A stretch of DNA of 64,000 bases from an uncultured delta proteobacterium (GTDB lineage Bacteria > Desulfobacterota > Zymogenia > Zymogenales > Zymogenaceae), in NCBI GenBank assembly GCA_963735595.1, contig CAVTLK010000004.1, positions 320,001 through 384,000 of the forward strand, in the 5' to 3' direction. Position 1 is the stretch's first letter, and each line of letters opens with the position of its first letter. The position numbers and the translations under genes are program-made. Shown one piece after another: positions 1 to 64,000 of the stretch. The notes under the pieces are model-generated. The model saw only the letters and a program-made list of their open reading frames with translations. It ran no database searches and was not told where the DNA came from.

Positions 1-1
1 A

Positions 2-427
2 AAGATTGTTACAGATGACATTATGATTACCGATACAAACATGTATGAATTCTATTATGACTATGTCAAAGAGAATAGGGTTGAACCCTACTATGGCATG
101 CATAAAGGACAGTTCAATAGGATGCTCCTCGACGGAGAAAAAGTTAGATTTGAATATTGCGACTGTGGGAACGCCATGCATTTGTCGCTTTCTAGATCAA
201 AAGATAAATACAATGAATGGCAGAATCTTTTTTATCATTATGAAATAGATATAAGAAAGGAATCGAGTACAACGACATCTTTCAGAGTACAAACGAAGTT
301 CTGGACAGAGCTGTTTACATTCGGTGGAATATACTTCTCTTATGAAGGTATTTGGGACTGCTATTCCACAGGGGAATACGAAAAGAAGCTAATTGAAGAA
401 GTAAAGACGAAATACTTAAAGAAGTAG
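2..427 (+). CDS. Hypothetical protein, AT-rich, probably 5'-truncated by the window edge
   Basis: ORF 23..427; the same frame is open back to position 2 (KIVTDDI-M). Much more AT-rich than the rest of the window. No recognisable motif. Confidence 0.6.
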   Translation, partial: KIVTDDIMITDTNMYEFYYDYVKENRVEPYYGMHKGQFNRMLLDGEKVRFEYCDCGNAMHLSLSRSKDKYNEWQNLFYHYEIDIRKESSTTTSFRVQTKFWTELFTFGGIYFSYEGIWDCYSTGEYEKKLIEEVKTKYLKK

Positions 428-590
428 TACCCCTTACTTAAGTTGTGCGATTCGTAGAGTTGGTTTCAACTTTTTCAACAACAAATCGAGCCGGTAGTTT
501 TGTTTCCTCGCAATGGGAGAGAGTCGAATCTGATTCTCCCGCCGCTTCACGGCAAATACCCCAGGTCAGGCATATTCCCGTACGTAATTA

Positions 591-1223
591 TCAAGAGCTG
601 CGTCGAGTTGAGGCCGTAGGAAAAGGTCCCGGGTCCGCGCGCCACATCGTCTCCAGCGCCCGGATCAGGTCGGCCGTGCTGTCGTAGGGGCGGCTTATCC
701 TCCCGTCGGTAAACCCGTCGGGGTAGCCCTGCAGGTAGTATTCCTTTCGCGTGGCCTCGTCGTGAAACAGCACGATCCGGTGGTCGAATATCTCGCCCCC
801 ACGCCGGAAATGCATTTCGAGCACGTCGACGGTATACCCCATCTTCTCCAGGGCGCTGCCGATAAACAGCGAATAGTCCTCGCAGTCGCCGCTCCGGTCA
901 TACATAAACCGGCGGACGCTCTTGAGCCTGTCTTGCTTATCCTCCTGATATCTGAAATTGGAGAAAACGTAGGCCTCGACATCCTTCGGGGTTTTGAACG
1001 TCGCGACGAGATTATTAAACGGGTCCTTGCTTGCGGTCCTCATGTGCTGGGCGGGTTGGGCGGGAAGGGCAATTGACGCAATGAGCAATAGTATTACCGA
1101 TATTGAGGCGGCCAATGCTATCGAAGGATTATGTCTTCCGGTTAGATTATCCCACGTATCAAAAGGGGCGTATTGTTTCGTAATCACCTTCTTGCCGGAT
1201 ACTCCCCGTTTTGCGGACACCAT
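591..1223 (-). CDS. Transglutaminase-like cysteine peptidase domain protein, probably exported or membrane-anchored
   Basis: GDCEDY motif followed by DHRIVLF; hydrophobic segment IALAASISVILLLIASIALPA. Start uncertain; the ORF-track extension to 1553 runs through palindromic repeats. Confidence 0.6.
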   Translation of the reverse strand: MVSAKRGVSGKKVITKQYAPFDTWDNLTGRHNPSIALAASISVILLLIASIALPAQPAQHMRTASKDPFNNLVATFKTPKDVEAYVFSNFRYQEDKQDRLKSVRRFMYDRSGDCEDYSLFIGSALEKMGYTVDVLEMHFRRGGEIFDHRIVLFHDEATRKEYYLQGYPDGFTDGRISRPYDSTADLIRALETMWRADPGPFPTASTRRSS

Positions 1224-1267
1224 ATGTGGTGTCCCTACGGGTCCAAACAGGTAACGGGTTGCAGGCC

Positions 1268-1293
1268 GTAGGGGCACGATACATCGTGCCCGT
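1268..1293 (+). repeat. GTAG-type REP-like palindrome
   Basis: GTAGGGGCACGATACATCGTGCCC: GTAG foot followed by stem GGGCACGAT/ATCGTGCCC. Confidence 0.6.
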
Positions 1294-1314
1294 TCTGATA
1301 CGTATGCGGGCGGC

Positions 1315-1604
1315 GAGGTTGCCGTGGCCCCTAACGGGGCCTCGCAATGACAATAATAATCGCCGCCTGAGGCGGCATTGTTAAGCGTTGCCGCTCCGAC
1401 GGGATACCGGATTACGGTGACAGTCAGGGGATTGCTTCGTCGGCTACGCCTCCTCGCAATGACGGCGAAGTATGCGGGCGGTGCGGAGGCCGTCTCCCCG
1501 CGACACGAACTAGGGTGATAAGCAGGGGTTCGACCATCACCCCACAAATGCAAGCATTTGTGGGGGCCCCGATGAAGGGGCTACCCCGCACCCCTCGCAA
1601 TGAC
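1315..1604. repeat. Cluster of three palindromic elements ending in CCTCGCAATGAC
   Basis: Copies at about 1315-1351 and 1429-1463 (GGATTGCTTCGTCGGCTACGCCTCCTCGCAATGAC), plus one ending at 1604. An inner hairpin CCCCACAAATGC-AA-GCATTTGTGGGG lies at about 1540-1565. Confidence 0.65.
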
Positions 1605-1629
1605 GATGGCTCGACAACCCCCGATCAGA

Positions 1630-3222
1630 TCACTCCTCCTCGATCTCGCTCAGGATGCTTTTTATCACCCCCAGCCGGTCGGAGACCTTCTTCCTGCCCG
1701 CGATGCCCTTCTTCTCGATCGTGTCGATCCTCTCCTTGATATAGGCCAGGTCCTTCTTGAACTTCCCGGAGAATATCTCGATTTTTTCGCCCGCCTCCGT
1801 GACCGAGAGCGACCGGAATTCCTTTCCGGGAAGGAGCTGTACCGTCTCTCCCCAGTCGGGCACGTAGGTCTTGAGCGAAAGCTCGCCGGTGAGCGTGCGG
1901 GCAAAGTCGAACGCCGCCCGCTCCTCCCCGTGTATCACAAACGTCATGGGGTCGGCCCCCCGAAAGTGCGATGCCCAGTCAAGGAGACCGTCCCGGTCGG
2001 CGTGGGCGGACAGGCCGTTGATGGTGTAGATCTTGGCGTTTACCTGGATCTCCTCTCCGAAAATACGGACCATGTCGTCCCCGTTGACGATGCGCCGGCC
2101 CAGTGTGCCCTCGGCCTGGAAGCCGACGAAGATTATCGTGGTCTCGGGCCGCCAGAGGTTGTGGCGCAGGTGGTGCTTGATCCTGCCGCCGTCGCACATC
2201 CCGGACGAGGAGATGATAACGGCGCTTCCCTTGAGCGTGTTGACCGCCATCGATTCCTCGGTGGAGCGGGTGAATTTCAGTGCCGGGATGTCCAGCGGGC
2301 GCTTCCCCTCGGCCATCAGGTCGTTGATGTCCTGGTCGAAGCAGTCGGGGTTGTTCTTGATGATCTGCGTCGCCGAGGTGGCCATGGGGCTGTCGACGAT
2401 GATCGGCACGTTCGGGAGCTTTCCCGCGCGCGACAGCTCGGCCAGGTAGTAGATGATCTCCTGGGTCCTGCCAACCGCAAAGGACGGGATGATGACCTTG
2501 CCGCCCCGGCCGATCGTTGCCAGCAGCGCCTCGGTGAATTCCTCCTTGCTCTCCTCGATGGTCTTGTGCAGGCGGTTGCCGTAGGTGGATTCGATAAACA
2601 GGAAATCGGCCTCGGTGATCACCGAGGGGTCCCGGATGATGGGCTGGCCGCTGGTGCCCACGTCGCCCGAAAAGACAAGCTTGGTCTTCTTGCCCCCGGT
2701 ATCCGCCCATATCTCCAGCATGCCGGAGCCCAGGATGTGCCCCGCGTCCCGAAAGACCACCTCGATCCCCGGTACGGGCGAGACCTTTTTGTCGTAGGCG
2801 ACCGGCTCGAAATGCGTCATGGCGCGCTCGGCGTCCCTGACGGTGTAGAGGGGAGGGGTATCGCCGATGCCGCGGCGCCGGTTCTTGCTCGTCTTCCAGC
2901 GCGATTCCATCTCCTGGATATGGGCGCTGTCTGCCAGCATCAGACCGCAGAGGTCGGTCGTGGCGCGGGTGGCGTGGATGCGGCCCGAAAAACCGTCCCT
3001 GACGAGCTTCGGGATCAGGCCGCTGTGGTCGATATGGGCATGCGTCAGGACGACCGCGTCGATATCTCGCGGGTCGTAGATCGTCTCGAGGTAGTTACGG
3101 GCAACGAGGTCCCGCCTGCCCTGAAACATCCCGCAGTCGACCAGGACGTTGGCAGAGTCGGTGGAAATCAGGAACGAAGAGCCGGTGACGGTGCGCGCAC
3201 CGCCGATAAAGCTGATTTTCAT
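1630..3222 (-). CDS. MBL-fold beta-CASP RNA-processing metallo-hydrolase (YSH1/COG1236-like)
   Basis: VTGS, VDCGMFQG, THAHIDHSG, AGHILGS, FSGD, ESTYG and SAHAD motifs. Confidence 0.9.
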   Translation of the reverse strand: MKISFIGGARTVTGSSFLISTDSANVLVDCGMFQGRRDLVARNYLETIYDPRDIDAVVLTHAHIDHSGLIPKLVRDGFSGRIHATRATTDLCGLMLADSAHIQEMESRWKTSKNRRRGIGDTPPLYTVRDAERAMTHFEPVAYDKKVSPVPGIEVVFRDAGHILGSGMLEIWADTGGKKTKLVFSGDVGTSGQPIIRDPSVITEADFLFIESTYGNRLHKTIEESKEEFTEALLATIGRGGKVIIPSFAVGRTQEIIYYLAELSRAGKLPNVPIIVDSPMATSATQIIKNNPDCFDQDINDLMAEGKRPLDIPALKFTRSTEESMAVNTLKGSAVIISSSGMCDGGRIKHHLRHNLWRPETTIIFVGFQAEGTLGRRIVNGDDMVRIFGEEIQVNAKIYTINGLSAHADRDGLLDWASHFRGADPMTFVIHGEERAAFDFARTLTGELSLKTYVPDWGETVQLLPGKEFRSLSVTEAGEKIEIFSGKFKKDLAYIKERIDTIEKKGIAGRKKVSDRLGVIKSILSEIEEE

Positions 3223-3518
3223 GATATACCCGATACATGGATGAAAAGGTAGTCTAAATCATACCAGAGGGCGGGCCGCCTTTCAACAGATTTGATCAGC
3301 GGGTCGGACGGGCAAACGTCTCACAACAAAGTCACGATGACAAATAGCGGACGATAGATATGAGGAGGAGGCGTAAGCCCATCGTCCGGGGTTTGGCTTT
3401 TGGCCTTGACCGGCCGCCGGTTGTGTGATACCTAATTATATAGGGTAATACGCAGCGTTTTTACCGGTGCGATCCTGAAACGAGGAACGACCGGGGAGGG
3501 CCGGGAGGAATTTCCATT

Positions 3519-4768
3519 TTGTCCGACTCCGATTATCCGAAACTGCGCAACGTCGAGTTTGTCCCCACCAGCGTCGGGGGGAGGCAGGGGCTCGTGCTCC
3601 GGGACCCGTTTCTCTATACGGACAAGATCCTCTTTATCCCCCGGGAGGTGGTGGGCATCATCCAGTTCTTCGACGGCACCAAGACCTACCGTCAGATCCA
3701 GGAGGAGATACTGAGCCGCTCCGGCAGCAAGGTTGACGCGGGAGACATCAAGAAGGTCGCCGACGAGCTGGAATCAAGCCACTACCTGGTCAGCGAATCG
3801 TTCCTGAAACAGAAGCGCCGCGTCGACGAGGACTTCTTCGGATCGCCCGTCCGCCGGCCTGCCCATGCGGGGGCGGGCTACCGGGCCGAGCCGGACGAGC
3901 TCAGGGCAGAGCTGTCGTCCTATTTCGCCGCGGCGGGCACCGCCGCCGAAGAGCCGGGCCAGACGGCACGCCCGGCAACGGGCTTGTCGCCGCCATCGCC
4001 CCGCACATCAGCATCAACGCCGGGGGCGCCAGCTTCGCGCGCGTTTACGAGGCGATCAGGGCCGCGGGGCCGGCCGATCTCTACGTTATCCTCGGCGTGG
4101 GGCACGCCGGCATCGAAGACCTCTTTGCCGGCACGAAAAAGGAGTTCGCTACCCCGTTGGGACCCGTCGCCACCGACCGCGCCTTCATGGACGACCTCTC
4201 GCGGCGCTTCGGCGACCGGCTCTTTTCGGGCGAGATGCTCCACCGGACCGAGCACACCATCGAATTCCAGACGATATTCCTGAAATACGTCTTCGGGGAC
4301 GCGCCCTTTGCCATCGCGCCGATTTTGACCTCCTTTCCCCATACGATCTTCACCCACGACCGGTTTTCGGCGGTCAGGGAGGTGGCGGAACAGTTCATCG
4401 AGGCGCTCAAGGCGGCCCTGGCGGCCTACCGGGGCCGGGCGGTGGTGCTGGCCTCGGTCGATTTCGCGCACGTGGGGATCAAATACGGGGATGAAGAGCC
4501 CCCGACCGAACAAGAGATCGAACGGGTAAACGAACAGGACCGCCGTATGATCGAGATCATCGCGGCGGGCGACCCGAAGGGATTTCTCGAACACATCGCC
4601 GCCGACGACGACCGGCGCAGGATATGCGGCTTTCCGGCGATCTATACGATGCTCTCGGTCATCGACGGCGCAAAGGGCAGGCTTATCTCGTACGACAGCA
4701 CGGTGATGGACGAGGAGCGCTCCACCGTCACCTTTGCGGCAATGACGTTCGGCTCCGGTTGGAAATAG
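3519..4768 (+). CDS. AmmeMemoRadiSam system protein B (MEMO1 family) with N-terminal extension; frameshift near 3982
   Basis: Joined frames give RRPAHAGAGY...IAPHIS...LGVGH...EHTIEFQ...ASVDFAHVG...ICGFPAI. Confidence 0.8.
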
Positions 4769-4818
4769 AAGGCCTCATCGAAACCAGTCGTGCTCAAACG
4801 GGCCCGTAGGGCTCAATC

Positions 4819-6072
4819 GTGGCGACGGGCGAGACGAGGGCGCCGGGCCCTTACGATAGTCAGACAATCAACGGCAGACAGGGGGAAACCGCCATTTTCA
4901 GACGATCAAAAAAGACCCTTCTCGTCGTCCCCGTGGGATTTGAGGCGTTCAACTACGGGCCGGGCCACCCGCTGAGGTGGGAGCGGGTAACCTACGCGAT
5001 GGAGCTGATCCATGAATACGGGATGGACGAGCTGGCGAACGCGCTCTATATTTCCCCGCCTCCCGCAACCGAACAGGACGTCCTCTCGTATCACGACCCC
5101 GACTACGTAGCGGCGCTCAAGACGGCCAACAACGGTCACTACCTTCCGGAGCTGGAAAAATATAACATCGGCCCCGGCGATAACCCGGTCTTCCCCGGGA
5201 TATTCGACTTTTCCCTGGCGGTGCTGGGCAACTCCCTTGCGGCCGCCCGGGCCGTGGCCGAGGGGACGGCGTGGGCCGCGTTCAACATGGCCGGCGGGAT
5301 GCACCACTCCATGCGCGACAAGGCGGCGGGTTTTTGCTTCGTCAACGACATCGTCATAGCGATCAACTACCTGCTCTCAAAACGGCTCAAGGTGATGTAC
5401 GTGGACATCGACGCCCACCACGGAGACGGCGTCCAGGCCGCCTTTTACGATACCGACCGGGTTTTGACCCTCTCGTTTCATGAAAGCGGAAAATCGCTCT
5501 TCCCCGGGACCGGCTTCACCGGGGAGCTCGGCCGGGAAAAGGGGAGGGGCTATTCGATCAATGTCCCGCTGCGCTACGGGACCGACGACCGGACGTTTAC
5601 CTGGGCGTTTGACGATATCTTTATACCGATCATAGAGAAATTCTCCCCCGACGTGCTCGTATCGCAGGTCGGGTGCGATATGATGCTTACCGATCCCCTG
5701 GCAAACCTCAACCTGACCTCACAGGGGTACCTCCACGCCATTACCACGATGCGCAAGCACGCAAAACGGTGGATCGCGCTGGGCGGCGGCGGTTATAACC
5801 ATTTCAATACCGCCCGGCTCTGGACGATGGTCTGGGCGGTGATGAACGACCTGCCGATCCCGGATAAACTCCCCGACCGGTTCGTGCAAAAGGCTAAGGA
5901 GGAGGGGTTTGACCTCCAGGGGCTTTCCGATCACCCGTTTCGACTCGACGAATGGCGGAAGCAGGAGGTGATGATTGAGGCGGGAAAGAGCATCCGGGAC
6001 GTCCAGCGGGACATCTTCGGCCTGCTCAAGATCAAGATGAAGAAACGGTTCTTCGACGATATCTTTTCGTAA
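4819..6072 (+). CDS. acuC: AcuC / histone-deacetylase-family deacetylase
   Basis: GPGHPL, AGGMHH, GFCFVND, DIDAHHGDGVQ, LFPGTG and GGGGY motifs. Start uncertain. Confidence 0.85.
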   Translation: MATGETRAPGPYDSQTINGRQGETAIFRRSKKTLLVVPVGFEAFNYGPGHPLRWERVTYAMELIHEYGMDELANALYISPPPATEQDVLSYHDPDYVAALKTANNGHYLPELEKYNIGPGDNPVFPGIFDFSLAVLGNSLAAARAVAEGTAWAAFNMAGGMHHSMRDKAAGFCFVNDIVIAINYLLSKRLKVMYVDIDAHHGDGVQAAFYDTDRVLTLSFHESGKSLFPGTGFTGELGREKGRGYSINVPLRYGTDDRTFTWAFDDIFIPIIEKFSPDVLVSQVGCDMMLTDPLANLNLTSQGYLHAITTMRKHAKRWIALGGGGYNHFNTARLWTMVWAVMNDLPIPDKLPDRFVQKAKEEGFDLQGLSDHPFRLDEWRKQEVMIEAGKSIRDVQRDIFGLLKIKMKKRFFDDIFS

Positions 6073-6176
6073 TGCGACCCGTCTCCGGGCCGCCTTTCTT
6101 CCCGAAATAGCCGTTTGTTTTATGGGGGAACCGGCAGGCTTTCCCCCTTTGGATTTTACTCGGTTTGGAGCGGCGC

Positions 6177-7745
6177 ATGCCCCTGACCAGGATTATCGAG
6201 GAGCTGAGCAATCGGCGCGCCTATCCCCACGGCCCTAAGACGGTGCGCGTCATGCAGACCCATATCTCGGTTGTCTTTATTGCCGATGACCTCGTATTCA
6301 AGATCAAAAAACCGGTCAGCTTCGGATTCCTGGACTTCTCCGACCTGGACCGGCGCAAGTACTACTGCAATGAGGAAGTCAGGCTCAACAAGAGGCTCTG
6401 CCCCGATATCTACCTCGGGGTCGTCCCGGTTACCGACGACGGGACGGGGGCCGTGATCGAGGGTACAGGCCCGGTCGTCGAATACGCCGTCAAAATGAAA
6501 CGGCTCCCGGAAGATTGTATGATGGACGGCCTGCTTTCCCGCGGCGCGGTTTCGGCCGGCGACGTGGGCCGGATAGCCGACGTCCTCGTCCCTTTTTACC
6601 GCGGTGCCCTAAGCAGCCCGAGGGTCGACCGATTCGGGGCCATGCCGGTCATCGGGCTCAATTGCGACGAGAACTTCAACCAGACGCGGCCCTACGTCGG
6701 GAAAACGATATCTCCCGAGCTCTTCGAAGGCGTCAAGGAGTTTACGGAGCATACCTTCAAGACGAAGGCCGATCTCTTCGAAGAGCGGGTACGGGGCGGG
6801 TTCATACGGGAGGGACACGGCGACCTCCATTCCCGAAACATCTGCGTAACGCCGGAGAACGTCTATATCTATGACTGCATCGAGTTCAACGAGCGGTTCA
6901 GGATGGGCGACGTTGCCCAGGATATCGCGTTTCTTTCCATGGACCTCGACTTCTTCCGGTATCCCGCCCTGTCGCGCGCCTTTATCGACGCGTACGTCGC
7001 CCGGTCGGGCGATACGGGCCTTGCCGGTCTCGTCGGTTTTTACGCCTGCTACCATGCCTTTTCGCGGGGCAAGGTCATCAGCTTTGAGCTGGGGGAGGCC
7101 GAGATAGATAGCGAGGAGAAAGAGCGGGCGGCCGCAAGCGCCCGCGCCTACTTTCACCTGGCCCACCACTATGCGGTCAGGGAGACGAGCCCTTTTCTCG
7201 TGATTACCTTCGGGCTGGCAGGGACCGGGAAGAGCGGGATCGCCGACGACCTCGCCCGAGAGATGGGGCTTGAGATCATCCGGTCCGACGAGGTGAGAAA
7301 GGAGATCGCCGGGGTCGATCGAGAAGAACACCATTACGGGCGGTTCGGGGAGGGTATCTACTCGCGGCGCATGACCGAAAAGACCTACGAAGCCATGTTC
7401 GACCGGGCCAAGCGGATGCTCGCGGATAACCGGTCGGTGATCCTGGACGCCTGTTTCCTCGCGGAGCGCGAGAGAAAGCGCGCCCGTGAGATCGCCGAAG
7501 AGACGGGGTCGCGCTTTACCATCATCGCGGTGACCGCTCCCGACGAGGTCGTGAAAAAGAGGATTTCCCAACGGATGAAGGAAAAGAGCGTATCGGATGC
7601 GACCCTTGAGGTGTATCTCAAGCAGAAGATCGTCTGCCAGCCGTTGACCGGCCGCGAACAGGCCGATGCCCTCGGCCTGGATACGACCCACGACCAACGG
7701 GACAACGTGCGCGCTGCCGTCGGACGGCTGCTGCTGGCCCCATAG
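6177..7745 (+). CDS. Aminoglycoside-phosphotransferase-like kinase fused to a P-loop (AAA_33) kinase
   Basis: QTHIS, KIKKPV and HGDLHSRNI...DCIEF kinase motifs; C-terminal Walker A GLAGTGKS and RSDEVRK. Confidence 0.85.
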   Translation: MPLTRIIEELSNRRAYPHGPKTVRVMQTHISVVFIADDLVFKIKKPVSFGFLDFSDLDRRKYYCNEEVRLNKRLCPDIYLGVVPVTDDGTGAVIEGTGPVVEYAVKMKRLPEDCMMDGLLSRGAVSAGDVGRIADVLVPFYRGALSSPRVDRFGAMPVIGLNCDENFNQTRPYVGKTISPELFEGVKEFTEHTFKTKADLFEERVRGGFIREGHGDLHSRNICVTPENVYIYDCIEFNERFRMGDVAQDIAFLSMDLDFFRYPALSRAFIDAYVARSGDTGLAGLVGFYACYHAFSRGKVISFELGEAEIDSEEKERAAASARAYFHLAHHYAVRETSPFLVITFGLAGTGKSGIADDLAREMGLEIIRSDEVRKEIAGVDREEHHYGRFGEGIYSRRMTEKTYEAMFDRAKRMLADNRSVILDACFLAERERKRAREIAEETGSRFTIIAVTAPDEVVKKRISQRMKEKSVSDATLEVYLKQKIVCQPLTGREQADALGLDTTHDQRDNVRAAVGRLLLAP

Positions 7746-7788
7746 CGGGGTGTGACCGTATTCACAGAATGAAAGGTGGTTACCTGAG

Positions 7789-8796
7789 ATGATAGTAAGA
7801 ACCGGCGCCGCTTCGAAACGCTACGATGTCTGCGGAATCGGCAGCCCGCTGCTCGATTTTATCGTCGAGGTGGACGACGGCCTGCTTGCCGAGATCGACA
7901 TGCAAAAGGGGCACATGCACCTTATCGACGAAGAGCAGAGCGGGCGCATCCTCGGCATGATCGAGAAGGGCTACCGGGTCAAGACCGCGCCGGGCGGCTC
8001 GTCGGCCAATACGCTGGCCTGCGTCGCCGCGCTCGGGGGCAGCGCCGTCTTTCTGGGTAAGATCGGGGACGACTACCACGGGACGGTATACGAACAGAGC
8101 ACCGTGGACTCCGGCGTCCAGTCGCGGCTGAGCAGGCACCAATCGGGGATAACCGGGCACGCGATCACCTTCATCACGCCGGATTCGGAGCGGACATTCG
8201 CGACCCATCTGGGGGCGGCGCTCCACTTCCGAAAGGACGACGTCTTCGACGAGGATATCAGGCAGAGCCGAATCCTGCACATTGAGGGATATCAGCTGGA
8301 AGACCCGGAGCTCAAGGAGACATGCGTTCACGCAATGGAGGTCGCGCGTAACTCGGGGGGTAAGGTTTCCATTGACCTTGCCGACCCCGCGCTCATCGGC
8401 AGGAACCTCGAGCCGATCAGGGACCTGGTGAGAGAACGGGCCGATATTATCTTCGTCAACGAAATGGAGGCGCGGGCCTTTACCGGGCTTTCCGACGAGG
8501 AACAAGCGCTGGCCGCGATATATGATATGTGCGAGGTGGCCGTGGTCAAGCTCGGCGACCGGGGAAGCCTCATCGAGGCAGACGGACGGGTCATCAGGGT
8601 GCCGATCTACCCGGTGGCGGTCGTCAACAGCAACGGGGCGGGAGACGCCTACGCGGCCGGTATCCTCTTTTCCATCGCGCGCGGCATAGACTTCGAGCGG
8701 GCGGGAAGGATTGCGGCCTACGTTGCAGCCCAGGTCGTCGGCAGCGTCAGCGCCCGGCCGGAGCGGAACCTGGCCGTCGAGATAGAGAATCTTTAA
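7789..8796 (+). CDS. PfkB-family carbohydrate/adenosine kinase
   Basis: PGGSSANT, NEMEA and NSNGAGDAYAAG signatures. Confidence 0.85.
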   Translation: MIVRTGAASKRYDVCGIGSPLLDFIVEVDDGLLAEIDMQKGHMHLIDEEQSGRILGMIEKGYRVKTAPGGSSANTLACVAALGGSAVFLGKIGDDYHGTVYEQSTVDSGVQSRLSRHQSGITGHAITFITPDSERTFATHLGAALHFRKDDVFDEDIRQSRILHIEGYQLEDPELKETCVHAMEVARNSGGKVSIDLADPALIGRNLEPIRDLVRERADIIFVNEMEARAFTGLSDEEQALAAIYDMCEVAVVKLGDRGSLIEADGRVIRVPIYPVAVVNSNGAGDAYAAGILFSIARGIDFERAGRIAAYVAAQVVGSVSARPERNLAVEIENL

Positions 8797-8819
8797 CGTA
8801 TATCCACAAGGAGAACAAC

Positions 8820-9527
8820 ATGAAACTCAAGAGAAAAAATCCGATCTTCTTAGTCGCCTTTTTAGCGGCGGCAATGTGCCTGCTGTCCGTGTCCGCCTTC
8901 GCCCAGGCCGGGGGCGCGTCGCTGACGATCCCGAAGCGGGGGTATGCCCCCGGGGAGTCGATCACCGCAACGTTTAATGCGCCTCCCGGCCTTCCCAACA
9001 ATGCCTGGGTGGGAGTCATCCCCTCGTCGGTCCCGCACGGAAGCGAAGTGACCAACGACCAGAACGATATCTCCTACAAGTACCTGGAGGGCAAGACCTA
9101 CGGAACCCTCGTATTTACCGCACCCACTACTCCGGGCAACTACGACCTGCGGATGAACAGCTCGGATAACAGCGGGGCCGAGCTGACCTACGTTTCCTTT
9201 ACCGTGTCGGGCGGCGCGGCGCCCTCCCCGGCTTCGCTGAGCCTGAATACGTACAGCGTATCTCCCGGGGGGTCGATCGCCGTAACTTTTAGCGCCCCGG
9301 CGGGGCTTTCCTCCAACGCGTGGATCGGGATAATCCCCTCGTGGGTGGCCCACGGCAGCGAGGCGACCAACGATCAGTACGACCTGTCCTATCAATACCT
9401 CCAGGGAAGGACCTCGGGCACGCTCTACTTCAGCGCTCCGACGACTCCCGGCTCGTACGACTTCCGCATGCACAGCACCGATGACAACGGGACGGAGCTG
9501 ACGTCCGTCACCTTTAGCGTCAGGTAG
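8820..9527 (+). CDS. Secreted protein with two tandem ~105-aa Ig-like/beta-sandwich repeats
   Basis: RBS AAGGAG before ATG 8820; signal peptide ending SAFA-Q; repeat NAW(V/I)G(V/I)IPS..HGSE.TNDQ...APTTPG.YD.RM with a 315-nt period. Confidence 0.8.
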   Translation: MKLKRKNPIFLVAFLAAAMCLLSVSAFAQAGGASLTIPKRGYAPGESITATFNAPPGLPNNAWVGVIPSSVPHGSEVTNDQNDISYKYLEGKTYGTLVFTAPTTPGNYDLRMNSSDNSGAELTYVSFTVSGGAAPSPASLSLNTYSVSPGGSIAVTFSAPAGLSSNAWIGIIPSWVAHGSEATNDQYDLSYQYLQGRTSGTLYFSAPTTPGSYDFRMHSTDDNGTELTSVTFSVR

Positions 9528-9550
9528 GCCGCCGGCCTATACGCTCACCA

Positions 9551-9606
9551 GGGGGTCTCGATTAACCGCGCCGCGGGGCGGTGAAAGATCGAGACCCCCT
9601 TTTTTT
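9551..9606 (+). terminator. Intrinsic terminator
   Basis: Stem GGGGGTCTCGAT/ATCGAGACCCCC followed by a run of seven T. Confidence 0.8.
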
Positions 9607-9653
9607 GTCCGGCCGCCCGCCCGAAATCGGGCCGACGGGTACGGCCACTCATT

Positions 9654-9681
9654 TTGCTTGAGAAATCCCCAAAAATATGAT
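9654..9681 (+). promoter_or_regulatory. Possible sigma70 promoter of selA
   Basis: TTGCTT-16 nt-TATGAT, 30 nt upstream of ATG 9712. Confidence 0.4.
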
Positions 9682-9711
9682 AGAGTTTCACGCAAATTAC
9701 CGAGTGGCGTC

Positions 9712-11176
9712 ATGCCGAAAAAGACCGAAAAACCGGCCCCCCAATCACCTCTCTCCAAACTCCCCGCGGTGGACAAGCTTCTGTCTCATCCGCACGTCAG
9801 GGAGCTTTCGGAGCGGTTTCCCGCGATGGTGGTCAAACAGGCCGTTCGGGAAGCGGTATCCGACGCCCGCAGGCAGCTCAAGGAACAGCCCGCGTCCGAC
9901 GTGATTGCCGAGCCGGCCCTCCTTTCACTGATCGAGGAGTGGCTGCTGATGTCGATCACGCCGCGGCTCGTGCCGGTTATCAACGCAACCGGGATCATCC
10001 TCCATACCAACCTCGGACGGGCGCCGCTGGCTAACGAGGCGCTCGATCATGTCGCGGCTATCGCCTCGGGCTATTCAAATCTCGAATTTGACCTCGACGA
10101 AGGACGGCGGGGGTCGCGCCGTGACCACCTCTCGTGCGCTGATAACCGAAATCACCGGCGCCCCGGCGTCCGTGGTCGTCAACAACAATGCCGCGGCGGT
10201 CCTTTTGGCGCTCAATACGCTGGCCGATGGTCGGGAGGTAATCGTCTCCCGGGGCGAGCTTGTGGAGATCGGCGGCGCGTTCAGGATTCCCGACGTGATG
10301 GAAAAGAGCGGCGCCCGCCTGCGCGAGGTGGGGGCGACCAACCGGACGAGGCTTTCCGACTACGAACGCGCCATCGGCTCCCAGACGGGGCTGCTGTTGA
10401 AGGTTCATACATCGAACTACCGGATCGTCGGGTTTACCGAGGAGGTCACCGCAGCCGAGCTTGTCGCCCTCGGAAAGCGGTACGACGTGCCGGTCATGGA
10501 GGACCTCGGCAGCGGCTCGATTATCGACCTGACCCCCTGGGGGCTCCCCCACGAGCCGACCGTCCCGGAGGTGGTCTCGTCGGGCGTTGATATTATCACG
10601 TTCTCCGGGGATAAGCTGCTGGGCGGGGGGCAGGCCGGCTTCGTCATCGGGGCGCTCGATTACGTCGAGCGGGTCGCGAAAAACCCCCTGTACCGGGCCA
10701 TGCGCGTCGATAAGATGACGCTGGCCGCTGTCGAATCGACCCTCATGCTGTACCGCGACCCGAACGAGGCCCGGCAAAAGATCCCCGTCGTCAGGATGAT
10801 CACGATGTCCTACGACGAGACGAAGCGGCGTGCGCAGGGCATCGTTCGGCAGCTCAACCGGGAGCCCCACCCGAACCACGACGTCACCACCGTGGACGAC
10901 GTCTCCGGAGTCGGCGGCGGGGCCTTCCCAACTTCCGAACTGCCCGGCCGGGTGGTTACGATCATCCCGCTGGCCGAGAGCCCCGTCAGGCTCGAGGAGC
11001 GCCTGCGCCGGCAACCGGTCCCTATCGTGGCCCGGATTGCCCATGAACGACTGATCCTGGACCCCCGTACAATCACCGACCGCCAGATGCCGGACCTGAT
11101 CCGGGGGACGGCGGCCGCGCTGCGGGGGGAGACGGGATCCCGGCATAGCAACAGACCCGAAAAAGACAGTGTGTGA
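9712..11176 (+). CDS. selA: L-seryl-tRNA(Sec) selenium transferase (selenocysteine synthase); frameshift near 10135
   Basis: LP.VD.LL, VINATGIILHTNLGRAPL, VNNNAAA, SRGELVEIGGAFRIPDVM, KVHTSNY, EDLGSG and the PLP-lysine motif FSGDKLLGG. Confidence 0.95.
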
Positions 11177-11187
11177 GGAGGAGTGCG

Positions 11188-11442
11188 ATGTCCGAAGAGG
11201 TAATGGTTGGAGAGGTCATCAAGTTTTTTGCCAAGCCGTCCGTTGCGGCGATAAAGGTAACCGGCCCCATCAAGGTCGGCGATGAGCTCCATTTCAAGGG
11301 CGCCACGACCGATTTTACCGGGGTGGTGGCCTCGATGCAGATCGATAACGCCGAGGTGACGGACGTCCGGTCGGGGGCGCTGGTAGGGATAAAGATCGCC
11401 GACAAGGTCCGACCGGGGGATCACGTTTTTAAAAAGCCATAG
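11188..11442 (+). CDS. Small stand-alone translation-factor-like beta-barrel protein
   Basis: 84 aa; VGEVIKFFAKPSVAAI...VGDELHFKG.TTDF...V.SMQI...VGIK...VRPGD.V pattern; strong RBS GAGGAGG. Confidence 0.75.
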   Translation: MSEEVMVGEVIKFFAKPSVAAIKVTGPIKVGDELHFKGATTDFTGVVASMQIDNAEVTDVRSGALVGIKIADKVRPGDHVFKKP

Positions 11443-11443
11443 C

Positions 11444-12338
11444 GTGAAGACTATGCTCATCGAAATCAAGGGCCTGCACCACGTGTTTTTCCCGGGGACG
11501 CCCCTTCAAAAGGCCGCGCTGTCGGGGATTGACCTTGCAATCGACCGGGGCGAGTTCATCGCCCTTATCGGCCGGACCGGCTCGGGAAAGACGACGCTGG
11601 CCCTTTCCCTCAACGGGCTGTTGATCCCGACCAAGGGCAGCGTCCGCGTCGGCGACATCGAGGTCAAACCCTCGACAAAGAAGACCGCGCGGCTCCGGGA
11701 TCGGGTGGGGCTGGTCTTCCAGTACCCGGAGCACCAGCTCTTTGAGGAGACGGTCATGGCCGAGATATCGTTCGGCCTCGTGAACCGGGGGGGGCTTTCC
11801 GAAGACGAAATCCGTACCCGGGTCTACGGGGCCGCGCGCCTGGTAAACCTTGACCTCGACCGATTGGCCGACCGCTCGCCGTTTACCCTGTCGGGGGGCG
11901 AGCAGCGCAAGGTCGCCATAGCTTCGATTATCTCCATGGACCCGGATATCCTGGTTTTCGACGAGCCGACCCAGGGGCTGGACTCCCGTTCACGCACCGA
12001 GACGCTGCAGAAATATCAAGGAACTCAACGGCCGGGGAAAGACCGTTATCATCATCTCGCACGACATGGAAGAGATCATCCGGGTGGCCGATCGGATCAT
12101 TATCCTTGACCGGGGTAAAATTGTCCTGGATCGCTCGCCCAAGGCGCTCTTTGACGACCCGAAGGCCCTGAATACGGCGCGGCCGTTTTTGCCCGATGTC
12201 ACCCAGTTATTAATCGGTTTGAAGGAGAAGGGATGGGATATCAAGACAAATACCTATCGTTCGGACCGGGCGCTGAGCGAGATATTGTCCGCCCTCGGCC
12301 CCGACGCGCCGGAAGGGCGCGGGAGGATACGCGCATGA
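11444..12338 (+). CDS. ECF transporter ATPase (EcfA2/CbiO-like); frameshift near 12010
   Basis: GTPLQK.AL, Walker A GRTGSGKT, VFQYPEHQLFEETV, SPFTLSGGEQR, DEPT and SHDMEE. Confidence 0.85.
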
Positions 12339-12933
12339 GCGGCATCCGGCGTCTCTCGTACGTCCTGCTGATATCGGCTGCCGCGATGCTCTGGGGGTGC
12401 CATGCGGCGCCGCCCGAGGGAGAGGGAACGCCCGCGAAGGGCGGCGTTTTCGCCGACGTGATCGCGGCCGTCGAAACGGTCAATACATCCATACCCGATC
12501 CCGGAGAGCGTGACTCCGACGTGCCGCGCGGCGAATGGAAGCTCATCCTGGACGCGCGGCAGCGATTCACGGTGCCCCGCATCGTGTCCGACTACTCCGC
12601 GGAGACCGATTACTACGAACCCGAGGAGGCGGATACGGCGGGCAGTACGGACATGACACGGGGGGACGCACTAGACGTTATCCTTGACGCCGAGTGGGAC
12701 GAGTATACGACGCCTCTCGAACTCGGTTCTTTCCGAGACGGCCGACCCGCAGCTGGTAAAGGTACGCCGAGGAATCGCTCGCGGATTTCTACCGGGACCT
12801 GCCGATCCTGATGGACGCGGTACCGGACACGATGAGGGAGCGGGTGCTCCATATCGTCGTGTTGAGGTATTTCAATACGATCCTGCGGGCGGGGGTGGAC
12901 CCCCGTCTCTATACGCTCATGCAACCCCGCTAA
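12335..12933 (+). CDS. Hypothetical lipoprotein; about two frameshifts near 12730-12765
   Basis: ATGA overlap with the preceding stop; lipobox LWG-C; joined frames end ...RLYTLMQPR-TAA at 12933. Confidence 0.55.
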
Positions 12934-12962
12934 AAAAGGCCGGGGACAATAGGGAGCACGTC

Positions 12963-14726
12963 ATGCGACAAAGAATCCGGATTTCGGCAATCGCCCTGGG
13001 CGTAGTGGTCGCGGTCGCGATGAGCATTACGCTCGTAATGAGCCTCGGGGACGCCCGGGCGGAAGCCCCCGACGAGCTTCTCGGGCTCGTCCCCGAAAAC
13101 GTCGAGTCCCTTATCTATCTGCGCGACCTGAGACAGGGGCTCTCGCCGTTTCTCGGGAGCGACTATTATGACGAGGTGAGCGACCTTTCCGTCTTCGACG
13201 GTCCGTTCAAGAGCGATCTCTCAGCGCCGCTCCTCACAAAACTCGGCGATTTTGAAAAATCGACGGGCATCCGTCCGACACCGCGCCGGGTGTTGTGGAT
13301 GGTCGGCAAACGGGCCATCTTTTTTACCACGAGACTGCCTTCCGGCACGGCCTCGGCGGGGATAATCGAGACGGGATTTCTCAAGCGTCTGGTCATCAGC
13401 GCCGCCTCGATCTTTTCGGGCGGCGTCGCCAAGGAGGACTGGGGGACCTATTCGGTCTGGGTGGTCACGGCCGGCGGCAAGCATATATATTACAAATCGA
13501 CAAAACAATACACGGTCTTTTCCGATTCGGCAGAGCTGTTCAAGAGCCAGTGGGAGATAGTATCGGGAAGCGGTTCCGCCGCGATCACGAATAACCCCCG
13601 TTTCACGGGTCTCCTCTCACGTTTGCCCGGCCAGTACCACATCCTCTACTACTCGACGAGCGTCATGAACCCTGATCCCGAAAAGAAGGGGCTCCGGGCG
13701 CGGATGGTGCGGCTGTTGAAAGGTACGGACGCGGTAGCGGCCACAATATCCTTTACCGAGACGGGGCTTGACGCCTCGGTCCTGGCCCCGTACGGTACGG
13801 CGGAGGACGCTGCCGACCTTATGGCCCTCGGGATGCTTACCGATACGCCGTTGATCGACCTCGGGCAGATCCCGGGGGAAACGGCGGGCCTGATCGTCTT
13901 TCGGGCCTTCGACCCGGGTATCGTCTACACGCACTTTTCAAAGAGCTGGTTCGGGGACGTTACCGAGCGGATCGCCTATATCTCCGTGCTCAAGACGTGG
14001 AAAGAGAAGGGGGGATTCGATCTCGAGGGAGGCATCATCAACAACCTCGGCAGGGGTGCGACGGCGGCGCTCGTCGGCCTCGGCTGGGAGGCCCAAAAGC
14101 CGCACCTGAAGGTGATAGCCTCCGTGGGCGTGAAGCCGGGCGGCGAGGCCGCGCTCGCGGAAAACCTCTCCAAGTTCTTCGCCTATTCGTTTTTCGATGC
14201 CGGCCCCCAGGTCATTACCCTGGATAATGCCACGCTGTCGTACATGGGCGGTTTCCGTGAAAAGAGCATCAATTGGAACGGCTCCGAATATGACGTTTCC
14301 GTAAAGGCAAACCCGGGATTCGGATTCTGGGGAGGGAGGCTTTTTCTGTTCTGGGATCTCTCGGCGGTCCAGCGGCTCGTCGACAACGCCGCGCTCTCGT
14401 CGATGAAGGAGGCGGGAAACCTCTTTGACCGGGACTTCCTCATTAAATCGGCGGCGTTTATCGAGGCCCAAAAGAAGATCCCCGCCGACAATTACGATCT
14501 CTACGGCTATGTTGACGGGAACAACGCGGTCTCGCTCCTGGAGGATTACCTGGTCAATCTCTCGGCCAACTATACCTATTTTCTCTATCAGGATTCGGAA
14601 AAGCGGCTGCTGCCGCTTCTGGAACTGACGCGGCACGCGTTTGTCTCATGTTCCGGGGGCATTAACTTCTCGGGTGACGCCATAGAAGGCACGGTTACGC
14701 TCACGGCAAAAGACCTCGATGAATAG
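12963..14726 (+). CDS. Exported or membrane-anchored protein, probably the YfaA (DUF2138)-like member of the macroglobulin operon
   Basis: N-terminal hydrophobic signal; about 587 aa; lies directly before the DUF1175 and macroglobulin genes. Family assignment is from context only. Confidence 0.55.
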   Translation: MRQRIRISAIALGVVVAVAMSITLVMSLGDARAEAPDELLGLVPENVESLIYLRDLRQGLSPFLGSDYYDEVSDLSVFDGPFKSDLSAPLLTKLGDFEKSTGIRPTPRRVLWMVGKRAIFFTTRLPSGTASAGIIETGFLKRLVISAASIFSGGVAKEDWGTYSVWVVTAGGKHIYYKSTKQYTVFSDSAELFKSQWEIVSGSGSAAITNNPRFTGLLSRLPGQYHILYYSTSVMNPDPEKKGLRARMVRLLKGTDAVAATISFTETGLDASVLAPYGTAEDAADLMALGMLTDTPLIDLGQIPGETAGLIVFRAFDPGIVYTHFSKSWFGDVTERIAYISVLKTWKEKGGFDLEGGIINNLGRGATAALVGLGWEAQKPHLKVIASVGVKPGGEAALAENLSKFFAYSFFDAGPQVITLDNATLSYMGGFREKSINWNGSEYDVSVKANPGFGFWGGRLFLFWDLSAVQRLVDNAALSSMKEAGNLFDRDFLIKSAAFIEAQKKIPADNYDLYGYVDGNNAVSLLEDYLVNLSANYTYFLYQDSEKRLLPLLELTRHAFVSCSGGINFSGDAIEGTVTLTAKDLDE

Positions 14727-15776
14727 GTGGGCCGGGCCGCTCCTGCTGATCGTATCGGCGGTAACGGCCATCTCGTGCGCCCGGCCGACCGATATAACCG
14801 TCACTCCTTCAAAGGAATAGGCTTTCGGCGAACAAGGAAGACACCGTGGAGATCGCCATTAACGCGGTGACGGAGGCCGGAACCCCCGTCCGCAGGTACG
14901 ACGGGCCGGTAACGGTGACCCTTTCCGGCCCCGCGGTGACCATGACGGAGGGCGGGCCGATCCTGTTCCACAATGGGGCGGCGGCGGCGCGTCTTATTTC
15001 GACGTTCGAGACCGGCACCCTTTACGTTACGGCCGAGGTGCCGGGGCTTGACCCCGGACGGGCGACGATCGACGTCGTCGGTGACTACCGGGATCGGGAC
15101 GAGGACGGCTTCCCGGACGTGACCGAGCTCTTCGGGGATACCGACCGGCTCAACTTCAGGCGCTGGTTTTGCGCCGTGGCAGAATCCCAGGTGTTCGAGG
15201 AAAACCGGCGCTGGGATGAGCTCAACCGGGACTGTGCGGGCCTGGTGCGGTTTGCCTATATCGAGGCCCTCAAGCCGCACGACGACGCGTTTTTCGCGTC
15301 GTACGCCACGCTGGTTTCGCCGGCCAGCCCGGACGTGAAGAGGTACGCGTATCCCGACGTGCCGCTCCTGGGAACGGCGGTCTTTCGCACGTCGCCGGGC
15401 GCGTTTACGCCCGACGATATCGGCCTCAACTTTTCTGCGGCGGGCACGGCCGAGGCGCTGCTCCAGTATAACGTCGTCTTTCTGGGACGCACCGAGCGTG
15501 ACGTGCTTCCGGGAGATCTCTTGTTCTTTTTCAACCCGGATAACCCGCGGATGCCGTCCCATACGATGATCTACCTGGGCGAGTGGGGAAGAGAGGCCGA
15601 TGACGACGAGAACGAGGACTGGCTGGTCTACCACACCGGCCCGAGGACGAACGACCGGGGCCAGGTGCGAAAGGTGAGGCTGGCCACGCTCAAGGTAGCA
15701 CCCGGACGAGCGGTGGCGGCCGGTGACGGAAAACGACCATTTTCTCGGATACTATCGGCTCAAGATACTGGATTGA
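14719..15776 (+). CDS. DUF1175 (YfaT-like) lipoprotein with N-terminal Ig-like segment; frameshifts near 14815 and 15697
   Basis: Lipobox AIS-C; FRRWF...AE.Q, RDCAGLVRFAY.EAL, PGDLLFF, SHTMIYLG, YHTG; C-terminal HPD.RWRP...N.HFLG.YRL.IL after frame repair. Confidence 0.8.
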
Positions 15777-15960
15777 AGCCCGTGTCCCCTTTCGAGAGAG
15801 GACGTCGAGAGGGACGTATCACAAAGCGCCGGGGGCGCCGACAGGCGGGGCCTGCCGGTGGTCCTGAGGTACACGGGCAGACTTCGGCTCATCCACGCGG
15901 CCCCTGCGGCCGGTAGCAGTGGATAGATATATAACGGCATACCTATCGACGAGGGAAATC

Positions 15961-18900
15961 ATGAAAAAGTCCCTTATCCTTACCGTCGTGCTTTCTTTGG
16001 CTCTTCCGGCCGTGTCTCGGCGGCTCCTTCGAGCTTTCCACCGACAAGATCTTCGCCCCCGGCGAGCCGGTCTCGGTCACGGTGTCGGCCATGGATATCC
16101 CGACGCTGGATATCCGGCTCTACCGGGTCGACGACCCGAAGTCCTACTTCCTGGGGCTCTGAGGACGTCCACTCGCCGGAGGTCGAGTTACCAGGCGCGG
16201 ACGTATCCTCCCCCTCGGAGATGGTGGGCGCGGTCAAGCGCAAGGCCGGGCGGCTGTTGAGGGACGATTACCGGGGCAAGCTCACCGATAACATCCGCAA
16301 CGACATGGTGTCGGCCCTGGGCCTGCCCCACGCCTCGGAGCCGGACAGCCCCGCCCCCGGAAAGCTACGAGCTCTTCCCGATCCTGAAGCGCTTCAACTT
16401 CCTGAACCGCTGGCAGGAAAACCTCGTTATTTCACGTTCCGGCCAGTGGCAGTATCACACGATTAACCTGAATATCCCCGAGATCGGCTGCTATCTTGTC
16501 GAGGCGGTCTACCAGGACGAGGTGGCCTATACGATGGTGGTGGTTACCCCGATGTCGTTCGTCGTCAAGAATTCGTCCTCCGACAGCCTTATCTACGTGG
16601 CCGACCGCGTGAGCGGAAAGCCGATGCGGGGCGTCAAGGTCTCGGTCTACGACCAGAAGAAAGACCTCCTCTTTAAGGGCACGACCGACTCGGAAGGGAC
16701 CTACTACTCGAAGGTGAAGACGGGCGATTCCAACACGATCTACGTCTTCGCCGAGGACGGCGAGAGCTTCACGCTGGCAGATCCCTATGCCTACTGGTGG
16801 GACGATCGGCCGACGATAAGGTCTATACCTACACCGACCGGCCCGTCTATCGTCCCGGAGACACGGTCTTTTTCCGCTCCATCCTGAGGGAATCGACCGA
16901 CTCGGGGCTCAAGGTCCCCGACCGGGGCGACGACTACCTGGTTATCATCAACGACGCCAAGGGCAACGAGGTCTTCAGGGACGAGCTTCCGATCACCGAA
17001 TACGGGAGCCTGGCCGGCACATTACGTCCTGGGCGGCGAGCCCTCTCTCGGGGAGTACCAGATCGTCGTGGGCCTAAACGGCCAGAATTACTACAGCCGA
17101 TTTAAAGTCGAGGAATACAAGAAGCCGGAGTACGAGGTCAAGGTCAACACGGATAAGGGCGTCTATATCCGGGGCGAGACGATCCGTGCCGATATCGACG
17201 CGGGATACTATTTCGGCAGCCCCGTATCGGAGGCGAAGGTCGACTATACGATTTACCGGTCTGTCTACGAGCGCCCCTGGTGGTGGGGGTACGACTGGGG
17301 CTGGTATTTCATGGACTCCGACTACTACTATGCCCATGATAAGGTCATGGTGGACAGCGGCACGACGGCCCTGGATAACCAGGGTAAGCTCATGCTGACG
17401 GTTGATACATCTCAATATCTCGAATCGGCCGATAAAGATTATATGTTTACCATCGAGGCCTCCGTCACCGATCTCTCCCGCCGAGTGGTCACGACAAGCT
17501 CGGTGGTCAAGGTCGTCCGCTCCTCTTATTCGCTGTAACGGTTCGCCCGGACCGGTGGATCTACGCCCCCGGCGACACGGCGCGCGTGACCGTTACCGTC
17601 TCCGACTTCGACAACAACGGGATCGCCGGCGTCCCGGTACCGTGATCGTACGGTGACCGACTGGAGGACAACGTCGCCCCCGCATCGATGACGCTTACCG
17701 GTATCACCAACGTCGGCGGGGACGCCGTTATTGAATATCCCGTCGAAGACGTGGGCGATCTCACCTTTGTCGCCACGGTCTTCGATAAGGCGGGCAACAG
17801 CACCACCGCCAGGGACAGCTCCTACTCGATTACCGAGGGATATGCCTACGGGGGGGATTCGGGGGGCGGAGTTTCCATCGTCCCCGACAAGCACACCTAT
17901 GCCGTCGGCGATACGGCGCATGTCCTGATCGCAGCGCCGGTTACCGATACGTATCTCCTGGTTACAACCGAGGGGGAGGCGATCTACGACAGCAGGGTCG
18001 TAAAGATCACCGGCGGTTCGACGATGATCGATCTCCCCATCAAGGAGCGGTACGCGCCGAACATCTACATCTCGGTCTCGGCGATCTTTAACGATGAGCT
18101 CTACACCGAGAATAAGAACATCATCATCCCGCCGATCGAGAAATTCGTCACCATCGAGGTTACCTCCAACAAGGCGGTATACGAGCCCCAGGAAAAGGGG
18201 ACCTTCACTATCAAAACGACAGACGACAAGGGCAAACCCGTGACCGCGGAGGTCTCGTTGGGCATCGTCGACGACGCGATCTACGCCATCTCGCCGGAGC
18301 TGGTCGACGAGATACAGAAGTATTTCTATAGCCTCCGCTACCACTCGGTGGATACGTCTTCGTCGCTCTACTTCCGTTTCTACGGGTATTCCCACCGTAA
18401 GGGGCTTTTGGCGGGGCTCCCCGAAAAGGAGACGAAGCTCGCCGACTTCAAGGGGGACAGCCTCGTGGAGCCGGTGATCCGAAAGGATTTCAAGGATACG
18501 ATGTACTGGTCGCCCACCATCACCACCGACAGGGACGGCACGGCCACGATCAGCGTGAGTTTCCCGGATAACCTGACGCGCTGGCGGGCGACGGTGCGGG
18601 GGATTACCGGCGGCGATATGATGGGACAGGTGACCTACACCGTCATCAGCAGGAAGGACCTTCTGGTCAGGATAGAGTCGCCTCGGTTCTTCCGGCAGGG
18701 GGACGACCTGGTGATCTCCACGATCGCCCATAACTATCTCTCCACCGACAAGAACGTCCGATTCACCTTCGAGGCCAAGGGGCTCACGCTCATATCCGGC
18801 AAACCGGTCGACGCAATCGTCCCGAAAAACGGCGAAAAACGGATCGACTGGCACGTCAGGGCCGATCTCGTTGGGGAGGCGACCCTCACGGCCAAGGCGA

Positions 18901-20607
18901 TGACCAACGAGGTCTCCGACGGTATGGAGCTGACTATACCCGTGCTGCCGATGGGCGTCAGGGAGACGAGGAGCGAGGTGGGCGAGATCATCAAGGAATC
19001 GGGCACGATTACCGTAAAGGTGGATAAGCCGGCCTCCACGATAAAGAACGCCGCCGAGCTTGTCCTGACGACAAGCCCCACGCTCGCCAATACGATGCTT
19101 GCCGCCATACCATTTCTGGTCGGCTACCCATACGGCTGAAACGAGCAGGTAATGGCAAGGTTCTTGCCATCAATCATGGTTGGTTCGGTACTGAAGAAGC
19201 TTGATCTGAGCGAAAAGAGCATCGAGAAGGACCTCCCCGACTACATCAACAGCGGGCTCATGGTTCTGTATAAACGGCAGCACGACGACAACGGCTGGGG
19301 GTGGTATGAGTTCGACGAGACCGACCCCTATATGACGGCCTACGTCCTGTACGGCCTCCTGGAGGCAAAACGGATGCTGCCGGAGGCGGGTATCCCCATC
19401 ACGGTCGACGAGGGGGTAATCAAGCGGGGGACGGCCTCTCTCATCACCCAGCTTCCCTCGATAGAGGAGGACTCGGTCAGGGTCTATGCCCTGTACGTCC
19501 TCTCCCACACCGACAAGCTCAAGCTGACCTGGCTTGACGAGATGTTTGAGAAACGGGCCAAGCTCACCTCGATCTCCAAGGCGATGCTGCTATTGGCCTA
19601 CGAGAACAAGGGTGTCGAGGGAAAGGCGAAGGTCCTTTACGACGAGCTGATGAAGGAAAAGGTCGAATCCAACGGAATGGTCCACTGGGGATACACCGGC
19701 GAGCAATTCTACTGGTGGGATTGGGAGGCCGATCCGCTCGAGACGACGGCCTATATGCTCCGGGTCATGGCCAAGCGCGACATAGACAACCCCTTGATCC
19801 CCAAGACGATCCGCTGGCTCATCGTCAACCGAACGGGAAGCTACTGGCGGTCAACCAAGGTCACCGGGAAGATCATCTACGCGCTGACCGATTACCTCAC
19901 CCGGACGGGAGAGACCTCGCCGAATTACACCCTGACCGTTACCCTCAACGGTAAGGATATTAAGAAGAGTAAGATCACCAAGGATACGATGATCTCTGAA
20001 GCGGGATCGATCACGATCCGGGAAGCCGACCTGAAGACCGGGACGAACACGATCGAGTTCAAGAAGGACGGGCCGGGCAGCCTCTATTATTCGTCAGGCT
20101 TTACCTACTACACCGCGGCCGACCGCATCGATCCGAAGAACAACGGGTTCGAGGTGAAACGGAAATATTACCTCCTCAAGCGGGTGGCGAAGAAGGGCGA
20201 GCTGATTTACGCCAAGGAACCCCTGACCGGGCCCGTCACGAGCGGGGACGAGATCCTCGTGGAGCTGACCGTCACCAACGACAAGGACGTGAAATACTTC
20301 CTGCTGGAAGACTACTTCCCGGCCGGGTGCGAGGCCGTTACGGACGATGCGAACTACGTTATCTCCGGCGACGATCTCTACACCGGCGACGCCTACTGGT
20401 GGTACGCGGGCAAGGAATACCGCGACGAGCGGATTGCCCTCTCAATGGAATACTTCGGTAAAGGTACGAAGGTCTTCAAGTATATCCTGAGGGCGCAGAA
20501 TCCCGGCACCTACGGCGTGATGCCCGCCGAGGCATACCTGATGTACTTCCCCGACCGGTCTGGGACGCACGGAGAGCGCGACCATCGTCATTACCGATAC
20601 GAAGTGA
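15961..20607 (+). CDS. Bacterial alpha-2-macroglobulin (about 1550 aa) with an in-frame TGA (putative Sec) at the thioester position; several indels in the 5' third and one near 20565
   Basis: YTDRPVYRPGDTV, FKVEEYKKPEYEV, VSLGIVDDAIYA, RKDFKDTMYW, FPDNLTRWRAT, PRFFRQGD, YPYG-TGA-NEQ, QHDDNGWGWY, YW.STK.T, LEDYFPAGCE and PAEAYLMYFP. Confidence 0.92.
19137..19139 (+). other. In-frame TGA, candidate selenocysteine codon
   Basis: ORFs 17688..19139 and 19152..21230 share a frame (offset 1464 nt); the intervening codons AAC GAG CAG GTA give G-U-N-E-Q-V-M. Confidence 0.8.
19152..19170 (+). promoter_or_regulatory. Bacterial SECIS-like hairpin
   Basis: Perfect 8-bp stem ATGGCAAG/CTTGCCAT with a GTT loop; the stem starts 12 nt and the loop 20 nt after the TGA. 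Confidence 0.75.
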
Positions 20608-21629
20608 GCGGCGGGGGATGGGTGGGATTTCTTCATCGGCGGCTTGGCCCCTGGGGGGCGGCCGCCCTCTTTATCGCCGTGGTCTCCTGCTCCCCGTCTT
20701 CGGAGGCGACGCTTGACAAAGACTCCCGGCTCAGGGAGGCCGCAATCGACGCCATGGACGGCCGACCGGGGGCCGTGGTGGTCATGGACGTGGGGACGGG
20801 CAGGATCAGGGCGATGACGGGGGAAGAAACGGCGGCCGGGTGGGCTTTCCCCCCGGGGTCCCTCGTTAAGCTGGTGACCGCCTGGAAGGCGATAGAGGAG
20901 GGAACTCTTTCGGCCCGGAAAAAGGTTCGTCTGCAAGGGGAGCGCCCGCTTTTCGGGGATCGAATACCCGTGCTGGTATCCACCGGGCCACGGCGATCTC
21001 GATCTCGTCCACGGGATTGCCTATTCCTGCAACCTCTATTTCCTTTCCCTGGGCGACACGGTACCGGCCGATTCAACCTACCGCGGCCTCGTGGAGCTCG
21101 GTTTCGGACACAAGACCGGGGTCAACCTCCCCGGCGAGGTGGCGGGGAGGCGTTTCGCCGCCCGACGGACTCGGCCGCGACTATCTCATCGGAAATACCG
21201 ACTCCGTTACGGCCACGCCCGTGCAGGTGATCACATATCTTTCCGCACTGGTAAACGGCGGGAGCGTGTGGGTCCCGGCGGTAACCGGCTCGGCCGGCGA
21301 GATCGCGTCATTCAGCCCGCGGCTCGCGCTACAGGATAGATGCGTCGCGGGCGGCCCCCGTCATCGTCAAGGGAATGCGCGATGCGGCCCGCTACGGCAC
21401 CGCGACTAACGGCGGCCTAGAAGGACACGAGGTCATGGGCAAGACCGGCACGGGGACGCTCCTGGGGGTACCGTGGGAGACGCACGGCTGGTTTCTCGGA
21501 TTTGCCCCCGCCGAGGCGCCCGAGATTGCCGTCGTCGTCTTCCTCTACCGGGGAATGGGCGGGGAGGACGCGGCGCCGGTGGCCCGCGAGGTGTTCCGGG
21601 CATATTTCGAGGAAGGTGCGAACCAGTGA
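20604..21629 (+). CDS. Stand-alone penicillin-binding transpeptidase-domain protein, probable lipoprotein; frameshifted
   Basis: GTGA overlap with the macroglobulin stop; lipobox-like VVS-C; SxxK (GSLVK), SxN (YSCN) and KTG (GKTGT) motifs; HGWF.GFAP...PEIAVVV. Confidence 0.8.
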
Positions 21630-22267
21630 GGAGGACGTGGATCGCCTCGCTTATCGTGATCCTTGCGGCCGCGCAGGCGCCCGCGCTCGATTTTTCACTA
21701 GATCGAGACCAGGCACTTTACGATCAGGTTCGGTGAAACGTCCGCGTCACGAATACGTAACGCGGCCGCGCTCTTCGAGGCGGCCTACGGGACGATTGAA
21801 CAGGTGCTCGGGACAATCGGTACGCGGCCGATCGACGTGGTAATCTTTGCCGAGACGGGCGATTTCACCGCCGAGACGGGGCTTGCCGTATGGTCGGCCT
21901 CGGCAACGATCGACGGGGCGATCTATATGCAGCCGGTCCCGGTGCTCACGGCCCGCGGCGTGCTGGACACGACGATCCGCCACGAGGTATGCCTCGTTTT
22001 TCTGCTCAGACGCTACGGGGCCGACATGCCGGCGTGGCTCGCGGAGGGCCTGGCGGTCTATCACGCGGGCGAGATCGAGGTCCTCCGGCGGGGACTTTTC
22101 GGGGACGCCACCCCTGATCTCGGCTCCGGACGACATCGACGCAACTCCTGTTTGACCGGACCGACCGGGAAAGAAATCGCTGGGGATACGTGATGGCCTA
22201 CGAGGCGGTGCGGTCGATGATAGAGGGAGAGGCCGCGGCGCATGCGCGCAAGGGAAGTACGCGATAA
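21626..22267 (+). CDS. Exported peptidase-MA-like protein with a degenerate zinc motif; frameshifted
   Basis: GTGA overlap; signal peptide; TIRHEVCL (second His of HExxH missing) and P.WLAEGLA.Y. Confidence 0.6.
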
Positions 22268-22300
22268 TCCCGTACGGGCGGCGAGCCGGGGCCGTTATTC

Positions 22301-22329
22301 TTGACAAATATAGCAGATTTTATTACTAT
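22301..22329 (+). promoter_or_regulatory. Sigma70-type promoter
   Basis: TTGACA-17 nt-TACTAT. Confidence 0.7.
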
Positions 22330-22373
22330 ATCGGCAAAATACAGTTTTAATCGCACTACGAAAGGGTTTTGGA

Positions 22374-22983
22374 ATGAAAAGGAACGTTGTTCTCATTGTG
22401 ACTGCTTTTAGTATCGATCACCGTCCTGACAACGGGCTGTGATCAGATCAAGCAGCTGCTCGGGCTTGTCGCCCCGGGTTCCACGGATTCCGGCCCCGGC
22501 GCGGTGATCCCCGGCACCTCGCCCGGAGGGCCCGGCCCGGGCCCCGCTATTAGAGTGCTCAATTGCTGCGATATATCAAGCCTCAAGGCGGGAATCGTGA
22601 ATCTCGATAGCGCGGGAGATTACACCGGCATTACCGAGACGACGACGGTTCCTTACGTTCCCGGAACGTATATCGGCATCTATTTCGAGTATCTCAGCAA
22701 GACGGGGAAACCCATCCAGTACCGCGAAGAGGAGTTCTTCCCGTATCCGCCCCAGAACTGGAGCCTTTGGGAGGGCAGCGAGGGCAGTTACCGGACATAC
22801 CCCGAAGAAAGCCGGGCCGAGTATACGACCGTACTGACGCCGAGCACTTCCCCGTCCCCGTTCCTGAGCCACTGGGGGTTCAATACTTCCGGGGACCCTA
22901 CCGGGCAATGGAGGTGGGACATCTACTTTGATAACGAGTACTATACGACTGTGGTTTTCAACGTCGTCCCGGCCACCTATTAG
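22374..22983 (+). CDS. Hypothetical lipoprotein with a beta-sandwich-like C-terminal domain; frameshift near 22405
   Basis: MKRNVVL... joined to LVSITVLTTG-C; Pro/Gly linker; C-terminal GDPTGQWRWDIYFD...F.V. Confidence 0.65.
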
Positions 22984-23029
22984 CCATCAGCTCGGAACGG
23001 CTCAAACACGTTCCTACCGGTATAACGGG

Positions 23030-23068
23030 AAACGGGGTTGTGAGGGAATACTCAAACCCCGTTTTTCC
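23030..23068 (+). terminator. Probable intrinsic terminator
   Basis: AAACGGGGTT.TGAG/CTCA.AACCCCGTTT hairpin followed by T residues. Confidence 0.55.
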
Positions 23069-23140
23069 GTATAAGGCCGCGGGTCCCGGGGGCGCGGCCG
23101 TCGGGTCATCCGCGTAGTACTTATCAGAAAAGGGGGCTGT

Positions 23141-24082
23141 GTGATAAAGGAGTCGACGAGGAACTTCTGGAAGATGCAGGGCGAAGGGGCGCGGGGCATG
23201 CTCCGGGCCGTCAACATGGCCCACGGGTACATTTACTATACCCTGTACGACCGCTACGTCGCCGTCGCGCTTTCGGCCCTGCGGTTCCTGACGCGCCGCT
23301 TCCCCTCGCTTTCGCTCACGCATTTGGTGATCGCCTACCTGGTTGACCATTACCACGCAAAGGTCCTTACCGTCGAGAATGCGCGAAAGCTCGTCACGCT
23401 GGACCGGGAGCTCTTAGTCCCCGATGGGGAGAGCAAACGCATAATACCGTTTGACATCGCCAACAGGCTCATCTTCAACCATAGGGATCACATCGCCCTC
23501 GTCGACTGCCCGTGCCGGCTGGAAAATATCAGCCGGGGGCTGCCTGCGTGTGAGCCGCTCAATACCTGCATGTTTCTCGGGAGGACCGGGGTCGATTTCG
23601 TGACGACCCACATGCCCCGAATGCGCGGAAGGCGGGTTTCTTCGCGGGAGGCGGCCCTGCTCATCGAGACGCAATACCGGCGGGGCGTCTCGTTCAACCT
23701 CTGGTTCAAGGACGCCACCGGTTACCGGGGAGGCGTCCTCTGCTCGTGCTGCAGCTGCTGCTGTAAGGGCGCCGAGGCGTTCCGAATCATCTCGCAGATC
23801 GGCGGGCTTGACGACAAAAGAATAGTCGCCCCATCGGGCTACGCAGCCAAAAGGGACGGCGCGAAATGCCGGGCGTGTGGGGGGTGCGCAAAGGTCTGCC
23901 CCTACGGTGCCCTGGTTTTTACCGATTCCCCCTCAGAAAGGCCGATAGATTTTATCTACGAGAGATGCAACGGCTGTGGGGCCTGCGTATCGGTTTGCGA
24001 AAACGGCGCGGTTGCCCTTGTCAGGGACGCAAATAAAGGCGAGGTTCTCGATGTCGATCGGCTCGTCGACTCGTTCACGTAG
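23141..24082 (+). CDS. 4Fe-4S dicluster ferredoxin-domain protein
   Basis: CPCR..C..C, CSCCSCCC, CRACGGCAKVCP and CNGCGACVSVC. Confidence 0.85.
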   Translation: MIKESTRNFWKMQGEGARGMLRAVNMAHGYIYYTLYDRYVAVALSALRFLTRRFPSLSLTHLVIAYLVDHYHAKVLTVENARKLVTLDRELLVPDGESKRIIPFDIANRLIFNHRDHIALVDCPCRLENISRGLPACEPLNTCMFLGRTGVDFVTTHMPRMRGRRVSSREAALLIETQYRRGVSFNLWFKDATGYRGGVLCSCCSCCCKGAEAFRIISQIGGLDDKRIVAPSGYAAKRDGAKCRACGGCAKVCPYGALVFTDSPSERPIDFIYERCNGCGACVSVCENGAVALVRDANKGEVLDVDRLVDSFT

Positions 24083-24131
24083 CGTTGCGCCCCGGTGGCT
24101 ACGCAACAGGCTGCGGGCGGTCGGTCGGGTA

Positions 24132-25733
24132 TCAGTCCTCTTTTATCCGATAGATCACGATAGAATTATCCCCGGTGCCCCGAATCATCTGAATCTGCTC
24201 GATGACTCCCCCCGCCGAGAGGGCCTTGATCGGTTCCGGCAACGGCCCCGAATCGGTATCCCAGAGAATATAATCCGGGTTTGCCTTCGCAATGGTTCCC
24301 TCGAGCGTGGAGGGATCACGGTAGATTATCTCCGTACCGCCGGAATAAAAGACGGTAAGCCTGTCGGACGGCAGGATCACGAGTACCGGATTGGGCCGCC
24401 CCAGGCCCTTGATATATTCCCCGGCCGCCCTCTTATAGTAGCGCTTATCGATCTCGGGGTCCAGAAACGATGTAAAGATGAGGGCGAGGATCACCGAGGC
24501 TGCGAAGAAGACAGATAGTATCAAACCGAAAGACGCCGGTTTCGTTTTATATCTTCTGCGCGCCCGCTCCTGGCACCACCCGATGATTCGATCCAGCGCG
24601 AGGGCCGACCAGGGCAGGAGAAGGATTACCAGTATCAGTGCGTGCCGCTTGGAAAGGAAAAAGAGGTTCATGACGATAAAGACGTCGATAAGGGCCACCA
24701 CCGCGGCGCAGGCCAGCACAAACAGGCCGGGCCCGCGTTTTATCAGGGACGAGCGGGCGATATAGGCGCCGACTAAAAAGAGGACGGTAATGACTACTGA
24801 GGATGCGGTGACCAGGACGTCAAAAAATGTGCGGACGGCCGAGAGCCAGGGGTAGGAGGTGATCATCTTCAGGTAATATGGGTCCATATCCGGATTATTC
24901 GCCGTCAGGATATCCGCGTACGATCCAACCAGCAAGAACCTATGCGAGACTGTCCAGAAAAGGTGTAGTACGGTCTCGGTAATATACTCGCCGCCGGCGC
25001 CGACATAGAACCGGAAAAGGAGATACCCCAGAACCGGTGCCGGAAATGCAAACAGCACAAGCTCCCGGGCGGTTTCATGCCATTTTCGCCGATCGACCAG
25101 TCCCATCACGATGATTGCCACAGATATCGATACGACAACGACAATTCCGTAAACCCTCACCAGACTGGTCGTCCATGCGGCAACGCCCGCAAGAAATGCC
25201 AGCAGATACCCCTTGTTCTTGTGACCTCTCAGGGCAAGGGCAAACGACGTTACCGCAAAGAACAGGAGCATGGAGTCTTTCAGGACATCGGCCGAATACT
25301 TGATCAGGTACGGGTGTATAGCCGCGAGAAAGGCCGCGCATAACCCCGCCCGGGGGCCCATCGTTTCCGAAACGAGGAAGTATATCGGGACAATAAGGAG
25401 GCAGCCGAAGAAAAGAGAGATCAACTGGCCCGACAGGATGGGGTCGGGCACGAGTAGATTAACGAGATACAGGACAATGGAGTATATCGAGAAATTCCCG
25501 GAGAAACCGTTAAGGAATAGGCTGCGCAATCCATCGGTGCCGATCGACAGGGCGTCGCGAATATAGCCGGGACCATCCGGGGAAACAACGACCGTACGGA
25601 AAAGCCGTATCACCCTCAGCCCGATTGCGGTACCGAGGATTACAAATAGGATGATGCGATATCGAGCGATCGCCGAGGGATCGGCCGGTTGATCCGATGG
25701 GCCGCGTATAAGAGAACCGTTTCTGAAAGGCAT
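24132..25733 (-). CDS. GT-C membrane glycosyltransferase (ArnT/PMT, GT39/83-like)
   Basis: Many transmembrane segments; PDG..Y motif after the first helix; AIHP.LI.YS...LKDS. Start uncertain. Confidence 0.75.
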   Translation of the reverse strand: MPFRNGSLIRGPSDQPADPSAIARYRIILFVILGTAIGLRVIRLFRTVVVSPDGPGYIRDALSIGTDGLRSLFLNGFSGNFSIYSIVLYLVNLLVPDPILSGQLISLFFGCLLIVPIYFLVSETMGPRAGLCAAFLAAIHPYLIKYSADVLKDSMLLFFAVTSFALALRGHKNKGYLLAFLAGVAAWTTSLVRVYGIVVVVSISVAIIVMGLVDRRKWHETARELVLFAFPAPVLGYLLFRFYVGAGGEYITETVLHLFWTVSHRFLLVGSYADILTANNPDMDPYYLKMITSYPWLSAVRTFFDVLVTASSVVITVLFLVGAYIARSSLIKRGPGLFVLACAAVVALIDVFIVMNLFFLSKRHALILVILLLPWSALALDRIIGWCQERARRRYKTKPASFGLILSVFFAASVILALIFTSFLDPEIDKRYYKRAAGEYIKGLGRPNPVLVILPSDRLTVFYSGGTEIIYRDPSTLEGTIAKANPDYILWDTDSGPLPEPIKALSAGGVIEQIQMIRGTGDNSIVIYRIKED

Positions 25734-25887
25734 TGTACGTGAAAGCCGAATACTATGGTAAAAAATAATCAGAACTATATCACCCGCTTCGGGGTTTGTC
25801 AATTGTCTGTGGGACGCAGTCCGCCGGGATTCGGAGCAGGTCCTAAAAACTGTTGCCTCCCATGGTGTTTACTGGTATGTTCATACT

Positions 25888-27864
25888 ATGAAGAGCAGTA
25901 AGAAACGATATCCCCTCTTCTTCAAATTCCTGATCGGCGCAATTATCGGATTATCGGTCTTCCTCTCTGTCAGCCTTCTCTTTATTACGGGCGTCTTTAC
26001 ATCCCTCGAAAACAAGACGGGAGACGTGCGGTTTCGGTTGTTTGCCGATCCGGGTTACGACGGCAGGATAGTTATTATCACCGTCGATGAAGCGAGCCTC
26101 AATTTCTATCGGGAGTCTCTGGGGACGTGGCCCTGGCCGCGGGAGGTTTTTGCCGCTCTCGTTGACTACCTGACGGCCGGCGGTGCGCGAGTCGTCGCCT
26201 TCGATATGCTCTTTGCCGAGCCGGATCTCGATAATCCCGCCTCCGACGCCGAGTTTGCCCGGGCGGCGTACGCGTCGGGCAGGGTCATTACGTCCGTGGC
26301 CTTTTCTTTACCCCCTCAAACCGGTGACGATACCTACGAAGCCCTCCTCAAGAAAGGATATCTTTCCGAGCATTTCTCGGTCGGTGTCGTTAATGACGGC
26401 ACAGTTGTATTTGAACAACACCATTCCGCAACGCTCGCCTACCTGGGGCTCTTCACCTCTTCGGCCGCGGCCGGTTGCATTAACTTCGTGGCCGATCCCG
26501 ACGGACCCTCCCGGGCGTCGTACCCCCTCTTCCGGTACCGGGATCACTACTACCCATCGCTCGCGCTCGTTTCGGCCGCCCGCTATCTGGGGGTCGACCT
26601 GAATGATGAGAAGGTTACTATCTCAAAGGATAATACCATGACGGTTGGGCCGGTTCGGGTGCCGCTGCTTGACGACGGAAGAATGCTCCTCAACTGGCAC
26701 GGACCATATCATACGTACGACTATTACTCCATCGGCGACATAATCGAATCGATGGCGGCAATCGGCCGGGGTGATGCCCCGAGGATTTCCCCGGAGACCT
26801 TTGCGGATAAGATCGTGCTCGTGGGGACGACCGCGATCTCGCTATACGACCTGAGGGCGACCCCCTTTTCTCCCGTCTATCCGGGGGTTGAGCTCAACGC
26901 GACGGCAATAGACAATATCCTCAACGCCGATCACGTCACGACTGTCGGCCGTTACGGGACGATACTGCTGATCCTGGCGATTTCCCTGATAGCTGCCCTC
27001 ATTTCCGTCAGGCTCGGCTCGGCCTGGATCGGTATCGGCTCGACGCTGGCGCTCCTGGTCTCGTTCACCGCCGCCGTCGTTCTTCTGTTCGTCTTCGGGC
27101 GGATCATGGTGGAATTCGTAGCGCCGACGTCGGCCCTCCTGCTATCGTTCGTGTCGGCCCTCGTCTTTAACTACGTGACCGAGGGTCGGGCCAAACGAAA
27201 GTTCAGGGAGGCCTTTGCGAAATACGTCTCGCCGCAGGTGGTCGACGAGATCAGCAAAAACATCGACGACTTGAAACTGGATACCGGGGACCGCAGGGAT
27301 ATCTCCATTCTCTTTTCCGATATCCGCGGGTTTACCAGCATGAGCGAGAAGCTGGCCCCGGAAGAAGTCGTGCGGAGATTGAACATCTATTTCAAGGCGA
27401 TGGTGGAGGTGGTCTTCCAAAACGACGGCACCCTGGATAAATACGTCGGCGACGCCATCATGGCGTTCTTCGGGGCGCCCAAGGACGATCCCGAGCACGC
27501 CCGCAAGGCGTGCCGCTGCGCACTCGGAATGAAGCAGCAGCTCGAGGCCGTCAACGAGCACCTCGCGGCCGAAGGGATACCGCCTATGAAGATCGGCATC
27601 GGTATCAACACGGGAGAAGTCGTCGTCGGCAATATAGGATCGGAGCGCCGGATGGACTATACCGTTATCGGGGACAGCGTCAATCTCGCGTCGCGGCTGG
27701 AGTCAATGAACAAGGAATTCGGCACAACCATCATCATCAGCGAGTTTACGCTTGGCGAGGCGCCGGGGTTTGTGGTCAAAGACCTGGGCTCCGTCCGTGT
27801 AAAGGGAAAGGAAGAAAGCGTCAGGATATACGAGCTTACCGGGGAGAAGGAAGGTCAAAGATGA
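25888..27864 (+). CDS. CHASE2-domain class III adenylate cyclase
   Basis: WPWPR, FDMLFAEP, three transmembrane helices, LFSDIRGFT, DKYVGDAIMA, GINTG, DYTVIGDSVNLASRLE and VKGK. Confidence 0.92.
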   Translation: MKSSKKRYPLFFKFLIGAIIGLSVFLSVSLLFITGVFTSLENKTGDVRFRLFADPGYDGRIVIITVDEASLNFYRESLGTWPWPREVFAALVDYLTAGGARVVAFDMLFAEPDLDNPASDAEFARAAYASGRVITSVAFSLPPQTGDDTYEALLKKGYLSEHFSVGVVNDGTVVFEQHHSATLAYLGLFTSSAAAGCINFVADPDGPSRASYPLFRYRDHYYPSLALVSAARYLGVDLNDEKVTISKDNTMTVGPVRVPLLDDGRMLLNWHGPYHTYDYYSIGDIIESMAAIGRGDAPRISPETFADKIVLVGTTAISLYDLRATPFSPVYPGVELNATAIDNILNADHVTTVGRYGTILLILAISLIAALISVRLGSAWIGIGSTLALLVSFTAAVVLLFVFGRIMVEFVAPTSALLLSFVSALVFNYVTEGRAKRKFREAFAKYVSPQVVDEISKNIDDLKLDTGDRRDISILFSDIRGFTSMSEKLAPEEVVRRLNIYFKAMVEVVFQNDGTLDKYVGDAIMAFFGAPKDDPEHARKACRCALGMKQQLEAVNEHLAAEGIPPMKIGIGINTGEVVVGNIGSERRMDYTVIGDSVNLASRLESMNKEFGTTIIISEFTLGEAPGFVVKDLGSVRVKGKEESVRIYELTGEKEGQR

Positions 27865-28583
27865 ACCGAATCTTCGTCGACGGGAGGCTTTCGGTAGGGG
27901 AAATCGCGCCGCTTTCTCCGGCCCAGGCGCACCACCTCAGAAATGTCGTCAGGCTTTCGATGAATGACAGCGTGATCCTCATCGACGAAACCGGGCGCGC
28001 ATTTCGGGCGCAGATCGCCGGGAAAAAGGGCAAAGACATGGGCCTTGCCGTCGTCGAGGAGGTCGGCTCCTCCCCCCGTCCGGTCCTCTCCATCAGCCTG
28101 TTTGCGGGGCTCATGAAGGGCAAAAAGATGGAGCGCCTCGTCCGTGACGCGGCGGCCCTCGGGGTCGAATCCGTAACTCCCTTCATCAGCTCCCGAACGA
28201 TTCCGAAGGACATCGGCGATATGAAGCTTGAGCGAATGAAAAAGATCGCCGTTGAAGAGTCGGGCCTTTCCGGGCGGAACCGGCCGCTCCAGGTCCGGCT
28301 GCCGGTCGCCTTTGCGGAGGCTGTCCGGTCCGGGGCCGATCTCTCGCTGTTCGTCTGGGAAGAAGAGACCACGGACATCAGGGAGGTGATACGATCGCGC
28401 CGGACGACGCCGGCGACGGTCGGGCTCTTTACCGGGCCCGAGGGAGGATTTTCCGCCGGGGAGGCCAAGACGGCCGCCGACGCGGGCCTCGTATCGGTGG
28501 GGCTCGGCCGGCGAATCATAAGGGCGGAGACGGCCCCACTCGTGGCGGCCGCGATCGTCCAATACGAATGGGGGGACCTCTGA
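27861..28583 (+). CDS. rsmE: 16S rRNA m3U1498 methyltransferase
   Basis: HHLRNVVRL, GPEGGFS and LG.RIIRAETA. Confidence 0.88.
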   Translation: MNRIFVDGRLSVGEIAPLSPAQAHHLRNVVRLSMNDSVILIDETGRAFRAQIAGKKGKDMGLAVVEEVGSSPRPVLSISLFAGLMKGKKMERLVRDAAALGVESVTPFISSRTIPKDIGDMKLERMKKIAVEESGLSGRNRPLQVRLPVAFAEAVRSGADLSLFVWEEETTDIREVIRSRRTTPATVGLFTGPEGGFSAGEAKTAADAGLVSVGLGRRIIRAETAPLVAAAIVQYEWGDL

Positions 28584-28587
28584 GATC

Positions 28588-29232
28588 ATGAAATGCCCGG
28601 AGTGCGGATACAATAATCGTTCCGGGGCCCGCTCCTGCCGCTCGTGCGATGTGCTGCTGGCGAGGCCGTCCGGCGTGACGTCGAGGAGGCGACCCCAACA
28701 GAGCCCAACGCGTCAGAACAATACCATCGTTTCGGCACGGCACGGCCTCGTTCGGCTCAGAAAGGACATCGCCGATTTCAAGCGGGCCGGATTCGGTATC
28801 CGCGGCCTGGCAATGGCCGTCGATCTTCTCTTCGTGGTGATGCTGGACGGGGCGCTCCTCTTTGGGGGCGGTGTGCTGATCGGCAAGACCACGGGAATCG
28901 TCGACCTGGTCCTGACAAGCCGTGGCTTCGAGTTTCTTCAGGTCGTCACCCCGCTCCTGAAGGCGGCCTTCGCCACGACCGTTTGCGTTCCCCCGCTCTA
29001 TTTCATAGTCATGATTGCCGTTTTCGGGCAAACCATCGGAAAGATGATAGCCGGAATCAGGGTAGTCAGAGGCAACGGGGAGCGTGTCTCGTTCGTGCGG
29101 GCGTTTGTCAGATTCGTTGGATACGTCCCGTCCGGTATGCTGTTATTTGCCGGCTTCCTCTGGGTCCTCTGGGACCCGGAGCGACAGGCGTGGCACGATA
29201 TGCTGGCCGATACCGTTGTGATTAGATTATAG
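28588..29232 (+). CDS. Zinc-ribbon plus RDD-family membrane protein
   Basis: CPECG...CRSC; AGFGIRGLA..VD, GQTIGK...GIRVV and RQAWHD.LADT.V. Confidence 0.88.
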   Translation: MKCPECGYNNRSGARSCRSCDVLLARPSGVTSRRRPQQSPTRQNNTIVSARHGLVRLRKDIADFKRAGFGIRGLAMAVDLLFVVMLDGALLFGGGVLIGKTTGIVDLVLTSRGFEFLQVVTPLLKAAFATTVCVPPLYFIVMIAVFGQTIGKMIAGIRVVRGNGERVSFVRAFVRFVGYVPSGMLLFAGFLWVLWDPERQAWHDMLADTVVIRL

Positions 29233-29355
29233 GTGGTCCGAGAGGGAGAAGCCCCGCCCCTTTGTGCGGTTATCGCGCCGGGTTGGGAAGCCCTCCTGTT
29301 GGCAATGGGATCGGGAAAGACAGGATTCGGCTCACCTATATTCGGGAGGTGCTCT

Positions 29356-30124
29356 ATGGACGAGTTTACCTGCATTACGCTCACCCGGGATGGTCTGTGC
29401 GCCGTTTTGACCCTCAATCGGCCGGCTCGAAGGAATGCCCTCGGGAAGGGTATAATCGATGAGCTGGTTCAGGCGTTGGATATAATTCACCACGCCACGG
29501 ACGTCAGGGTCCTCATCGTGACCGGGGCCGGTGGCGACTTCTGCTCGGGAATGGACGTAATCGACATGGCCGAGGTCGACGAGCAGGAGGGCTTACGGCT
29601 CGTCAGGGCCGAGGCCAAGGTCTTTGAGATGCTGCACGGCCTGTCCCAGGTGACGATCTCGGCGGTGGAGGGATATTGTCTCGGCGGCGGCATGGAGCTT
29701 GCGCTTTCCTGCGATATCCTCGTCGCCTCCGACCGGGCGCTTTTTGGGGAGCCGGAGGTTAACTTTTCGGTGCTTCCGGGAATCGTGCGTGTCTGGCGGC
29801 ACGCCGGGCTCAACCGGGCACGTTACATGGCGCTCACGGGGTCAATCTTCCCCGCCCGTGAGGTCGCCCAGTGGGGGATCATCTCCAAGATCGTGCCGGC
29901 CCGAAAAACCCTTGCCGAGAGCAAGAAAATCGGCCGCCGATATCATAGGTAAGCCGCCCGAGGCCGTAAAGACCGTCAAGCGTCTCTTCTCGGAGGTTAT
30001 GGATATGACCTTTAGCGACGCGTCCCAGGTCGAGAAAGAGACGTTTTTGCAGCTCTTCCGGAATCCGGAACGCCGGTCACTGATGAGTGAGTTCGGGAAA
30101 CGAAAGGGGCGCCGCAGACCATGA
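29356..30124 (+). CDS. Enoyl-CoA hydratase/isomerase (crotonase) family protein; frameshift near 29935
   Basis: LNRP..RNAL, FCSGMD, GGGMELALSCD and FGEPEV; RBS GGAGG before ATG 29356. Confidence 0.85.
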
Positions 30125-30537
30125 CGGGTCACGCAATTATCCGGTGAGCGGGGGTCTTTCTCATAGACCCGTAATAGTGAGGAGGCCGGCCTATGCTCAG
30201 AAATGATTTGCATATTACGATAAACTATGTAATAATTATAACGTTTTATGCGGAGGTTCAGCCCGGTGATTAAGCGCTCGTTGGAATCGCCGTTCGTATC
30301 ACTGTCATCGGTGTTGCTGCCGAGCGTATCCTTCAGACCCGCGACCCGTTCTCACTATCCATTCCCATCCGACAGAATTCAGTGCCTTCTCTTCGTACAC
30401 GCGTTAGGGGCGGCTCGCTCACCGTTGATCGTACGCCGGTTTTTACTGCCGGGTTGAACGCACTTTCATTTGATCATGGTCACGGCTTGATCAAGCCTAT
30501 CTGATAATACCTGCTTTCACACTATTGGCGACGGAAC

Positions 30538-33500
30538 ATGACGGGAAAAGGTAGAATTGCACTCCTCGTTATTATAATGGTCATCGTGCTGGCGGCCGTC
30601 GGTGCCGTCTCGATGATCATGCTCTACCGCGCCGCGATCCAGGAGCAGAAGGAGCGCCTTTCAGAGATCGCCCGGAGTATGGTTTCCCACTATGAGGAGG
30701 TCTTCCCCGCAGAAGGGCATCCGGCCGATACCCTCGGCGGGACGTTGGATACTGCAACGTTCCACGATTTTCTTGAGCTACATACACACTACCTGACCAA
30801 TACGAATACCGGTGAGATCGTCGTTGCCCGGCGTGAGAACGACAGGCTGGTCTTTCTCCTGAATAAAGGATCGCATAAAGAAGCAGGCCCCGACACGCTG
30901 AGCCCGGATTCTGCCTTCGCAGAGCCTATGCGCCTTGCCCTCTTGGGGCAATCGGGCACGATGATCGGGACCGACTACCGGGGGAAGGAGGTGCTTGCCG
31001 CTTACGAGCCGATGTTGACGCTTGGACTCGGGGTTGTGGCAAAGATCGACCTCGCGGAGATCAGGGCCCCCTTCATACGGGCGGGGACCACGGCCGGGAT
31101 CGTGGCGCTTGTGCTGGCGATTATAAGCTCAATCGCTTTCGTAAGGGTATCGGCCCCGATAATCCGGCAAATCGACGAGAGCGAGGCCAAATACCAGGAC
31201 CTTTACGAGAATGCCCCCGATATGTTCATCTCGGTGGACGCGAAAACGGCGACTATCGTCAAATGCAACGAAACTCTGGCGAAGCTGACCGGCTATTCAA
31301 AAGATGAGATCATCGGGAGATCTATATTTGAAATGTATCACCCCGAAAGCGCTGAGTATGTCAGGAACGTCGTTTTCCCGGTTTTCCGAAAGACGGGGCT
31401 TGTCAATAACGAGGAGCTTCGGGTACGGAGGAAAGACGGGTCGATAATCGACGTAATCCTCAATACCACGTCCGTCCGTGATGCGGAAGGCAACGTGCTT
31501 TACAGCCGCTCTGTCTGGCGTGACATCACCGAGCGCAAGCGGGCCGAAGAAACGCTGCGCGTGCTTTCCCTGCGGCAGGAGGCCATCCTCGACGCCGTCC
31601 CGGATATCATCATGGAGGTGGATTCTAATAAAATATATACGTGGGCTAACCGGGCAGGTTACGACTTCTTCGGGGACGATGTGATCGGCAAGGAGGCCGA
31701 GTCGTATTTTGAAGGCGAACAGGATACGTACGCCGCGGTACAGCCGCTGTTCAACGGCAACGAAGATATATTTTACGTGGAAAGCCGGCAGCGGCGTAAG
31801 GACGGGCAGCGCCGCCTGCTCGGCTGGTGGTGTAAGGCGCTCAAAGATGAAATGGGTGACGTCACCGGCGCCCTCTCCTCTGCCCGAGACATAACCGATT
31901 GGCGGACCGCCGAAGAGGAAGTCAGGAAATCGGCCACGTTCCTCGACAGTATGATCGTCCAGAGCCCGGTCCCCACGTGGATCTCGGACGAAAACGGGAC
32001 GCTCATACGGATAAACAAGGCCTGCTGTGACCTGCTGCACATCACCCCGGAGCAGGTCATGGGGAAATATAGCGTGCTCCACGATAACATCGTTATTGAA
32101 CAGGGGCACCTGCCGAAAGTCAAGGGCGTCTTCGGAAAGGGGAGGACGGCACGGTTCGAGCTCCGCTACGATACGGCCAGGGTTACGGGTCTTGATTTGA
32201 ACGGCACGGCGTCGGTATATCTGGACGTGACGATATTCCCGGTTCGGGACCCCGCCGGGAAGATAACCAATGCCGTTATCCAGCACAAGGACATTACCGA
32301 ACAGAAGAAGGCCGAGGATGCGCTGCGGACCAACGAGGCCTTTACGAAGGCGGTCCTGGATAACCTCCCGGTCGGCGTGGCGGTAAATTCCATCGATCCC
32401 GCGGTCGCCTTCGATTACATGAACGACAACTTCCCGAAATTCTATGGGACCACGCGTAAGAAGCTCGCCGAACCGGACGGCTTCTGGGCCGCGATTTATG
32501 AAGACCCGGGGTTCCGGGACGAGATGCGAAAACGGGTCCTTGATGACTGCGCATCCGGCGACCCGAAGCGGATGTCCTGGCAGGACGTGCCGATAACCCG
32601 AAAGGGCAGGGAAACGCGCTTTATTACCGCGAAGAATATCCCGGTGCCCGATAAGCCACTCATGATCTCGACCGTCTGGGACGTATCCGAGCGAAAGCGG
32701 GCTGAAGAGGCGCTGCGCAGAAGCGAGGTGAAATACCGTACCGTCGCCGATTACAACTACGACTGGGAATACTGGATGGGGCCGGACGGGCGTATTATCT
32801 ATATATCGCCCGCCTGCGAGCGGATCACCGGGTACCGCCCCGAAGAATTCATGAAAAATCCTGACTTGCTGAGATCGATCATCCACCCCGACGACCGTGA
32901 AAGCCACGCCCGGCACGAGCGCGAGCGTGACAGCAAGCAGACCGGGCAGCTCGATTTTCGCATTATAGCCCGCGACGGCAGGGAACTATGGATCGCACAC
33001 GCCTGCCTCACCGTATTCGGGGAGGACGGCTCGCCCCTCGGGCGCCGCGCGAGCAACCGCGATATCACCGAGCGCAAGCGCGACGAGGCCGAGATCAGAA
33101 TACTCAACGAAGACCTCGAGCAACGGGTCATCGAGCGAACAGGGCAGCTCGAGGCGGCTAACAACGAACTCGAGGCCTTCAGCTATTCGGTCTCCCACGA
33201 CCTGCGCGCCCCCCTGCGGGCCATCGACGGTTTCACGCAGGTGCTCGTTGAGGAATACGGTAAGAAGCTGGACGAAGAAGGAAGGCGGCTGACCGGCGTG
33301 ATCCGGGATAACACCCGGCGCATGGGCAAGCTCATCGACGACCTGCTGGCCTTTTCCCGCGCCGGGCGTGGCGAGCTGCACAGCGGCCCCGTCAACATGG
33401 AGCTTCTGGCCAAATCTGCATTCTTCGAATTGGCGACTGAGGACGACCGGACACGTATCGAATTCAACGTGGGCGACATGCCGGAGGCCGAAGGCGATTC

Positions 33501-33831
33501 CTCCCTGCTCCGCCAGGTCTGGACAAACCTCGTCTCCAACGCCGTCAAGTTCTCCTCGAAAGAAGATCGGGCGGTTATCGAGGTTACCGGCCGGAAGCAG
33601 GGCGCCGAGGTAATTTACTCGATCCGGGATAACGGCGCCGGTTTTGAGGATAGATACTCCGACAAGCTCTTCGGGGTATTCCAGCGTCTGCACGGGCAGA
33701 AGGAGTTCCCCGGTACCGGGGTGGGCCTTGCCATCGTGCAGCGGGTGATCCTCCGGCACGACGGACGTGTATGGGCTGAAGGGAAGGTAGACGAGGGCGC
33801 GGTGTTTTACTTTTCCCTTCCGATTAAATAA
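30538..33831 (+). CDS. Membrane-bound multi-PAS sensor histidine kinase
   Basis: Two transmembrane helices around a Cache-like domain; about five PAS/PAC units; [29 protein letters not shown] and GTGVGLA. Confidence 0.92.
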
Positions 33832-33842
33832 GGGGGTGCTTC

Positions 33843-34286
33843 GTGAAAGACTTCGAGGCGATCGATATCCTGCTGGTCGAGGACAATCCACAGGACGCCG
33901 AGCTTACCGTACGGGCGCTTAAGAAAAACAAGCTGGCAAACCGGATATACGTCGCCGAGGACGGGGCCGAGGCGCTGGATATCCTGTTTGCGCGCGGCCA
34001 ATACATACAGCCTGAAAACGCGGCCCCCCCCAAGATCGTTCTTTTGGACCTGAAGCTGCCAAAGGTCAGCGGCCTGGAGGTGCTCAATCAGATCAAATCC
34101 GATGTGCGAACGAAAAAAATTCCGGTAATCGTTGTGACCTCCTCGCGGGAAGATCCTGATATCGAGGAGTCATACGCGCGTGGGGCTAACAGCTACGTTG
34201 TAAAGCCGGTGGATTTCGAGCAGTTCTTCAATGCCATGGGCAACCTCGGCCTCTACTGGCTGTTAGTTAATCACCCCCCCCGGTGA
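33843..34286 (+). CDS. Single-domain response regulator (Rcp1-like)
   Basis: LLVEDN, LLDLKLPK, GANSYVVKP and LGLYWL. Confidence 0.92.
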   Translation: MKDFEAIDILLVEDNPQDAELTVRALKKNKLANRIYVAEDGAEALDILFARGQYIQPENAAPPKIVLLDLKLPKVSGLEVLNQIKSDVRTKKIPVIVVTSSREDPDIEESYARGANSYVVKPVDFEQFFNAMGNLGLYWLLVNHPPR

Positions 34287-34332
34287 AACGGGCTTTTTCC
34301 TCTTTCTTTGTCCTGATACGGAGGTGCACTCC

Positions 34333-37300
34333 ATGGGTGAGGTTACACGAATCCTCATCGTCGAGGACGTTGCCGCTGACGCCGAACTGGCTAAAAGGGA
34401 GATAGGCGGGGAACTAAAAGCCTGCGACTTCCAAGTTGTAGAGACGCGGGAAGAATTCCTGGACGCGCTTAATACGTTTGCCCCCGATATCATCGTTTCG
34501 GACTACAGCCTGCCGACGTTTGACGGTATGACGGCGCTGAAACTCACCCTCGAACACGCTCCCACCACCCCCCTGATTATCCTCACCGGATCGCAAAATG
34601 AAGACATCGCCGTTAGCTGTATCAAGGCGGGGGCCTCGGACTATGTCTTGAAAGACTCCATCAGGCGGCTGGGACCCGCCGTCTCCGTCGCTCTGGATAT
34701 ACGGCGTGTTCGGCAGGAAAAGGAGCGGATCGAGGCCTCACTCAGGGAAAACCAGGAGCGCTACCGGATCATCACCGAAAACATGAGTGATACCGTCTGG
34801 ATCATGGATATGGATTTCCGCACGACGTACATCAGCCCGTCGGTCGTGGCAACCCGCGGGTTTACCCTCGAAGAGCTCTCTGACATGTCCCTCGATAAGC
34901 ACCTGACCCCCGAGTCGGTGAAGGTCGCCTCCGCGACGCTCGCGGAGAACCTAACGAGAGAACGATTGGAGAACGCAGACCTCTCAATATCCGTGACCCT
35001 GGACCTTGAATTCTACCGCAAGGACGGCTCCACCTTCTGGTCGGAGATTACCATGGCGCTCATCCGGGATGCGGCCGGACGACCCGCGGGGTTCCTCGGC
35101 GTCGGCCGGGACATCACCGAGCGCAGGGTAGCCGAACGTGCGCTCAGGGAGTCGGAGCGAAAATATAGGGAGCTGGTCGAAAACACCGCCGATATCGTCT
35201 ATGCTGTGGACGGCCGCGGCAACATCGTGTTCCTGAACGGTGCGGCGCTACGTTTCTTCGGATACTCGCTTCAAGAAAGTATTGGGCGCAGCTTTGTCGA
35301 GTTCCTCTTGCCGTCGTCCCTGGAGACCGCCGCTGCCGTTTTCAAAAAACAGCTTGCCGGGGAAGAGGTGAGCGCGTTTGAGCTTGACTTTTTTAACAAA
35401 GAAGGCGCGGTCATGACGCTTGAGACCCGGGAGAAACTGATATGGGACAAGAAACGGGTTGTCGAGGTGCACGGGATCGGCCGCGACATAACGGAAAAAA
35501 AGCAGGCCGAGGAGGCGCTGCGGGAGAGCGAAAAGCGTTACCGCGAGCTGGTGCAAAATATCGGGGATATCGTCTATGTCACGGATCAGGACGGAAGAGT
35601 CGTATTTCTCAATGCCGCCGCCGAGCAGTTTATCGGTTACCCCCGGGAGGAATTGATGGGGCGAAGTTTCGCCGACTTTCTAACCCCCGGATCGATCGAA
35701 ACCGCGACCCGTGTGTCCCGACGACAGCGTATCAAGGAGGATGTGGGTGTTTTTGAGCTCGATTTCAATGACCACAGCGGAAGGGTCAAGACGATCGAGA
35801 CCAGGGAACAACTGGTCTGGCAGGGCGATCGCATCGTAGCGTTCCACGGGATCGGCCGGGACATAACGGAAAGAAAGCAGGCCGAGGAGGCGCTGCGGGA
35901 TTCTGAACAGCGCTACCGGGAGCTGGTGGAGACTATCGCCGATATCGTCTACATAACGGACGGCACCGGGAAAATCATCTATCTCAATAAGGCCTTAGAG
36001 GAGGCATCGGGATATACGCGCGAGGAGCTGCTCCAGAAAAACTATATGGAGCTGCTGACCCCGGAGTCGCTGGAAAAGGTCAAAAAGGTTTTCATGGCCC
36101 AGAAACAGGGCAAAGACATCGGGTCATACGAAATCTCCTTCATCGATAAGATCGGGAATATAAGGATAATCGAAGTCCGGGAACAGGTGGTCTGGGAGGG
36201 AAAACGGATCTCGCAGGTTCGGGGTATCGGGAGGGATATAACGGATCGCAAGCGCGCTGAGGAGCGGATCGCCCACCTCAACCACGTGCTGGAGTCCATT
36301 CGGACCATAGACAAGCTCATCGTGAGGGTCGACGATAAGGATACGCTGCTGTCGGGGGCCTGCGAAATCCTCTGCGAGGTGAGCGGGTACTATTTTGTCT
36401 GGATCGGCCTGGTGGAAGAAGGGGATATGCGGGTCGTCCCCGTCGCCCACTGGGGATACGAGGACGGGTACCTCGACGCTGTCACGGTAACCTGGGATGA
36501 AACGCCCACCGGCGGAGGCCCGATCGGAATGGCCATCCGGACGGGACGGCCCTGCCTTTTCAATGATATGGCCAACAACCCCGATTTCAAACCCTGGCGG
36601 GACGAGGCATTGAAGCGTGGGTATCGCTCGTTGATGGCAGTCCCCATCACGACCGGCAAGCGGGTTTACGGCGCGCTGGCCGTCTATTCGGACCACGCCG
36701 ATGTTTTCGGCGACGAAGAGGTCATGCTCATGGAAGATGTGGCCGAGGACATCGCCTTTGCAATGACCGTGATCGAGGCGGAAGCGGAGAGGAAACGATC
36801 GGAGGAGGCGCTCAAGGAATCCGAAGAAAAATTCCGCAGCTTTTTTGAAACGTCCCGGGATATTGTGTATATGACGTCTCTAGACGGAACCGTTTTGGAT
36901 GTGAACGAGGCTTTCGAGGATATACTCGGGTATACGAGGGAAGAGACGCTTTCGAAAAACGTGACGCTCTTCTACAAGAATCATGATGATCGGAAGCGGT
37001 TTCAGGAGGCCATCGGCCACCACGGGTTTGTCAGGGATTTTGACGTCTCCATCCGGCGGAAAAACGGTACCTTCGCGGACTGTCTCATCACCGCGACGGT
37101 CAGAAGGGATAACGGCGGCGCAATCATCGGCTACCAGGGGACGATCAGGGACATCAGCGAAAAGAAACGAATGGAGCGCCAGCTCATCCAGGCCGAAAAG
37201 CTCTCGTCGCTCGGCGGGATTCTTTCCGGGGTAGCCCATGAAATGAACAACCCCCTGACGTCCATCATCGGAATCGCCCAGATGATCATGCGCGGCCCGG

Positions 37301-38280
37301 TTCCTGAGGACATCAGGGAGAAGCTCGAGGTAATTCATCGGGAGTCACTCAGGACCGCCAAGATCATCCAGGGGCTATTGACCTTTGCACGGGAACATAA
37401 GCCGGAGCGGAAGATGATCTCCGTCAACAAGATCATTGAGGAGTCCTACCGGCTCAGGGAGTACGAGTTCCGCGTCGATAATATTGCCATAAACCTGGAA
37501 CTCACTAAAGAAGTACCGCTTACGGCCGCCGATCCCCATCAATTACAGCAGGTCTTCATAAATCTCATTAATAACAGTCACGACGCGCTGGCCGGCGGCG
37601 GCGGGAGCCAGTTGGTTATCCGCTCATCTGTCGGGGACGGCACTATCCGTATCGAGTTCGAGGACGACGGGCCGGGGATCCCGGAACAGGATATAGGGTT
37701 TATCTTCGACCCGTTCTTTACTACAAAGGAGGTCGGCAAGGGAACCGGGCTGGGGCTTTCTATTGTGTACGGAATTATTAAGGAGCACAGCGGAAGGATA
37801 GAGGTGAACAGCCTGCCGGGCAAAGGGGCGAAGTTCACCATCTATCTACCCGTGACGACGGAGATTACCGAGCGGGCCGCGCCGACACTGAGGCAGGCGG
37901 GAACGCCGTCGGACGGAAAGCTGGTAATGGTGGTCGAGGACGAAGAACCCCTCCGAAAGATGATCGCCGAGGTCCTCGAGCGTGACGGCTATCGGGTCCA
38001 GCAGTGCGAGGGCGGGCAGCAGGCAATCGATATGATGAAGGTGAAACGGTTTGACGTAATCGTAACGGATTTGAAGATGCCCGGAATCGGGGGCAAGGAG
38101 CTCTATACCTTCGTCCAGAAGTACTACCCCAATCTCGCCCGCCGGGTCCTCTTTATCACGGGGGACGTCCTGAGCATAGACACGCAGTCATTCTTCAGGA
38201 TAACCGGGAACGTATATATCGAAAAGCCGTTTGAGATAGAAGTGCTGTTGGCGCGGGTCGATGAAGTACTGAAGCTGTAA
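34333..38280 (+). CDS. Hybrid kinase with architecture REC-PAS x4-GAF-PAS-HisKA-HATPase-REC
   Basis: N- and C-terminal receiver domains; repeated GRDITE PAC ends; GVAHEMNNPL, PFFTTKEVGKGTGLGL. Confidence 0.92.
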   Translation: MGEVTRILIVEDVAADAELAKREIGGELKACDFQVVETREEFLDALNTFAPDIIVSDYSLPTFDGMTALKLTLEHAPTTPLIILTGSQNEDIAVSCIKAGASDYVLKDSIRRLGPAVSVALDIRRVRQEKERIEASLRENQERYRIITENMSDTVWIMDMDFRTTYISPSVVATRGFTLEELSDMSLDKHLTPESVKVASATLAENLTRERLENADLSISVTLDLEFYRKDGSTFWSEITMALIRDAAGRPAGFLGVGRDITERRVAERALRESERKYRELVENTADIVYAVDGRGNIVFLNGAALRFFGYSLQESIGRSFVEFLLPSSLETAAAVFKKQLAGEEVSAFELDFFNKEGAVMTLETREKLIWDKKRVVEVHGIGRDITEKKQAEEALRESEKRYRELVQNIGDIVYVTDQDGRVVFLNAAAEQFIGYPREELMGRSFADFLTPGSIETATRVSRRQRIKEDVGVFELDFNDHSGRVKTIETREQLVWQGDRIVAFHGIGRDITERKQAEEALRDSEQRYRELVETIADIVYITDGTGKIIYLNKALEEASGYTREELLQKNYMELLTPESLEKVKKVFMAQKQGKDIGSYEISFIDKIGNIRIIEVREQVVWEGKRISQVRGIGRDITDRKRAEERIAHLNHVLESIRTIDKLIVRVDDKDTLLSGACEILCEVSGYYFVWIGLVEEGDMRVVPVAHWGYEDGYLDAVTVTWDETPTGGGPIGMAIRTGRPCLFNDMANNPDFKPWRDEALKRGYRSLMAVPITTGKRVYGALAVYSDHADVFGDEEVMLMEDVAEDIAFAMTVIEAEAERKRSEEALKESEEKFRSFFETSRDIVYMTSLDGTVLDVNEAFEDILGYTREETLSKNVTLFYKNHDDRKRFQEAIGHHGFVRDFDVSIRRKNGTFADCLITATVRRDNGGAIIGYQGTIRDISEKKRMERQLIQAEKLSSLGGILSGVAHEMNNPLTSIIGIAQMIMRGPVPEDIREKLEVIHRESLRTAKIIQGLLTFAREHKPERKMISVNKIIEESYRLREYEFRVDNIAINLELTKEVPLTAADPHQLQQVFINLINNSHDALAGGGGSQLVIRSSVGDGTIRIEFEDDGPGIPEQDIGFIFDPFFTTKEVGKGTGLGLSIVYGIIKEHSGRIEVNSLPGKGAKFTIYLPVTTEITERAAPTLRQAGTPSDGKLVMVVEDEEPLRKMIAEVLERDGYRVQQCEGGQQAIDMMKVKRFDVIVTDLKMPGIGGKELYTFVQKYYPNLARRVLFITGDVLSIDTQSFFRITGNVYIEKPFEIEVLLARVDEVLKL

Positions 38281-38331
38281 AGTCCTCACGAACAGCCCGG
38301 GGCAGGCAACAGGATTATACCGGCCGGGCTT

Positions 38332-39702
38332 TCAGGGTCTGAACGAATCGAGAAGATCGATAAGCTCCCCAACGTTTTTGATGCCGACAACTGCCATCGC
38401 GGGCGGTGCGGCTTCCGTTGACGCGTTTCCGGCCGGCACAACGGCGCGGACGAATCCGAGCCGTTTGGCCTCCGTAATCCTCATGGCCGACTGCGAGACC
38501 GCCGTCACTTCACCGGAAAGCCCGATCTCACCGAAAAATACCACGCCGGGAGGGATCGGGATATCGGTATGGCTCGACGCGAGGCTCGCAGCCAGGGCCA
38601 GGTCGACGGCCGGCTCCGAAAGCCTGATGCCCCCCGCCACATTGACAAAGATGTCGTGGGACGACAGATTCACCCCCGCCTTTTTTTCGAGCACCGCCGC
38701 AATAATAGCCGTCCGGTTATAATCGATCCCCATCGACGTTCGCCGGGGGACCGCCAGGGCGCCGGGCGTTGTGAGGGACTGAACCTCGACCATGATACTG
38801 CGCGTCCCTTCGATAGCGGCGGTCACCGCCGCCCCGGAGACGGGGACGTCGCGACGGGTCAGGAAGAGCTCGGATGGATTTACCACCTCGAGAAGGCCCT
38901 GCTCTTTCATTTCGAAGATCCCCACCTCGTGTGTAGGGCCAAAGCGGTTTTTGTGCGCCTTGAGTATGCGGTAGGGGTAGTGGGTGCCGCCCTCGAAATA
39001 GAGGACGGTATCCACCAGGTGCTCGAGAACCTTGGGGCCGGCGATCGCCCCCTCCTTAGTAATGTGCCCGACCAGCAGGACGGCCAGTGCGTTTTGTTTC
39101 GCGTACTGTGTCAGCTTCTGGGCCACCTCCCTGATTTGGCCGATGCTTCCGGGCGCGGAACCGACCTCCGGGTCGGCCGTCGTCTGGATCGAGTCTATCA
39201 CAACCACACGCGGCCGCCGGTCGTTCATCGCCGCCTCGATCACGCTCAGCGAGGTCGTGAAGAGCGCCTGAAAGGCCGCGAGATCGAGATCCATCCGCCG
39301 GGCCCTGAGGGCGAGCTGCGCCCCGGACTCCTCCCCCGAGACGTAGAGGGTCTCGATCCCGGCCCCGGCGAGCCGTGATAGTGCCTCCATCAGGAGTGTC
39401 GTCTTGCCAACGCCCGGGTCCCCGCCGACCAGCACGACCGAACCCGGTACCAGTCCCCCGCCGAGGACACGGTCCAGCTCGCCAATGCCGGTAGTCATGC
39501 GGGAGACCTCCGCTCTATCGAGCGATGCGAGAAAGATGGGGCGGGCCATTATGCCATCGTTGGAGGGCCGAGCCTCTTTTTCGGGCATGGCCTCTTCGAT
39601 AACGGTGTTCCATTCGTTGCACTCGGGGCACCTGCCCACCCAGCGCGGGGCAACGTAGCCGCAGGACTGGCAGATGAACCTGGATTTTGTTTTTTTTGTC
39701 AT
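38332..39702 (-). CDS. radA: DNA repair protein RadA/Sms
   Basis: CQSCG...CPEC zinc finger, GGDPGVGKT, KNRFG and a Lon-like C-terminus. Confidence 0.96.
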   Translation of the reverse strand: MTKKTKSRFICQSCGYVAPRWVGRCPECNEWNTVIEEAMPEKEARPSNDGIMARPIFLASLDRAEVSRMTTGIGELDRVLGGGLVPGSVVLVGGDPGVGKTTLLMEALSRLAGAGIETLYVSGEESGAQLALRARRMDLDLAAFQALFTTSLSVIEAAMNDRRPRVVVIDSIQTTADPEVGSAPGSIGQIREVAQKLTQYAKQNALAVLLVGHITKEGAIAGPKVLEHLVDTVLYFEGGTHYPYRILKAHKNRFGPTHEVGIFEMKEQGLLEVVNPSELFLTRRDVPVSGAAVTAAIEGTRSIMVEVQSLTTPGALAVPRRTSMGIDYNRTAIIAAVLEKKAGVNLSSHDIFVNVAGGIRLSEPAVDLALAASLASSHTDIPIPPGVVFFGEIGLSGEVTAVSQSAMRITEAKRLGFVRAVVPAGNASTEAAPPAMAVVGIKNVGELIDLLDSFRP

Positions 39703-39843
39703 CGTGACGTGATTCCGTGTAGAAGATTTTAAGGCCTGAAGCGGACGGTAACGTGAAAAATGGGCGTAACCTGTTGACGGGATGGATTCGGAAGACTTCG
39801 CGTTCGGCCTTAGCGGTCTTGAGTAATAATTCCGTGCCGGCTG

Positions 39844-40650
39844 CTACGGCGCCTCGGACTTGATAGAAAGGAGCGTCTTGTCGGCAAGCGTCCCCCGGAG
39901 CTTACCGAATTGATCCAGGAGGTCCTCGACCGTCAGCCGGTCCCGGTCGGGCCCCTTTACGTCGAAGATGATCTTACCCAGGTGCATCATGATAAGCCGG
40001 TTGCCGTTGGCCAGCGCCTGCTGCATGTTGTGGGTAATCATCACGGTTGTGAGCCCGTATTTCTCGATGATCCGCCTGGTGAGATCCATGACGAGCCTGG
40101 CGGTCTTCGGATCGAGGGCGGCTGTGTGCTCGTCCAATAGCAGGACCTTCGGGGAATTGAGGGTCGCCATGAGCAGGGTGAGAGACTGGCGCTGACCTCC
40201 CGAAAGGAGCCCGACCTTGTCCCGCAGGCGGTCCTCGAGACCCAATCCGAGGAGGGCAAGCCTCTCTCTGAAGAGGTCTCTGGATTTCTGGTTGACGCCA
40301 AAGGCCAGCGTCCGCCTCCTGCCGCGGGCCAGCGCTATCGAGAAGTTCTCCTCAATGGACATGGATCCGGCGGTGCCCATCATCGGGTCCTGAAAGACCC
40401 GTCCGATAAACTTCGCCCGCCGGTGCTCCTTGAGAGGGGTGACGTTGCTGCCGTCAATAGTGACTCTGCCCGTATCGGGGGGGTAGACCCCCGCGATGAG
40501 GTTAAGGAGTGTCGATTTGCCGGCCCCGTTGGAGCCGATAACGGTGATAAAGTCGCCCTTTTTAACGTCGATGGTCACCCGGTCGAGCGCGAGGTTCTCG
40601 TTGACGCTTCCCTTATTGAAGATCTTGGTGAGATTCTTGACCTTGATCAT
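39844..40650 (-). CDS. ABC transporter ATP-binding protein (COG1101 type)
   Basis: GSNGAGKS, FQDPMMGT, LSGGQRQ and LDEHTAALDP. Confidence 0.92.
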   Translation of the reverse strand: MIKVKNLTKIFNKGSVNENLALDRVTIDVKKGDFITVIGSNGAGKSTLLNLIAGVYPPDTGRVTIDGSNVTPLKEHRRAKFIGRVFQDPMMGTAGSMSIEENFSIALARGRRRTLAFGVNQKSRDLFRERLALLGLGLEDRLRDKVGLLSGGQRQSLTLLMATLNSPKVLLLDEHTAALDPKTARLVMDLTRRIIEKYGLTTVMITHNMQQALANGNRLIMMHLGKIIFDVKGPDRDRLTVEDLLDQFGKLRGTLADKTLLSIKSEAP

Positions 40651-41582
40651 TGATCGCCCTCCCCTTTCCGGAGGGCCGCGAGCTTGATCTTGCTTCGTAT
40701 GGTGGGCAGCGTCAACGCGAAGACAACGAGGATTGCCGTGATGAGTTTCAAATCGCTCGGGGTAATCTGAAGTGACCCGATCCTGATTTGCAGGGCCGCG
40801 GCTATGGCAAGACGATATACGACCGAGCCGATAACGACCCCGAGGGTCGCCCGGAAGACCGTCATCTCTCCTATGAGGGCTTCCCCGATGATGACCGATG
40901 CGAGGCCGGCCACGATCGTTCCCACCCCCATGTTCACGTCGGCGCTTCCCTGGTTCTGGGCAAATAGCGCGCCGGAAAGGGCTACCAGCCCGTTGCTGAG
41001 CGCCACGCCGAGCATAATGGTAAAGTGAGTATTAACCCCCAGTGCCCGTATCATGTGGGGGTTGTCGCCGGTTGCGCGCATCGCCAGGCCCAGCTCGGTG
41101 TGCAAAAAGAGGTCGAGGGCGACCTTGACGACAACGATGACCGCCAGGAAGAGGACCGGCACCATAACGAACGGGGGTATTCCGAGGGAAACGATAAATT
41201 CCTTAACCGCGGCGAAATGATCGAAAACCGTCTGCCTGTTGATCAGGGAGGTGTTCGGTTTTCCCATGATCCTGAGATTAATCGAGTAGAGCGCAATCAT
41301 GGTGAGAATTGACGCAAGGAGATTGAGTATATTGAGCTTGGTGGATAGAAACGCGGTTACAAGGCCCGCCATCATGCCGGCGGCAACGGCCACCGGAAGC
41401 ACCAAAAAAGGATTCACGCCGTGGGTGATCAGGACGGCACTTACCGCGGCGCCGAGGGGGAAGCTTCCGTCGACCGTGAGATCAGGAAAATCCAGGACTC
41501 GGAAGGTAAGATAAACACCGAGGGCCATGAGCGAATAAACCAGGCCCTGAGAGATGGCGCCCATAAGCGCATAGAATGACAC
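40647..41582 (-). CDS. ABC transporter permease (COG4120 type)
   Basis: FPDLTVDGSFPLG, SINLRIMG, RATGDN and GLASVIIGE. Confidence 0.92.
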   Translation of the reverse strand: MSFYALMGAISQGLVYSLMALGVYLTFRVLDFPDLTVDGSFPLGAAVSAVLITHGVNPFLVLPVAVAAGMMAGLVTAFLSTKLNILNLLASILTMIALYSINLRIMGKPNTSLINRQTVFDHFAAVKEFIVSLGIPPFVMVPVLFLAVIVVVKVALDLFLHTELGLAMRATGDNPHMIRALGVNTHFTIMLGVALSNGLVALSGALFAQNQGSADVNMGVGTIVAGLASVIIGEALIGEMTVFRATLGVVIGSVVYRLAIAAALQIRIGSLQITPSDLKLITAILVVFALTLPTIRSKIKLAALRKGEGDQ

Positions 41583-41778
41583 CCGCGTTACCTCCTCGCT
41601 GTATCCCGAAACGATGCCTTTTCCGGGTGGTCAACCGAGACAACGGCCGAATAATGAATCCGGGGGACAGTATCAAACCGTATAAAGCGGATAAATATTA
41701 TTGATTAGATTAGGGTTTTTAGCACAGATTGTCCGAACCGTCAAGCAAAAAGGCCGCCGGTATTTATGACTGAAGACG

Positions 41779-41814
41779 AACGCGGGGTGGGAGCCTATAC
41801 TCCCACCCCGCGTT
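41779..41814. terminator. Strong intergenic hairpin (terminator or mRNA stabiliser) between the binding-protein and permease genes
   Basis: AACGCGGGGTGGGAG-CCTATA-CTCCCACCCCGCGTT, a perfect 15-bp stem. Confidence 0.65.
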
Positions 41815-41913
41815 TGATGCGGCACGATTAACGGGCGGCCTGTCAGTTCTGATTAAGAACCGTCCCACGCCCGTGAGACAATCCCGGAGGTTTAATGGTC
41901 TTCCGCGGAATGC

Positions 41914-42918
41914 CTATTTGCTCTCTTCTACCGGCGCCTCCGCCTTGAAGGTCTCGTCGGCCCTCGTGAGGACGGACTCGGGAATGGTCACACCCATCGC
42001 CGCGGCCGAATCGAGGTTCACATACAGGAGGAGGTCTTCCAACATCTCCGTGGGCATCTCGCCCGGGTTCTTGCCCTTCAGGATCTCCACGGCCATTCTC
42101 CCGGTTTGTTTGCCGAGGAGGTAATAGTCGATGGCTAACGCGGCGATAGCACCGCGCGGCACGGAATCGACATCCGCGGCGAACAGGGGGATCTTGTTAT
42201 CGGTGCAGACCTTGGTGATGGCTTCAAACGCCGAAACCACGGTATTGTCGGTGGGGATATGGATAGCGTCGACCTTGCCGACCAGGGACTCGGCGGCCAT
42301 CATGACCTCGCTGGAGTTCGTGACGGTTGCCTCGACGATCTCGATGCCGAGCTTGGCGCCCTCATCCTGGACCTGTTTGAGGGAGGTCAGGGAGTTGGAC
42401 TCGCCGGCGTTGTAGATGAAGCCGAGCTTCTTGACGCCCGGAATGATTTCTTTGATGAGCTCAAGCTGCCTGTCGGCCGGGGAGAGGTCAGACGTGCCGG
42501 TAACGTTTTTTCCGCCGCCGTCGAGGGAATCAACGAGTCCCGCCCCTACGGGGTCGGTTATCGCCGAGAAGACAACGGGGATCTCGGTGGTTGCCTTGAC
42601 GACCGTCTGAGAAGAAGGGGTGGCGATCGTGAGGATCAGGTCCGGATTTTCGCCGACGAGCTTCTCGGCTATCTGAGCGGCGATGCCGAAATCGGCCTGC
42701 GCGAAGTTGACGTCGTACGTGACGTTTTCTCCTTCGACGTAACCTTCCTCCTTGAGGTAGTCGATGAAGCCGTTTCTCACCGCGTCCAGAGCCGGGTGCT
42801 CAACAAACTGCGAGATTCCGATGACGTAATGTTTCTTTTCCTTTGCGCATCCGGTAAGGCCTACCGCCAGCGGAACGATAAGGGCCATGATTGCGACGAT
42901 CAATAGAATTCGTTTCAT
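41914..42918 (-). CDS. ABC substrate-binding lipoprotein (COG2984, aromatic amino-acid type)
   Basis: Lipobox LTG-C; QFVEHPALD, ATP, TDPVGAGLV, NVTGTSD and PTDNTV. Confidence 0.9.
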   Translation of the reverse strand: MKRILLIVAIMALIVPLAVGLTGCAKEKKHYVIGISQFVEHPALDAVRNGFIDYLKEEGYVEGENVTYDVNFAQADFGIAAQIAEKLVGENPDLILTIATPSSQTVVKATTEIPVVFSAITDPVGAGLVDSLDGGGKNVTGTSDLSPADRQLELIKEIIPGVKKLGFIYNAGESNSLTSLKQVQDEGAKLGIEIVEATVTNSSEVMMAAESLVGKVDAIHIPTDNTVVSAFEAITKVCTDNKIPLFAADVDSVPRGAIAALAIDYYLLGKQTGRMAVEILKGKNPGEMPTEMLEDLLLYVNLDSAAAMGVTIPESVLTRADETFKAEAPVEESK

Positions 42919-43053
42919 ACGAGCCTCTCCTTTTATACTGTTTATCTGCTTTATGTACATATGATCACCCTTTATAGCAGCGGGTAACCATACTCACGTA
43001 AGAAGACGGTATACGTCGGTACATGTGGACGCGTCTGCTAAAATAATACGGTA

Positions 43054-43488
43054 CTAGGCCCTGGTGATCTCCACAAATTCCTTCAGCGGTGAGGATCCGG
43101 GCCAGGCCGGGTAGAAGATAAAATCCCGTTTAACGATAGATGTCTTCGGGATGAGATAGTGTACGCCGAGGATCCCCATGAAGAGCTTTGAGAAGAACAT
43201 CCCGAGGCAAACGTCAAAGCCGGTGCTTGCCATGACGACTGTTCCGGTATATTTCTTTCTCAGAAGAAAGTAGGTCAGCTCAAGCCCCGCCAGCTGGTGT
43301 TCCATCGAAACGTCGGTCACAACGACCCGGTAGTGGTCAAGCCCCTTGTCGTTTAATATACCGATGCCTTGTTTGGCCGATACGGCGAGATCGATCAGAT
43401 ACCCGTATTTTCCGAAGAACTCGGAGATGAGGTTGGCATATTTAGCGCGATCATCCACCAGAAGCAGTTTTTTGGCTACTGACTGCAT
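43054..43488 (-). CDS. Single-domain response regulator receiver
   Basis: LLLVDD, VVTDVSM and YLIPK. Confidence 0.75.
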   Translation of the reverse strand: MQSVAKKLLLVDDRAKYANLISEFFGKYGYLIDLAVSAKQGIGILNDKGLDHYRVVVTDVSMEHQLAGLELTYFLLRKKYTGTVVMASTGFDVCLGMFFSKLFMGILGVHYLIPKTSIVKRDFIFYPAWPGSSPLKEFVEITRA

Positions 43489-43637
43489 ACCCGAAAACCC
43501 TTCCTTCGTTGTCGGCCCCGTGTGGAGACGTCGACCAATGATTCGCGCCGGCGCCGATGCGGCAAAAATACCTGAATATATTTAACTTATAAATATAGAT
43601 ACGTATCATACATCGAACGTACCGTCAAGGGAAAAGC

Positions 43638-43666
43638 TTGACTTGCCGGAACCGGTACGGTATTAT
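43638..43666 (+). promoter_or_regulatory. Sigma70-type promoter
   Basis: TTGACT-17 nt-TATTAT in an AT-rich divergent intergenic region. Confidence 0.65.
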
Positions 43667-43721
43667 AAAAGCAATACTTTTGCCGATGTAAAGTAATAAC
43701 TTTCCAGTCTATTTTGGTATT

Positions 43722-43770
43722 CTATCCACATCTTGTGTATATTTCTGTGGATAACTACAATATCTTGAAA
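43722..43770. promoter_or_regulatory. Tandem NrdR-like boxes interleaved with DnaA-like boxes
   Basis: TATCCACATCTTGTGT (43723-43738) and CTACAATATCTTGAAA (43755-43770) start 32 bp apart. TGTGGATAA (43746-43754) is a consensus DnaA box; CTATCCACA and TGTGTATAT each have one mismatch. Confidence 0.5.
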
Positions 43771-43809
43771 TCTGTTTCAGTGCAATCGGATAGCTTTTGA
43801 GGAATACCT

Positions 43810-44280
43810 ATGCGACGACGAATCGTTGTTCTCCTGTCTCTCATCGCGGCCTTCTTTGCCGCCGGTCTGCTTGGCGCCGCCGACCTTAAAGACGTCTATG
43901 AGGGCGCCCAGCGTGACTTCAGGCGAGGGCAGTATGAGGGGGCTCTGGCCGGGTGGACGCGTATCATTTCGCCCGAGCCGACCGATACCGGCGGCGAGAT
44001 GATCGATCCCGCGCCGGTCTATTTCAACCGGGGCCTGACCTTTAAGAAGCTCCTCATGTGGAAAGAGGCCGCCGATGATTTTTCGATGGTCGTGGGTTTC
44101 AATCCTAACGACGCGGATGCCCTGTATCAGCGGGGCGGCTGCTACCTGATGCTCGGTCTTCCCGACAAGGGGGAAGCCGATATCCTGAGGGCGTGCGAGC
44201 TCAAGGACGGCTATTGCACCGAGAAGATGCTCCAGCAGAAACGGGAGAAGGGAAAGGGGAACCGGGGGGGAAACCGATGA
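43810..44280 (+). CDS. Exported tetratricopeptide-repeat protein
   Basis: Signal peptide; YFNRG...A..DF...NP.DADALYQRG pattern. Confidence 0.8.
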   Translation: MRRRIVVLLSLIAAFFAAGLLGAADLKDVYEGAQRDFRRGQYEGALAGWTRIISPEPTDTGGEMIDPAPVYFNRGLTFKKLLMWKEAADDFSMVVGFNPNDADALYQRGGCYLMLGLPDKGEADILRACELKDGYCTEKMLQQKREKGKGNRGGNR

Positions 44281-44846
44281 GCGGATGCGGGATCACCAGG
44301 GACAAGGCTATGACGCTTCTGAAAGAACGGCTCTCCGATCAGGTCCTGATCAAGCACAGCCTTGCCACCGAGGCGATCATGCGGCACCTCGCCGACCGAT
44401 TCGGCGCTGACCCCGAGACATGGGGTATCGCCGGACTCCTTCATGACCTAGACTATACCGAGACAAAGGATACGCCGGAACGACACGGCCTTGTGACGGA
44501 GACGATCCTCAAGCAGGCCGGGGTATCTGACGAGATCATCGAGGCTATCAAAAGCCACAACGCCGAAGCCCTCGGCATCCAGCGTTCCGCCCCCTTCCAT
44601 TTCGCCCTGACCGCAGCCGAAAACCTCACGGGGCTGATCGTCGCCACGGCCCTGGTCCAGCCGGACAAGAAAATCGCCCAGGTGAAGCCCTCATCGGTCG
44701 TAAAAAGGATGAAGGAGAAGGGTTTCGCCCGATCCGTCTCCCGGGAAGGAATCCTGCTGTGCGAGCAAATCGGAATGCCGCTGGACGAATTTGTTACCGT
44801 AAGTCTGAAGGCGATGGGATCGGTCGCGGGAGAACTGGGACTGTAG
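44277..44846 (+). CDS. HD-domain (HDIG / COG2316-like) metal-dependent phosphohydrolase
   Basis: KHSLATEA, GLLHDLDY, RHG, AIKSHN, K.FARSVSR; ATGA overlap with the upstream gene. Confidence 0.88.
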   Translation: MSGCGITRDKAMTLLKERLSDQVLIKHSLATEAIMRHLADRFGADPETWGIAGLLHDLDYTETKDTPERHGLVTETILKQAGVSDEIIEAIKSHNAEALGIQRSAPFHFALTAAENLTGLIVATALVQPDKKIAQVKPSSVVKRMKEKGFARSVSREGILLCEQIGMPLDEFVTVSLKAMGSVAGELGL

Positions 44847-44927
44847 GTCAGGCCGTCGGGACTATATGACTCCGCCGCGGTGGATCGGACGGCCCCGAAC
44901 GGGGATTCGTCGAATAAGGAATTCACG

Positions 44928-47738
44928 ATGATCTCTCGGCATCCTGCGCTCGAAAAGGCCGTATTCATAGGGGTCGGGCTTCTTCTATTCCTGCCGGCTT
45001 CTGCCGATCTTCTCTATTCGTCCGAACCCCCCCAGCCGGTCGTGGTAACGTCCGTCGGTATGGGGGTGCCGCCGGGGAAGACAGAGCCGCCGGAGTCGTC
45101 TCCCGCGCCGACCGGGGCGGTTGAAGACGCCGGGAAGAAGGCGATCCTCTCCTACCTCTATACAATCCTCGGTCCTGGAGGAGTTCCTCCGACTCAAAGA
45201 CGCCGTTGATACGCTGATCCTGCCGCACTATCCGAGCTATATTACAAAAGATCGAAATCCTATCCCTATCGGAGCTGCCCGGGGAAGATACGGCGGTGCT
45301 GTCGGCGGCCGTTACCATCGACGCCGCCGCCCTTTCCGGGTACCTTGAAAACATTAGGAAACTCGAAGGCAAGCCGCAGGCACCGCGGACCCTTTCGACC
45401 GCGGAAAAGGAGATCCTCACATCAAAGGCCCAGGCGATCTATATCCAGGGGGAGGTCGCCTCCGATATTCTCCTGGATCGGCTGCGGGGGGTCGAATCGT
45501 TCCTGTCGGCCAAAACCCTTTTCGAGACGGCAGAATCGACGGAAGGCGTGTACCGCTGCCACATGGGCATCGGGAGGGCGTACGCGTCCCTGGGAGACGT
45601 TGCGGCGGCACGGATTGAGTATAACCGGGCGCTGGAACTCGCGGTAGGCCTCAAACGGGCCGATTACGCGGCCGCCGTCCGGATCGCCCGTGCGCGCCTT
45701 ATGGCCGCGTGCCGGCGACCTGGTTGGGGCGGATCGGGAGATCGGCAAGGTTCTCAATGATCCGTCTGTTTCGGCAATACGACGGAATAATCGCGAGAAG
45801 CGTTACTGCTCGATGCCGAGATCGACTACCGGGCGGCCGACTATGAGTCGGCCGGGGCAACGCTCGGACGCGCTATCGGGGTCCTTGAGGGGATTACCGA
45901 CGTCAAGCGCCTGACGCAGGCCCAGCTTGCTCATGGGGCTGGTCCTCGTTGCCGAACGGGACGGCCCGGGGGCCGTTGCAGTCGTTTAAGCTCGCAAAGA
46001 GCCTGGCGGTAAAGTATGACGATGATATTTCCGCCGCCAAGGCCCTCATCGGGATGGCCAGGGCCTTCAGGATAGCGGGGGACCCGAAGACGGCCACCTT
46101 GTATCTTGCCGACGCGCTCAAGACTGCCCGGGACTCCGGGTGGACGGCAGGCGAGATCGCCTGCCTGTGCGAGAAGGCCTACACTCAGGGAGAGCTGGGG
46201 CAATACCGCGGACGCCGAAACGGCGGCCGCCGACGCCCATGCCCTGGCGCTGTCCGCGAAGACCCCGCGCTCATGGCCGCGACCTACCTTGTCCTGGGGG
46301 AGGTTTCACGCGCCGCCGGTGACAGCGGTGCCGCCTTTGACGCCCTTGTTCGTGCATCGAGACCTCGTCGGACATCAGGGTCGTCGGCCGGGACGTGCCC
46401 TTCCTTTTCTTCGGCGATGCCCATCGGGAGGCGGCCCTGACTCACCTCCTTCTTCTTTCGGCCGAGACCGGTAAAGAGAAACGGGCCGTTGCCGCCACTG
46501 CCGGCTACGAGGGGGCGAAGGTCGCGCGGGAAGCCCTGTGGGGCCTCCCGGCCCTGCCGAGCCGGGACGCGGGGCTGATGCGGCTCTTTCGCGATGCCGC
46601 GATGCGCGCGATCGCGGCCGAGGACGTATCGATCGGCGGAGAATACGTCACGTTTTCCGATACCTCGGGCACCGAATCGTTGCGGCTGTTGGACGAGGCG
46701 CGCCGATCCCTAGACGCCGTCAAGGCGCGGATTGCCCGAGAGTCGCCGCGATTTGCCGTTTGGATGGGGATTATCAATCCCAACCCCGCCGAATCGTCGC
46801 GCCGTCTGCCCGCCGCCGCGGCCCTCGTCCATTACGTGCTGAATTCCGAGGGCGCCTGCGCCCTGGTCATGACCTCGATGGGAGTATCGATCGTTCGGCT
46901 CCCGGAAGGATACGAAGACATATCGGCAGCGCTCGCGCGGCTCGAAGAGGCCGCCGGGTCGCTCAGGATCGGGACCGCGGGCGAGATCCCTCTTGATTTT
47001 ACGGAGGCTTCCACCTCTTTCACGTCGATGCTGGTGTCTCCGATACTTCACGAGCTTGCCGGCATAACGACGATAGGGATATCGCCGGCGGGTATCTCGC
47101 CGGCGGGGATATCGCCGGGAGGAACGCTCCGGTCGCTCCCGATACAGGCCCTCGGGCGCTACAACGACGAGGGGCGGTTCGGCTTCCTGGGGGAGGGATA
47201 TGCCCTGTTCGGTACGTCATGGCTCTCCCCGTCGACGGCGGGCTTTTCGCCGGCCGGAGACAATGCCGCCGGCCCTGACATCCTCGTGGTTGGGGAGATA
47301 GACCTCCCGGGCACCGAAGTGACTGACGATGCCGCCGAGCCGGCGGCATCGGACGGTACGGACGGCGTCCAATCACGGTCGCCCGATGATGGAGGTACCG
47401 CACGCATCGCCCATTGTACCCCGGACTTTCCCTGGTGGGATTCACAGGGAAGGCTCATCGTGTTTCCTGAAACGGGCGTATGGGGTGAGTCGGATTTCTC
47501 CCGAATCGAGTATCTGTCCTATCTGTCGGCCCAACCCGTTATGGTGATTCCTGGGGAGGTTGGGCCGGATGAAGTCTCGGCCTTCCTGAGGGAGACGATT
47601 GCCGCCTCGAGCGGCAGGGCGATCCTCTTCGGTTACGCCGACGCGGTACGGATCTCTGCTATGGACTCCCGATCCGGGGGGCCAACCGGCTGGATCCGAT
47701 TTAACCTGATAAGCGATTTTGTGAGCGCAAGCAAATGA
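44928..47738 (+). CDS. TPR protein with a degenerate CHAT-like C-terminal region; multiple frameshifts between 45150 and 46400
   Basis: N-terminal hydrophobic segment; TPR-like helices across joined frames; L.GI..I.ISP.G.L..LP.QAL resembles the start of a CHAT domain. Confidence 0.55.
47076..47120 (+). repeat. Three 15-nt tandem repeats encoding GISPA-GISPA-GISPG
   Basis: GGGATATCGCCGGCG GGTATCTCGCCGGCG GGGATATCGCCGGGA. Confidence 0.85.
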
Positions 47739-50700
47739 AGCGAACCTATGTAGTGGTGACTGCAATTCTGATTATGCTGGCGGCGCCCGTGCCCCTGTCG
47801 TGGGGGCAATCGGACAACCCCGACTACCTCTCGGCAATGTCCCGGGGAGACTTCTACCTGAACAATGGGGAATATGCCGAGGCGCTCAGGCAATTCGAGG
47901 CGGCCAAAGCCGCCGCCCCCGGAGATCCGCGCCCGAAGAACATGATCGGCCGCGTTTACCTCAAGATGGGAGATACCGAGGGGGCGATTCGATCCTTCCG
48001 GGAGGCCGTCGCCGGTGAACCCCGATACTTCGAGGGCTTCTTCAATCTCGGCAAGACCTACCTCGAGGTCAAGCGGTTCCGTGACGCGGTTGAAAGCCTC
48101 TCGCGGGCCGTCGATCTCGTGCCTGATTCGTTTATCGCCTTCAATTACCTCGGCGACGCGTTTATAGGGGCGGGGGATCGGGACGGTGCGCTCTCTGCCT
48201 ATAATCGCGCCGTCGATATCAAGCCAGACTATACCGAGGCCTATATAAAGATCGGGAACCTGCTTGCGGCCGAAGGCCTGGCCGAGGAGGCGGTGGCCAC
48301 GTATAAGAAGGCGGCGGAGACTACCGGTGGGTCGCCGGAGGGATTGATGCTCCTGGCGCGGCTCTCTTTTGACCTGGGGAACTTCCCCCAGGCCAAGGAG
48401 GCACTGGACTCGGTGCTTTCGTCTGACCCCGCGAACTTCGATGCCCTGATGCTGGCGGCCAGAACCGCCGTTGCCATGGGCGACTCGAAAACGGGGATCG
48501 GCTATCTTGAGCGCGCCGAAAAGCTCAGGTCTACCGATGCGAACGTCTATATCCTCAAGGGAGAGATATTCTCGGCCCGAAAGGAATACGCGGACGCCGT
48601 AAGGGTGCTCACGAAGGCCCTGTCACTTGCCGGAGACAACCCGGACGTCCTGATCAACCTGGGTAAGACTTACCTGGTGACCGGAGACGCCGACGAAGCG
48701 ATAACGACCTTTTCCCGTGCGTTGGCTCTGGCGCCGAGAAACGCCGACGTTCACTACGGCCTCGGCGCCGCCTATCTCAAGAAGGGCGAAAACGTCATGG
48801 CCGAGCAGTTCCTGAACGACGCGGTGGCGCTGGACCCCACGCACTATCTTGCCTACGACGAGCTCGGGACGACGCTGCTGGCCGAGGGGAGGTCCCGGGA
48901 CGCGATGACGGCCTACCTCCGGGCCGTGGAGATCAAGCCCGACTTTGTTGACGGCTATGACCATATCGGCAGGGTAGCGCTGGCAATTGGGGACATCGAT
49001 CGGGCAATATCGGTCTACGAATCGGTATTGACGATACGCCCCGACTTCTATCCCGCCTACCTGGCAATCGGTAGGTCGTATGCCTCTTTCGGCAGATTCG
49101 CGGATGCCGTATCCACCCTCGAAAAGGTCATCAAGCTCAAGCGCGATTATTATGAGGCGTACGTGGAGCTTTCCCAGGTCTACTCGAAAATGGGAGAGAC
49201 GAAAAAAGCGATCGCGGCCATCGACAAGGCCGTCAAGATAAACCCGGGATACGCCCCCGCCTACTATTACAAGGCCAGGATCTACGTGGAAGGCGGCGAT
49301 CTCAAATCAGCCGTCGCCTCCTACCGGAAGGCGGTCGATACCGACCCGAAATATACCGACGCCTACCTTTCCCTCGGCAATCTGATGACCTTCCTCGGAC
49401 AGAAAGAAGCCGCGATAGAGACCTACCGCACGGTTATCGAGATCGATCCCAAGAACACCTCCGCCCTCTACGCGCTGGCCGATATCTATGTCAATTCGGG
49501 CGAAAAGACCAACGGCATGGCGCTCCTGGACATGGCGCTCAAGATAGACCCCCGTTTCTTCGACGCCCTCATCCTCTCGGCGGAGACGTACCTGGATAAC
49601 CGGGAGCTGGACTCGGCAATGGACTATTATGAGCGGGCCAAGACCATCGACCCGGGTAATTCCCGCTCCTACAAGGGGATCGGAAAGGTCTATTACTACC
49701 GGGAACAGTACGATGATTCGATCGCGGCCTACGAGGAATCGCTGAGGCTTAACCCCGATCAGTTCGTCGTCTACTACAGCCTCGGCCAGGTCTATTGGAA
49801 GCTCGGGGATACCGACCGGGCTTTCGAAAACTACGACCAGTCGGTCGAGCTCTCGCCCGATAACTATATGGCCTACTACCAGATCGGAATTCTGAAGCTG
49901 GAAGCCAACGATACCGCAAGCGCCGTTGAGTATTTCACGAAGGCGGTATCGTATTCGCCGGAGTTCGTGGACGGCCTGTATATGCTCGCGCTTGCCTACC
50001 ACCGGCTCGGGAGCTACGATGAGGGCGCCGACGCCCTCAAACAGGCGCTTGCGGTAAAGCCCGATAACCGGGACGCGATGGTATTGCTGGGCCAGTGCTA
50101 TTTCGACGGGGGTACGTACGAGAAAGCGCTGGAGGTCTTCAGCGAGGTTCTGGCCAAGGAACCCGGCGATGTGAAGTCGATGCTCTATATCGCGGAGTGT
50201 TATTCGAACACCGGGCAGTACAAGCTGGCGGTGGACACGATCTGGAAGGCGCTTGAGATCGAGCCGGATAACGCCGATCTCTATTTTGTGCTCGGCACGA
50301 ACTACGTCAAGCTCGCCTCCTACGACGAGGCGATCTCGGCCTTCAACAACGTCGTTCGCATCCTGCCCGATAATTACAAGGCCCATTACAACCTCGGCAT
50401 TATCTTCGCGGTCAGGGGATGGTCGGAGGAGGCGATGCTCTCGCTGAAGCGCTGCCTTTCCATTATGCCCGACTACGAGCCGGCCGTCCAGAAGCTCCGG
50501 GAGTTCAACGCCGGCCTTATGGAAAGCTACCCCGATGACGTTCGGCCCTATATCGACCTGGGCGACGGGCTGAGGCTCGCCGGAAAATACGAAGAGGCCA
50601 TACCTCACCTCGAGCGGGCCCGATCAATGGCCCCCGACAATACGGAGGTATACTTCCTGTTGGGCCAGTGCTATTCCCGCATCGGCCAGTACGACAGGGC

Positions 50701-51238
50701 CCTCGAGTACCTGGCGGCGGCACTGGCCGCAAAACCGGATAACTACGCGGCCATGCTCGAGATCGCCAAGACCTACGAGGCGGTCGGCGATCCCGATAAG
50801 GCGAAGTCCTCTTACCTTGCCCTTGCCAAGCTCAGGCCCGATGATTACGCCACCTACCGGGCAATCGGCGATTACTACCTCAGATCAGGCAGCGTCAACA
50901 GCGCCCTTACCTACTATGAGAAGGGCCTGTCCCTTGACCCGAGCGATTACACGCTCTGGGCCGACACGGCCCTTATCTACGCACGGGAAAATAAGAAACT
51001 CGAGCGGGCAAAGAAATGCGCCGACCGGTCGTTGGTCCTCAAGGCCGAGAATTCCCTCGGCACGAAGGCTCTCGGCTATATCTACTACCGGATGAAGAAA
51101 TACTCCGAGGCGGCCAGATACCTGACGGCGGCGAAGAACGCACTCCCCGATGACGCGGAAATCGCCGAGCTGTTGGGGACGATCGCCGAAAAGAGAGAGA
51201 CCGAGGCGAAGCCGGCGGACAAAAAAACAAATAAGTGA
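47735..51238 (+). CDS. Large exported TPR solenoid protein (about 33 repeats)
   Basis: Signal peptide followed by continuous 34-aa TPR periodicity over about 1120 aa. Confidence 0.92.
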   Translation: MKRTYVVVTAILIMLAAPVPLSWGQSDNPDYLSAMSRGDFYLNNGEYAEALRQFEAAKAAAPGDPRPKNMIGRVYLKMGDTEGAIRSFREAVAGEPRYFEGFFNLGKTYLEVKRFRDAVESLSRAVDLVPDSFIAFNYLGDAFIGAGDRDGALSAYNRAVDIKPDYTEAYIKIGNLLAAEGLAEEAVATYKKAAETTGGSPEGLMLLARLSFDLGNFPQAKEALDSVLSSDPANFDALMLAARTAVAMGDSKTGIGYLERAEKLRSTDANVYILKGEIFSARKEYADAVRVLTKALSLAGDNPDVLINLGKTYLVTGDADEAITTFSRALALAPRNADVHYGLGAAYLKKGENVMAEQFLNDAVALDPTHYLAYDELGTTLLAEGRSRDAMTAYLRAVEIKPDFVDGYDHIGRVALAIGDIDRAISVYESVLTIRPDFYPAYLAIGRSYASFGRFADAVSTLEKVIKLKRDYYEAYVELSQVYSKMGETKKAIAAIDKAVKINPGYAPAYYYKARIYVEGGDLKSAVASYRKAVDTDPKYTDAYLSLGNLMTFLGQKEAAIETYRTVIEIDPKNTSALYALADIYVNSGEKTNGMALLDMALKIDPRFFDALILSAETYLDNRELDSAMDYYERAKTIDPGNSRSYKGIGKVYYYREQYDDSIAAYEESLRLNPDQFVVYYSLGQVYWKLGDTDRAFENYDQSVELSPDNYMAYYQIGILKLEANDTASAVEYFTKAVSYSPEFVDGLYMLALAYHRLGSYDEGADALKQALAVKPDNRDAMVLLGQCYFDGGTYEKALEVFSEVLAKEPGDVKSMLYIAECYSNTGQYKLAVDTIWKALEIEPDNADLYFVLGTNYVKLASYDEAISAFNNVVRILPDNYKAHYNLGIIFAVRGWSEEAMLSLKRCLSIMPDYEPAVQKLREFNAGLMESYPDDVRPYIDLGDGLRLAGKYEEAIPHLERARSMAPDNTEVYFLLGQCYSRIGQYDRALEYLAAALAAKPDNYAAMLEIAKTYEAVGDPDKAKSSYLALAKLRPDDYATYRAIGDYYLRSGSVNSALTYYEKGLSLDPSDYTLWADTALIYARENKKLERAKKCADRSLVLKAENSLGTKALGYIYYRMKKYSEAARYLTAAKNALPDDAEIAELLGTIAEKRETEAKPADKKTNK

Positions 51239-51322
51239 AGGTCCGGCGACCGACGTCGTCGGCACGACGCCGACCGTGGGAGAACCTGCGGCGGTTCGTG
51301 TCTTAGTGAAAGGAGCCATGCC

Positions 51323-52185
51323 ATGACGTTCAAGACCCAGCACGAAGCCCAGGGTGAGCTGTCCCACATTCGCAGGGCGGCAGAACACGTCCTCCTAAAG
51401 ACAAACCTCCGCCCGAAAACGGCCGTTATCCTCGGCACGGGACTTTCGGGGATCGGCCAATTCATGGAGGCTGACGTTTCTCTCCCGTACGGGGAAATAC
51501 CCAGTTTCCCCGTATCGACCGTTCGGGGCACCCGGGGATTTTACATATGGGGCGCATCGGCGGCGTGGAGGCGGCGGTGATGGAGGGGCGTTTTCACCTC
51601 TATGAGGGCTATGAGCCCTCGGAGATCGCCCTGCCGATCCGGGTGCTGTCCGTTATGGGGATCGAACGGCTCATCGTCACCAACTCGGCAGGCGGGCTTA
51701 ACCCCCTGTTTGCCGCCGGAGAGATCATGGTTATCCATGACCATATAAACGCGACGGGGGTAAATCCGCTGGTCGGCGTCAACTTGGAGGTGGTCGGCCC
51801 GCGCTTCCCGGATATGTCGCGCGCCTACGACCGGGCGTTTATCGAGATCGCCGAGGCCGAGGCGCAGCGCCTCGGTATTCGCGTCAACCGGGGGGTCTAT
51901 GTCGGGATACTGGGACCGAGCCTGGAGACGCCCGCCGAGACCCGGATGTACCGGTCGTTCGGGGCCGACGCCCTCGGCATGTCCACGGTCATGGAGGTGA
52001 TCGCCGCGCGCCATGCGGGGATGCGGGTGCTGGGGCTTTCGATGATCGCCAACGTCAACCTGCCGGACGCCATGGAGCCGATCCTGATCGACGACATCAT
52101 CGCCACGGTCGGTAAAACGGGAGGAGTCTGATCAGGCTGATTGCAGCGGTTACTCAACCGGATGGAGGAAGAGACCGATCTATGA
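51323..52185 (+). CDS. punA: Purine-nucleoside phosphorylase (trimeric PNP/PunA/XapA family); frameshifts near 51530 and 52125
   Basis: VILGTGL, YGEIP.FPVSTV.GH, GRFHLYEG, TNSAGG, RFPDMS, GPSLETPAE and GMSTV.E. Confidence 0.85.
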
Positions 52186-53520
52186 CCGAGAAGATTCAAG
52201 CGGACCTGATGATCCGGGGCGGCACGGTCCTCACGATGGACGACGGCCGCGCAATCGAAAACGGCGCGGTGGCGATTACCGGAGATACGATCGCCTTTGT
52301 CGGGAGGCGGGCGAGGCCGCCGGGCGCTGTACGGCAAAAAACGAGATAGACGCCGCGGGCTGCGTCGTCATGCCGGGGTTAATCAATGGGCACACCCACG
52401 CGGCCATGAGCCTTTTCCGGGGCATCGCCGACGACCTTCCACTGGAGCGGTGGCTCTCCGACTACATCTTTCCCGCCGAGAAAAATAACCTCGACGACGA
52501 TTTCGTTTACTGGGGGACGAAGCTGGCCTGCGCCGAGATGCTGTTAGGCGGGGTGACGACGTTTTGCGACATGTACCTCTTCGAGGAGTCGGCCGCGCGC
52601 GCCGCCAAGGAGATGGGGATGCGGGGGGTGCTGGGGGAGGTCCTCTATGATTTTGACTCGCCCGAACTACGGGCCCATCGACAACGGGATTTGCCTATAC
52701 CGAGGCCTTCATCAAAAAATGGACAGGACGATCCCCTGATCGTCCCGTCGATCCAGCCCCACGCGCTGGATACCTGCTCGCCCGACCTGTTGGTCCGGGC
52801 GCACGGGAGATATCCGACACAGTACGGCGTGCGCTCGATCGTCCACGTGGCCGAGTCGAGGGGAAACGTCGCTCATGTCAAGGAAAAATACGGCAAGAGC
52901 TCCTTTGCCTATCTGGACGACCTGGGGGTGCTGGACGAGCGGTTTATTGCGCTTCACGCCGTCTGGGTGGACGGCCGAGGAGATCGGAGATCATGCGACG
53001 ATCGGGGCGTCTCGGTGGTGACCAACCCCGAGAGCAACATGAAGCTTGCCTCCGGGTGGGCGCCGGTGCACAACTACCTCGAACGGGGGATCACGGTGGG
53101 GATCGGGACCGACGGGTGCGCCAGCAACAACGACCTCGACCTCTTCGGCGAGATGGACACCCTGGCAAAGCTCCACAAGGTCTACGACGCCGACCCGACC
53201 CACATGGACGCCAGGACCGTCACCGAGATCGCCACCAAAAAGGGGCGCCGGCCGCCCTCGGGCTGGGGGACATCACGGGGACGCTTACCGCGGGAAAGAA
53301 GGCCGACATCATCGTCGTCGATTTCAACAAGCCCCACCTGACGCCGGTCTATAACCCCTACTCGCACCTGGTCTACGCCGCCAAATCGTCCGACGTGCGC
53401 GACGTGGTGGTAAACGGGGAAGCTGCTCGTGCGCGACGGCAGGCTGACGAAGGCCGATACGGCCGAGATCATGGCAAAAGGGAGGGAGCTGGCGGAAAGG
53501 GTGAGGAAGTAGGCATGTAA
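52182..53520 (+). CDS. Amidohydrolase, MTA/SAH/5'-deoxyadenosine deaminase-like (copy 1); frameshifted
   Basis: PGLINGHTHAAM, IFPAE, GVTTFCDMY, HVAES, NPESNMKLASG and GTDGCASNNDLD. Confidence 0.85.
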
Positions 53521-53682
53521 TGTGGGCGGCGATTAATTAGTAAATCATGAGTCAGATATATTAAGTATGGCATAAATTCTGTGCATGCGTATGAGCGGAT
53601 TGAGGTGCAGCTGTCCGGTTCCGTATAGATACGCGTTTCGAGAAAGCTTCTATCATCATCGAAAAAGATGTCATAATAAGTC

Positions 53683-54044
53683 ATGCTACCAAAAACGTCC
53701 GACATCTCTTCCATCCTCGCCGCCGACGGGACTCCCGTCAAGGAGCTGTTGTCGCCGGGCAAGGACGACGTCGGCATCCGTTACTCTATTGCCCTTGCGC
53801 GGCTGCCGAGGGGAGAGAGAACCTTCCCCACCGCCTGAAGACCTCGTCGGAGGTCTACCTCATCACCGGGGGGCGGGGGATCATGCACATCGACGATGAG
53901 GCGGCCGAGGTATCGGCGGGGGACCACGTCTATATCCCGCCCGGGGCGCTGCAGTGGATAGAAAACGCGGGTGATACGGACCTCGTCTTTTACTGTATCG
54001 TCGACCCGCCGTGGCGGGCAGACGACGAATCGGTGATCGTATGA
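53683..54044 (+). CDS. Cupin-domain protein; frameshifted
   Basis: Joined frames give YSIALARL...PHRLKTSSEVYLI..G.G.MHIDDE...GDHVYIPPG..QWIEN.G...LVFYCIVDPPW. Confidence 0.75.
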
Positions 54045-55367
54045 CCGAAAAAGTCGACCTGATCGTCAAGGGTGGGCCGCTCTTGACATTTGATGAACAG
54101 GACAGCCGCTACACCCGCGGGATCGTCTGCGTAAAGGACGGGAAGGTCGCCGCCGTCGGCGATGAATTTCGAAATCGGGCAGTGACTACGAGGCCGACCG
54201 TACCGTCGATACGGGCGGCGACCTCATCATGCCCGGCCTGATCAATGGGCACACGCATGCGGCGATGTCCCTCTTGCGCGGGTATGCCGACGACCTGCCG
54301 CTCGACACCTGGCTCTTTGACCACATCATCCCCGGCGGAAGAAAAGCTCATGGACGAGGAAATGGTCTACTGGGGGACGCTGGTCTCTGCCGCGGAGATG
54401 CTGCGCTCCGGAATAACCACGTGCGCGGACGCATATTTCTTTGCCTCTGCGGCCGCCCGGGCCTACAGGGACGCAGGGATGCGGGCCGTTGTCGCCCAGG
54501 GCGTCATGGACGGCCCCAAGCCCCAGTGGAACGACGACGACGCGCGGGCCGAGGTGCTGCGCTCCTTTTTCGCCGACAACGCGCCGGAGCCGAAAGGGCT
54601 CGTTACCCCGGCGCTCTTCGTCCACGCCCCCTACACCGCATGCTCCCGAGACCTACCGTCAGGCTAAGGAGATGTGCGACGAACACGGCGCCCTCCTCTT
54701 TACGCACCTGCTCGGAATCGAAGCGGGAGGTGCGCGACGTCAAGGAGAAATACGGCGCGACCCCCGTCCGCGTCCTGGCCCGGGAGGGGATACTCTCCGA
54801 TACCTTTGTCGGCGTTCACGCCGTCTGGGTCGACCCGGAGGAGATCGATATCCTTTCGCAGTACGGCGCCTCGGTCGTCCACTGCCCGGGAAGCAACGCG
54901 AAGCTCGGAAACGGCCTTGCGCCGGTGGGCGAAATGCTTGCCGCGGGGATTCCCGTGGGGCTGGGCACCGACGGCCCCGCGTCAAACAACCGCCAGGACC
55001 TCTTCCACGAGATGGACTTTTGCGCCAAGGGGCACAAACTCGTCACCCGAGACCCCTCCGTGATGGACGCGCGCACCGTCCTCAAGATGGCCCTCTACCT
55101 GGGCGCCGAGGCACTCGGGATCGAGGAGACGGCCGGCAGCCTGTCTGCCCGGTATGGCCGCCGATATGATCGTCCTCGACCTTTCGCGCCCCGCACGCGG
55201 CGCCGATGTTTTCGTACGAGTCCCACCTGGTCTACAGCGCCCGGGGGCTGGACGTAAAGACCACCATCGTCGGAGGACGGGTCGTCCATCATTGGGGGAA
55301 GATCCTTGCCTTCGACGAGGCCGAGGCCCTTGCAAAAGCCTTCGAGATTATCAAGAGACTAAAATAA
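54041..55367 (+). CDS. Amidohydrolase, MTA/SAH deaminase-like (copy 2); frameshifted
   Basis: PGLINGHTHAAM, GITTCADAY, HAPYT, HCPGSNAKLGNG and GTDGPASNN. Confidence 0.85.
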
Positions 55368-55607
55368 TTTGCTCAGGTAATAATATAACCGCCGTTTATT
55401 ATACGTCAACCCGATTGTTGATAATTATTTTATTGACAGGATTGGCCATAAGTATATATATTCTTACCTTCGATACCATCTCTGCTTTTTGTACATCCTG
55501 ATCCGACCGATACACCGGACCTCCACGCGGCGGCCGTTGCGCCAGGTGGGTACGTGAGCCCGTCGCGGACTATCATATCAATACTCGATACCTTTCTCAG
55601 GTGGGTG

Positions 55608-56435
55608 ATGCCGATGGAAATTGGAATTACCATTACTGACCTGAACGGGACCATTATCTACACGAACCCGGTAGACGCCATGATCCACGGGTGGAGCGTG
55701 GAAGAGCTCATCGGCAAGCAGTCCCGGATCTTCGGCCCGAAAGATATCTGGAGGATCATGACCAGCGACGAGGTCGGGAGCATGGCCTTCTTCACCCGGG
55801 AGACCAGGAACGTCAGGAAGGACGGGACGGTCTTCCCCGTTCGTCTCACGTCCGACATCATCCGCAACGAGAACAACGAGCCGCACCTTATCGTGAACGC
55901 CTGCAAGGACCTTTCGGGCAAGAAACGGGTCGAAGATATGCTCTTGAAGCTCTCGATAACCGACAGCCTGACCGGACTGTTTAATCGGCGGTACTTTCAA
56001 ATGAAGATCACCGAAGAAGTGCACCGCGCTTCGCGTATGGGCTACCCCCTCTCCCTTATAATGCTCGATGTCGACGACCTCAAGACTATTAACGATACGA
56101 GCGGGCATCTAGCCGGCGACGATATACTCGTTGGTGTGGCAGAGATCATCGTTGAATCCATCCGCAAGGATACGGATACCGCCTATCGGTACGGGGGAGA
56201 CGAATTCCTGCTGATCCTGCCGAACTCGGACGAAGAGAAGGCCCGGTGCGTGGCCTTCAGGATCACCTGCAGGGTGATGGAGCGGTTCGGGAGAATCGGG
56301 ATCAGCGCCGGCGTTGCCGGCTTCAGGAGAGGCGATTCGGAAAAGGAGCTGATACACGCCGCCGATACGGCCATGTACGCCGAAAAGCTGGTAAAAAAGC
56401 AGCGGGAGCTGGGGGGGGCCGGGTCACGGCTCTGA
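55608..56435 (+). CDS. PAS-GGDEF diguanylate cyclase
   Basis: PAS/PAC domain, then TDSLTGLFNRR, DVDDLK.IND..GH..GD and RYGGDEF. Start uncertain. Confidence 0.9.
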   Translation: MPMEIGITITDLNGTIIYTNPVDAMIHGWSVEELIGKQSRIFGPKDIWRIMTSDEVGSMAFFTRETRNVRKDGTVFPVRLTSDIIRNENNEPHLIVNACKDLSGKKRVEDMLLKLSITDSLTGLFNRRYFQMKITEEVHRASRMGYPLSLIMLDVDDLKTINDTSGHLAGDDILVGVAEIIVESIRKDTDTAYRYGGDEFLLILPNSDEEKARCVAFRITCRVMERFGRIGISAGVAGFRRGDSEKELIHAADTAMYAEKLVKKQRELGGAGSRL

Positions 56436-56475
56436 TCCCGGTCTGCTCGAAAAACTAACGTCCGGTTTGATAGAG

Positions 56476-56510
56476 ACACGGGCGACCGGAAGGCCGCCCG
56501 TGTTTATTTT
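56476..56510 (+). terminator. Intrinsic terminator between convergent genes
   Basis: ACACGGGCG...CGCCCGTGT stem followed by TTATTTT. Confidence 0.65.
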
Positions 56511-56636
56511 CTGAAGGTCTACGGTCTGGCGTGCGGGCCCGACCGCCCGATACCACACCCGATGAGGTCCGCCTCATTAGTCTGGGGTTCCGAAGCCGTC
56601 CGCCCGCCCGGAGCGCAGCGGCTTTCGGGGGACCTC

Positions 56637-59106
56637 CTATTCTTCCTTGTTATCCTTTTTGTCCTTTTCGTCGGACTTATCCACGTCCTTGAGCTTCTTG
56701 TGGATCTCGCGCAGTTTTTCGGTCATCAGCGCGTTGACGGTTCCCGCGGGATACGTGCCGTCCTTGCCCTTTTCCCCCGCCGGGACGCCCGTGAGGACTT
56801 CGATCCCCTCATCGATGGTCGATACGCTCCAGATGTGGAATTTCCCCGACTTCACGGCCGCCACGATATCGGGCCTCAGCATCAGGTCGTCCACGTTGGT
56901 CTTCGGGATCATTACCCCCTGGGTTCCCGATAGTCCCCGGTCGCTGCAGACGTCAAAGAAACCTTCGATCTTCTCGTTGACGCCGCCGATCGGCTGCACG
57001 TCTCCCCGCTGGTTGACCGACCCGGTGACGGCGATATCCTGGTGGAGCGGCAGTTCCGTGATGCTCGATATGAGCGCGTAGAGCTCCGTAGAGGACGCGC
57101 TGTCTCCATCGACGCCGTAGTAAGACTGCTCGAAGCAGATGGACGCGGAAAGGGTCATGGGCGCATCCTGGGCATAGCGGCCCCTCAGGTAGCCGGTGAG
57201 GATCAGCACCCCCTTGTCGTGGGTGCTGCCGGAAAGCTTCGCCTCGCGCTCGATATTGATGATCCCCGCCCGCCCCAGAGACGTGACCGCGGTAATCCGG
57301 CTGGGGGCGCCGAACGAGATATTGCCGAGGCTGTAGACGGCCAGGCCGTTGACCTGCCCCACCGCGGCCCCGGCGGTGTCAATCATGATGACCCCTTCCT
57401 TCATCCGCTCCTTGAACTTGTCGTAGACCATGGTCAGGCGCTTTTGCTTTTCCGTAATCGCCCGCTCAACATCGGCCCCCTCAACGACCGTCCGGGAGTC
57501 GGTCTTTGCCCAGTAGGCGGACTCCCGTATAAGGTCCGCGACGTCCGAAAGCCTGCTGGAGATCTTCTTTTGGCTCCGTGGATTCCCGGACGCCGAATTC
57601 GACGAGGGAGGCCACGGCCGTGTTTGCAAAGGGCGGGAGCTTCTCCTCGTTGGTGATCTTCCTGACGAAAGAGGCATAACCGGTCAGGTGTTCATCGTTT
57701 CTCTCCATGACCGGGTCAAAATCGGATTTGATCTTGAAGATCATCGAGAAATCGTCGTCCTGTGCCAGGAGGAGATAGTAGACGTAGGGATCGCCCACCA
57801 TGATCACCTTGACGTTAGAGTCGATCGCTTCAGGTTTAAGCGAAAAAGCCGCGAAGATAAAAAGCGGCTCAAGCAGCTGAAACTCGATTTTACGGTTCTT
57901 CAGGACCCGCTTCAGGCCGCGCCAGCCTCCCGGTTCGGTGAGGAGGTCAAAGGCGTTGACGATGAGGTAGCCGCCGTTTGCCCGGTGGATGCTGCCCGCC
58001 TTAAGGCGGGTAAAATCGGTAGACATCGTTCCCGTGCGGTCGATGGAGCGCTCGATTACCCCGAAGAGGTTGCCGAACGTCGGGTTGGTTTCGAGGATGA
58101 CCGGAGCTCCCTTCGTTTCGGAGTTATCCACCAGGAGGTTGACTTCATACCGCCAGAGCGGGCTCCTCTCGGGCCCGCCGCCCATGAAGGAAAAGGGCAT
58201 CTGGGGCGCCTGGGGGGTCTCTTCTTCCTTGAAAAAGGAGACGTTCTCGACGATGTCGTTCGTGAGATCGGCCAGGTACCGGGTCACCGGCTCCACGTTA
58301 AAGGCGTCGGCGATAGCCTTGACCTGTTCTTCCACGTGAGGCCGAATCGCCTCCACCTCGAGGCTCTCGATGCTTTTTCTGAGCTCCTTCTCTATATCCA
58401 CGGTCGCCCGCTGGGTATTCTCGAGCTCATTGTTGAGCTGAAACGACTTATCCTTGAGCTCTTCAAAGCGGTCTTTGGGGAACTCCCCGGCCTCCACCAT
58501 GCTCTCGAGCTTCTCAAGGGGAGTGGGTTGATTCTGGAAGTTAGGCATCAGCACCGGTCTCTGAAACGGACCGACCTGCACCTGAACAAGGGAAAACCCT
58601 TCTTCCTGGGATCTTAATTTAATCCGATTTACCAGCTCTTTCTGGCGGTTTCGAAAGTCTTCTACGACGTTCTTGATACTGTTTTTGAAATCCTGGCTGG
58701 CCAACACCTGCGGAATGAACGTGGCGAGATTGGCGATGAAGGATTCCATCATCTTCTTTAAGCGGATGCCCTCTCCCGCACGAAGCAGGATCGCTGTGGG
58801 GCTGTCGGTATTCTTGAAATTATGGACATACAGGATGTCGTCGGGGGGCGGGCCCGGTTTCAGGAATTTCTCGAGTGTGGTCTTGATTGTGGTAGACCTG
58901 CCGGTCCCGGTAAGGCCGGCAACGAAGATATTGTAGCCGGGGCTTTCTATCTCGAGGCCCGTCTTGAGGGCCGTCAACGCCCGATCCTGCCCTAATATTC
59001 CGTCCAGTGGCTCGATCTCATCGGTCGTCTTGAAAGGAAAAAGCGCTGGATCACATCTCCACCGCAGCCTATCAACGGGTATCTTTCTCGAATTCGTATC
59101 AAGCAT
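56637..59106 (-). CDS. Lon-like (LonB/LonC, COG1067) ATP-dependent protease; frameshift near 57590
   Basis: GQDRAL, GYNIFV.G.TGTGRST, ANGGYL, GQVNGL, FEQSY.GVDGDSAS (catalytic Ser) and IGGVNEKIEGF (catalytic Lys). Confidence 0.9.
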
Positions 59107-59196
59107 GAGACCTGCTCCCTATGAAAATGGAGGAGAGATTAGCTACATTAAATGATATGGTACGCGGACGCCTTTGTCAAGCCACATAATTATGTA

Positions 59197-59225
59197 TTGA
59201 CACTCCTTATGGCGGAGGGTAGTAT
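59197..59225 (+). promoter_or_regulatory. Sigma70-type promoter
   Basis: TTGACA-17 nt-TAGTAT. Confidence 0.6.
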
Positions 59226-59248
59226 ACAAAAACACCCGGAGAAGCCTG

Positions 59249-59806
59249 ATGTCCGAAAGAAGATTTGCCGCGACCGTTGCGATACTGTACGGCACCTTAA
59301 TCCTGTTTTCGCTGGGTGATCCCCTCATGCTGCTGTCAATCGGGCGGCTCCTGTTGGGTGAGCGCGTTGACCTCGTTTTCTCGCTTGCTCCCTACGGCTT
59401 CATCAGCCTCCTGCTGGTGTATCTCACATTCATAAAAAAAGAAACGCGAAGCGGGGATTTTTTCTTCCTGATGATTATTTCCGTGGTTCTTTTTTTTATT
59501 GTCCGTTTCCTGAATGGCGAGCGTGAAAAAGTCCACGTGATCGAATTTGCCCTTCTGGGCGGCCTGTTCCTGCGCCCGGCCACGCTATGGGGACTTAACC
59601 GGCACGCGGCCTATGGACTTACGATGGTGGCGGGCCTGATGACCGTAGGATTCGATGAACTGCTCCAGGTATTACTCTCGCTAAAGGTCTTCAGCATACG
59701 GGATGTGCTGGTTAACAGCATGGGCGTTGCGCTGGGTGCGGTGATATGTGGCGGTCTTTTCTATGATCCGCCACGCGATAGTGAGGCGCCTAAAACCTCC
59801 CCCTGA
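59249..59806 (+). CDS. VanZ-like membrane protein
   Basis: EKVHVIEFALLG, FDELLQ and F.IRDVLVNSMG motifs; multiple transmembrane segments. Confidence 0.8.
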   Translation: MSERRFAATVAILYGTLILFSLGDPLMLLSIGRLLLGERVDLVFSLAPYGFISLLLVYLTFIKKETRSGDFFFLMIISVVLFFIVRFLNGEREKVHVIEFALLGGLFLRPATLWGLNRHAAYGLTMVAGLMTVGFDELLQVLLSLKVFSIRDVLVNSMGVALGAVICGGLFYDPPRDSEAPKTSP

Positions 59807-60054
59807 TCAGTTCGCGAGGGAGGGCGGCGCCTTATGAGCGACCGGACGAGCACGAACCGTTCGGATGCGGGAAGCGGGTCGGAGCGATGTATTCCGACCC
59901 GCAATGTTTAAACGGACAGATAGCGGTTCCCCTTATCATCCTGCTACCGGCCACAGTAAACCAAGCGGCGCTGAAACGCCGGTTACGACCCCTTGCCCCC
60001 GGGCATACCTCCGGTGCCGGTCGCATTTGGATCCGCCTTCGGTAATAATCACGT

Positions 60055-62835
60055 ATGGACGAAATCGCACAGCTGAAGAAACAGAATAGGGCGCTCAAGA
60101 AAGAGGTCGCCGCCCTGACCGATCGACTTGAAGCCTGCGCTTCCCTTGAGTCTACGGCGGCCATTGCCCAGGCGATTGATCACTCGCTTTCCGGTATCGC
60201 CATAACGGACAACCGGTGGCGCATTCTGTACGCCAACCCGGCGATGATCCGCCTATGGGGCTACGAAACGATCGACGAGGTGATCGAGAGACCCGTAAGG
60301 TCCTATTTTGACGGCTTGGGCGATTCCAGATTAACCGAGATATTAAGGAGTATTCTGGATCTCGGGACCTGGCAGGGAGAACTCATGGGTCGGAGAAAGG
60401 ACGGCAGCGTCTTTCCCGTACTCATGGCTGGTTCCCGTCTTGTTGATGAGACTGACACTTTTGCCGGCGTTGTGGTTTCGTGTATCGATATGACCGACTA
60501 TCAGTTGGCCATATCGGCGCTTTCCGAGTCCGAGGAGCGATACCGGACGACGCTGGATCATCTCGGAGATTCGGTTTACCTGGTCGATCGGGATCTTACG
60601 CTCGTCTATGTCAATGAGCGGATAAACAGGTACGCGAAGACACTCGGGATTGACTTCAGGCGACACATCGGAAAGAGCATTACCGAGCTGAATATTGAAC
60701 TCGGGTATGACGTCGAGGCAGAATTCCGCCGGGTAATCGAGACCGGCCTTCCCCTGATAACCGAAGGGGAAATAACGGCGACCGGCACAACGTTTCTCAT
60801 GCAGAAACGACGGATTCCCATCCTGAATAGCGGAGAGGTGACGCACATCGTCACGGTGCTCCATAACATCACCGACCAGAAGCTAAACGAAGAAAAACTC
60901 AGGCAGTCCGAACAGAAATATCGGGTAATTGCCGACAACGTACCCGTCGGAATATTTATTCACGTCGGAGGGATTGTAAAATACGCCGGTGAGGAGGGGG
61001 CCCGGATGCTCGGTTATTCGGCCGACGAGCGGATCGGGACAAACATCATGGACGTGATTCACGAGGACGACCGGCCTCTGGTCATGGATCGTGCCCGGAG
61101 AAGGGCCCTCGGCGAGGACGTGCCGAGCGGTTACGAGGTCAGGATAGTCAGGAAAGACGGGAGCCTCCTTCCGATCCTGATTTACGGCAGCAACGTCGAC
61201 TACCTCGGAGAGAAGGCAATACAGGGGGTCTTTATTGATATTTCCGAGCGCAAGAAGGTTGAACGGGAATTGGAGCAGACCCTCGAGAGGCTCAAGCAGT
61301 CGGAAAAACGACACCGCCTCCTGGTGGAGAGCAGCCACGACGGTATCGTCGTCATCCGTGATTCAAAGATGACCTTCTTCAATAAGAAGATGATGCAGCT
61401 GGTCGGGTACGAGGAGTCCGAGCTGATCGACCGCCCCTTCATGGACGTTACCCACCCGGATGATCGCCGGTTCGTTATGGATAATTATCTCAAACGAATC
61501 GGCGGCCATAATTCGCCCGACAGATACGAGTTCCGGCTTGTCAACAAGGAGGGAAACCCGGTTTTCGTCGAGATTAACGTCGTCCTTTCCGAGTGGGAGG
61601 ACCAAATGGTGTCGGTCTGCTTTATCCGCGACATTACCGACCGCAAGGTGGCCGAAGATGAGCGGGCAATGCTTTTTGACCAGCTTGTTTCCGCCCAGAA
61701 GATGGAGGCCATCGGCACGCTGGCCGGCGGTATGGCCCATAATTTCAACAACATCCTCGTGGGAATCATGGGCTACTCGGAATACCTGCTCTCCAAAAGA
61801 AGCGAAACGGACCCCGAATACAAGGCCATCAAGACCATTCACGAGGGGAGCGTCAAGGCTTCCGACCTGACCCGTCAGCTCCTCAACATCGCCCGGGGGG
61901 GGGAGTTCAAACGGGTGCGCCTGTCCCTCAACGAGGTCATCAACCGGGTTATGCCGCTCATCGTGGGTACCTTCAATAAATCAATAGAGGTCCAGACCGT
62001 CCTCGATCCGGGCCCGGTAGTCATGGAGGGAGACGTTGGGCAGATAGAACAGAGCCTCCTCAATATATGCATCAACGCCCGTGACGCAATGCCGGAGGGG
62101 GGTAAACTCGTCATTGAGACCTACACCCGCCAGCTGGACGAGGATTTTGTGAAGCTGCACCTGGGCGCCAAGATCGGCAATTACGTGGTGCTCTCGGTGA
62201 CCGACACCGGTATCGGGATGCCCCCTCACATAAAAGACCATATCTACGAGCCGTTCTTCAGCACAAAGAAGCACGCCGGCGGCACCGGCATGGGGCTTGC
62301 CACGGTATGGGGAGTGGTCAAGAACCACGGGGGTATCGTTTCCGTCTACAGCGAGCCGGGTACCGGCACTACGTTTACGCTCTATTTCCCCGCTATCTAC
62401 CAGAAAACCCGGAAGGAGGACCATCGGCGCGACGAGATAATGCCCGGAAAGGGCGAGACGCTGCTCTTGGTGGACGACGAGCCGATTATTCGTGAGATGT
62501 GGGGCGAAATCCTCGACGAGGTCGGGTATCATGTCCTTTCGGCCGGCGATGGAGACGAAGCGCTGTCGGTTCTGGAGGAGCGCGGCGGCGCGGTGGACCT
62601 GGTGATACTTGATCTGGTTATGCCCCGCAAGGGCGGTGAAGAAGCCTTCCTATTGATACGAAAGCGCTACCCGTCGATGAAAGTGCTGGTCTCTTCGGGT
62701 TATAGCGAAAACGGCGAAGCGAAGAAGGTCATGGAGCGTGGGGCCGACGGCTTTATCCAGAAACCGTATCAGATCCGAATGGTGACGGCCAAGCTCAGGG
62801 AGATACTCACGGTGAAACCGAAGGCGAAGGCGTGA
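60055..62835 (+). CDS. Cytoplasmic PAS x4 hybrid histidine kinase with C-terminal receiver (CckA-like)
   Basis: QKMEAIGTLAGGMAHNFNN, NICINARDAM, EPFFSTK, GTGMGLA, LVDDE...DLVMP. Confidence 0.92.
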   Translation: MDEIAQLKKQNRALKKEVAALTDRLEACASLESTAAIAQAIDHSLSGIAITDNRWRILYANPAMIRLWGYETIDEVIERPVRSYFDGLGDSRLTEILRSILDLGTWQGELMGRRKDGSVFPVLMAGSRLVDETDTFAGVVVSCIDMTDYQLAISALSESEERYRTTLDHLGDSVYLVDRDLTLVYVNERINRYAKTLGIDFRRHIGKSITELNIELGYDVEAEFRRVIETGLPLITEGEITATGTTFLMQKRRIPILNSGEVTHIVTVLHNITDQKLNEEKLRQSEQKYRVIADNVPVGIFIHVGGIVKYAGEEGARMLGYSADERIGTNIMDVIHEDDRPLVMDRARRRALGEDVPSGYEVRIVRKDGSLLPILIYGSNVDYLGEKAIQGVFIDISERKKVERELEQTLERLKQSEKRHRLLVESSHDGIVVIRDSKMTFFNKKMMQLVGYEESELIDRPFMDVTHPDDRRFVMDNYLKRIGGHNSPDRYEFRLVNKEGNPVFVEINVVLSEWEDQMVSVCFIRDITDRKVAEDERAMLFDQLVSAQKMEAIGTLAGGMAHNFNNILVGIMGYSEYLLSKRSETDPEYKAIKTIHEGSVKASDLTRQLLNIARGGEFKRVRLSLNEVINRVMPLIVGTFNKSIEVQTVLDPGPVVMEGDVGQIEQSLLNICINARDAMPEGGKLVIETYTRQLDEDFVKLHLGAKIGNYVVLSVTDTGIGMPPHIKDHIYEPFFSTKKHAGGTGMGLATVWGVVKNHGGIVSVYSEPGTGTTFTLYFPAIYQKTRKEDHRRDEIMPGKGETLLLVDDEPIIREMWGEILDEVGYHVLSAGDGDEALSVLEERGGAVDLVILDLVMPRKGGEEAFLLIRKRYPSMKVLVSSGYSENGEAKKVMERGADGFIQKPYQIRMVTAKLREILTVKPKAKA

Positions 62836-62986
62836 ACGGGTAAAACGATGTGAATACAAGACGCGGCGAATTCAAGGCCGCGGCTTCCCGCTCACGGCTC
62901 AGATTCCCGGCCCCAAAAAAACCATTTGCAAATTATTTTCGTATGGATTATGGTAGTCACCGGCAAAGCGCGGGAGCATATCAGGG

Positions 62987-63814
62987 ATGAACCGATACCT
63001 TTTTAAGTTAGCTTTCTTATATCCCCGGATCTATTCGTTCATCGCTTATCACCGGGAGAAGAAACGTAAAAAAGAATACGAGGATAACGTAAAGCTGTTT
63101 TATGACAGCGATTCGAACCCTCGGGAGTATCGTCGGATCATCAGGGGTATGTTTGAGCTGAGGGGAACCAGGAGGATGCAGCGATATCTCATCCCCTACT
63201 TCGATGCGCGTTTTATCGAGCAGTTTGTGGAGATAGAGGGCCAGGACATACTGGATCGCGCATTAGCGGAAGGAAGGGGAGTCGTTCTCCTTTCGGCGCA
63301 TCTTGGGAATCTCAATTTCGGGCTTAGCGTCTTGAGGAAACTGGGATATAAGGTAAGCTTCCTGAAGGGTGGCAATCCTGAAAAGCGGAGATCCAGAAAT
63401 GCTCTGTATGTCAATCCTCACGCGTATTCAATCTACATATCCAAACCTCCTGTTTCGGATAGCACAAAGGAGAAGATCCGAGAAACCCTTCATTCGGGCA
63501 ATATAGTCTACTACACCGTGGATTCGGCATGGGGGAGAAGAAAGGCGATAGTCCCTTTCCGTGGGCGAAGGATCGGTATCCCGACCGGCATGATCTATTT
63601 CGCCCGGAGCGCCGATGCCACCATTGTACCCTTCTTTCAGCTATACCGGCACGGAAACATCAAGCTGATATTCAAGGAACCTATCGACGGCCGATGGAAA
63701 CAGGGCGAACGGGACTATGACCGTGTCATCGAGGAGTTCGCACGAATACTCGAGTCATATGTTTCTGCATACCCGAACGAGTATTACGGGAATGTCCGGT
63801 TCATGGTGTCTTAG
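62987..63814 (+). CDS. Lipid A late-acyltransferase-like (LpxL/HtrB family) lysophospholipid acyltransferase
   Basis: GRGVVLLSAHLGN, VPFRG...PTG...A....A.IVP and LE.YV..YP.EY. Confidence 0.75.
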   Translation: MNRYLFKLAFLYPRIYSFIAYHREKKRKKEYEDNVKLFYDSDSNPREYRRIIRGMFELRGTRRMQRYLIPYFDARFIEQFVEIEGQDILDRALAEGRGVVLLSAHLGNLNFGLSVLRKLGYKVSFLKGGNPEKRRSRNALYVNPHAYSIYISKPPVSDSTKEKIRETLHSGNIVYYTVDSAWGRRKAIVPFRGRRIGIPTGMIYFARSADATIVPFFQLYRHGNIKLIFKEPIDGRWKQGERDYDRVIEEFARILESYVSAYPNEYYGNVRFMVS

Positions 63815-64000
63815 ACGTTGGCCGCCTGCCGTTTGAAACGCGTTCGTTAGCAGATTCCCCCGTCTCCCGTCCCTCCCGGAAACCTCCCCTATTATCGTGA
63901 TACGCCGGAGCCTCTGCGGCATCTAAATAAGTACGGGGAGGAATACCCGCCCGGGTGTAAAACTCCGCATAAGCCGATATGCGAGATCGACCTGGTTATG

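Follow-up and report, generated by a model that had tools for sequence, protein, structure and literature searches.

An alpha-2-macroglobulin gene of the family Ca. Zymogenaceae carries an in-frame UGA codon at the position of the thioester cysteine, and the comparison of sequences makes it very likely that this UGA is read as selenocysteine (Sec). The product would then be a full-length, exported alpha-2-macroglobulin of the thioester type, with Sec in place of the thioester Cys. It is probable that the Sec is not only incorporated but also joined to Gln in a selenoester that arms a protease trap.

The macroglobulin gene and its UGA codon

The window is a stretch of 64,000 nucleotides in which the gene has the following features.

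15961..20607, + strand: alpha-2-macroglobulin gene, placed by tblastn and blastn against the intact orthologue L026, with ATG at 15961 and TGA at 20605-20607
15961..16025, + strand: N-terminus resembling a signal peptide, with no lipobox Cys on inspection of intact orthologues by eye
19122..19148, + strand: thioester motif G-Y-P-Y-G-U-N-E-Q with both pocket tyrosines of the thioester domain (TED), from the sequence; it aligns with YGCGEQ of CD109
19137-19139, + strand: in-frame UGA, putative Sec at the thioester Cys position; the codon is kept in the family and homologues have Cys

Positions 19122-19154 of the window read GGC TAC CCA TAC GGC TGA AAC GAG CAG GTA ATG, which translates as GYPYG*NEQVM. 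The initial annotation had placed a TGA in frame at the thioester Cys codon of a macroglobulin gene, and rereading of the window bears this out; the open reading frames on either side (17688-19139 and 19152-21230) share one frame. The intact Cys orthologue was aligned by tblastn as a single HSP over 17529-20564 with 85% identity, in agreement with the claim that no stop other than the TGA interrupts the frame between about 17688 and 20560. The codon, which had been estimated to lie at about residue 1060, corresponds to residue 1058 in the intact orthologue. Past the UGA the open frame continues for about 490 codons and is under purifying selection. A search for RNA runs that contain this DNA gave none. 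Intact orthologues are about 1550 residues long, and the Cys form L026 has 1548.

The identification of the gene as an alpha-2-macroglobulin also stands. When TGA was translated as U, the chain matched the Pfam families A2M_BRD, A2M, TED_complement and bMG10, it contains YPYG-U-x-E-Q, and Foldseek matched its model to A2M/TEP structures. The domains of L026 are bMG3, MG2, MG3, bMG5, A2M_BRD, A2M, TED and bMG10. The C-x-E-Q of thioester-type macroglobulins takes the form U-N-E-Q here through the TGA codon, with E and Q retained. The first Cys of the orthologues is residue 176-180, and one orthologue has Cys 1462 besides U. A partner Cys close to U in sequence, of the CxxU type, was not found in the orthologues.

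Database homologues have Cys at this site. In a first set of 78 sequences, Cys is present in all 67 that are not truncated and the other 11 end at YPYG; in a second set of 120, Cys is present in 112, six end at YPYG and two are without the motif. No full-length entry bearing U was found among the homologue search matches. The UGA thus explains a class of annotation error, the homologues that are cut at YPYG in databases.

The possibility was considered that the TGA is a sequencing error or a nonsense mutation in a pseudogene. The macroglobulin gene of this assembly does contain many single-base indels at 16019-17681 and another near 20549-20567 when compared with L026. However, most of its neighbours are frameshifted as well.

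9703..11170, + strand: selA (Sec synthase), frameshifted in the assembly; TIGR00474 over cut-off, PF03841
12948-14726: conserved protein of about 620 residues (621 aa) upstream of the DUF1175 gene, with no Pfam or NCBIfam match
14641..15773, + strand: DUF1175 (YfaT-like) gene directly upstream of the macroglobulin; PF06672
20628..21629, + strand: penicillin-binding protein with a transpeptidase domain only, directly downstream; PF00905 with E=4.8e-47 on L026, where it has 343 aa
21693..22252, + strand: peptidase-MA-like exported protein, a lead only; ESM Atlas feature match of 0.94 to a Peptidase_MA_2 cluster

Seven of the nine genes in 9703-22252 are frameshifted relative to an intact relative (selA, an ECF ATPase, a 232-aa protein, DUF1175, A2M, the penicillin-binding protein and the peptidase-MA-like protein), and several of the inserted bases are absent from contigs of related strains. 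For these two reasons the indels across the region are probably consensus errors of the assembly. Moreover, L027 and L029, two orthologues with the TGA, have unbroken genes apart from this codon, and the TGA has persisted at dS>1 while dN/dS past it stays low, which contradicts an error or a pseudogene for the family. An artefact or a dead gene is therefore hardly credible as the origin of this codon. Other findings of broken genes within 9703-22252 of the window are suspect.

The selA gene shares the strand of the macroglobulin and precedes its start by about 4.8 kb, both here and in L026 and L027. It is also near the macroglobulin in genome G006, and none was seen in the approximately 7 kb upstream of the L029 gene. 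The 12948-14726 protein may be a YfaA-like operon member, a guess from its position. The protein at 21693-22252 had no Pfam match; this peptidase-MA-like neighbour of a protease trap has HEVCL where HExxH is expected.

Selenocysteine machinery and a SECIS-like hairpin

The presence of selB, selC and selD in the genome had been proposed as a check on the Sec reading, and all three were found, together with selA. The selA, selB and selD genes gave profile matches over the cut-offs, with one selB over cut-off. The tRNA-Sec is canonical and single-copy with a G discriminator, and it is the only confident UCA tRNA; a second, weak UCA call appeared only at a lowered ARAGORN threshold. Two selD genes (L005 and L006, contig C3 of genome G000) lie about 18 kb apart, one of them with an in-frame TGA (U-A-A-K), and two fdh genes have an in-frame TGA. 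The other selD match is split and covers the model only from position 32 on. Among the family relatives, 8 of 9 have a selB over cut-off; it is missing only in G001, a genome that is 89% complete. Neither MvhD/FlpD nor HdrA over cut-off was found in the genome.

The UGA could also be read as Cys, Trp or Gly through an alternative code or a special UCA tRNA, in which case the thioester would be ordinary or absent. The family residue is Cys, recoding of the selC*-type to Cys occurs in deltaproteobacteria, and a SECIS-dependent Cys route would leave the same signature in the DNA. Nevertheless, TGA ends 1271 of the 3113 long ORFs of this genome and 22 of the 38 long Sec-macroglobulin frames, and prfB (RF2) is present over cut-off, so UGA has kept its use as a stop and the loss of RF2 that would mark an alternative code is not seen. 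Furthermore, the one confident UCA tRNA is the canonical tRNA-Sec and only one selB passes the cut-off. Recoding to an amino acid other than Sec is highly improbable.

Downstream of the codon, an element was found that is absent from the initial annotation.

19152..19170, + strand: bacterial SECIS-like hairpin 12 nt past the UGA, with an 8-bp stem and a GUU loop at +21..+23

An alternative pairing of this hairpin has 7 bp and a GGUUC loop. The bSECIS consensus is a G-loop hairpin 16-37 nt downstream of the UGA (PMC13188914, section 5), and the element agrees with the model given there, having an 8-bp stem, a GUU loop 20 nt past the UGA and an energy of -9.1 kcal/mol. Folding of the 54-nt region gave -17.4 kcal/mol (z=-3.35), and 0 of 200 shuffles were as good. 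The same 54-nt fold had z=-1.07 in the TGA orthologue L008, which is not significant, and z=+2.15 in the Cys orthologue L009. The genome's own fdhA SECIS also starts after a 12-nt spacer and is nearly identical in stem and loop. A motif that combines the macroglobulin and fdhA hairpins gave three matches in the genome, those two and one unrelated. The hairpin alone is not diagnostic, since 8 of the 1271 long ORFs of this genome that end in TGA are followed by an equally stable one in the same position.

The degenerate codons at +1..+10 are invariant in 9 of 9 cases across 12 Sec genes of the family (two of them near-identical, the kin not being independent). Immediately upstream the figure is 2 of 9 and elsewhere it is 44 of 368, and the highest value among 256 other windows was 0.5. 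In both Cys orthologues the hairpin codons have drifted, Ala(+6) has become Ser and the stem is broken. At +6 (codon 19155-19157) all 73 Cys rows of the alignment have Ser, as do 17 of 47 Sec rows; 28 of 47 Sec rows have Ala or Gly. Ser is also found in 98 of the 112 sequences of the second homologue set and in both Cys revertants. Because the G of the +16/+28 G-C pair comes from the Ala and Gly codons of the Sec forms, the change at +6 looks, from these codons, as if it were driven by the SECIS, with Ser coming back once the SECIS is unneeded.

If the UGA were a real or selenium-conditional stop, a 1057-aa chain would be made and translation would restart at the ATG at 19152, giving a two-piece protein without a thioester, and the hairpin would serve re-initiation or selenium sensing. 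The ATG does open the hairpin, 13 nt after the UGA, RF2 is present, and in databases the two halves are called as distinct genes (YPYG ends 11 of 78 homologues, and 10 of 10 downstream halves were found). However, the split entries are automatic gene calls, and the Met is a family residue that occurs in 58 of 73 Cys rows. Moreover, the N-E-Q-V between the UGA and the ATG is conserved to the codon level, a C-terminal chain without a signal peptide would be unable to follow the exported half, and reversions in the genomes seen are to Cys and never to TAA, TAG or TGG. Termination at this codon is very unlikely, and insertion of Sec is the preferred reading.

Sec and Cys forms within and beyond the family

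An orthologue was found in 9 of 9 other genomes of Ca. Zymogenaceae (Desulfobacterota), whose class is described as anaerobic fermenters in a preprint (10.1101/2021.03.22.436540). The codon in the ten family genomes is TGA in eight, TGT in one and TGC in one. When 401 genomes of the phylum were searched with a pattern allowing TGA or TGG, only the eight family genomes matched, all with TGA and none with TGG; the 391 phylum genomes outside the family gave no match to this exact pattern, which misses divergent motifs. The initial annotation would have been undermined if no other genome had TGA here and the region past it showed relaxed selection. Instead, TGA is present in 8 of 10 family genomes and at 44 metagenome loci, and dN/dS between the window gene and the Sec orthologues is 0.08-0.28 downstream of the codon (10 of 11 pairs, one being saturated), similar to the 0.11-0.30 before it (from the 9 pairs whose sequence sufficed), at dS of 0.57-2.8.

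The Cys alleles appear to have re-arisen twice in the family, and the Sec/Cys switch would be evolutionarily reversible. That the Cys form is tied to loss of the Sec system was considered and rejected, as both Cys genomes retain selA and a TGA-bearing fdh. Because these are kept, the reversal to Cys is gene-specific, and Sec is dispensable at the site.

Metagenomes were scanned with the pattern YPYG-TGA-xEQ. Of the 96 stretches obtained, 45 were macroglobulins by blastp and 44 were kept; L033 was dropped as spurious, with a match of 16 aa and closed frames. Eight of the 44 group with Ca. Zymogenaceae and the 36 others are 26-41% identical to the references. Among the source labels of the other TGA lineages are Ca. 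Fervidibacter (Armatimonadota) and a Planctomycetota bacterium. Among 44 distinct TGA contexts, compiled from metagenome and genome sequences, a bSECIS-type core beat synonymous resampling (p<=0.05) in 26, compared with 0 of 7 Cys contexts. The remaining 18 failed the resampling test; several lineages have a weak hairpin or none, and L114 is without any. Within lineages that share the same register, stem pairs have changed on both sides, some of the changes being tied to amino-acid changes.

A quick IQ-TREE analysis of 47 Sec and 73 Cys rows, a sample biased in that the Sec rows came from the pattern and the Cys rows from a homologue search, gave 16 label changes, of which at least seven are forced by well-supported branches. 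Three sequences with short downstream frames (L022, L075 and L100) were excluded. In this tree both Cys forms of the family fall within groups of Sec forms. The Sec rows L049 and L056, whose hairpin is imperfect, nest closely among Cys rows, some of which carry the name KSB1, and it is possible that they represent a recent Cys-to-Sec gain. It is fairly likely that these genes belong to a widespread, uncatalogued family of exported selenoproteins with a Sec-Gln selenoester warhead that has been gained and lost many times across several phyla.

Sec macroglobulins of the Ca. Fervidibacter type are L042, L046, L058, L068 and L069, and public proteomes exist for a cultured hyperthermophile of this genus. 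Cultured Fervidibacter sacchari expresses selA, selB and selD and two 'MG2 domain-containing' proteins, according to PMC11535203. Neither of these proteins (WP_259096277.1 and WP_259096003.1) is among the UGA-split cluster members listed (15 of 58 and 15 of 47).

The thioester pocket, the proposed selenoester and related systems

The C-terminal 799 residues were modelled with AlphaFold, U being folded as C, with a pLDDT of 87.9 and a pTM of 0.71. Three features of the fold bear on the chemistry of the site.

18333..18455, + strand: disordered segment at the bait-region position (model residues 62-102, pLDDT <50)
19083..19907, + strand: helical thioester (TED) domain (model helices 312-586; PF07678)
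20541..20546, + strand: Met-Tyr pair of the C-terminal MG10/CTMG domain (M798/Y799, nearly invariant in alignment A1)

Foldseek of the model returned CD109, A2ML1, SaA2M and ECAM at E<=5e-38. MG domains, a bait-like segment, the TED and a C-terminal MG10 were found by Pfam, the model and Foldseek, and the disordered segment is the putative bait region in the model. The thioester of SaA2M and ECAM is shielded by two TED tyrosines and the CTMG Met-Tyr, as described in PMC4498604. By sequence, the pocket residues are all retained here, namely E, Q, the two TED tyrosines (YPYG) and the CTMG Met-Tyr (LMY).

From the intact YPYG-U-x-E-Q, the CTMG Met-Tyr, the conserved fold and the lack of a Cys near U, we infer a selenoester. 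The selenol would attack the Gln three residues on with release of ammonia, and the resulting internal gamma-glutamyl selenoester would be stored in the hydrophobic TED/MG10 pocket. By analogy with ECAM and SaA2M, cutting of the bait segment by a protease would expose the ester, which would then acylate a Lys of the protease and free the selenol. Selenium would speed ester formation through its lower pKa, and the ester would react faster with amines but also hydrolyse faster. Sec has a lower pKa than Cys (PMC13188914, section 8), and aryl selenoesters have a higher rate of aminolysis in model compounds in organic solvent (PMC7232547). The lower pKa and faster aminolysis make the selenoester plausible, and they also predict that hydrolysis would be faster.

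Alternatively, Sec may be inserted without a stable selenoester being formed. The selenol could act as a nucleophile, serve at a redox or metal site, or be a precursor that resists oxidation and is acylated only briefly, with non-covalent trapping or some other role for the protein. Side-chain selenoesters are more reactive than thioesters, with hydrolysis competing (PMC7232547), and the frequent replacement of Ser at +6, universal in the Cys rows and present in 17 of 47 Sec rows, suggests that the pocket may differ. However, the SECIS explains the change at +6 more simply, the E, the Q, the TED tyrosines and the CTMG Met-Tyr are retained, and a partner Cys of the CxxU type is absent. A Sec that forms no stable ester is unlikely on this evidence, and the Sec-Gln selenoester remains the preferred reading.

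According to the initial annotation, macroglobulins are not known among the described selenoproteins, and the sources consulted agree. The 119 families in Table 1 of PMC13188914 (2026) include no macroglobulin, TED or thioester entry, and the available text of that source has 0 mentions of macroglobulin or thioester; the families of Haft and Tolstoy 2025 are represented here by their rows in the same table. No macroglobulin was found in the available BSepDB text and its one supplement (about 4 million characters, possibly incomplete). The deep-Sep supplements gave no real macroglobulin match, only one chance match inside a sequence, and the SelCysML text gave no macroglobulin match. A literature search for macroglobulin or thioester proteins with selenocysteine, UGA or SECIS, with subscription journals mostly outside its coverage, returned unrelated papers only. 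NCBIfam of June 2026 has no selenoprotein model for this protein.

If the proposed chemistry is correct, Sec would serve not only at redox and metal sites but also in a stored acyl-donor bond. Selenium would occupy the reactive centre of the macroglobulin/complement fold, and the protein would provide a genetically encoded selenoester for covalent capture. Additionally, Sec and Cys orthologues that are 85% identical and all reside in Sec-using genomes make the Sec-versus-Cys question testable in non-redox chemistry.

The closest known systems are E. coli ECAM/YfhM (PDB 5a42, 4ziq, 4rtd) and Salmonella SaA2M (4u48), which share the MG/bait/CUB/TED/MG10 architecture, the YPYG-[C/U]-x-E-Q motif and the pocket residues, with phmmer E values of 3e-14 to 4e-11 and Foldseek E values of about 1e-38. 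As with ECAM, the gene adjoins a penicillin-binding-protein gene. In contrast to ECAM and SaA2M, the protein has UGA/Sec and a SECIS where Cys stands, and unlike the ECAM type it has, by eye, no lipobox Cys near the N-terminus. The neighbour is a 343-aa penicillin-binding protein with a transpeptidase domain only, whereas that of ECAM is the bifunctional Pbp1C, and here a DUF1175 gene lies upstream. A DUF1175 gene is typical of yfaT-yfaS-type operons, whose macroglobulin is thioester-less.

In the animal thioester proteins (CD109, A2M, A2ML1, insect TEP1 and complement C3/C4), YGCxEQ aligns with YG-U-NEQ, and CD109 is the best PDB match (sequence E=4e-26, fold 6e-40). They differ in that all solved members have Cys, structural-alignment identity is 15-20%, and the protein described here has bacterial N-terminal MG domains. 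The gene resembles those of bacterial FdhA/FdhF and SelD in having an in-frame UGA at a Cys-homologous reactive site, a bSECIS within the coding region and interchange of Sec and Cys among orthologues. Unlike the catalogued selenoproteins, which have Sec mostly at redox or metal sites, this Sec would carry an acyl group in an intrachain ester within a large exported trap.
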